A DNA stretch of 64,000 bases from Selaginella moellendorffii (lineage: Eukaryota > Plantae > Lycopodiophyta), in assembly GCF_000143415.4 (NCBI RefSeq), contig NW_003314289.1:317904-381903 (forward strand), in the 5' to 3' direction. Under the pieces are notes generated by a model. It was given only the letters and a program-made list of their open reading frames with translations, ran no database searches and had not been told where the DNA came from. Both the position numbers and the translations under genes were made by a program. Of the stretch, positions 1-64,000 are shown one piece after another (the stretch's first letter is position 1; each line of letters begins with the position of its first letter).

Positions 1-528
1 ATAACAGCTCTTCAGAGGATCGGTATTGGAATACTAGCCTCGATACTGTCCATGGTTTCTGCGGCTCTGGTTGAAGCAAGGCGGATTGACACAGCCAGGA
101 AGTATGGTTTCCTGGATAAACCCAAGGCAGTGCTTCCAATTACCATCTTTTGGTTGATCCCGCAGTATTTTCTCCGAGGCACCACTGAAATCTTCACACA
201 AGTCGGCCAGCTTGAATTTTTCTACAAAGAGTCTCCACGGCATATGCGAAGTTTTGGGACTGCGCTCTACCTCAGTACTATAGCAGTCGGTCACTTTCTT
301 AGTACAGCGGTCGTCACTATCGTCAACCGAGTTACAAGCCATGGCGATCACCCTGGTTGGCTTACCAATAACCTCAACAGGAGTAAGTTGAGCAATTTCT
401 ACTGGCTTCTGGCTGCTATGAGCTCCGTCAACTTCCTGTTCTATCTTGCCTGTTCCAAGTGGTACAAGTACAAAGAGATTGGTAAATCGAGGCAGCCCCC
501 AGAAACATTGGTCCCGGAGTCCCTCTGA
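1..528 (+). CDS. NPF/PTR (NRT1/PTR) family transporter, 3' part (5' end outside window)
   Basis: Frame open from base 1: ITALQRIGIG...IFWLIPQYFL...GQLEFFYKESPRHMRSFGTALY...GWLTNNLNRSKLSNFYWLLA, typical C-terminal half of an NPF. Confidence 0.93.
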   Translation: MTALQRIGIGILASILSMVSAALVEARRIDTARKYGFLDKPKAVLPITIFWLIPQYFLRGTTEIFTQVGQLEFFYKESPRHMRSFGTALYLSTIAVGHFLSTAVVTIVNRVTSHGDHPGWLTNNLNRSKLSNFYWLLAAMSSVNFLFYLACSKWYKYKEIGKSRQPPETLVPESL

Positions 529-849
529 ACCAGGTTCACGATTTATTACAAATTTTCCTCCAAGTACCCAAGGAAAAATTAACACGGGATGACAGAGGCC
601 TTTGGTGCTCGATGGTTACTCTGGATTTCCTGTCGTCAATCGTGACACAGTAGCTTAGATATCATCATCACTGACAGTTTTTTAACACCGGCTTGCATAC
701 ATGGCATAAGAGCGACGCACTGCATGAATCACGTTGGCTGTCTTTTGGTTTTAGTGCCGACCAAATCAAGCTACAAAACGGAGCGGAGTGATTCGCATTG
801 AACATCATCAAAGCTATTCTTTCTGCTTCTTGTTCTTTCAATTGTGAAT

Positions 850-2355
850 ATGGATACACTCCCTGGCTGCGAGATCCTTGGCTCCGGTTATAATGTCCTG
901 AATGGCTACTATGCCGACGTGAAGAGCTGCCTCAGCAACCTCTTCAACTTTGGGGATGATTACCAAACCGTGGTGGTGGGTTCCAAGAGTTTCTCAATGC
1001 CCAAGCCCATCAGCTATCACTCAAGCATCGGCACCTCCGTACAATCCATTTCCGGTAATTCCATCCAGGAGTACAGCAGCAGCCTGAACTCCAAGACAAA
1101 GGTTGAAGGCAATTTCCCCTTCTTCTCTTCTTCCATTGAAGCTGACATAGGGGAAGCTTCTGCGAACAGCTTGCTAAATGCATTCAGTAAGGTACAATAC
1201 CGAGTCGATTTGTACACTCTTCAGCTTCCTCCCTACCATACCGAGTACTTACGCACCAATGCAAAGAAGGACATTGACACCATGAGCGATCTAACTGTGC
1301 TCTTTGATACTTACGGTACTCACTACCTCGCTGGGCTGATCATGGGTGGCACCGCAGTCTACACGTCGGTTACGGACAAGACCACCTACAGCTCAGAGTA
1401 CGACCTCAGCATCGTCGCACAAATGTCTTACAAGAGCGCGGTGAGCAGCATCAGCGCATCGGAGGAGCAACAGTACAAGGAAAGCATCAAGTCATTTCAG
1501 GAGTCAAGCCGAATCAGCCTCAACACGACTGGCGGAGACCCCGGTCTCGGGGGAGTACATTTTCCCGACCATGCAGACGATTGGAGCGCCAGTGTTATAA
1601 ACTACATAGCGTTCATCGACTTCCTTGGTGAACTAAGCCTGGTCGGGATCTGGAAGCTTGCTTCCACCCCAGAGCGAGCACAGGAGATTCTGGACTTCTA
1701 CCCCACGTACTGTGAGCAGAAGCAGAAGCATTATGGGAGCGATGGTCCAATGCTCCGTGCCAGGATAGTTCCACTTCTGAAACGGCAGTTCAACGACGAC
1801 GGCAGCGGTGCAAGCAAGGATCTCAGCGTCTGCATTCCAGACATTGGTGGTGGCTGGTATTACCTCGGCCAAGTTGCATTCCCTGGAGGAGACGCCAGGG
1901 GTAATACATTGGTGGTTCAAGAGATCTACCCAGGTTCAGGAGCGCTTGTTGAAGTACAGAAATGGGAGAAACTGTGGGATGATACAGGTTCACACAAGAG
2001 CAAGAACTTCAACCTCTGGCGTGGCCTTGCATTCGACCCGGTGGACTACGTTGTCTTGAGCGACTTCTTCCGGGGTGGTGTGGACAACCAGGACGCTCCC
2101 ACAAAGGGGGAGGCAGCTGGTATCAAGGCCGTCTCTGTGAGCTGCGTGGTACCTGCTAAGGTGGGCAGTATGATATGGAACGACATTGGCACACATGCCT
2201 CAAATGATGCGTCTGTTTGGAAGATTCTTCCTCCTGACCAGGGTGCCATAGACTCGAGCAAAATTGAGCCTTACTATGTTGCGGTAGGGAGTCACAGCCA
2301 GCCCAACCGTCCAGTGTACGTGCTCAAGAAATCGGCCGTCCTTCTTGAGGCCTAG
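850..2355 (+). CDS. MACPF (perforin-like) protein with C-terminal three-repeat Vps62/beta-tripod-like domain; intronless
   Basis: First ATG at 850. N-terminal LGSGYNV and the MACPF signature FDTYGTHYLAGLIMGG, followed by TTGGDP...W. The C-terminus has three repeats: FNDDGSG, WDDTGSH, WNDIGTH. Confidence 0.88.
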   Translation: MDTLPGCEILGSGYNVLNGYYADVKSCLSNLFNFGDDYQTVVVGSKSFSMPKPISYHSSIGTSVQSISGNSIQEYSSSLNSKTKVEGNFPFFSSSIEADIGEASANSLLNAFSKVQYRVDLYTLQLPPYHTEYLRTNAKKDIDTMSDLTVLFDTYGTHYLAGLIMGGTAVYTSVTDKTTYSSEYDLSIVAQMSYKSAVSSISASEEQQYKESIKSFQESSRISLNTTGGDPGLGGVHFPDHADDWSASVINYIAFIDFLGELSLVGIWKLASTPERAQEILDFYPTYCEQKQKHYGSDGPMLRARIVPLLKRQFNDDGSGASKDLSVCIPDIGGGWYYLGQVAFPGGDARGNTLVVQEIYPGSGALVEVQKWEKLWDDTGSHKSKNFNLWRGLAFDPVDYVVLSDFFRGGVDNQDAPTKGEAAGIKAVSVSCVVPAKVGSMIWNDIGTHASNDASVWKILPPDQGAIDSSKIEPYYVAVGSHSQPNRPVYVLKKSAVLLEA

Positions 2356-2529
2356 AGTCCACCTATCTAATGCCTGAATAATCGATATCTAATACCTGAA
2401 TAAGCGAAAGCATTTGCTAAAGATGTTAACCAATGAAATTGATATAGTGGCATCCCTCAGTAAAAAGTTAAATACGACTAGTTCAGTCGTAGTCAACGGT
2501 AGGCATAATCTTAACAATCTATTAGGGTT

Positions 2530-3850
2530 TATGGCTGACTCCACCTGTAAATCTCCGAAATCTCGCGGTTTTCCTTCTCCAATCTCTTGCACGCACAGCG
2601 AAGGAGCACGATTTGATGTCATCGTTGTTGGAGGCGGCCATGCCGGCTGAGAATGGGAGCTCGCACATTGCTCTCGATAGGCAGGTAAACAAAGAAATCT
2701 CGCGATTTTTATTTATCTTCTTTCTTGTTGCCAATTGTCTATCCTTCCTTGCAGGTGTTATTTGCAAAGGCGAGTGTTGAATCGTTCCAAAGGTCCTGCG
2801 GTGTGGGCTTTGCGTGCCCAAACCGACAAGAGGGAGCACGCTAGAGAGATGAAGAAGGTCGTGGAAACGTAAGCGTTTTCTTTTTCTTTCGATCTTTATA
2901 TGGGATTTATATTGTTCTTGGCTAACTTTCAGAACAGAGAATCTGTTTATCCGGGAGTCTATGGTGACTGAGGTGCTGGTTGGAAGAAACGACGATGTTG
3001 AAAGGGTCGGCACCTTCTTCGGCGTTAGTTTCTTTGCACCAGCGGTGGTTCTGACGACCAGGACCCTTATGAATGGAAAGATATGGGTTGGACGCAAATC
3101 CATGAGCACAGGGGGAGCGGGCGAGTCGGCATCGCAAGGACTTACGGAGAAGTTTTGGTTTTGAGATCGACAGGCTTAAAACGGGAACTCCCGCAAGGGT
3201 AGATGTTTGGACTGTGGATACAAGCAGATTGGAGTCCCAGCCTGGTGACGATGACGTTGAGAGAGACTAGCAGTGTTGCTACATTACACGGACGACGCCA
3301 GAGACTCACAAGCTCATCAAGGATAACTTGAAACTCCAACATATGGAGGATGGGTGGAATCGAAAGGCCGCAGATATTGCCCTTCCATCGAAGACAAGGT
3401 CAAATATTTATGGTATGAAAGCATGTAAATATTCTGATATTGCTTTGGATTCTAGATTGTCAGATGTAAAGACAAAGACAGCCACCAAATATTTTTAGAG
3501 CAACCTTTCCTGACTTAGCCATGCTGCGACCAGCATATGCCGTGGAGTATGAATATTTGCCTGAATGACAAAGAAGATAGAGGGTTTATATTTCAGTGGA
3601 CAGATAATTGGAACAACTGGATATGAAGAAGCTGCTGCTCAGGTATAGGTGGTGTTCGGGCTGTCGATAAAAATGTGTTGATTACAATGCAGGGTTTTGT
3701 AGCAGGTGTTAATTCTACAAGATATTTCTGTAAGAAAAATTCTTTTGTCCCGGAAAGGGAGACGCTCATATATAGGAGCACTAATAGACGACCTGGCAAC
3801 GTAGAACTGAGAGAGCCACACTTAACTTGCCTTTTTTTAATGCTTTTCAG
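2530..3850 (+). pseudogene. Decayed, intron-retaining partial duplicate of the neighbouring GidA/MnmG gene
   Basis: Near-identical blocks to 5349-7250 ([60 protein letters not shown]), with many internal deletions, frameshifts and stops. Confidence 0.9.
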
Positions 3851-5348
3851 ATGCAGCCGTTCAACAATAGCAAATATCCTTTTAATGTCCATTGAAATGG
3901 TGATAATTCTGCACCTACTTGTACACATGTTGCTCTTCATATTCTCATGTTTTAGCAGGGTGATTGATGACGAGATCTGCTGGCAGTGGCTTTATAATAT
4001 AATATGCCTTATAATGGCAGCAAGGCCAATGTTTCTTAGAATGCTATCTCTTATTTGGTGATCGATTGGTCACCATCTTAGAGTATGGTGTTGTATTAGT
4101 CTATAACCATATTCTCTCTACCAGCTTTCATGTGGATTGAACTGAAAATTAAATATTTTATATTGGTGGAATCTTTCTGCAACGAACAAATTTTCAAATA
4201 TTGGTCGGTCATGCCACATTGGATGGGCATGGATGGGCTGCATGGACCAATCCAACCGTTCATGCCGCAAGCACGGTGGCGAGGGCTGGCTAGATAGTAG
4301 GGGATTGTGGGTGGGAAGGGATGAAGAGGGTGTGGGTAAATTGGTGGAAGTAGTTCTTCAGAGATTTTGTGCTCACACACTTCAGCTTCTCCTAAGATTT
4401 TTCTTCTCGTTCAGGACATTGCTTCAATGGAGGAAGCGCAACAAATAAAAGTACGCCGTCTACCAAAAAAGAGAGGCTCTAAGGTTCGCCCTGGAAAGCT
4501 ATTGAGTGGCATACAATCAAAAGCTTGGCAGAGATTATTTACCCTGTGTGGTAAATTTCCTAGGAATTTTTCTGGGATGTCACAGCCCTGGTGGGGGCTT
4601 TGGTTCTCATGCTGAAATAAGAATTTTCCAATGTCATAGGTTTGAAAAGAGGATCTGCAAGATGGCGTTTCTGCTTCATATCAGCGGGATATGCTGGAAG
4701 AATCCAGCCCCAAACACCGGGTCCACTTTGTAGTGCTGGAGGAACATCAGATGTCAAGAACATTATAAAGCTTGAAAGTGGAATTTTTCAGAGTTATAAA
4801 TGTTGGCAGGGGAATCAGACACTTTAGTCATGAATTCGTTTCAAGATGATCAAAGTTCTTACGGTAAAGGAGTGATTGAGGTTCCAGATGTTGCATCAAG
4901 CTGTTAGATGCATCATTGTTGAAGCTGAGTGCTCCAGTGAGACTACCTATCGCTCATGATTTGATTTGCCTTTAGGCATCCATATTCCTGCCTTTATACT
5001 TTCGTTTCATTTGTAATATTATTGTGAGCAAGCAGGACAAATGGCCCAAGTTCGTCTCCCTGGCTAATAGAACTCCATACTGTCAAGTTCTCCCTTCTCC
5101 TGGGAAGTAAACCATACTATCACCATGAAGGCGAAAGGCAGTGTTATAGCATGGCACACTCCAGGAGACAGTCAAGAACCAAAAGGTGGCCAATGATCTC
5201 ACTGTGGAACTTTGGGCGACTTCTTTTCTTTCATGGTTTTGTGTTGTTTTATAGATCGTGTGAGCCATTTGATTCTAGAGCCTGTTATTCAGGATCAGAG
5301 GCAGGACAAATTTTAGATTAAAGGGCGCCCCTTAAAGTGCTAGGGTTT

Positions 5349-8018
5349 ATGGCTACGCTACTCGTTCCATGGACACCACGCAATGTCCGGCCCGGCGTCC
5401 CTTGGAGCGATGCCAGGCTTTGTGGGAAGCGAAGATCTTCGCTACTGTGCTGCAATGCCAGTGGTAAATCTCCGAAATTTCGCGATTTTCCTTGTCCAAT
5501 CTCTGGCACGCACAGGGAAGGAGCACAGCTTCGATGTCATCGTTGTTGGAGGCGGCCATGCCGGCTGCGAAGCGGCCCTAGCAGCGGCGAGAATGGGGGC
5601 TCGCACATTGATGCTCACACTCAATCTCGATCGAATAGCTTGGCAGGTAGACACAGAAATCTCTCATTTGCATGTAGAAATCTCTCTTGTTAGCCTTGCA
5701 ATCCTGCTGTTGGTGGCCCGGCGAAATCGCAACTGGTGCACGAAGTGGATGCTCTTGGCGGAGAGATTGGAAAGATCACCGATAAGTATAAGCGATTTTT
5801 CTTATATTCTTTCTTGGTGCCGATTGTTTATCCTTCCTTGCAGGTGTTATTTGCAAAAGCGAGTGTTGAATCGTTCCAAAGGTCCTGCGGTGTGGGCTTT
5901 GCGTGCTCAAACCGACAAGAGGGAGTACGCTAGAGAGATGAAGAAGGTCGTGGAAACGTAAGCGTTTTCTTTTTCTTTCGAACTTTCTCTATGGGATTTA
6001 TATTGTTCTTGGCTAACTTTCAGAACAGAGAATCTGTTTATCCGGGAGTCTATGGTGACTGAGGTGCTGGTTGGAAGAAATGACAATGTTGAAGGGGTCG
6101 GCACCTTCTTCGGCGTTAGTTTCTTTGCACCGGCGGTGGTTCTGACGACCGGGACGTTTATGAATGGAAAGATATGGGTTGGACGCAAATCCATGAGCGC
6201 AGGGAGAGCGGGCGAGTCGGCATCGCAAGGACTTACGGAGAACCTTCAGAGTTTTGGTTTTGAGACCGACAGGCTTAAAACGGGAACTCCCGCAAGGGTA
6301 GATGTTCGGACTGTGGATACAAGCAGATTGGAGTCGCAGCCTGGTGACGACGAGGTAAGAATGCTTGTTTTTCCCGTTTTGTTGCAACGTGTTATTGATA
6401 CTAGGTGAGGTGGTTTAGCTTTGATCCAGCCGCACACGTTGAGAGAGCCCAGCAGTGTTGCTACATTACACGGACGACGCCAGAGACTCACAGGCTCATT
6501 AACGAAAATTTACTTGAAACTCCAACATATGGAGGATGGGTGGAATCGAAAGGCCCCAGATATTGCCCTTCCATCGAAGACAAGGTAAAATGTTTATGGT
6601 ATGAAAGCATATAAATATTCTGATATTGCTTTGAATTCTAGATTGTCAGATTTAAAGACAAAGACAGCCACCAAATATTTCTAGAACCGGAAGGAAGAAG
6701 TGTTCCCGAGCTTTATGTCCAGGTTGGAAGATAAGAAAGATGTAGTTTTCTGACATATATTGCTTGAAACCAGGGATTTTCGACTGGATTACCGGAGAGA
6801 TTGCAGCTAGCTTTACTGCAAACCTTACCTGGCTTAGAACACTGTGCCATGCTGCGACCAGCATATGCCGTGGAGTATGATTATTTGCCTGCAAACCAGT
6901 GCTATCCGACGCTAATGACAAAGAAGCTAGAGGGTTTATATTTCAGTGGACAGATAAATGGAACAACTGGATATGAAGAAGCTGCTGCTCAGGTACAGGT
7001 GGTGTTCTGGCTGGATATATAAAAATGTGTTGATTACAATGCAGGGTTTCGTAGCAGGTGTTAATGCTGCAAGATATTGCTGCAAGAAGGATTCTTTTGT
7101 TCTGGAACGGGAGAGCTCATATATAGGAACACTAATAGACGACCTGGTAACAAAGAACTTAAGAGAGCCATATCGCATGTTAACAAGGCAAGTATGTTTT
7201 TTTTTCACTTAACTTGCTTTTAATGCATTTCAAATGCAGCCGTTCAGAACATCGTCTGCTACTTCGGGCAGATAATGCAGATAGTCGTCTTACTCCGGTG
7301 GGGAGAGACCTCGGCTTAATCGATGACAGACGGTGGTCTCTTTACCAGGAGAAACAGTCTCGTATTTCTGACGACAAAAAACGTCTACAGACCACTCGAT
7401 ACTGTAAGGACGTTCTTGTTTGCATTTCTTTCTTGTTGTAACAGAACCACTATATGCAGGTTCCGAGAAAATGAACGCAGAGGTTCTGCAGTTATCCGGG
7501 CAACCTGTTGATGGTCCAGTTTTGCTAAACATGCTCTTGAAGAGGCCTCATGTCCATTATGAGCTACTGGATAAACATGGCGCTGGAAATCCTTTGCTAT
7601 CACGGGAAGAGAAGGAATGCGTGGAGATTGATATCAAGTACGAGGGCCTCATAGCTCGTCAAACGATACAGCTTAAACAGGTCATTCTGGTTTTTACCTT
7701 TGGTCAACTTCTTCCCTGACTATTTCTTACTACAGATGGCATTAAAGCTGCATAAAGAAATTCCTGATAGTGTTGATTATACCTCAGTCGCGACGTTGTC
7801 AAAAGAAGCAAGAGAGAAATTGACACAAGTGAGTCGCTCCAAACCAACTGTGTGCTTATGTGACACTGTCAAATTTCATGCAGATACGACCTCGAAATAT
7901 TGGACAGGCTTCACGAATTGGTGGAGTAAGGCCATCAGACATATCGTCCTTGCTTGTTCACTTGGACGTGCTGAAACGTGTAGAAGAAACAGTTGCTCAA
8001 TCAAAGCCACGAGCTTGA
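5349..8018 (+). CDS. gidA: tRNA uridine 5-carboxymethylaminomethyl modification enzyme GidA/MnmG, cyanobacterial/plastid type, multi-exon; start ambiguous (ATG 5349 or 5383)
   Basis: Spliced exons give [18 protein letters not shown]|[93 protein letters not shown] and [20 protein letters not shown]. Stop at 8016-8018. Introns are ~47-65 bp and include a GC-AG intron at 7188-7239. Confidence 0.93.
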
Positions 8019-8229
8019 TCTCTCTTCGGGTACGTGTGAATATTTTTCACACATTGGGACCCAGGCATTCATTTGTCGGTGGATTTGTCTTACTACAATT
8101 CTTCATCAAGAAGTTCCTTTTGCTGCTAAAGGTTTGTCTCTAAATGTCAGTTGATCTGTTTTTTAATGTTTTAATATCATCTCAGCTCTCATTTTCGTTT
8201 TCGAAGATGCCATTTGTTGCTGGGAGGCG

Positions 8230-11200
8230 ATGTCTTTCGATAACACTTCCATCTTGCCGGCAGTCATCGCAGAACCTATCAACGAAGGCTTCAAAGCTCT
8301 CTTCTATGCGTTCTCCAAGTTCTGGTATTTCCAAAGCGAGTCCAGGGAGGTAATTAACGAGTACACTGTTTACAATCGTGTACAGGCACGCATTGAACTC
8401 CTCAATGACCAAAAGTCGGACGAATATCAGGCGCTCAAGCTCTTCAGCAACTATTTCAATGACATGGAGCGGCATTTTGAAAATCGCCGCTCAGCTCATC
8501 CCAGGTACGATGTGTTTCTCTTACCGCCTGAACCTTGTTGTTTGTTTAGATACATCATGGACACTTTTCGTTTCTACGACGCCAAGTCTAAGGTCGAGAG
8601 GTTCCTGCCGATTATAAATGCTCAGCTGGCACTTGAGCAGCAACGGGAACAGCAGCCTTCAGCTTTGACACTCGCGAGAGATATCCAGGCATCAGATTCT
8701 CATGTGACTCAACCAAGCTCTTCTTCCGAGATAGACTACCGCTGCCAGCCACCAAGTCTTTCTCAGGGTTTAATCGTTGGTAGAGATGGCGACTTTACGA
8801 GGCTCAAGTCCCTGCTGTTAGACATGGGAGGCTCTGAAAGGATTTGTGTTTTTGGCCAGGCCGGCGTAGGAAAAACTCTACTTCTCACTCAGTTGTGTCA
8901 AGACACGAAGGTGAGGGGCCACTTTGCTGGGATCGAGTTTGACAACAGAGAGCCTCTAGAGATGCTGATAACTTTGCAAGCAGACATTCTGTCTCGATTG
9001 ACTGGTAGTGACCGGAGGGTGGGGTCTGTTGGAAACGGGCGACGAGAAATTTTCAACATCATAGCTAGGAGCACACTGAAGAGGTACCTGCTAGTTCTGG
9101 ACAACGTGTGGAAGCAAAACTGGCTACACATTTGACGGAGGAGATAGGGAGGGGAAACAAGGTGGTAGCCATCACAAGGAACGCAGATATATTGCTGGAC
9201 GATCACAGGTGGACGGGTGTGACGGTTGGCTCTTTGTCATACGACGATTGCTACAAGCTCTTCTGTGTGCATGCCTTTGGAGAAGACGAGATTTGATGCC
9301 GAGCTCGTGAAGAAAATGGTTTGGCAGTGCAGTGGAGTTCCTAATGCGGTAGAGGTGGTGACCAAGTATGCGAGACGAAACAAGCACGGCAGCTGATTGC
9401 ACGTTTACGAGAAGATGGCTAGGTGGGAACTTAATGACGAGTGGAATGGCGCATTCCAAGTTTTGCAGCTGAGCTTATGGACATGGGGAACGAAGACGCG
9501 CAGCTTCTTTTCTTGTCCTTCATCATGATGCGTTACTCGTCAACGATCGACATGTTTCACTTCTGCGGGCTTGTCTACGGTCAACATCACCTTAGGACTA
9601 TCCGCCTGGATTTTCTCTCGACAGACTTCTGGAGCTTGGTGGATATGTGATGTTCGCTTGTGGGAACATCTCAGGAGCTTGACAAGGCTAGAGTCGCGCT
9701 CTGTGATCCGGGACAACAGATGCAAACAGGAAGGTGCTGCTGTGGACCTCAGCTTTGTAGGAAGGATGATGACACCCGCCAAGTGAAGAACTTTCGGCAT
9801 GTTCGGAGCTTACTACTGCTGAAAGTGCTACGACTTCGTCCATGCGAAGGTGATATATGGACGGACTGGGATTGCGGCCACGTCAAAGAAAGTTTGGAAG
9901 TGTTTGATCTTATCCTGGTAGACACACGAGAATTCAGCAGTGATGCCGACGAGTCTCTCAGTGGTTCCAGAATGCTACGGGTGCTACCCCTGAGAAGTCT
10001 TCGAGTGACAAGGCTGCCATCGTCTGCGCGACTTCCCGAGTCTCACGCGCCTGCAAATGCCACGAGATGGCTTCCACGCGGCTTTGAAGAGCTTACGAGC
10101 TTGAAGGTGCTGGAACTAGACGGGTGTGGAGTGCTAGACGAAGTTCCACGACTGGGCAGGCTTTGCGATCTCCGGGGGCTAGAACTCACGGGCTGTCCCA
10201 CAATGGAGCGCATCCTAGAAACCATGACTTCACAATAATCACAACAAGGAGGCGGCGACCAGGAACTTAAAATATCGGACTGCCGGGACTTTGCTCGCTT
10301 CCAGACCAAAGTTGACGAGTTACAGGTATGTTCTCTGAGCTTTCTATATCCGGTTGTGGAATCGAACCGACTTGGGAGTCTGCCGCTGAACAGATTATAC
10401 ATTTCAGGGTGTGAAAAGCTGCGCAGCATTTCAGAGAGCATTCCTACGCTCGAAAGTTTCTCGCTGGACAGGCTGCCACTTTTGCTGGAGATTGGAGGAA
10501 CATCCTGGGCGAAGCTGAAAAAGCTGCACGTCTCAAGCTGCGAGAAGCTACACAAACTTTCGTCTCCCTCGACATGAAAAGCTCTCGCTAAAAGGCTTGC
10601 CATCTTTGCTGGGGATGGACGTGCTCGAGAAGCTGGGGGCCTCAGGTTGGAGGAGATGGCAAATCTCTCCTCGAGGGTGATGAAAAAACTGAGTATTTCG
10701 GAGTGTGACAAGCTGCACAAGATTCCAGCTATTTCTCCTGGGGAGATTGGAGACATGTCTACGGTGGAAAAGCTTGAGATGGTGGTCATATCCGGTTGCC
10801 AGAGGCTACTCAGTGTTCCAGCGAAGTTCACGTCTTCCCAGCTTGTGCTCAAGAACTTACCATCCTTGGTGGAGATTGGCGACGAAAGTTTCGGCGATAT
10901 CCAGAAGGTTAGCATCTCACACTGCGAGAAGCTTCCCAGAGTTCCTCTTATTCCAGGCTCCGGCTGAGCAACTTACCATCGCTGCTCGAGATTGCCGAGA
11001 GTTCGCCGGTGGCAATGCATGTCTCGTATTGCGAGAAGTTGCCACGAGTTCCTCCCATGCGGGGGATCCAGCGGCTTTTCCTGATGGATCTACCATCTTT
11101 GGTCGAGATTGGCGAAGGTTGTATGGCCACGCTCGATCGGCTGGAGGTTTCAGGTTGCAAGAAGCTGGACAAACGTCCTTACGCTGGTCTTCTTCTACTT

Positions 11201-11359
11201 TCATCACGGAACGATATCCAAATGATGATGAAGAGCGATAAAAAAACACGGAAGATCTTTAGCACGAGATTACAGATTGCAAATGTTTATGCGTTTTGCA
11301 GCAAGCACGAAGGAGCAAAAGTCAGCAAGTTAGGCTCCACTATAAAATCATGGGCGTAA
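8230..11359 (+). pseudogene. NB-ARC-LRR (NLR) immune receptor pseudogene with helical N-terminal domain
   Basis: P-loop GQAGVGKT, kinase-2 YLLVLDNVW, RNBS-B GNKVVAITRN, RNBS-C LSYDDCYKLFCVHAF, GLPL-like CSGVPNAV and many LxxLxLxxCxxL LRRs. Spread over several frames with stops (~9130, ~9295, ~10238, ~10577, ~10967). Confidence 0.88.
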
Positions 11360-14300
11360 ATTTCACCCAAAAGCTGACACGAGAAAGAGGAGCACTCGCC
11401 TGCGCCTGTGCCCAGTCCACACCACCACACGGCAAAAGTTTCGTTCCGAGTTGCTGTTTGACAAGTCTTTGCAAAGTGTGTGTAGTGAAATCAATATAGA
11501 CGGTGGAGTACGTGGTTCCATGCAATGACTTTAATTTCCATTTTACGCCAGGTGGTGTAATGCCGGTATATGGTCAAGCCAGGAAAAAAGAAAAGGAGAT
11601 ATACACAGACGCGTCATGTATGCAAAAACAGGATGGCTGAAGTGAGAGGTGCTTTGATTCTTTGCCAGTACTAGAGAAAGAGGTGAAGCTTCTTCTCGTT
11701 TTTGTCTGGAGGAGCTGTGCTTGGTACGCGTCTCTTGCAAAAGGACTAGAAACCAAAAGAGCTTTGTCACTGTCAGCGGGGTGTGTTGAATTACAAGCCA
11801 AGTCCTGGATGAACACAGATCCGGCAGCAGCAGCAGCAGGCGCAGCAGTGCTCAGTCCGTGTAATGAAGCTGAAATGGAAAAAGCTTGCCAAATGCTGCT
11901 GTGCGTGTACAGCGAGAGAACAGTTCCCCAAAACCACGCTCCTTGTTCCATTCGGAAGCGTGGAGAGATTAGCTACAAGAGGAAGAGACCAAGAAGCAAG
12001 AGTGATATTCCCAGGGCCCTGTACCAGTGCGAATAATTACGGGTGTCTTTCAGTATTCTATGTGAGTCATCTGCGTACACAGCATCACCACGCAGGGCGA
12101 TCAGGCAAGAAAATGTGTGCTTGCAATCGCTCATCCTCACGGGATCTTATATTATTCTGAAAGGTGGTACAGAGTTTCTGTTTTTTCTTTCTAGAAAATC
12201 AAATTGAAACAGATAGCTAGAGTCCGACTGCGACCCGAAAAAGACCCCGCTCTCCCTCTCTCTCTAGTTCTCGTGAATCCGCCGTGCTTAATGAGCACAC
12301 GGCTTACATCACGGGAATTCAAGTGATGGAAACTTGCCCCACCCATTTTTTTCTGAGAAGCAGCAGCAACAAGTCCCACTCAAAACACCCAGTAAAGGAA
12401 GACGACTCGGGTGGTGCTATCTATCTTTCAATCCATCCATCGCTTTCTCACACACAATCTCCACGCAGGCAGACGCCGTCTGGAGCGTAGTGCATCGTTT
12501 CCTAGGCTGCAGAAAGAGAATCAGAAAACGATAAGCTATTTACTATACTATATAGCCTCTGTATGCATACCTCTTTCTAAGTTGATCCTAAACCAGTAAG
12601 AGTTTCCGTTTCCAATCTTTTCGCTTGTTTGTCTCTTAAAAACTGGGGTGACATCCTCGTGCGTCTGACCAGGGATCACGTAATGCAAATGGTACGACAT
12701 GACAAAACAGACCATAGTGTTGTATAATAAATTCAAATACTATATTGATATTTCTATGAAAGGAAATAGATTTTTATGAGTGGTCCAGGCCTCACAGCTT
12801 TCCAGGCTCTCAACTTCACGTCTCGAGCTCTCGCCTGTGCACGGGTAGTGTGTCAAGACCCAGTGCATAGAGAATTACTTGTGATGGGGCGTGGCTTCTA
12901 CTCAACTGACAACGATGATAGGAAGAAAAGGTGGCGGTGGTGGTGGTAGCCATCGCCAGTTGGCTTGACAAGGTTCTTTATCATCAAGAGAACAATTCCA
13001 TGATCCATTTGGACGAGAAAGAGAGAGAGAGAGAGAGAGGGTCCCTCAAGTTTCATTAAAGCTACGCTAGGCCGGGCGGGAGAGGGGGGCGAGCCAAAGA
13101 AACGCAAAGCAAACAAAGCCAGAGAGTAGACGCGAGAGAAGGAAACAAACAAACAAGGGATGATCAGCGCATCGTTTCCCACAGGGACCACAGCTTTCTT
13201 CATTTGGTTTTTTTACGTGGAGAGAATGGTGCCATTACCTTTTTACAAAGATTTTATTTTATTTTTTTACTTGTGCTTTTTGCTGTTGACGGATCAGCTT
13301 TCAATGAATCCCTTTTTTTGTATCGACTCTTACTTTGTTCAGGCCTGTAGGTGGCAGATTGTTGTGTGCTACGGAACCAAACCACGCCTCAATAAGAATT
13401 GATAGCAAAGTACTACAAGGATTTGTTTTTGTTTTCTTACTGTTTTCTTTTTCCCTTTTTAATAAAAAAAGAAGAAAATTTATAATAGGGGGACATGGGA
13501 AGTTCTCGTATGCATTCAATGACTTCTCCTATCTAGCTACTTTGGATGTGAGCGATGTGTCGGACCGAAAAGAACCCAGGGATTCCAGACGTGGACTCGG
13601 GCCTCTCTTTTACTCTAATGTTTCTGAAAGAGAGATGCACGAAGCAACTTGCTTAGATCAATGTTCAATTCGCCCTCGATTGCAACATGTGAAGGAGTTC
13701 TCCACTAAGTTGCGGACACATTCAAGGATTTCTTTTTCCCACAACCTTTTTTTCTCGCTTTTTTATTTATTATTATTTATTATTCCGGGTCACGGTCTGC
13801 AACTGTGAGCTTATACGTGAGGAGGAAATCGCCAGCAAACTTCCCATGACATTTCTTCGTGTGCTGTTGTTGTTTTCACGAAGATGTTGCTGGTGCTGCT
13901 TTGGCTTGCTGGTCCCGGCTGGCTAGTCAGGATTGGATCCACTTAACTTAATTACTGGGATTTCGATCCAAGCAATGGAGAAGCGACACAAAATCCCACC
14001 CAACTTGTCTAGACAATGAAGTTGCTGTCAATCACACAAGTTGAGGTTGCTTTAACTAGGATCAAGAATCACAAAGGGGGGAGGAAAGAAAAAGAGGGCA
14101 AATGAAGACCTCCAGTGTCACAACAAGAGCATGAATCCATTCATTTTCCTCAGTTAGAGGATTATAGTTTAGTAGCTCCTAGCACACCACCAGCATAACT
14201 TGTCAAGATCACTTTGGGGGCAAAAATAAATTGGACAGATACCACCAACACTTCCTTAGTGATATTCTATACATAAGTTGGAAGCATAGGACCATGGGGG

Positions 14301-16745
14301 CGCTGCAAGACCCTGTATACAATATATGAATGGATGAATGAATATGCAAATAAAGTGGTAGTACATGAGAATAATAATCACACACACCACACCCACACAC
14401 ATCACACACACACACACAAAGTCTTACAGGCAGCAGCAAGCACTAAGACAGGAATAAAAAATTTTCTATAATGCAAGCCACAAAGAAAGTGCAAAGCTAC
14501 CTAATACTCAAAAAAAGCATCAACCTACACACACCAACACACACAAGCGCACACACCCACACACACACTCTAGCCAGCAAAAGCAGAGAAAGTTGTGTAC
14601 CGTGCCAATACTTACACATGACTCTTATGTATCTTGGACCCAAAGATATGCCACAGATTGAGGGTGATCCCACTATATGTTTGAAGTTGGTGGTGGATGT
14701 GATAATGCAGGGCATGCTGCTTGCTTTGCTCATGCCTCTGGCATGAACAACAGCAATAGCAGCACCACCAACAGTTAATTTATAGAGTTTAAGTTTTGCA
14801 TTTTCGTGAGCTGCTACAAACAAGACCTAGAGTTTTCTAATGACTTTTTTTCTTTTTTCTAGATAAACAGCTATATGCATAAATTTCTTGGTTCCAGAAC
14901 CCCCCAGTGCAAGGAAGCAACAGCAGCAGTGTCAGCAAAAGTAGCAAGTGTAGGGCAGCATCAATGATTTATTCTCAAAGGAGTGTGTCAGTCCAGGAGG
15001 GGGGCCAGAGCCAGGCCAGGATCTGAAAGCAGGAGAGTACAGTGGTGTGAGGGGAACAAGTGTAGCACTGGCATTGTCTTCTGTGTACGAACTGTTGACA
15101 GACAGCCTGATTTATGCATTTTTGGAAAAGCTTACAATTTCTTTTCCATTATTATATTTATGAGATTTCAGGAACTGGATAGCAGCACATTGATCCATGA
15201 GGATCCTTCTTGACAGTTGCTTGTATAGGGAAACTGAAAAATTAAAAGAAAAATAAAATAAAAATAAAGAAAAGATGGAAAGGAATTGGCCTCATTTGAC
15301 AGGAAGAAGATGGGACCCTACAGAATCCAATTTACTTTTTTGGCCCACTACAAGACCAAGGTATAGCAGTCCAGATTTTCAACTTAAAATGTGAGCCAAA
15401 TGATTTTGCCCTGCATTTAAAGCAGCGGCACAGGAGAATAGTTCCTTTCACAAGGAACAAGTCTCCCAATCCAATCCCTTTCTTGCCTTTTCCTTGTATG
15501 TTTTTGGTATGGAATGGTAAATGTAAATAGCTTTGGACTGCAGTGGAGGGACCTCTGTGTTTGTGTTGTGGATTGGATTGCCCTGTTGCTGAAAACAGGA
15601 GCAGAAGAAACAGGAGCAGCAGCAGCAGCAGCAGCAGCAGGACCTTCAACCTACTCCTTCAAACCCCACCAACAAAGAACCAAGAAAGAAAACCAAAAGT
15701 AAACAAGAGGAGAGTCCACGAAGGCACAGAAAGTTTCTACCTAGGATTAGGAGTAGGATGCCATTCCTGCTTGTCAATGTATTGCTTTGGCATTGCACAA
15801 TCTGCTGCACTCCCACCCAGACCCTACCCAACATGGAATATGGAACCTCACCACTCAGTCCATTCTGCATCCACTGCTCAATAATGCTGGACACTACCAG
15901 CCTGGTTTTGGAATTTTCTCTTTTTTCACAATGTTTGAGTCCCATGTGGCAGACACGTGGTGCTGATGCTGGCTGCCACATAGGAGTCCGGAATTAAATA
16001 TATATATATATAGCACAACACAATCTGTCTTCTCTGCACAACACCTTTCTCAATTTGGATCTCAGCTCTAGCCAGCATCAATGGTCGCCATTCATAAATG
16101 TTAGATTCCTCGCAATCCAAACGGTTTCCTCCGCTCTTTGTTTCCTGGGAGATCGTCTCCTCCACCACCCGGGCCTTGGTGGTTTTTTTGCTTTTAAAGT
16201 GATGTCACAGCCGACTAGTGGTGGTGTCGCTGCCCATTCAATTCACTCCATTCCAGTTCTTACCCAGTGCCCCATTTTTTTAATTTCTCTCCCTTTCCTT
16301 CCTGTCGAGAGGGCCGCTGCAAATTTTCTTTCCCTTTCTCTCTGGCCATACAAGTCCATTCGTCCAGACCTAGACCCAGACCCAGCTCGATTGATTGGTT
16401 TGACAAATGCAGCAAGAAAACAAAGGCGCTCTTGGGCAGCAGCAGCTTTCACTCAATCTCTCACTCACGCTCGCTCACACTCACAATGAAACTTGGAGCT
16501 CCCTCCCCACTGGGTGCTCTGTGGCCCCCCTCTTGAGTAGAAAAAAAACGAAAGCACCGTGTGTTTGAATGGGACGGATATTCTCCCCCCCCCCGTCCGT
16601 ACTAGGGCACGGCCTTGGCGCCACGTGTACGGCCCCCCCGGGACGTACGCGCTTGTCGCAATCATTGCAACAACCCCAATGATGATGCAATCTCCCGACG
16701 CTTTCTACCCAAAAACTATTCACCGGCACCACACATCAATATGAT

Positions 16746-16748
<3 letters not shown>

Positions 16749-16787
<39 letters not shown>

Positions 16788-16791
16788 ACAC
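16749..16791. repeat. (CA)n microsatellite
   Basis: Direct reading of the sequence. Confidence 0.9.
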
Positions 16792-18123
16792 TCCCTCTGT
16801 GAGAGTGACGCTGATTGGGCGACGCGACTCCCACGCAGTCAAAGCTACCTAGAAATTTTGCTTTTCCGGGAATTAAAAATTTCGGAAATTTCCGGAAAAG
16901 TAAATAGAAAGAAATCGGTAGAAAAATATTCTCTCGCTGTCTCGGCGTGGGGGCGTGGTTAAATTTGCCACGCCCGCGTTGTTTTAATCTTATCAAAGAA
17001 TCGGCGAGTCCGCTCCTTAATTTGGGCTTGAAACACCAACTTCGCCGCGAAAATGTATGAGAAAAAGCATGGAAAAACAATACAACCTCATGCAACACAC
17101 CCAGTGGCCACGTGGCCCGCTGGCCCTAATTGGAATATACGCCACCTCTAATTCGGAAACAAAAAGGCAGCTCTCTTTAAAAAATGTCGTAGTTGCCCTA
17201 ATTATCGGCGGCATTTTTACGGTAGGTTAGCGCGTACGGTTAAAACCGCAAGAAGGAAAATAAAATTGACGGCATGCGGGGGTCATTTCCCCATGCGTGG
17301 AGGCGCCGCCCTCTCTTTGCCGTTTGGACCACTCCCAATAACATCAGCGCGTAACGTACCGGTCGTACGCTCGGACTTTGTGCCAGTGGCCCAATTCCAT
17401 ACGCCAAGTAATGGGGCCATACGGCGTATGGGTGACCAGATTTAGTTGGTGTTTGGAAAGCGTTAAGTTTAGCGGCAGTCCTTAAGTTACAAAGTTAAAA
17501 AGGCTATCTTTTTTTTTTTTTCTTTAGGGACCCCGCCAAAGTTTTAAGCGCTTAATAGGAAATCTTATATGTGTGGGGGCGAAGAATAGAGAGAAGAGAA
17601 AGAAGGCGCTATAGAGTAGAGGAAAAAAAAGAAAGGGCTCTCTCTCTCTCTCTCTCGCCTCTATCGGCGCCTTGGCGGTGCGCGCAGCGATTCCATCGTC
17701 TCCTTCTCTTTTCCTGGAATCGATCGCTGGGCACTGAAATCGTGGCGCTGTGACGACGCCGAATCCGGGGGGACGCGCAGTCTTGCATGATTCTTGAGCG
17801 CCGCGGCGGGATTGAAAGCGCGCAAGATTTCGCCATTCCAAGAGGGGAGCCGATCAAGATTGTGGGAATTCTTGTTCCAGCGTTTGCTATCGGCCGCAAG
17901 AACGCGTGGATGGAAAGAAGCATTCCATCGGCGGGCCTGTGATTGATTGGTGGCGAGGGTTTAGAACAGGGCTCGCAATCGCTTCGCGGCCGCGGCTAGA
18001 AAGCTCCTAGGTAGGCATAATTTCCTCTCCTTGCCGATGGTTCTCAATGCCGCTTCCAGATCTCGTGCCCGGCATTGAATCAAGATCGCAGCGACTCTGG
18101 AAGCCAGAATCCCGCAGAAAAGA

Positions 18124-19521
18124 ATGGCTGTCCAGGCGCAGTATCCATCCACGATCCCGGTGGCCGATTTTCGCGTGAGGTTTGTGATCTCCTCTCCCGG
18201 ATCCGCGAGCGCGAATTTACATCTTGATGTTTGTGGAACAGGGCGAGGCAAGTTTTCGCTGCGAATGGAAGCAAGAATCCATTCCCCTACATCGTGTCGG
18301 GGACGCCGCACGAGGATGTCCAATTCCAGCTCATGAGCGCCGCGCCCGGGGTCGTGAACCAGATCGCACACATGAATTCAAGTAAGTGTCTCCCGGGATC
18401 GATCGTTTTGCTACTTTCCTTGCATGTTTTTAGGTTGTGTTCTTGCATTGTTTCGCTTTGCGCGTCTCTGAGATGGGTGTGCGTGTAGTTGCAGGATCAG
18501 CGCCAGTCCAGCAAAGTGGTGCTCAATTCACGGACGAGTTCGTGTGTGGCATCAATGGTTCCAACAAGAGACCCAGGCAATCGGAGTTTCTTCCAGCGCA
18601 TCAGCACCATTTACAGCATCAGCAGCAGCAGCAACAACAGCACCCACCATCGCAGCAGCAGCAGCAGCATCAACAGATTGTCCATGACTTTCATCGTCCG
18701 TCCGTGTCCACGATGCCTGTCTCTGGCGCTCCCAATACCGGAGTCTCGACAGGCCTCCGCCTGGCCTTCCCGGACGACCGCTTGTCAAGCACAGCACCAT
18801 CCGGTTGTGGGAAATTAGAGCTCAATTCCACGACGGGGCTGTCGATGCTGGTGGAGGAGATTGCGATTGAGCTGCAGCGGCAAAGAGACGAGATCGAGCA
18901 GTTGATGCGAGCTCAGGTTAGTTGTGTCTTATTTTCCTAGTTCTTTGAGTCTCAAACTGACGGACCAATCGCTGCGCTTGGCAGGAAGAGCAAATGAGAA
19001 GAGCCATCGAGGAGAAACAGCAGCAGCAATCCAGAGCGCTGCTGAACTCGGTGGAGCGATTCGTAGCGCGGCGGCTTCGCGAGAAGGACATAGAGATGGA
19101 GAAGATCAACCGCAGGAACATGGAGCTGGAGGAGCGGGTGAAGCAATTGACGGTGGAGGCGCGGCTGTGGCAGAACAAGGCCAAGAACGGGGAGATGATG
19201 GTGGCGAGCCTCCGGAGCAATCTCCAGCAGGCGGTGGCGCTGAGCCGCGAACAGAGCAGGGAGGGGGTCGGGGACACGGACGCCGACGACGCGGAGTCGT
19301 CCCACCCGGACGACGCCGCGGACGATCACGCACGGACTTACAAGGAGAACAAGGAACTCCGGGAGAAGCGGACTTGCAGAGTATGCCGGTCCAACGACGT
19401 GTGCATACTTTTGCTCCCGTGCAGGCATCTGTGCCTGTGCAAAGAGTGTGAGGCGCGCTTGGACACTTGCCCGCTGTGTAGACACTCCAAGAACGCGAGC
19501 GTCCAAGTGTATATGTCGTGA
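18124..19521 (+). CDS. BOI-related / S-RNase-binding protein (SBP) family RING E3 ligase, 4 exons
   Basis: Conserved start MAVQAQYPS, VSTGLRL motif, coiled coil and C-terminal RING CRVC...CILLLPCRHLCLCKECEARLDTCPLC. Exons ~18124-18179, 18242-18381, ~18489/18495-18916, 18985-19521, all GT-AG. Confidence 0.93.
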
Positions 19522-21820
19522 CGAGGGGCCGTCACGCTGGTCAGGCAGGCAGGCAGGCGGGGGGGATAGGTTCTCACAGGGGTCTCGTCTCACAGGAGGT
19601 CTGCAAGGGATGGAAAACGCAGCAGTGGCTCTGGCACAGGCAGGCAGGGATTTTCTTTTTGGGGAAGGCAGGCATGGTTTGTAGCTGCGAAGTTTTAGGC
19701 GGAGGAGGACGTAAGTTTTGAGTGTAGTTGTTGCGTGAGAGCTCAACAAAGCAACAAGGCGGCCAAAGCAGGGTGGTGGAGAAGAATCCGGGCACAGGAA
19801 AAGCAAAAAAAAGAAGGATGGGGAGTGGAAAGTTTGTCCATGGCATAATGTCGTCGATCGATTCTTGGAGGTGGTGGTGGTGCTTGTGGAGATTTGTGGG
19901 GAACAGGGACAGAGTATACAAGTTCTCTCGCCTTTATTTTTTTCCTGCGGGAAAAAGAAAGGCGGGGCATCCTCCACAGGCATCGGCTCGAGTGACGCGA
20001 CAGGTTTTGTTGCATCACACAGGGATGGATGGACTTGGACTTTTCTTCCTCGAGACTCGACAGGGAACACACACACACACACACACTCTGGAATGGTTGG
20101 CGGCTTCTTCCCATGACTCGCTTGATGCTCTCGGGCGATGGATCGATCGATCGATCGATCGATCGTCTTCGTTCGTGATCGTGATCGGGATCGATGGGTC
20201 GCTCGCCGTCTCTGGTGGGATTCGAGTGGAGTCGCAGTCATGGATTGGATCCAGCCGAGGAAGACGAGGGCAAAGATGCGCCCAGGAAAAAGTTGGTCGT
20301 CGTTACGCAACGCAGCAACACTGTGGATTGGATGGATGGGTGTGTAAAAACGAGACGCAGCAGCGCTTGCTTGGATTGGATAGAAAGAAAAGAAAGAAAA
20401 AAAAGAAGAAGACGTTTCTCGGCAGAAAAGAGTAGAGAAAGAGCGAGCAATTTGTCTTCCCGAGTGGAGAATGTACATAGGCCGAAACTTTGATAATGTG
20501 AGACCATCTCTAGAAAAAAAATTTGGAAAAATAGCGGAAAAGAACAAGGCATCGTCTTGTTTGACTCTACCTCTAGCCGTGTTTAAGTATTCTTTTGTTT
20601 CTTAGCGCTAATTGGGCTTGTTTAATTGCCTGGCACATTGCACGATTGGTTTGTATTCTTATGTTGCAACAGGCACCAACATGAGATCTGCAAGCAACAG
20701 TGTGTGTTTGCGATTTATTATTAATAAAATGCAAATTATATAAATCTTTTCAATGTTTTTTAATTTTTGTTTTGATTGATTGATAGTCTGTTCTTTTTTT
20801 TGTCCATGGGACACTAGAATATAAGATATAATTGCTAGACGATATGGAAACTCTACCACTGGAGTTTTTAAAGGGAACAAAAATATCAGTTGGATTTGTC
20901 GTCCCACCCCGGCCTTTTCCTCGCCATTGAATGGAAATTGGGACGAGTTTTCCTCTGGGTTGAACAAGACAAACAATGCTTTTCCTTCGATCCAGAAAAT
21001 TAAAAATTAAAACTATAAATAAATAAAATTGAGTTGCAAAGTGTGAAATGGGATAAGAGTCTAGAGGATTTGCTTGCCATCTCTCTTTTGTGGGGGCCTC
21101 CAATTCAATCCAAACAATGGTGGGGTGATGGTGGTGGTGGTGTAGTGGTGTGGTGGAGAGATCATAGATTTGCATGCCTTGACAAAATCACACAACCCAC
21201 ATTGTTTGTCCAGCACATGAAATAGAACAATTCCAGGTATTTTATTAGAAAAAAAAAGCACTAATTTCCCCACTTTTATCCTTTTTTCTAAAGACAAAAG
21301 CCCTTCCACCGCATCAGAGGTGTGAACAAGTTATTGGTCGAGGAAATGATGAATCGATTCAATTCATTCGCTCGTCTCTTTGCCGATTTCGTGTCCTGTT
21401 TTGATTTTAAAAATATTCAGTATAAAAAATAAAAAAGAAATTGAGTATATGAGAATAAAATAAAAAATAAAAAATAAAGAAAAAGAAAATGCTTGTGATG
21501 TGTTTTGGTTTGGTTTGGGTCCTACTCACAAAACCAACAAAGAAAAAAAAGCGAGACACCCCTTCATGTAATGGATGAACTTCCCGTGTTCTCACAAAAG
21601 CCACGAAAGAAAAGAGAGGAAAAAATAAAAGGGAATCAATTGGAGGGGATGGCTACAAACGATTTTGGCGGGCTGCCAATAAAAGTGGGTCTCTTCTCTC
21701 GCGCCATCAAACGTAATCCATTCCAAAACATTCAAATTCTGGGACTTGGCGCCAGATGGAGATTTTAGGGTTCTAGCAGAAAATTTATTTAGGGTTTACA
21801 GGGTTCTCTCTGTCTCGGGG

Positions 21821-22679
21821 ATGGGAGACCGGGCGACGCTCCATCGGCTGTGGGAGAAATGGGCGCTGCCATTCATCTCCGTCTCAGGTAGACAGACGCC
21901 ATCGCGCGAGCGATTGCGCATTTGATTTCTTTGCGATTTTGCGCAGGAGATAAGCCTCTTACAGGCGCCGCGCTGATCAATGTATCCGCCGATCGGCCAT
22001 CGCGCTTCTACACATTGATGTGAGTAAGCGGAGCTTTTCCTTTGCAGCTCTGATTCTTTTGCTTTACTGTTGCTGTGAATTGATTCGAGCGAGAGAAACT
22101 CGTTTTGACTCTTTAATGTTTGTGATGGATTTTTTGTGGTTGGAACGTTACAGTGTCGAGCAAGAGGTGCTCTCCTTTAAGCCCTCGGGCATGCGGCCCA
22201 TGATGGAAGCCATTAGAAACAATTCGCTCCACACGGACTACTTCTACATTGGACCCGATAAGTGTACGTGAGAGTTCTTCTTTCATGTTTTCCTTCTTGT
22301 ATTTCTTTCCCGGGATTAGCCCTTCCTGATAGAGTTCTTCGACGACGTTTTGGTTTTGGTTTCCTTGTTCTATTACTCTAACCGTAGCGCTGATACACTT
22401 GCAAACAGATCTAGTTACTGCGATCTTGGAGAACGTCTACTGCGCACGTTGCGTGAATGCCAGGAACTTAAGTGGTTGCGGGGTCATAATTTCTCGTCAC
22501 GCACCTTTCATTATAATAGCCACGTAAGTGAAGAACTTGCAAACCTCCTCCTCCTCCTTTGCTTACACATTTATCATCGTGGCAACAACAACAGGTACGA
22601 GGGCGCTGTTTGTGAGGCGTGTAAGGCTGCCGAAGTTGTTGAGTCGTTCCTGGACCAACTCTCGCAGGCTGTTGCATGA
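21821..22679 (+). CDS. Plant profilin-like protein (divergent profilin-family protein), 5 exons
   Basis: Manual splicing gives MGDRATLHRLWEKWALPFISVSGDKPLTGAALIN...PSRFYTLIVEQE...YFYIGPDKYLVTAILENVYCARCVN...FIIIATYEGAVCEACKAAEVVESFLDQLSQAVA*. This resembles the Arabidopsis 'profilin family protein' type (WEKW...PLKAALLINY...ENWFSARC). Confidence 0.75.
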
Positions 22680-22894
22680 GTTTGCGCCGCAACGTGTTAC
22701 TTACGACAGCGCAGACCTCGTTTTTAATTCAATTCTGGAGCACCAGTCACCGATTTTCTATCGCAGGTGAACAACCATTCTACTGACAGGCTTTGTTTTT
22801 CTGGCCGCATCCTTTTCTGTAGGGACATTCCAGCGGCAGGCGCGACTTTGCTGTTTTGTACGTGAGGAAGTTTATTTTTTGGAGCTTTCCTATT

Positions 22895-24857
22895 CTATTC
22901 CGCTGATTTTTCAACATTGATGTATCTGTAGGTGACAGCGCAGATCAGGAAGTAACCGAAGTTTAGAACCGAGATTCCTGCCATCACCCAGAAGAAGAGA
23001 TCGAGGCGGCCTTGGTTTAAGTTCCGCGGCAGCCACTCTCCTTGTTGCGTGACGTCGTTCAAAACGGTCACTGTGAGTGTGCTGAGGTAGTTGCCAACAG
23101 CGACACTGGCCATTGACAACGCACTCCCGATCCCTCTCACGCCGTCCGGGGCCTGGTCGTAGAAGAACTCGGTTTGAGCTACGTACGTGAAAACCTCCGC
23201 TAAACCAGACAAGACGTATTGCGGCACTTGCCAGAAGATTGTCATGGGAACAGTCGAGACGGCATCAGCGGCGAGGTGGTGTTCTCGTACTACCTGAAGC
23301 CGTTTCCTTTCAACTCCAGCAGCCACCATCATAGCGACTATCAGGATGACATTTCCGATGCCCATTCTTTGGAGGATGGTTATACCTCTCTGGTTTCCAG
23401 TCACCTTTCGTAGACTTGGGACGAGAAGCTTCTCGTACAGAACAGTGGCGGCGATGACTGCTAGAGTGTAGAAAGTGTAGAGCGACGCCGGTGACAGGTG
23501 CAGCAGTCCAAACTTGTTATCCATGCAAGCGCCTTGCTCGACAAACGTGGTGGTCACCTGAGCTTCAACCATCTGGTATATACAGGAGCTGATCCAGAGA
23601 GGCACCATCAGGACGATACACTTGACCTCTTCGACTTGAGTTACAGTGCACAGCTTCCATCGGCTGACTTCACCACCATGGTCCTGCTCCGTTCGCGTTG
23701 CCGCTTTGTCAAGGAAGCTGTTCCATGAAGCTCTCGTCAATATGTGGAAAACAGGCTAGTCTACCTTAGGCGGTTACTGTGGAAAATTCGCCTCCCAACG
23801 GTGTCCGAGGAACTGGCCTCGTGCAAAAGGGAACTGTCTGTCGGTACAGGTACTTCCCATTTTCTAACAGCTGCTACAACAACCTGAATGGCACGACGAA
23901 ACGGATTTCCTCCCGGCCTGAAGTGCCTATAGGACGTGATACCGGCTATGAACGTAAGTCCTGCCAGTCCGATAGCGAGAGTGGAAATGCCGTAGCCGAT
24001 GGCATAGCTGTGGTTTACTTCCACGTATGACAAGATCACGGTCACGAAGAGCGAGCCTAGTAAAGATGCGACGAGGAAGTAGCTGAAGAAGGAGCTCTTG
24101 TTCCGGCTTTCCGGTGGATATCCATCCTCGAATTGATCGGCCCCCAATGCGAACATGCATGGCTGGTGTCCTCCAGCTCCGAGTGCCGAGATATAGAGGG
24201 CGGTGTACAGGAAAGTTCTTTTTCCGGCTGATGCTGGGGGACATTTGGATACGTCGCCCGAGCTGCACAAGGATCTGAACGATGGTAATGCGGATTGGAC
24301 CGTGAGAAGCAGCGTCCCCTGTAAGTCGACGATCTTATCGCGTTTTCTACATACGACTGATTTCATGTATCTTTACCAGGAAGTGAATGGCAACGAACAG
24401 CACTGAAGCCCAGTATCTTCCGAGGTATGCGTCTCCAATGAATGCCCCGATCAAAGCAGTTGCATATGAAGTTCCCACCCAATTAGTTGCTGCATTTGCT
24501 GCTGCACCGTTGCTGAGATTCAGCGACTTCATCAAGTACAGAACCAGATTTGTAGCGACTCCAAAGTACGTTATAGTCCCGAGAACTTGATAGCCTGAGG
24601 AACAGAAGAAGCTAGAACTGAGTAGAAACAACATAAAGTACCTAGAACAAACTTGGCAGACTTCCAGCCGCCTGTGGATGATCTCCTGGCTGGATTTCCG
24701 AAAACATCGACGGATCCATCTTTGGTAAAGTCGCATCCAGCTTCGACTTCCAAGCTAATCTGTTTCCTGTTTTCAGGTCGATGCACATATCAAACGAACT
24801 TACATCGGAGTTCTTGGTGTCACCAAGCCGAACGGAGACGCAGTGTGGCTCTTCCAT
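22895..24857 (-). CDS. NPF/PTR family transporter, NPF7-like, 4 exons
   Basis: DGSVDVFGNP..TGGWK, NLVLYL, IGAFIGDAYLGRYW, ALGAGGHQPC..LGADQF, WKLCTVTQVEEVK, FWQVPQY, EFFYDQAPD, NLNQGRLDLFFW. Confidence 0.93.
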
Positions 24858-25117
24858 GAAACTTTCCTAAACAACTTCTTGGAGGAACAACGCTGTTTTC
24901 AAGTTCGAAGGAGTCAGACCACCATAAAGGTGAGATCTGTAAGTTTAATTGACGACATGACGTCTCAACCGCAGGCTGGCTAGTGGAACAATGATCTAGA
25001 GTTTGATAACGTGCATATAAGCCGAAGATGAAGTCGGCTTCGATGACCATAGTGCCGACGAAAACCTCCTTGACCGCGAGTATGTTCCTGTTCTCTTCTC
25101 GACAACTTCTATAGAGA

Positions 25118-26644
25118 ATGGTGGACTCATACCGGTTAGTCAAGTGGACAACAGTTCTAACATCACAGGTCAGAGCCGGACATATACTGGAAGCGAAACA
25201 GATATTTGATGGAGTCCCACAAAGAGACATGGTACTGTGGAACTCGATGCTTTACTGCTACGCACAGAACGGGCATCTCACTGACGCAAAGCAGATTTTC
25301 CAGGACATGCCCGAGCACAGCATCTCTTCCTGGACTTCGATGATACTTGGATATGCCCAGAGAGGGTACGTAACAAATGCCAGGCGAGTTTTCGACGAGA
25401 TGCCTCAGCACGATCTTATCTCGTGGACTTCTATGCTCAGTGCCTATTCTCAAGCGGGAGAAACCGAGTCGGCTGTGGAGATCTTCCAGAGAATGCCGGA
25501 GAGGAACCAAGTCTCGTGGAATTCGATGCTAGCTTTATATGCACAGGGTGGGGACCTTGAGAAAGCCAAGCAGGTGTTCGATGACATGCCAGAGAAGAAC
25601 TTCTACGTATCGACGACGATGCTTTGCGCATATGCTCGCAGCGGGTATTTGCATCAAGCCAGGGACTTACTGGATGGAATGCCACAGGTGGATCTAGTAA
25701 CTTGGAACTCGATTCTATCGGCTTACGCTAAGCAGGGCCGGGTCCAGGAAGCTCAAGAGTTCGTCGAGAGGATGCCACTGAAGAACCTGGTAACTCTCAA
25801 CTCCTTGCTCTCGGCATACTCTCAAGCTGGACGATTCGAAGAGGCTAGAAAGCTGTTTGAAGAAGGGATGCCGTGCTGGAATATGGTATCGTGGAACATC
25901 ATGCTCCGTGCTTATGCCGAGAGAGAGCTCACGGTTGCTACCAAGAGGATCTTCGATCGAATGCCACAGCGGGGTTTAGTCTCGTGGACGTGTATGCTCG
26001 AGGCTTTTGCTCGGTGTGGGCACCTGGAGGAGGCCAAGCAGATCTTTGACACCATGCCCGAGAGAGCTATAGCTTCCTGGAACTCGCTAATGCTGGGATA
26101 TGCCCAGAGAGGGTATATCGACGAGGCAAAGGAGGTGTTTCGTGGAGTACCCGAGAAAGATCTGGTGCTTTGGAACTCCATGCTCTGGACTCTACACAGG
26201 AGCCTGGAAGAAGCTAAGGTTTTGTTCGATGCGATGCCTTGCCGGGATCTTTTCAGCTGGAGCACGATGGTGGCAGCTTATGCGTCTAGAGGGATCATAG
26301 ATTACGCGAAGAAGCTGTTTGATAGACAGCCAGAAAGAGATGGTGTCTCGTGGAGCGCGCTCCTGTGTGGTTATTGTATCAGGGAGGAATTTTGTAGAGT
26401 TTTCGAGTTGTTTGGCTTGCTGGGGATGGCTAACGCTCCAGAGGAGGTGTGTTTTGTGGCCGTGTTGAGTGCTTGTAGCCATGATGGTATGGTTTATACT
26501 GGGAGGAGTCACTTCATGAGTTTGATGTTTGATTTTGATATGAAGCCCACAAAGCAACACTACTGGTGTATGGTTGATATGCTTGGCAGGGCTGGATATA
26601 TAGTTGATGCCCACGAGTTGGTCAACAATATGCCATTCTTATGA
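25118..26644 (+). CDS. PLS-class pentatricopeptide repeat (PPR) protein, truncated before an intact E/DYW domain
   Basis: Tandem ~31-aa repeats of the form SWxSMLxAYAQxG..EAKxIFDxMP, ending with FVAVLSACSHDG...HYWCMVDMLGRAG...MPF. Confidence 0.9.
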   Translation: MVDSYRLVKWTTVLTSQVRAGHILEAKQIFDGVPQRDMVLWNSMLYCYAQNGHLTDAKQIFQDMPEHSISSWTSMILGYAQRGYVTNARRVFDEMPQHDLISWTSMLSAYSQAGETESAVEIFQRMPERNQVSWNSMLALYAQGGDLEKAKQVFDDMPEKNFYVSTTMLCAYARSGYLHQARDLLDGMPQVDLVTWNSILSAYAKQGRVQEAQEFVERMPLKNLVTLNSLLSAYSQAGRFEEARKLFEEGMPCWNMVSWNIMLRAYAERELTVATKRIFDRMPQRGLVSWTCMLEAFARCGHLEEAKQIFDTMPERAIASWNSLMLGYAQRGYIDEAKEVFRGVPEKDLVLWNSMLWTLHRSLEEAKVLFDAMPCRDLFSWSTMVAAYASRGIIDYAKKLFDRQPERDGVSWSALLCGYCIREEFCRVFELFGLLGMANAPEEVCFVAVLSACSHDGMVYTGRSHFMSLMFDFDMKPTKQHYWCMVDMLGRAGYIVDAHELVNNMPFL

Positions 26645-27250
26645 TATCAGCGAAAATAATTTTAAATAACTAATTAAGTATACATACACACACACATGCC
26701 ACTTTGCACTGCAAGACGTTAGTTTATTATACGATAACTGATGTGAGCAGAAGCTAGGGTTGGCTTGGAGAAAATGTGATTGTGGGGAAGTTTTTGTATG
26801 TTAGAGGACGAGGAGGAAGTGGGGACCTATTATGTGCTGATGGGTTGGCACATTTTGCGCGAAACCATAGCATGAACTAGTTAGAAAACAAAATGCTACA
26901 ACTAGAGTGTCATTTATTGTACCTACCATTTATGATAGTAATGAGGAAATGAATAAAATTATGCTAATGAAAAAGAAATAATGGTGTTTGCAAATTGCCA
27001 GGTCAAAGCTGGTGGACAGATAAAGATGGAATAGTGCATTCTTTTATAATTGGAGAAAAAACTCCTTAAAATAAATCAATTAATGAAAAATGTGAAACAA
27101 CACCAAGAGCATTATGAATATGATCTGAAAATAATGTTAAATAATATTGATAGTGTTACAAAAGAGAATACGCATTGTGAAAAGCTAGCAATAGCATATG
27201 CTTTGTAAAAATATAACAAAAAAAAATTATCCAAATTGTGAAAAGTCTTA
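26645..27250 (+). pseudogene. Decayed E/E+/DYW deaminase extension of the PPR gene
   Basis: PG box KLPGQSWW..DGIVHSFIIGE at ~26992-27060 and catalytic-motif remnant HCEKLAIAYAL* at 27173-27208. Interrupted by stops and frameshifts; no CxxCH or DYW end recognised. Confidence 0.75.
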
Positions 27251-27251
27251 T

Positions 27252-28823
27252 TGTTAGTGTAGCACACCTTATCTCTCTCCGGGCAATTGCTTGATAAAGA
27301 AAACTCAATAATTATTTTATCCCTATTATTTTAGTATATCCAAATCTTATCCAATGATCACATGTGCTACATTCAAGGGTAGGGTAGGTGTCAATATTTC
27401 AATTTGCTATTTGATTCTTTCTCTTCACCTTTTGCTCTTTCCCAACCTTTTCTTATTTTTCGGCCTAAGCTACCTTCTCATATTCATAAAATTTCTTTTT
27501 CATTTGCAATGCTTTCTTCTCTTGGCACGTCAATCATTTGTAACTCTCATGATTCTCATTCTCAATCATATTCATAATATTTCTTTTTCATTTGCAATGC
27601 TTTCTTCTCTTGGCACATCAATCATTTGTAACTCTCATGATTCTCATTCTCAGTCCAATGTTGAGTTGAGTGTTTTCTGTCCTCCTCATACTAATATAGA
27701 TCTTGATTATTCATGAAGTTGAAAATCTTACTTCTGTTTCATTAGCAAAGTCTTTGATCAATTCTAGTGTTAAGTATTCCCCTATTCCAATGGTTGAGTC
27801 ACTTTGGCCAGAGTTTCGGGTTAAATGCATATTCTTACTTGTGAATGCTACTGAGAGCCTTTGTTTTACTATTGCTACTAAGGAATTTAAATATTCCTTT
27901 GAAAGTGTGGATGTTGTTATTGATTTTCCTATCTAAAGTATTAAGTTATGTGTTAAGGAGATTGAGTGGTGTAAATCATTTGTTTATATTGTGGTGGCCA
28001 AAGTATTTTATGATAGGAAGTTCCCTATTTTCCAAGTTTTAAGCACATGTTCTTCTAATTTCCCCATTTCTGCATTGTCAATTGTTGCAAATTCCTCTTT
28101 TGATGCTTCTTTATCTATTTTTTTCTTCTATAATTGTTTTTCTCAATTTTTCTCGTTTTTTCCTCTTTGCCCTAACACTTCAAACTTTTTTTTCTTCTTC
28201 GGAGGGGGTAGAGGGGACGGATGGGAATTTGGCCCCAACGATGGAGTGAGGATGAGTACATATGGTAGTGGAGCGAGGATGAATGACATGGATTGTGGAG
28301 TAAGGATGAGTATAGTGAATCTGAATGGACCTAACGTAATAAGGTCAAACATATACAATAGTGGAGTGAGGCTAAATATAGATGGTGGAGTGAAAACGAG
28401 CATAGCAAGTCCAAATAGAGCCAGTGTTTCAAAACTTTTTTTCCTTTAGAGAGGGGATAAAGAAAATGTGGAGGATGAACTGAATGAATCCAACTTCCCT
28501 AGTTCAAAGTTATAGTTGTGTGGTTAGTTTAAACATTTAGGAGTTGTATATGGTTGCAACTGGTTCATGGAAGTTCTGTAGGTGGCTAATGCTTATGCTA
28601 TGGTTTTGGATTTTATTTCAATCATGGTTATCAACAACTTTGTTAATGATTTTTTAGGAGCTTTAGATTTTTGTAATAGTTTATAATCACCTAACAGAAG
28701 CTTCAGATGTTCCACCTGACTTATTATCATCACCTTTTTCATCTTTCGGAGGGGAGGATGGTGTAAGGTTTGTAAATACATATATGTATATACATGTATT
28801 ACCCTAGCTAGGTAATACACTAA
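27252..28823. mobile_element. Unclassified, degenerate repeat or TE-like insertion truncating the DYW remnant
   Basis: AT-rich decayed sequence with an internal ~75 bp direct repeat (27492-27564 / 27579-27653) and short terminal inverted match TTAGTGTA / TACACTAA. No clear TSD. Confidence 0.35.
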
Positions 28824-29637
28824 TTATAGTATCTGTCCATTTAGGACTCAATCTAGTCCATCCATTCTTATATATAAGCATAAGTCTAAACCCTAATTAA
28901 TATATATCCCAAGCACTCACATAGCTAAATTACATTATTTAATAATTTTAAAAAGTGATTGTGTGAAGGATATTTGAAAATCAAAACTAAACCACCTTAA
29001 TAAAAGAACGTAATAATAATAATAATTTCATGAACCAATCATTCTAACAAAACAAAACCAAATGCCCTCCCGACAAGAATGGTCTTGTTAGATTCTGCAT
29101 TATTCATTCAACTGGCAAGAACTTTGTTGATTGCACAAAGGTGCCAGGTCTTCCCCTGTTATGTGATTTACTGGATTTCATCTTGAATAAGTAGTGTTCT
29201 TTGAGAATATTTATATATTGTGCAGAAGAGCACCATGTACAACCAGTTCGTGGCCACGTTTGACAAGGATGAACACTTTGCGACTTCATGAAGCCGCTTG
29301 GTGTCATCAAGACCAGGTACAAGAATGCCCATCAGTGAACGGATTTGAGTTCCAAAAGTTTTGGCCGTTAAGCTTGTTGAGGCAACGTTAACGAGAACTC
29401 ATTCTGAGAGAAAACGGCGATTTTGAAAAAAAAAACGACTGGTCAATGTGAGGATCCGAGTTTAAAACCCCCCGCGAGATACAAGTCTGACTCTCAAGCT
29501 GGAAAACGAACGACAGACACCTTAGGCAAATATGAACATATGGTCTTACGTACACGGGAAAATCCATATCGCTAAGCTGAAATGCTGTTGCCTGCAAGCT
29601 GGAGCCGTACCATGGACCGACCAAGGCCTAATATTGA

Positions 29638-31016
29638 TTATTGTTTTGAAGGACGACGTAGTGAAAGACGAGGCAACCAACGCAACAAGCACCGCCATAG
29701 TTGAGTGGCTGGAGGATGATCTTCGAGCACAACTTTAGTACCTTTACGAACAGGCCTCAATGCAGGTCCTATCAACCAGCTTACAAAAGCACCACCTACA
29801 AAACCTCCCAGCTGCAGAAGGGAAAACAAAAACAATCAAACACAAAGAATTTTGAGACAGAAAGGCTTACATGTCCCCAGTTGTCCACTTCATGTGACAT
29901 CAAACCACGAACCTGGTTCAACCACGGACTTCAGGAAGAACAGGAGGAGGAAACGAAACTGAGTACAATGTTATAAGCTACGGTGCGTGAATTTCCTGTG
30001 CCTTGTTCAGCAATTTCCTGTGCCTGAAGGAGTAGACAGCAAGGGCTCCAATCTGCACTACACAGAGGGTGAGATGCATGTGAGCAGCGTCAGTTCATCA
30101 ATACCAGGCCACAAATCGCTCCTGAAGCGCCAACTGCTGGTGACTTACACATGAGGAAGCTCAGGCAAGGAGCTGCAACAACGATTTTGAGATGGTTCTG
30201 TGTTGTTAAGTCTCGACTTACTAGTAACAGCGGCAACAGCAAACACCACCAAGAACCTCTTGGATCCTCCCAGTGACTCCAAATGTGGACCCAGGGAGTG
30301 TACAGAGTAGCAGGTCAACTGCAAAACAGTCCGAGTCCATTAACATTCTAGCTAGCGTGCAACTGACCAGGAGGTGTATCAAGTTGACGTGAAGGAAGGC
30401 GGGCGTAAGAAGTCTCCAAATCTGGCCTTTTGCAATCAAGCTATTCACCTCTGACGCTACTGCGGAGCTTTGAGCTCTAGCCAACTGATTAAGCCACAGA
30501 GTACCTTTGCTCCCCAGAGGATAAGCCGGTTTTCAGTACCGATCACAATATGCGCCATGAAAGCTCTGCATATACACAGATCGATTGTCAGGAAATATCC
30601 ATCGAAAAACATAGCACTTGCAGTCCGACTTAATATCACATTGGCTGCAAGTATCACATTCATCCACAACCGTACAGGTGGGTTTCCTGGGAGAGGCGAC
30701 TGTACTGGGAATGCATTACCTGAAAACAGTTCCACTGGTAAAATCATAATCTGGAAGAAGAAAACCAAAAAAAAAAAAGAAAGAAATACAAAAATAAAAT
30801 AAAATTTGACCTTTGCGTGCAGCCCGGATCTGAACGATGCTTAATCGCGTTTTCAATGCGACCGCGGGTGACTTGCAATAGATATTGGCCAAAACTTACA
30901 GCTAAGTTGCAAACAAGACAAACACGTACCTGGACATTGGGGATGTGAATCTGATGAATCTTGAAACAATGCTGAGCGCGATTCACCGGTAGCGCCAAAA
31001 CTTGCGCCCTTGCCAT
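29638..31016 (-). CDS. Rhomboid-like intramembrane serine protease, RBL10-like (plastid); apparent frameshift near 29985
   Basis: Spliced exons: LILWGAK|VNSLIAKGQIWRLLTPAFLHVNLIHLL|LTCYSVHSLGPHLESLGGSKRFL, PAVGASGAICGL (catalytic GxSG), VDNWGH|LGGFVGGAFVSWLIGP. Confidence 0.85.
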
Positions 31017-31525
31017 GAGAGTGACCCGGAACCCAAAGCAATCTGAAAACCTAGGGCTTCAGTGTGTTCAAAATGAGATGGATATTCCTTGGCAGGAATA
31101 GAAAATTCCTGAACATTCCTTGAATATACCAAATAGAATATTCCTGAACGGGTAAAACTCCATTTTATTGTTTTTACAGCACAAGTGAAATATTATCTCC
31201 ATTTTGGGATATTTCAACATTCATGGTCTGCATCATCGCTGCGCTCTATATATATTCATATACTCAGCAGAAAAAAACTTTAAGGCTAATAAATATATAT
31301 GTGTCTAACGTAATCCTATATGCTTGCTGTTGCAAACTGGTGAACTACAGCCTTAGAGATGCAGCCTTCACAATCGATCTACAATCTGGTGTTGCCACAG
31401 TGTAGAAATTGCGCACAGCTTTGAAACTTGCTATAGAGTAGCAAAGGCATGTAAAAATCTGCCTTGAACTTATTTCTTTTATATCATGAATCTTCATGAC
31501 CTATTGGGTTGCAGCCAAAAAAATT

Positions 31526-32090
31526 TGATGACTGAAAAGCCCCATTCATCATCACTACTGTCCAGTTGTATATAAAGCCTCTTGTAAATAAGCACACGGT
31601 AATGTGTTCGGACAAATTGTACCAATGACACAGGGAACTGGTGCGATACTCGTCTATCACATTATCTACTCAGGTGGAATTTAGTAGTTAGCTTCAATAG
31701 CTTTTTGAATTCCCGGAGTCCAGTTCACCTTACTATGGTGGTCCACGTTTTGAACATGGTTGAAATGTCCAAAGTTGTCACTATCTGACTGGAGCCAGCC
31801 CATGTCAGTCACCTTTACTGAAACTGTCAACCTTTTCAGAGTAGAGCTTCAACACTTCAAACGCATAAGGTTTTGAAGTTGAACCAAGGTGAATATATAA
31901 ACCTTAAATTTCTTGTAGCTTAAAGCTGTGTACAAATTGTACAGTGTGCAGCTAATTGCACCAAAATATAATTTTCAGCTGCACACTGTACAATTTGCAC
32001 AGTGACAATTTTGTTATATTAGCCTTGGTTTTTTTCTTGACAGAATCCCACCTCAAGACAAATAGGATGAATGGGGCTTTTCAGTCATCA
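31526..32090. repeat. 25-bp perfect inverted repeat pair enclosing an internal 21-bp-stem hairpin
   Basis: TGATGACTGAAAAGCCCCATTCATC (31526-31550) pairs with GATGAATGGGGCTTTTCAGTCATCA (32066-32090). The inner stem is 31933-31953 / 31977-31997. Confidence 0.85.
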
Positions 32091-32296
32091 CTTATTGGCT
32101 GGTACATCTTTCATACAGCCACATTGCTTACCTTTGGCATGGAATCTCAGGCTGCCTCACTAAGTTTCCTTCTGTCAAAAGAAGGGAGGGCAAAGGGGAC
32201 CTCTAACTAAGTTACTTTCTTTGGTAGTGCATAGCTCGACGCATCTCTTGTCTGTCTAATATCCAGAGTCACTCTAGATCCGTAGTGCTAGCGATC

Positions 32297-33362
32297 ATGG
32301 GCTCCTACATCTCAATCCACAACAACACTCCGGACACTTACTTGGTGAAGGTTGGCCACGACGAAGCAGCCCTCAGCATTGCAACCATTGTCACTGGTCT
32401 AATCGGGGCACTCGCTGCTATCATCGTCAGTGCAGGGGCACTCTCCGGTGTCTCAGCTGCTCTGGTCGCAAATGGGGTGGTGAGCGTGTTTGGCATCTCC
32501 ACTGGCGCCATAGCCACCATCACGGCGGCTGCTGCAAGCATCAAAGTCATTTCAATCGGCGCCACGGTTGTGGACTGGGCGGCTGCCACAGTTCTCTTCA
32601 TCACCAACCAGGTGCAGGCTGACGGCGGATATTATGAGATCCTCCCAGGTGAATTCCAAGTCCCGCTGAGCTGCTTGAAATCTGGTGCTTGCAAATGCTA
32701 AACTTGTTGAGCTTCTTTGATAATTCTCACAGGGCAGAAGCGGACGTACGGCAGGTATACTTTGTCACTGTGGCGCCAGGGGACCTGCCATAGGATCCGA
32801 GTGAACCCGGACAACCCAGAGCAGGTGATCACCGATGTGGTGTATATGAGGCCAATCTTCAGTGGTGCGACAAATAATTCTGTTCTGGAGCACAACATCC
32901 AGCACTGGATCGACAGATGGGGCCATGAAAATCAGCACGTCGTCACTTTGCAGAAGGTCTGGGCATGGAGTCTCGCAAAGTCTCGCAAACCTTGAACTTT
33001 ATGCTTAAGTTTCATTGTTTCCTTCCTTATGGTGTCTGCAGGAAAATTTTTCCCTTTCCAGCAGGAACATTTCGTTTGTGGATGGCCAGCTGCGAGCGGA
33101 ATGTCGGGATTCTAGCTGGCGCTGGCACAATGCTGTCATGGACCTCAACTATTACTACGAGAATATTAATGGCGTTGTCAAGACTGCAAAGAGAAAGCCG
33201 GGGAATTTTACGCTCTCGTGCTCCGAGATGGAGCTCAAAGGCGCTAAGATTTTCGGATTGGCAGAGACCGAGGACAAACGGAAGATCAAGTTTGAGCTGG
33301 ATCTGGACATTGACATCGCCAACAAGGAAGGCAGGCTCATATGCAACGACCTCGCTATATAG
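32297..33362 (+). CDS. Unknown N-terminal domain with long hydrophobic segment fused to a C-terminal CVNH (cyanovirin-N homologue) lectin domain; 3 exons, 298 aa
   Basis: Exons 32297-32648, 32733-32956 and 33042-33362 join in frame via GT-AG introns. Exon 3 has two CVNH pseudo-repeats: NFSLSSRNI..GQLRAEC..DLN..NING and NFTLSC..LDLD..IANKEGRL. Confidence 0.82.
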
Positions 33363-34342
33363 CTGTGTCGTCTCCGTTTCCATCATGAACCCAAACGAAT
33401 CCAAGTTGAATCTTATGGTACCAAATAAATAGCAGCGGATTCGGCATATTTATATTTGAGCATTTTGCATCAAGTGCTTCAGTTCCACAAGCTTTCCAAC
33501 CATATCTAAACACTGTTAAATAACTGAAATTTGCAAATAAGCTACATGATAGAAATCTGTAGCCAGAGTAATTCATATGTGTGCTACTGTTGTAATTTGT
33601 ATTTAATCTACATTGATAACATTATATCAATTTGAAGAGAACAGCATCAGAAGAAAGCTGAACCAGTTGGTGACTTTTTTGCAATTCCTGGTACGTCGAC
33701 GGCTTTAGTCGGGGCAAGTGGGCAAGTGAGCTCTGTTATTCACCTGATTTTAAGATTCTACGACCAAGGAACGCCAAATATAAGCTTGGCACACAAAGCC
33801 AGTCCCATACTCGGTAGTGGGTACCTGCAAAAAAACAGAGGTGAGCACAAAGTTGCACACTAAAGTGAAACTTCAAGCAATTTTACCTCCTATGACACCT
33901 TATTGTCTGTGCTGTCATGGTTGGTTTGGCTGTTCTAGCTGAGACTGGGAAGATTTTTGGAGAGAGTTCAAAACTTTGGCAGGTAATTCAAATGAATGGA
34001 ATATCCCTATATTACCCGCCCCGACCTGCATATTCCTACTAATCAAATTCAAAACACGACACCTTTGGAACAGCTGTTTCAAAGCAGCAACAAACAGAAG
34101 AGAAAAGAAAGACCCTTGTCGCTGTGCATTCGATCGAGAAGCACAGTGCCGCTTTTTTGAAGCTTCCACAAGTACACGGCACTGGGCGTGCCACAGCAAA
34201 TATGACTTTGTGCAAGTATTCTGCTGTCCTGCCTACTGCAGTTATTGAAATTAAAGCAACATATATTAATATTCAGACACTCAGATCAATCCAGCAAATC
34301 GGCCAGCAAACCACGATTCTCTTACAACAACCTCAAATTCAG

Positions 34343-35900
34343 CTAGAGCCCCAGCGAGAATGGAAAGTTAGTCCCCCCCAACCAATCCGAGCCCGAAATG
34401 AAGCTACCTGGAGTGTATTTGCTGGCTTCGGCGTAGGAATTCAGCTGTCTCGACCAGCTAACTCTGCTTCCAGTTCCAGAGCCGGGGCCTTTGCATTGAT
34501 ACTCCGCATAGAAGAGGGTCTTCAGTGCGAAGTTTCCGCTCCAAGCAAGCCATCCTGCTGGATCTATGACTGAGCTCTCGTAGCATCTCAGGAACACGGT
34601 CCTTGAGTATTACTTCCACGGCCTTCCTAGATAAGTTTGTGTACCACTCTTCTTCAGATCATCCGTCCCATCCAGCGTACAGTCTTGGAAAGCGAGTCCC
34701 GTGTTCTGATTCGGATCAGTTCTTCCCTGTGCAGTCAGTGTGTTCTTCTGTTTGTCCATGGGTACGCGGGCCAGAATTGTGCAGCTCTGGAAAACAGCTG
34801 CTGCATCCCCAAAGATGAAATCTACGGTTCCATAAACTGTGCATTCCCTGTAGAACTGCCGCATTACGTGAGTGTAAAGTGTATCCTGGTAGCCTTCGAA
34901 TGTGCACTTGTAGAAAGCAACTTTGTCTGCGCTCACGCGAAGTGGCACGGCCTGCTGCTTCGCAGCACCAGCTGTGTTTTGGATTGTCAAGTCTCTACAA
35001 AGAAATCCTCGTCCATTAATTTCTGCAAATCGAAAGTCACTTTTAGAAATGACAATATCAAGATCATTGACAATACCCACCAACAGTGGCAGTCCTGAAT
35101 GTTGTCACTCGGTCTTGAACACTTTTGGACCCAGTAATAATAGTCTTCCCTGCTCCGTCTCCCACGAACATGAGGTTCGTCTTCGACTTGGGAACGGAGA
35201 CCTTCTCTTTGTAAGTTCCTGCTTTGATGTAGATGACATATGTGCTAGCACTCTTGCTAGGAGCAGCAGCAATTGCAGCCGATATCGTGGTAACTTCCAT
35301 CTTGACCAACCACCACGTTGGCCGTAACTACTTTCTCCGGAGGTTTAGTCAGAAACTTTGGTACCCAGCTGGTATCGCTGTCTGAACTGATCCGAGATTG
35401 TCTTAGTGGTTCCCTTTCGAATGCAACTTCATCACGGATCACAGATATTCATACCTGGATGAGTTCTGCTCTTACGTATCATCCAACATGCTTCGATGGT
35501 CTGAGCCAGGTGTCTCCAGGAAAAGACGTGTTGGCAAAAATGAAGCGAGAAGGGAACAAGGTCGGGAAGACGATAAGCACCGCCCTTTCTTTTCTGTCTA
35601 CAATAAGTTTGGATTCATCTTTTGATTCCAACTTGATTCAGATGCATCTGTGAGCATTTCCGTGCAGTCATCCAACGTATTCTAGCCTGCTTCTTTGACT
35701 TGCTAGTCGTCAATTTGGCTTGATCCGCATGTGGACCAGGAATTGCTCCTCCCAACGTCTCGGACATCTGAAGTTCTTCGTTCACTCCATCCAGGGCTTG
35801 TGATGCAGAATTTGGGGTCTGGAGCAGATTCGTAACAAGCTTGCTGAGGCTTCAGCTGACAATTCAGAGACATGGATGTGCTCCTCCAGGCAACTTTGAG
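34343..35900 (-). pseudogene. Type I pectin methylesterase (PMEI pro-region + PME) pseudogene with internal inversion
   Basis: PME motifs YVIYIKAGTYKE, FVGDG, QAVPLRV, YQDTLY, DFIFG and YLGRPWK are followed by a premature stop (34610-34612), with a frameshift near 35290. PMEI motifs LDDCTEML (- strand) and TWMSSALTYHPTCFDG (+ strand) lie on opposite strands. Confidence 0.88.
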
Positions 35901-36249
35901 TCCGGTTTATAACACCCTTGGCACTTAATATGACCAACTTCCATCGCAACATTTCAAGCAAGCTTATCCTCCGCTTCAGTCCAACCGTGCGAGATGTGAT
36001 AGGGGACCATACTTGCATGTGTCTGAAAATTTTTCCTCCCCCTGACATTCCTTTCTTCATTTTCCCTGCCACGAGATGGAGATATGCCACCAGACAACAC
36101 TCTTAAGCACAAACTTACTGTGACTTATTGCTACCAACCATCTTTCGGAGATACCACACGTTGAACGAACCACCGTAACAGATACGCGAGAACGAGCACA
36201 TGTTTCCCTGCTATTGCCGTGAACCTACAAAACTACAATCTACCTGTAG

Positions 36250-37945
36250 CCTGTCGTTGGCAGTAACAAAATTCTGGTCGCTCATCAGGATTTTCTTGCC
36301 AGCATCTTTCCAATACTTTTGAACGACGGCAACTGCAAGATAATCGTAAGGCAGCTGCGTTAAGCATGGACTTCATGAGATCGATTTTGTGACTGGAAAT
36401 AGACATACTTTGCCCGTCAAAAGTTACCATAGCACTATGCCAGGACTGAAGATGTCAGCTTTTTGGTCATACAGCTTATGCTCGATGACCTGATCATGAA
36501 CTTTCAATCGTTCATTATACAAAAACGGCTGAGTTTACCTCCGGTGTCATCCAGCGATAAGTCTCCGTTTCTGCGGTCATTATGCGTACAACCCCAAAAT
36601 CTAATAACCTTCAAACATAACATATCAAGATAAGAAACAAAACATAATAAATCCATCTCTGCCGAACCTCGTTCTCATCCTCAGATTAGCTGCTTTGAAA
36701 TCCCTATGAAGAATGTTGTTTTGATGTCGATAATCCATGCCCTTGGACACGTCGATACCAAGCCTGAGCACTAGAGGTAACTTCAAAGCTGACCGATGCT
36801 TGTGCAGGTAGTCATAAAGACTCCCCCCAGACAAACATTCTGAAAAGCAGGAAAATAATATACCACAACCATTGGCAACGACCTTACCTGTAAGGCTGTA
36901 ACTATGCACAAATTCGGTGGCATTAAAACAGTAAATGATACCGTAGGCTGAAAACTTCCTGCGCAAACTCTTTTTGCAGGGCGTTCCCGCTTTGAGACCT
37001 TTATGGCGACATCTTGCCCACAATATGTACCTCGATACCTGTGCAACAACTCGTCGATACTCATCAACCTAAAAAAGAAAGAGACCAGCTTACAAATGAT
37101 CCCCTTGTGCGGTAGCCTGAGTTGGTCACTGTCAATTTCCCAATCATCCTTGCCATCAAAAGGAATTTTCAGATGGCCTTGCTTGCGTAGACCATTTGAA
37201 TGCAGATTGGGCTTGATCCAGGCCTCTTTCTGCGACAGCAAACAGTAATTACGATTCATGAGCACATTGAAAATACGTGATGCCTCAAACGCTCCAATGC
37301 AGATTGTAAGCCTTCAGTATCCTACATGAAATCAGAATTAGAGCCTCATGATATTACAGGGAAAAGAAGCAACATACCTCGCATGACCATCCGTCTACAA
37401 CGAAAACATCAAGTGAGTACCCATCGCATGTAGAAAAGGCGTGTGCTACTTGGCTATTTAGTTCTACAACTAAGAAGCTTAGGCTTATCGATCGTTGAGA
37501 TTGTCACCTCGTGCATGCAAAATCCGAGTATATCCACAGCTGAATAAAAACTGGTGAGGCTGTTATAAAATAGATGTAGGAGGACATACCTCGGCGAATT
37601 GTTCGCATTGCTCTCTCGATCATTATTAGTTGTTGAGGTCGGCTAAGGGTCCAAGTTAGGAGATCAACCGAAAGCAGGCGGTGGATGGACACTTCAACCA
37701 CACGAAAATTCAATCACTTACTGCAAGAAGAAGAAAATCCAAAAGCTTACAGTGGAGATTCTTTCGACAGGCACCGGTATCAATTCATCCGATCTCTGTT
37801 GTACCTAGATGTCATCGTTTCGGAAACATGAGTATCTGAATAAAAAAAGACTCATACCAAGAGAACTGCGGGCTCAATTGAACAACTCGGACATGGAAAA
37901 CGGATCTGACGTCGGGATTCTCAGCTATTTGCAGCAATCCGAAGG
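36250..37945 (-). pseudogene. ACT-domain STY/Raf-like protein kinase (STY8/17/46-like) pseudogene
   Basis: Fragments [118 protein letters not shown] and RCWQENPDERPEF, with deletions and frameshifts. Confidence 0.85.
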
Positions 37946-39039
37946 AGAACGTTGTCAAGTCTTTTTGTATTCACATCCAAAGTATACCTGTGACCATCAA
38001 TAAAATCAGCTCCAATATCTAACTTGAATCGAAATTTCATCTCGTGAGCAACCGGTTAAAATGCGCTTGCAACTTTTCTGCGAATCCCGGATTCTGCTTG
38101 GAGTACTAGTCGCTTCATAATTTCTGCTTCGTCTAATAGCCCTTGGGAAGTAGTCACTATTCCGAATTGCAACTGAGCTGATTTGGCTTATGTTTCCTGC
38201 AGATGAGCACCAAAGACTCTAAAGAGTTAAAATAATGGAAGACCGTCAGCTCGCATTATTCCTCCGAGAATGTCTGATTGCCAATCAGCGAACGATCCGA
38301 AGAACAGCTGAACTACACAATAGAGATCAGGGTGAAGATTGGCAACTCTGCATTGTAACCAAAAACAACTCACAGGCGATCGACCGGGACTAGCGAGGCG
38401 GACACTTCCAGCATTCGATGCAGAGAAAGACGCCATCGCCTGACATCCTTCAGGACGATCCAAAGCCCTAGAACGCGATCCAACACAGAAATGCAAGCTA
38501 GAACCCTTCGCAAACCACAGCCGTCGATCTTTACAAAATCCAACGGTGCTGAGTTGGCTGTTTATGGCACATTGTCTTAAATCACTACAACAAGGTTGAA
38601 ATATTCATTGCTCTAGCTTTAAAAACCATCAATTGAGTAGTTAGTTATATGATAGAAATATGTGTGGAAGCTTGGCTGATGGCACCAATTTGACCAATGG
38701 TTATGGTATATGTTTTTGACTTAGATACTAAAATGAAATCTCTAACAAGTTGCATTCCTAATGGAAGAATAGATGTGCCTGTTCTTGATGGCAAAGTCAT
38801 GTCAGTAGAAACAAGAAAAACTATTCACATTTGATATACAAAATGCTAGATTTTGAGTGATAAGATATTAGTTACTTGTTTAGTATATTTTTATTCTATA
38901 TTTATGGTTTTAGTTGAGCAGGTTTCTGTAATCTGAAATCTGTGGAGGCTTGGAATGCACTTAAGAGTGGTTATAATCCACAAGGTCAAAACAACCAAGT
39001 ATTTCAAGCTTTGCTGCAAAAGATGCACCTTTATACTTC

Positions 39040-41373
39040 AAAAGTAAATGAAATATTTATGGTGGTGGATCTGTTTTCGAAGATAACACATTTTATACCC
39101 ACCACAATGGGAGTGGATGCAAAAAATGTGGTGAAGTTGTTCTTCAAACAAGTGGTTCGTGTGCAGGGAAGGCCAAAAAAGATTATCTCTGATCGAGATA
39201 AGATTTTCACCCATAAATTATGGAAAACTCTTCTGGAACAATATTACACCAAATTGAAATTTAGCATCACCTATCACCCACATATAGGTATTAGGTATTA
39301 AGTCAAGATTGATAGTAATAATATTTTTTGACAGATGGACAAACGGAAAGGGTGAATAGGTAGTTAGAGGATTATTTGCAATGCTATATCTCTAGAAACC
39401 AGACTAATTGGGTAAATCATTTGAGAGTTGCGAAAATGTGCTATAACAACTCACCACATTTAAGTATTAGGGTAAGTCTATGGGAAGTCATCAATAGATG
39501 AGTTATTGAAGGTTTTGTGAAACTTGGCATGGTTTAGTATCATGGAGAATTACCCGCAGTGAAGGCATTCATGACAAACAAACTTAACATTTGGAATTTA
39601 GTGAGGGATTCTTTGGAATGGGCTCAATAAAAGTAAATTAAATATGCAGTGCCAAGATATAAAGTTCCAACTTGAGGATAAGGTGTGGTTGAACACCAAG
39701 AACCTAAAGTTATTAAGTGGAATCAGCCAAAAATTGACCCAAAGGTAAAATGTCTGTATTTCTAGAAATGAATTAATCTTGAGTTTCTTAAGCAAGTTCA
39801 CAGGGTTTTATGAGATTGAGGCTCGAATTGGTAAGGTGGCTTATCGTCTTTAACTTCCTCGGGAGGTGGGGAAGATGCACTTTATATTCCACATTGACTT
39901 ACTCAAATAATACTTTGAGGATCCACTTCGCAAGGACCAAGTAAGACCTTTACCTGAGGTTATCCAAAGGGAAGAAGAATATGAAGTTGAAGCCATCTTC
40001 AATGCGAACAAGAGCAAATGACAAGGATGTAAAGTGAGGGAGTTCCATGTGAAGTGAAAAGGATTTCCACACTACAAAGTAATATGGGAACCGAAGGAGA
40101 ACCTAGCAAACGTGCAAGATTTAGTGAAAGAATTTTTGCAAGGTAAAACTCTATGTACTTATGAAAAATTTAATTAAAGTTGTAAGATTAAAAAGAGATG
40201 TTTGATGTGGGTATCAAACTTCTTGTATGAGTGGTGGAGTTGCAAGGAACTAACTCCCTAAAGTGTTGTAAGCTAAAGGATCCCTGAAAGCACAACCAAA
40301 ATGATAAAAGAGTTCATCGGATGAGACCAAATTCGAGATCGAGTTCGAGGTCAACCCTAAGATCTAGTTCGAGGTCAACCCTAAGACCGAGTTCAAGACT
40401 AAGTCCAAGATCAAGTTTAAGATTGACTCCAAGACTGAGTTCGAGATTGAGTTTGAGACTTAGTTGAGACTAAGTCCGAGATTTGAGATTGTGTCCAAGA
40501 CTGAGTTCGAGATCAAGTCTGAGACAAGTTTGATGTCAGGTTCGAGATCGAGTTTGAGATTGAGTCTGAGGTCGAGTCCGAGATTGAGTCCAAGATCGAG
40601 TCCGAAATTGAGTTTAAGGTCAAGTCTAAGATCGAGTCCAAGATCAAGTCTGATATTGAGATTGAGTTTGAGACTGAGTCTAAATCCAAATACTAATACA
40701 GATCGTGGGGTGAAAGCCTAAAGTGTGTGTCTCTAGGAGGGGGGGTGAGGGGGATTACAAAGGGTTTCAAAAGTATAGTAAGGATAATGAGATCCACTCT
40801 TTAATGCTCTAAATTGACTTGAGGTTGAGACTAGGGCTTAGAGGCCTTTGGTGAGAGTGAGTATAGACTCAAATGGTGCCAAAGGGGCCACCCAAGGAAT
40901 GGCTCAAGTGCTTCTTGGAAAGGAAACCAACTGTAATGCTCCTAGCTCATATCAAGTGGTGCTTGATTTAAGTATCTTGTGGCTCATTGGTCCTTGCCCT
41001 TTCTTAGGGGCTTGGGCCTTCCCTTCGAGATGGAAGTGGGGGAATAAGGGTACCCATACCAGGCCATTAGGCTATAGTGTTTCCCTCAGTATCCCTAAGC
41101 AAGTGTTACACCCAAAGCTTGGGATTTAAAAGGTCTTATGATCAAGTCTTATTGTATTAAGGGATGATAGAAATTTGGAGGTTTAGTGTGTTTGGTTACT
41201 TGTGCTTGGAGGGATTATAGTTGAACTTTAAGTTCAATCTAACTCGAGTAGGGGGATTGGGAGAGGATTTAGAAATCCGTGGATAGATGGTTAATGCTCT
41301 ATTATTCATGTAGTGAGTTGTTGAAACCAAGTAAGACCAAATAAGAGCTAATACAATAGATAGGAACCATAAC
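39040..41373 (+). mobile_element. Ty3/gypsy chromovirus remnant: integrase, chromodomain, PPT and decayed 3' LTR (right end approximate)
   Basis: VVDLFSKITHFIP, IISDRDKIF, YHP..DGQTERVN, then chromodomain EEYEVEAI..FHVK*KGF..IWEPKENL (~39970-40140). PPT GAGTGGTGGAGT ends at 40240, and the LTR carries a GAGTCCGAGA-type tandem array (40330-40680). Confidence 0.85.
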
Positions 41374-41539
41374 AAAGGAACTTAACTAAAGCCAAGGCTG
41401 TGGTGGTTAGATAGATAAGATAAGTTAACAAATTGGAAAAGAAAAATGTATGGTTTATACATGATCATCTTTTAGTAATGTCTGGGAACCATACAAATAT
41501 GCATAAAGCTTCTCGAAATCCCAAATCATTGCTAAACAT

Positions 41540-44370
41540 TCATTCTTTATCATGGAATAGCTTATCTCTACTGGGCACATTCATGCTTTCTTGCATTAAG
41601 ACACCCCCAAAATTGATATCAAAAGCATCTATAGGCAAAATGAAAGATTGAGTATAATCAAGATATGCCAAAATTGGAGAAGTTGTCAATAACTTTTTGA
41701 TATCTGTAAGTGCTTCTTTATAATCTTTAGACCACATAAAAGATGATGTTGACAACTTCAGCAACACTCACAATAGTGCAGTATGATCAAAAAGATGATC
41801 AACAAAACAACCGAGATACTACACTTTGTCTAGGAAACACTATACATCATTCACACACTTTAGAGTAGGGAATTTTAAACAACTACAAGTTTATTAAGAT
41901 CAATTTGAAAAACTTCATAAAAAATATAGTACCTAAGGTAAGTCGTGTCCTTAGATCCAAAGATGCACTTTGACCATTTCAGGTTTAAACCACCTTCTTG
42001 CAACCGATCTAACATCTTACAAATATCACAGATGTGCTTATTTCACGTCCCCTCAAAGTGGATCAAAACATTATTAATGAAGTCAATAGTCACCTCCAAT
42101 ATATCACAAAGAACCTCATCCATCATCTGCTAAAAAGTCACTAGAAGATTGTTTAAATTGAACAATATTACCAAGAATTCATATAAACCAAATGGTGTAC
42201 AAAAACAGTCTTGGGAACATTCTTTTTGGCCATCAACACTTGCCAATACCCATAAGTAAGATTTAATTTTATGAACTAATGACTTCTTCTCAAATGATCT
42301 AAAACATCAGTAGTGTGAGGATCTAGATCATCCATATGTATAGCTAAGTCAGTTGTTAGGGTTATATATGGGTGTTATCTATATATATATATATATATAT
42401 ATACCATATAATATATTGTGTAATATATCTTTCAATAAAATCTAAATGTGATACTTCACTAAAGTCAACAAAACAACTGAGATACTACACTTTGCCTAAG
42501 AAGCGTTACACATTATTCACATACTTCAGCATAAGGAACTTTGAAACAGCCACAACTTTGTCATGATCAATTTGCAAACCTTTATAAGAAATATAGTACT
42601 TAAAATAAGTCATGTCCTTGGACTTAAACACGCACTTTGACCACTTTAATTTTAAACCAACTTCCTACAATTGATCCAACACTTTACAAACATCACAAAC
42701 ATGCTCTTCCCACATCCCCTCCAAGCGGATCAAAACATCATCGATGAAGTTAGCAGTCACCTTTAGTATATCACAAAAACACTTCATCCATCATTCACTA
42801 AAAAATTGTTGGAGCATTATTCAAATAGAACAACATTATTAAAAACTTATATAAACTAAATGGTGTACAAAAAGTAGTTTTGGGAACATCATCTTTAGCC
42901 ATTAGCACTTGCCAATACTCATAGGCAAGATCTAACTTAATAAACCAATAATTTCTCCTCAAACAATTTAAGAGATTAATAGTGTGAGGAAAAGAGTATA
43001 TATTTAGGATAGTCACTTCATTTAACGGAAGATATTCAATGTAGAAATAAATACTCTCATCAAGCTTCATCATAAGATGAAGTTCACATGTTCAAGGACT
43101 CTAAAAATTTTGGATATGCCCTTTTTCTAACATTTCTTTGATGTTCATATGTTGTCGCGAATGTGATTTCAGGTATCAAAAGTTACCTGTCGGCTAGTCC
43201 TTACGGACACTCTTACTTTACTGCCACGATGGCAGGAGGTCGGTATTACTGGACCCGTTATTAGTCTCCGCCTAAGCTAGTTGAGAAACTGGTCATCACA
43301 TGTGCACTTAGACCGGAAGGGCACTAAGGAAGGAAATCCTAAGTTGTCATTTAGTCAAGCATACTTGACACGGTGATGAGAAACTCATGACGTTGGTTTG
43401 CACTTGCTAGTGTTGGGAACCCCCGCGATATTGAGATTAATCCCTCAATATTCGCTAAATGATAGCTTACCGTGTCTGCCAAACACCCTCGCTATCATGC
43501 CCTTTGTGTTGGTATCATTTCGGTCCCAAATGCTATTTATGGAAAGTGTCCAGATTTGCTCATTTGGCATATTTACGGAATGTAAAGATCGTCTTGAACA
43601 CAATGGTGTTTGTCTCGTGTCCAAATTCACAATCTAAGGACATTCCATATTTAGTAAGTTTTGAGCTTGTCCCAGAGACTAACTCCTTATACTAAGGGAG
43701 GCTTGGGGTGAAAGCCCAAAGCGTGTGTTCCTCAAGGGGGGGGGGGGGGATATGGGGGGTTCCAAATGTATAGTAGGGATAGTGGGTAAGTCGGGCATGG
43801 CCAACCAACCTGAGGCATAGTCTAGCTTCCGCTTGCGTGCCTGTCCTTGTTCTGCGTCCGACTTGGGTATAAGCCCAAGTTCCATTCCATGCTAGTTGGT
43901 GGAGTACCCATATCCTCGCGTTAGGCCACTGGTATGCCGAAATAGCGCCAGACTTCGTTTGGCTCTGTTTTGCGTGCTAGTCCTAGCATTGGGATGTTGG
44001 TTGCTCCAGGACTATTCCAAGTCACTCCGGGCTCCTGTCCCTTCGCTCCTTGGGCTTTATGCTCGGGAGTTGCTCCGTGGTTCGGTTCCGTCACTCCTTG
44101 GCTCCATGCTTAGGAGTTTAGTACCGTTCCTTCGTTCAGTGGCCCAAGGCCCTGAACCTCAGGTTCCTATGGACACGTGGCATGGACACGTGGCATGTGA
44201 CACGTGGCATCTGTCATGTGGCACAAAGAGGGTTTAGGTTCCGTTTCGTGGTGTTATCCTATGGTAAATCACCATAGGATAAAGGGTCAAAACCACGTGC
44301 GCTACATATGTAAAATTTTGATCTTCTTCAATGATTGACACCAAACAAGAACCTTGATTGGATAAACATC
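41540..44370 (-). mobile_element. Degenerate Ty3/gypsy pol fragments (two RT pieces plus RNase H), interrupted by a solo LTR
   Basis: KLDLAYEYWQV..KDDVPKTTFCTPF.LYKF..NNAPTIF, F-I-D-D-V-L-I RT core, and LTTSPILAY..FILPIDA. The RT start continues across the solo LTR. Confidence 0.82.
43153..44306. mobile_element. Solo LTR (~1.15 kb) with 5-bp TSD TATGT
   Basis: Termini TGTCGCG...CGCTACA. TATGT occurs at 43148-43152 and 44307-44311, and the host RT sequence resumes on both sides. Confidence 0.85.
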
Positions 44371-44815
44371 CCTAATTGTAATAAGATAACATGTTACAAT
44401 AAAAATCAAAGAGATTAACATACTCCTTTTTGAGTTGATTCACCGCTACAAAACAAAGGCTGTCAAATGGATTTGGAGAGGGAATAAAGGAGCAAGATGG
44501 AAACATAATAAAATTAATAGAAAAACAAAAGTGATGGAAGTACAGGTAAAAGCAAAAGGATGAAAAAGAATAAAATTGAGAAGAATGAAAGAAATATTAA
44601 GAAATATGAAGCAAAAGAAGAAACCTCAAAGTTATATTTGGCATGATTGTGCTACAATCAATTCATACGAAGGATGAGGTTAAAAACTTGACTTACCACT
44701 CACAATAATTAAAGTTCAAGCTCTAGATTACCCACATATACAGTTAAGTCTGCCTCATCCCATGCATATGCATGATTGTTGCTATAAAGAATAAAGATTG
44801 ATTTTGCCACACGAT

Positions 44816-47800
44816 TATAAGTGATTAATTTTTTCCATTCTACTTTAGTCACTTAACCACACCTCTGACCACTTGGAGGAGTCTCACTCACAACCTCCAT
44901 AAGTCTTATTTTGGACTTGGGCTTGCTAGCCCCGAGAATGACATCCCTGCCACTCAACCTTTGCACTTGGTCCAAGTGCTCTACGTGTCCGATCCCTTGA
45001 CCAACACCCCAAGGTACCACCGACATATCAGCCTATTATGCTAAGGCCATGCCCATTCACCTTGGTCACATTGGTGGTATAACACCACCTACATCACGCC
45101 CCGTCTCTCAAAGACTGGGCCATCCATCCATGAGTGATCATCCCAGATCCGTTCCTTAGCATCCTTAGGATGCCCATAGACATGGGGAATAGCTTTCCCC
45201 AATATCCCTTTTCTGGTCCCCACCAAGTCCCTTTCTGCCCATGGCCGTGTTCGCCAACATTGCCACTGGATCAAGGCCCACAGGCCCAACCACTAAGTCC
45301 CATGGTTCTCTGGGACTTCCTCCTCACATGACCGTATCCTTGGTCTCTACACTATAGGATGGCTCCTCTTCCTTTTCATAGTCTGGGACCTTGGGGCAAC
45401 ATTTCGGAACACTGTGGCCTTACGCAAGCCCCGTGGGTACTCTCCCTGCCTTCCGCCTTTGGGTGCTCTAGCCATGGGCTTAGAGCGAGGTTCTGTTGAG
45501 CCACACCAGGTATCCAAGTAGGTAGTGCCACCCACACTTGGACTGGGAGCATCGGCCAATCCATCTCTCGGGGGAACTAAAGCCGGCTCATGAACACTTC
45601 ACCAAGCTACCCCACTTATCGGTCCATGTTCACTCTAGTCTTGGACTTCCCAGTGGGCAGCTCATCACCCAACACTGGGTACAGCCTTTCTGGGCCAAAC
45701 TGGCCTTTCCTGGCCAAACTGGCTTCACTGCAGTCCTCCCCCTTACTATACTTTTGGAGCTCACCAAACCCCCAGGGTCTGGGAGACGAATGCTTTGGGC
45801 TTTCACCCTCTCAGACTCAGACTCGGACTCGAACTCAGACTTGAACTTGGACTCGGACTCGGACTTGGACTCGGGCTGGGCTCGGCCTCGGCCTCGGCCT
45901 CGGTCTCGGTCTCGGTCTCGGTCTCGGCCTCGGCCTCGGTCTCGGTCTCAGTCTCGATCTCGGTCTCGGTCTCGGTCCCATCTCGGACTCTATCTTGGGT
46001 CCATCTCAGACTCCATCTCGGGTCCACCTCGGACTCCACCTCGAACCCAATTCGGGTCCATCTCGGATCCATCTCGAACTCCACGTCAGACTCCATCTCG
46101 GACTCCATCTCGGGTCCATCTCGGACTCCACCTCGGACTTCAACTCGGGTCCATCTCGGGTCCATCTCAGACTCCACCTCGGACTCCAACTTGAACTCCA
46201 TCTCGGACTCTATCTCAGACTCCATCTCGGGTCCATCTCGAACTCCATCTCGGGTCCATTTCAGACTCCACCTCGGACTCCAACTTGAACTCCATCTGGG
46301 ACTCCATCTGGGACTCCAACTTGGACTCCATCTCAGGTCCATCTCGGGCACTTCCACGTGTCATGTGTTAGTCCTTTTGGGTCCCTTTTTAGAGCCTTGC
46401 TTATTGCTTGCTTCATGCTCATTCCTCGAGCACTTTGTTGGGAGTTCCACTCCCACTCATGACCTTTCCAATCCGAGCTTTTAGTCCAAACGTGTTACGC
46501 TTGTTTGGCTTTCGCTTTAGCCACTACCACGTGGTGCCCTTCCAGCTCCACTTTGGGGCCTAGGGATTTTGTGTCTCACAACTCCACCACCCATAGACGA
46601 AGTTTGATGTCCTCATCGAACGATAAATCATTTTATAAAGTAATACCAACATGTATTACCCTTCCCATTCTTGGCACCTCACCAACATTCATCAATGGTT
46701 TGATACCAAAGGCTCACCATGCCTTACCCATCCTCTAAAGAGGATAATCTCTCCAACTTAGAGACTGATTGTAGTGGTTCTCTCCTTTTATTGGTTTAGT
46801 TCTCACTAAACCTGTAAGAGACACCCTTTCTAACTCAATTCCACTACTCATTCTCGAGTAGTCTCAGATTCCATCAACCTATCCTTTGCACTTTGGAATT
46901 TTTACTTTTGACTTTTCAAAGTCAATTTTTTAGGTGTCTCCGACACCTTGCTTTGCACATATTGTGCAACTCCATTTCCCCATCCTAAGAAATTCTCTAC
47001 TTGAGGGCACTATCATCCTCTTTTCTATTTTGTGCCACTTTGGGCACTAAGTTCCAGTTATCATACTTTGTGCTAAGGCTGTCTATGGCCTTATCATTTG
47101 GCAACCTTACCGCTCCCACCCTTGGAGCTTCCACTTTGCCACATTAGAGCAATTGGGAATCCATCCTTGGGAATACATTGCCTTTCCCACAATCCGTTAG
47201 CACTCAACACTTTAGTGGTCTTAGCCTAACTTTGCCATTTGGATTCTTTCCCATGATTCCCATGGCTCTTTATTTAGCCACTAGTCTTTTGCTCCTATCC
47301 TTGATTATTGCACCCAGCAACATAGGATCGCTACCTCCATTTTTGAGGTATCCTTTTGGTTCCATAGCAAACACTTTGCTTTGCCAAGTCCAAAAGGTGT
47401 TCACCCCTAGTACGTCTCTTTCACATTTTCTACTGTGGGCCCTATCTACGGCCCAACCTTTGAGACCCTTTCTTGGATCTCTTATAGAGACTACTTTCCT
47501 TGGACTTACTATGCCATCGCATTGACATAACTCATTTCCCTTAGGTGTTCTTCCCACTTGGTCACCTTGACCAAGCCACTCCATCATCAATAGTTCAAAT
47601 TAACACTTTTGAACTAGGAACTTTATCCCTTAACCTCACAAGGACTTTGTCCTTGTTTTAGCTATAAGACCACCTAGTGATCTAACTTTGGCACCTTAAC
47701 CGGTTTGCCAATAGGTACTAAATCTTCCAGACTTTTAAGTTGTTCATCATGACCCCAGGGGCATCCCCCATACTTGGCGGTGCACCCAAGCTAACCCTTT

Positions 47801-50800
47801 CGGCCAAGGGTCCATAGCAACTGAGACTAGGTGTCCCCATTTCATTCACCACATCCTTGGTGCCACTCGCACCAAGTGTTCAAGTTAGATATGCCGAGCC
47901 ATACTAAGCAATTTAATCGTGCATCACGACTCCGAGGCATCCCTCACTTGGCGGTGTGCCCAAACCAGTCTCCTCACTGAGAGTCCATGACCACCGAAAA
48001 ATGAGTGTCCTCATATTCCAAACCATCACCACGCCCTAGTGATTTAAGACTCGAACCCAAGCACTAAAGGGTCGGGACTTGAACCCAACCTCCGTATATG
48101 CATCTACGGACGGCATCACATCGGATGCCTGGCATGACTCCCCAGACCGGTGCACCATCATGTACTTAAAGTGCGCTATAGATCATAGCTTAGGAACCTA
48201 GTTCCTCCACACTGCCAAGTCCTCTCACTTGACAAGTCTGTGATCATGTATGGACTCCTCCATGCTCGGCCCCATGGCCCACCCCTTTTGAAGTTAACAC
48301 CTTCAACTAGGGAATTTGTTCCCTTGACTTGCCAATCTCACTTAGCAAGTCATCCGGCCACCGTAACATGGTTCATGCATAAGCGTGAAAGTCCTTAACC
48401 ATCGACTTTCGTTCAAACCCTCTCTTTGAACACTCGGGAATTACTTCCCCAACCTTGATAGCCTCGCCTCATGGCCAACTTCAAGACCATGCTTCTGCTG
48501 CGCCACTCTGATTTCACGCACTCTATGAACCATTTACACTTGGTTTTCTAGGTACTTATCTACCTAAAATTATCTTTGGGAACCTTCAAGGAACTCTGTT
48601 CCTTAACTTGCTAAGGCTTCTCTTTCGCAAGCTCCCTACTCCCCATATGGTCTAACATGGATAATTCCACTTTTTATACCCTCCATGGCATCGCAATTGC
48701 TAGTAGCAACATCCTTGAGCACCCTCTTGATTCTCCACTCCCAACTTATATAACCATCGTTGGTTATGCCCTTCAATTTCTATGGTTTAGTTCCATTTCA
48801 ATAATACTTGCGTTTGGCCTCATATGTTTACTTCTTCTCCTCCAGACTAGGAGGATAACTTTGCACATTCTACCATGCCTTAGCAAGTATTCATAGGGAT
48901 GAACCTACTTGATAACTTAGGGAGTGGTTCCTCAGTCTAGGCATGCTCAACTTATAATCCCACACACCGGGATTATTGTTATTATTTATGGGCTTCCATA
49001 GGCTCATCACTTGCCTTGCCAAAATCCCATTTTGGTTTTATCCAAATCTGGTAGAGAGATTTCTCCCGTCTTTGCAACCTTGGACATTTGGATAACATTT
49101 TTTATCCATCATTCGCTAGGGATTTAGTCTCTTGGGCATAATCCATTGCCCTCGCAACAAGTAAACACCAACTCTTGGTGTTCTAAGAGTGTTTGGGTAT
49201 CCCAATGATGGCCTTCTTGACAATGAGCATTTTCTTTTATGACATTGACTCACTATATCGCAACATAAGCATTAATCCCCGATAAGGGTATATTTAAATT
49301 CTTTATGCCATTAAAAAGTCTTGGGTAACTACCTTCTATCCGTTTGACCAATTACTTGCCCTCTTGCTTAATTGCTTCATAGTTGTCAAGTCTTACAACT
49401 CATTGTTAGTGCTTCTACACCTCCATCATTATCCAGGCCACCACACTCTACCACATGCCTTCTAGCTTAGGCTATATCATTCCCACTTCCATTGGGATTC
49501 CTTTGGTAAGGGGTTCTCATGAACCCATCAACATAACCTCAAGGCATCACACCTTAGCCCATTTGATGTCTCCACACCATCGGCTCCATGCGTCTGCCTT
49601 TATGACACTTTGCACTTGTGTTTAGGTCTTTGCTAAGACCAATCCAGTCGTTTCTCATGCCAACTATCCGTTAGCACTACACTATAGTATTCGCACACAA
49701 CTTTGTACCAAAGTTGCTTTTTCTAGGAACACCTTTCCCAAGACTTTAGCATGGCACATTCTGCCATCGATGAGATACCCTCTGTTTTCATCCTTAGATC
49801 CTATGATCCCCCCTATCATTCGTGGGGTACAACACACCTCAATCCAAATGCTTCTATCAATCTTTTAGGATTGTTCTTTGACTCTATTTGAGTCCTCCAG
49901 CTTTTTGGACTTTGTCATTCGACGACCCATGAGGTCCCACCTTTGAGGTGCTAGCACACTGGAATACAACTTCTTGTATTCAAGTCCTACTCACAAGGAT
50001 CATTTTTGCAAGTGTTACTCCGACACTTGATTTGTTCTCTTGGGGCAACCTTTTACCCCTTATGACCACTTGTATATGTGATGAGAATACCAACTCATCC
50101 TCTAAGTACGCCCCTAGCTCCTTGGGTTGTTCCAGCATTTATTAGAGGTAGCCTTGACTACCATTTCAAGGACTTGTGTCCTCTTCCGTATTTGACCTTC
50201 CATGGTCATTAATTCTGGTCTCAAATTCATGAACACTAGCCTCAACTATATGAGGGTAATCTTGTAACTCCATTATCGTCTTGGAGTTTGCATCTTTCCC
50301 GTGATCCGAACTATAGTTGTTTACCACCCATTTTCTGCGTCAAATGCTCATTTGGATCACATCCTCAACTCTCTAAAGAAACCCTCATACTATTCCCAAG
50401 ATCCCAAAGTCGTTCCCTTATTGGCCCTTTTCCATCCACCACATCGTGCACAAGTTCACGCATGAACTCGAGTGGAGAGCCATGTCCTTTTGACATGCTA
50501 CTCCTTGAGGATAGGTCCATACCTAGGATTTTCCAATTCCAATATAAGTGGTAATATACTTGGCCACCAATAAGAGTCGGACTAAGAAACAGCTCCGATA
50601 CCAAGTTGTAAGCGACTAATTTTTTCCATTCTACTTTAGTCACTTAACCACACCTCTGACCACTTGGAGGAGTCTCACTCACAACCTCCATAAGTCCTAT
50701 TTTGGACTTGGGCTTGCTAGCCCCGAGAATGGCATCCATGCCACTCAACTTTTGCACTTGGTCCAAGTGCTCCACGTGTTCGATCCCTTGACCGACACCC

Positions 50801-64000: not shown

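What the first reader, a model, noticed from the sequence alone, without database searches (positions are those of the whole stretch)
32297..33362. Hydrophobic-hairpin domain fused to a CVNH lectin: candidate glycan-targeted pore-forming defence protein
Seen: a cleanly spliced 298-aa gene with no signal peptide. Residues ~24-103 form an ~80-aa Ala/Gly/Ile/Val-rich stretch with almost no charges. It sits inside a soluble domain (MGSYISIHNNTPDTY... / ...YTLSLWRQGTC...PIFSGATNNS). The whole CVNH domain is a separate phase-0 exon. Known: CVNH domains bind high-mannose glycans and occur patchily in cyanobacteria, filamentous fungi and seedless plants, usually alone or with LysM-type partners. Inference: a membrane-inserting helical hairpin plus a lectin is the layout of lectin-guided pore-forming toxins. 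The exon-bounded CVNH suggests assembly by exon shuffling. I do not recognise this architecture as described.
Basis: partly seen in the sequence, partly recalled or inferred. Interest (0 to 1): 0.82.

Follow-up and report, generated by a model that had tools for sequence, protein, structure and literature searches.

The report
Uncharacterised apolar domain fused to lectin
A real, spliced and expressed Selaginella gene joins a cyanovirin-type sugar-binding domain to a protein domain that has never been described. That domain occurs patchily across eukaryotes, carries a long greasy helical insert, and is repeatedly fused to different lectins, which suggests a sugar-guided membrane-acting protein whose activity is untested.

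Summary
The gene has three exons (32297-32648, 32733-32956, 33042-33362) and encodes 298 aa. Transcript contigs from four studies skip both GT..AG introns exactly. Exon 3 is a complete CVNH domain (Pfam 7e-13). Residues 24-108 are 85 aa with only two charges. The window is Selaginella moellendorffii, a second haplotype of LOC9663357.

Residues 1-192 match no Pfam family and no solved structure, by sequence or by fold. They belong to an unnamed eukaryote-only family with 268 cluster representatives. Named members come from moss, lycophyte, fern, green alga, diatom, oomycetes, ascomycetes and a tardigrade. AlphaFold gives a confident beta-sandwich (residues 1-20 plus 111-190) holding the apolar helical insert.

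The domain nearly always starts at Met1 with an N-myristoylation-type motif (MGSY[LI]S). It stands alone or carries C-terminal CVNH, GNA-type, ricin-B, hevein or fascin-like lectins.

Pore formation is not shown, and there is no similarity to any known pore-forming toxin. Topology is unresolved: the myristoylation motif conflicts with extracellular-type tails in some members.

My leading reading is a lectin-targeted membrane-inserting defence protein (about 0.4).

The parts
32127..32296 (+). 5' UTR. Transcript contigs begin at 32127-32179. In-frame stops lie upstream of the start codon.
32297..32648 (+). Exon 1 (codons 1-117 plus the first base of Gly118). It encodes strands beta1-beta2 and the whole apolar insert.
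32297..32317 (+). Codons for MGSYISI. This N-terminal motif is conserved from Met1 across the family and fits the N-myristoylation pattern.
32366..32620 (+). Apolar Ala/Gly/Ile/Val/Ser/Thr-rich insert, residues 24-108 (2 charges). Predicted helices are 28-46, 69-83 and 91-110. Residues 26-45 are transmembrane-like (Kyte-Doolittle 2.0-2.5).
32649..32732 (+). Intron 1, GT..AG, 84 nt, phase 1. Its position is shared with paralogues P0001 and P0004.
32733..32956 (+). Exon 2, residues 118-192. It forms the C-terminal bulk of the beta-sandwich and holds the family's most conserved motifs (SLSLWxQ..C.R, YMRPIFSGAT, H.IQ.WI.K.G).
32957..33041 (+). Intron 2, GT..AG, 85 nt, phase 0, exactly at the N-domain/CVNH boundary. 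It is shared with P0004 and absent from the stand-alone P0001.
33042..33362 (+). Exon 3, residues 193-298 plus the stop codon. It is a complete CVNH (cyanovirin-N homology) lectin domain that lacks both CV-N disulfide pairs.
33363..33584 (+). 3' UTR, up to the end of the transcript contigs.

Best explanation
The gene encodes a two-module chimerolectin (a lectin fused to an effector module).

Module 1 (residues 1-192) belongs to an undescribed, eukaryote-only protein family. It is a small beta-sandwich built from the first 20 and last 80 residues. The sandwich carries an uncharged Ala/Gly/Val/Ile-rich helical insert of about 85 aa and a free, probably N-myristoylated, Met-Gly N-terminus. Module 2 (residues 193-298) is a CVNH lectin added by capture of a 3' exon.

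Proposed mechanism, all inferred:
1. The protein is made in the cytosol without a signal peptide.
2. The CVNH domain docks it onto mannose-rich glycans of a foreign cell surface (fungus, oomycete, or the gut of a feeding animal) after release or cell rupture.
3. The apolar helices, with stripes of small residues suited to tight helix-helix packing, leave the sandwich and insert into the target membrane.
4. They probably act as an oligomer and damage the membrane.

Shown: the gene structure, its expression, the CVNH identity, the existence and spread of the family, the predicted fold, and the swapping of lectin partners. Inferred: glycan specificity, membrane insertion, oligomerisation, toxicity and a defence role.
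For: - The gene is real and spliced as modelled.
- CVNH matches at 7e-13 over its full length.
- The N-domain has no Pfam hit. A profile search finds 268 family representatives, and the domain almost always starts at residue 1.
- Named members are Selaginella, Adiantum, Sphagnum, Tetrabaena, Epithemia, Phytophthora/Pythium/Albugo/Globisporangium, Acephala, Epicoccum and Paramacrobiotus. Nothing was found in 185,579 prokaryote species genomes. Such a patchy spread is typical of defence and toxin genes.
- C-terminal partners come from five different carbohydrate-binding folds: CVNH, B_lectin, ricin-B, hevein x2 and fascin-like. Stand-alone forms also exist.
- AlphaFold with 96 sequences gives the sandwich pLDDT 93-98, with helices at 28-46, 69-83 and 91-110 at lower confidence.
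- Across 96 sequences the insert stays almost charge-free while its sequence varies. Only G47, P51, G60 and G66 are conserved, and small and bulky residues alternate with i+3/i+4 spacing in helix 1.
- The CVNH domain and the B_lectin tails lack disulfide-forming Cys pairs, which is compatible with cytosolic synthesis.
- The two haplotype alleles differ at 7 synonymous and 6 non-synonymous codons. None of the non-synonymous changes lies in the insert.
- Seedless plants are known to carry microbial-type pore-forming and insecticidal proteins (PMC9477723 and PMC10622923, by title and abstract only).
Against: - An uncharged stretch of 75-85 aa is too large to be hidden by a 100-aa sandwich in a soluble monomer. 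It looks more like a constitutive lipid-embedded segment.
- The conserved MG...S/T N-terminus (120 of 126 members fit the myristoylation pattern) suggests membrane attachment in the producing cell.
- Twenty-four representatives carry Cys-rich or Pro/Thr-rich tails of extracellular type, and one has a C-terminal transmembrane segment. This fits surface display better than a stored cytosolic toxin.
- In some members the insert is charged or replaced by a long soluble helical region.
- The insert has low pLDDT (43-67).
- There are no activity or induction data.
Confidence: 0.4

Rival explanations
1. Surface-displayed lectin. The apolar insert is a constitutive transmembrane hairpin (N-out/C-out), or helix 1 is a signal-anchor. 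Either would hold the beta-sandwich and lectin on the outside of the producing cell, or in the lumen of an organelle, as an adhesin, receptor or cell-wall/glycan organiser.
For: - Many family members have tails typical of extracellular proteins: two hevein domains (12 Cys), Cys-bearing ricin-B, Pro/Thr-rich mucin-like linkers, and a recurrent 6-Cys module CxxCGxG...PCGC. P0059 ends with a transmembrane segment plus a basic tail.
- Helix 1 (residues 26-45) has Kyte-Doolittle hydropathy 2.0-2.5, which is ordinary transmembrane strength.
- The N-terminal flank is net acidic, which favours N-out.
- The tardigrade member has a Lys-rich loop between two apolar segments.
Against: - The MG...S/T myristoylation-type N-terminus is conserved, including in the members with Cys-rich tails.
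- Most members have no basic residues in any candidate cytosolic loop.
- The second apolar segment is only marginal (Kyte-Doolittle 1.2-1.7), and it is charged in Sphagnum.
- The Selaginella CVNH lacks the disulfides of secreted CV-N.
- A signal-anchor topology would split the sandwich that AlphaFold predicts with confidence.
Confidence: 0.25
2. Cytosol-facing monotopic protein. It would be N-myristoylated and anchored by an oleosin- or caveolin-like apolar hairpin in the cytosolic leaflet of a membrane or on lipid droplets. The lectin would read glycans that appear in the cytosol, for example from damaged endomembranes, invading hyphae or haustoria, or free oligomannose.
For: - The myristoylation pattern holds in 120 of 126 members. 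It is kept even when extra residues are inserted after MG (P0094, P0059).
- The uncharged stretch of about 80 aa is comparable in length to the oleosin core (the oleosin comparison is from general knowledge).
- There is no signal peptide.
- The CVNH and B_lectin partners are Cys-poor.
- Both sandwich halves lie on one side of the insert.
Against: - Hevein and other disulfide-rich partners cannot fold or find chitin in the cytosol.
- There is no proline knot. The window protein has no Pro at all in residues 24-108, and there is no Pfam oleosin or caveolin match.
- The most conserved part of the domain is the sandwich, not the anchor. The sandwich therefore has its own function.
Confidence: 0.15
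3. The beta-sandwich is itself a ligand-binding or catalytic module, with conserved polar residues N9, T11, D22, Q133, C136, R138, R157 and H/Y171. Its function is unrelated to membrane damage, and the Ala-rich insert is a variable regulatory or self-association region.
For: - The invariant polar residues sit in the sandwich, not the insert.
- The insert varies from about 60 to about 270 aa, and in P0160/P0172 it is replaced by charged Ala-rich helices.
- There is weak, non-significant resemblance to PUD-1/2-type beta-sandwiches of unknown function.
Against: - The near-absence of charge over about 70 columns in 96 diverse sequences is a strong constraint. It is best explained by a lipid or tightly packed apolar environment.
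- No enzyme family matches by sequence or fold.
Confidence: 0.12

Closest known systems
CVNH lectins (cyanovirin-N; fern CrCVNH 2JZJ; fungal CVNH-LysM MoCVNH3 2L9Y/5C8O)
   Same: Exon 3 matches Pfam CVNH over the full length and aligns with CV-N residues 4-98, keeping both pseudo-repeats. Its occurrence in a seedless plant fits the known distribution (PMC6362431).
   Different: It is fused behind an unrelated 192-aa domain rather than standing alone or hosting a LysM insert. Both CV-N disulfide pairs are incomplete. Glycan specificity is untested.
Lectin-plus-pore-former chimerolectins (general knowledge: Laetiporus LSL, sea-cucumber CEL-III, natterin/Dln1-type lectin-aerolysin fusions, amaranthin-aerolysin proteins of plants)
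   Same: A carbohydrate-binding module is coupled to a putatively membrane-active module. The lectin modules are exchangeable across the family, the taxonomic spread is patchy, and a signal peptide is often absent.
   Different: The non-lectin module is not aerolysin, MACPF, actinoporin or any other known pore-former, by sequence or by fold. The lectin is C-terminal and the effector needs a free N-terminus. No activity has been shown.
Proteins with a hidden or embedded apolar hairpin (general knowledge: colicin pore domains, Bcl-2 family; oleosin and caveolin monotopic hairpins)
   Same: It has a long, almost charge-free helical segment rich in small residues.
   Different: The host fold is a small beta-sandwich, not a helical bundle. 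There is no proline knot and no family match. The insert is longer than the colicin hairpin, and its length varies from 60 to 270 aa.
Aegerolysin / actinoporin-like beta-sandwich membrane binders (OlyA 6MYI, Cry34Ab1 4JOX)

Membership tests
CVNH (Pfam PF08881) | Profile match above the curated gathering score, covering the whole domain | tested here: met
   49.7 bits against a cut-off of 24.5, E 7e-13, profile positions 1-101 of 102
CVNH (Pfam PF08881) | Two tandem pseudo-repeats that align with cyanovirin-N | tested here: met
   Residues 3-99 of exon 3 align with CV-N residues 4-98 (1IIY and the tandem constructs 3S3Y/3S3Z)
CVNH (Pfam PF08881) | Binding of high-mannose glycans | not testable with these tools
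   Needs a glycan array or NMR titration
Cyanobacterial CV-N proper | Two intradomain disulfides (C8-C22, C58-C73) | tested here: not met
   The alignment shows one Cys of each pair replaced. This is a feature of CV-N itself, not of the wider CVNH family.
Known pore-forming toxin families (colicin, ClyA/Hbl, actinoporin, aegerolysin, MACPF/CDC, aerolysin, Cry/Cyt) | Sequence-profile membership | tested here: not met
   No Pfam family at E<=1 beyond noise for exons 1 and 2. The family profile against all PDB sequences gives a best E of 0.63.
Known pore-forming toxin families (colicin, ClyA/Hbl, actinoporin, aegerolysin, MACPF/CDC, aerolysin, Cry/Cyt) | Shared fold | tested here: not met
Known pore-forming toxin families (colicin, ClyA/Hbl, actinoporin, aegerolysin, MACPF/CDC, aerolysin, Cry/Cyt) | Membrane permeabilisation by an oligomer | not testable with these tools
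   Needs liposome leakage assays, electrophysiology or cryo-EM
Oleosin-like hairpin proteins | Uncharged core of about 70 aa with a central proline knot, and a Pfam oleosin match | tested here: not met
   The uncharged core is present (85 aa, 2 charges). However, residues 24-108 contain no Pro and there is no Pfam match.
N-myristoylated proteins | Met-Gly start with a small, uncharged residue 3 and Ser/Thr/Ala at residue 6 (PROSITE-type pattern) | tested here: met
   The window protein starts MGSYISI. 120 of 126 family members that start with the family motif fit the pattern, and G2 is present in 87 of 93 aligned rows.
N-myristoylated proteins | Covalent myristate on Gly2 | not testable with these tools
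   Needs mass spectrometry or click-labelling
New N-domain family (unnamed) | Motifs MGSY[LI]S.xN[ND]T, SLSLW[QR]Q..C.R and YMRPIFSGAT, plus an apolar insert between beta2 and beta3 | tested here: met
   All are present in the window protein. It is 62% identical to P0001 and 46-51% identical to oomycete members.

The most novel reading that the evidence does not exclude
The N-domain defines a new class of eukaryotic membrane-inserting effector. It is an N-myristoylated beta-sandwich that stores an apolar helical segment of about 80 aa and delivers it into target membranes. It spread patchily, probably by horizontal transfer, among plants, algae, oomycetes, fungi and a tardigrade. Evolution made it modular by bolting on at least five different lectin folds. 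It would work by a mechanism unlike any solved pore-forming toxin, and possibly includes self-export from the producing cell, which would reconcile the missing signal peptide with the extracellular-type tails.
Probability: 0.25. Interest if true: 0.85.

Novelty: new variant of a known kind. Interest (0 to 1): 0.62.

Why it matters
If the N-domain is membrane-active, it is a new effector module for lectin-guided toxins. It has no relative in Pfam or the PDB, and it is present in crop pathogens (Phytophthora, Pythium, Albugo), in early land plants and in diatoms. That would add a new family to the short list of eukaryotic membrane-damaging folds. It would give a defined function to the rare plant CVNH lectins. 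It would also offer a natural example of one effector retargeted by swapping glycan-binding domains.

Even if the domain turns out to be an anchor, it is a conserved, unnamed family of at least 268 sequence clusters that deserves a name and a structure. The conflict between its myristoylation-type N-terminus and the extracellular-type partners is a clean, testable question about membrane topology or unconventional export.

Tried and rejected
- Homo-oligomer prediction of four copies of the N-domain gave no verdict: score 0.00, controls not run, alignment not used. It is evidence neither for nor against oligomerisation.
- Pfam on exons 1 and 2 returned only noise (Peptidase_S15, SH2, DUF3592; E 0.06-0.4).
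- The family profile against PDB sequences found nothing below E 0.63.
- Foldseek and VIA-align on two models returned only generic beta-sandwiches. Aegerolysin/OlyA, Cry34 and PUD-1/2 appear as weak, non-significant leads. The ESM Atlas returned only the family's own clusters and PUD1_2 at 0.79.
- The prokaryote genome scan with the motif [LV][YF]MRPIFSG found no relative.
- Literature searches for the gene identifiers, for CVNH with Selaginella, and for CVNH with pore-forming found no description of this architecture. This covers only the held open-access library.
- I rejected the reading that helix 1 is a cleavable signal peptide. Residues 1-25 are the most conserved part of the domain and are modelled inside the sandwich at pLDDT 97.
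- I rejected the reading that the invariant N9-x-T11 is conserved because it is an N-glycosylation site. Pro follows the Thr in 27 of 96 members, including this one, so a structural turn is more likely.
- I rejected a conserved C17-C136 disulfide. Plant members have Val17 but keep C136.
- There is no paralogue elsewhere in the window.
- There is no CVNH remnant downstream of the stand-alone paralogue P0001.
- The careful phylogeny did not finish within the time limit. Only the quick tree was used, and only for picking representatives.

Full report
**1. Observation**

Reading 31900-33800 shows an ATG at 32297 and three coding blocks in consistent frames, joined by two GT..AG introns.
- Exon 1 is 32297-32648 (117 codons plus one base).
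- Exon 2 is 32733-32956.
- Exon 3 is 33042-33362, ending in TAG.
- The total is 897 nt, giving 298 aa.

Contigs of four public runs from four studies lie on the stretch. Each skips exactly 84 nt (32649-32732) and 85 nt (32957-33041), both GT..AG. They span about 32127/32179 to about 33584. Because these contigs are spliced, they are transcript-derived. None of the contigs laid retained an intron.

The 5' UTR carries in-frame stops and no ATG before 32297, so the protein starts MGSYIS and cannot have a signal peptide from an upstream exon.

Residues 24-108 are 85 aa with Ala 26%, Ile+Val 28%, Gly+Ser+Thr 27% and two charged residues. Exon 3 alone matches Pfam CVNH at 7e-13 over profile positions 1-101 of 102. 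It also aligns with cyanovirin-N residues 4-98.

**2. Source and alleles**

The word search returned Selaginella moellendorffii proteins.
- P0003 (LOC9663357, 298 aa) has the same exon structure. Its locus differs from the window at 14 of 1066 bases: 7 synonymous codons, 6 non-synonymous codons, and none in the introns. The flanks are 95.5-96.6% identical.
- The window is therefore the other haplotype, or another assembly, of the same gene. Both copies are intact.
- None of the non-synonymous changes lies in the apolar insert.
- No paralogue lies in the window.
- Neighbours are ordinary plant genes: a PPR gene upstream, and pectinesterase and kinase sequence downstream on the minus strand.

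**3. The N-terminal domain is an unnamed family**

Exons 1 and 2 have no Pfam match. A profile built from 28 relatives matches no PDB sequence (best E 0.63). Run against 1.84 billion cluster representatives, the same profile finds 268 proteins at E<=1e-3, of which 115 are at E<=1e-30. The match almost always starts at residue 1.

Named members come from these groups:
- Selaginella, with four loci: two carry CVNH, one is a 199-aa stand-alone protein and one is a shorter model.
- The fern Adiantum and the moss Sphagnum.
- The green alga Tetrabaena and the diatom Epithemia.
- The oomycetes Phytophthora, Pythium, Globisporangium and Albugo.
- The ascomycetes Acephala and Epicoccum.
- The tardigrade Paramacrobiotus.

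A motif scan of one genome per prokaryote species found no relative.

**4. Anatomy of the domain**

AlphaFold2 was run with 28 and then 96 sequences. It gives a beta-sandwich made of residues 1-20 and 111-190, with pLDDT 93-98 in the second model. Between strands beta2 and beta3 the sandwich carries helices at 28-46, 69-83 and 91-110 of lower confidence (pLDDT 43-88).

Conservation over 96 sequences shows the following.
- Near-invariant positions are M1, G2, N9, T11, D22, Q133, C136, M156, P158 and G162. The main motifs are SLSLW[QR]Q..C.R and YMRPIFSGAT.
- Columns 28-99 stay nearly charge-free, yet their sequence is variable. Only G47, P51, G60 and G66 stand out.
- Helix 1 alternates bulky residues (28, 31/32, 35/36, 39, 42/43) with small ones (30, 34, 37, 41, 44, 47). 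This is the pattern of tight helix-helix packing.

Only residues 26-45 reach ordinary transmembrane hydrophobicity (Kyte-Doolittle 2.0-2.5). The rest is marginal at 1.2-1.7.

The insert is plastic.
- It is expanded to 150 aa or more of Gly/Ala in P0029 and P0061.
- It carries charges after helix 1 in the Sphagnum and tardigrade members.
- It is replaced by about 270 aa of charged Ala-rich helix in P0160 and P0172.

**5. No known fold relative**

- Foldseek against the PDB gives nothing at E<=0.001. The top rows are thaumatin, pilins and ostreolysin A at E 0.08-0.2 and TM about 0.2.
- The ESM Atlas returns only the family's own clusters, labelled Oomycota and Cnidaria. It also gives a weak PUD1_2 lead at 0.79.

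The fold is also not that of an oleosin or of any catalogued integral membrane protein.

**6. The N-terminus**

Of 126 proteins that begin with the family motif, 120 fit MG[^EDRKHPFYW]xx[STAGCN][^P]. G2 is present in 87 of 93 aligned rows. Two members that insert extra residues after the start still begin with MG (P0094 starts MGNAPS..., P0059 starts MGNIGA...). N-terminal extensions in a few metagenomic models look like translated UTR followed by an internal MGSY. Partner domains are always C-terminal.

A free, probably N-myristoylated, N-terminus therefore seems to be required. This is an inference from the motif, and lipidation was not tested. That is not independent evidence.

**7. Partner swapping**

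Pfam scans of 45 long members found these C-terminal partners:
- CVNH in two members, both from Selaginella.
- GNA-type B_lectin in two (P0022; P0156 from Tetrabaena).
- Ricin-B in four (P0050, P0063, P0099, P0115).
- Two hevein domains in one (P0054).
- A fascin-like beta-trefoil in one (P0111).

This is five carbohydrate-binding folds on one N-domain, alongside many stand-alone forms.

The Selaginella gene structures agree with modular assembly. Intron 1 (phase 1, within ILP|G) is shared by all three loci. Intron 2 (phase 0, at the domain boundary) is shared by both CVNH genes. The stand-alone gene simply runs on to a stop, with no CVNH remnant downstream.

**8. What does not fit**

Twenty-four representatives, 20 of them starting with MG, have tails with 6 or more Cys, Pro/Thr-rich linkers, and a recurrent unknown module CxxCGxG...TC...CPL...PCGC. 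These cluster in one clade that includes the diatom protein. P0059 ends in a transmembrane segment with a basic tail. Such tails, and hevein domains, normally belong outside the cell.

In contrast, the Selaginella CVNH has lost one Cys of each CV-N disulfide pair, and the B_lectin tails have zero or one Cys.

A cytosolic myristoylated N-terminus, a sandwich that needs both ends on one side of the membrane, and extracellular partners cannot all hold in a simple topology. The possible resolutions are:
- release or unconventional export, as an effector;
- an N-out/C-out hairpin, in which case the MG start has another meaning;
- different solutions in different lineages.

No tool here resolves this.

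**9. Mechanism and odds**

- **Lectin-guided membrane-inserting defence protein (0.4).** I rank this first. It is supported by the partner swapping, the patchy distribution that is rich in pathogens and early plants, the charge-free insert with small-residue stripes, the absence of a signal peptide and the Cys-poor lectin. It fits what is known of cytoplasmic defence lectins and lectin-toxin chimeras (general knowledge), and of microbial-type toxins in seedless plants (titles and abstracts).
- **Surface-anchored lectin (0.25).**
- **Cytosol-facing monotopic lectin (0.15).**
- **A sandwich with a function of its own (0.12).**

An annotation artefact is excluded by the transcripts.

**10. Rule compliance**

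The window's own joined 298-aa protein was never sent to a search or fold tool. The exons were searched apart by reference, and the database allele P0003 (6 differences) stood in for the joined form. Inside one script the exons were joined only to count synonymous and non-synonymous differences. Nothing was printed or searched.

Noticed in passing
window:31929-32001: A near-perfect inverted repeat (25-nt arms, 96% complementary, 23-nt spacer) lies about 130-200 nt upstream of the transcript start. It could be a small foldback or MITE-like element, or a promoter element.
   Followed up: partly
window:32297-33362 versus L003:2001-3066: The two haplotype copies differ at 14 exon positions and at none of the 169 intron positions, while the flanks are only 95.5-96.6% identical. 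The zero intron divergence is odd and may reflect chance or gene conversion.
   Followed up: partly
window:34610-37265 (minus strand); L003:3462-5066: The downstream neighbour is called in the public assembly as one 731-aa product with Pectinesterase, PMEI (weak) and protein-kinase Pfam hits. This is either a merged gene model or an unusual pectinesterase-kinase fusion.
   Followed up: no
window:25118-26644: An intronless 508-aa pentatricopeptide-repeat-like ORF lies upstream on the plus strand.
   Followed up: no
If so, a second candidate membrane-attack gene lies on this stretch. I did not examine it.
   Followed up: no
family members P0036, P0046-P0051, P0057, P0068, P0073, P0077, P0084, P0094, P0095 (tails): A recurrent, unannotated module of about 60 aa with 6 Cys (CxxCGxG...IP..G..TC.E.E.AG..G.I....CPL...L.PCGC) often follows Pro/Thr-rich linkers and a conserved PPEG..SWG[DN]V motif. 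It has no Pfam match.
   Followed up: partly
family members P0160, P0172, P0162: Some variants replace the apolar insert with about 270 aa of charged Ala-rich helix (P0160, P0172). In P0162 the whole domain is tandemly duplicated with a shorter, less apolar insert.
   Followed up: partly
L001:104-1077 and L002:5510-5818: The paralogue loci neighbour a SABATH-type methyltransferase (Methyltransf_7) and a small heat-shock protein (HSP20) respectively. There is no shared neighbourhood among the paralogues.
   Followed up: no
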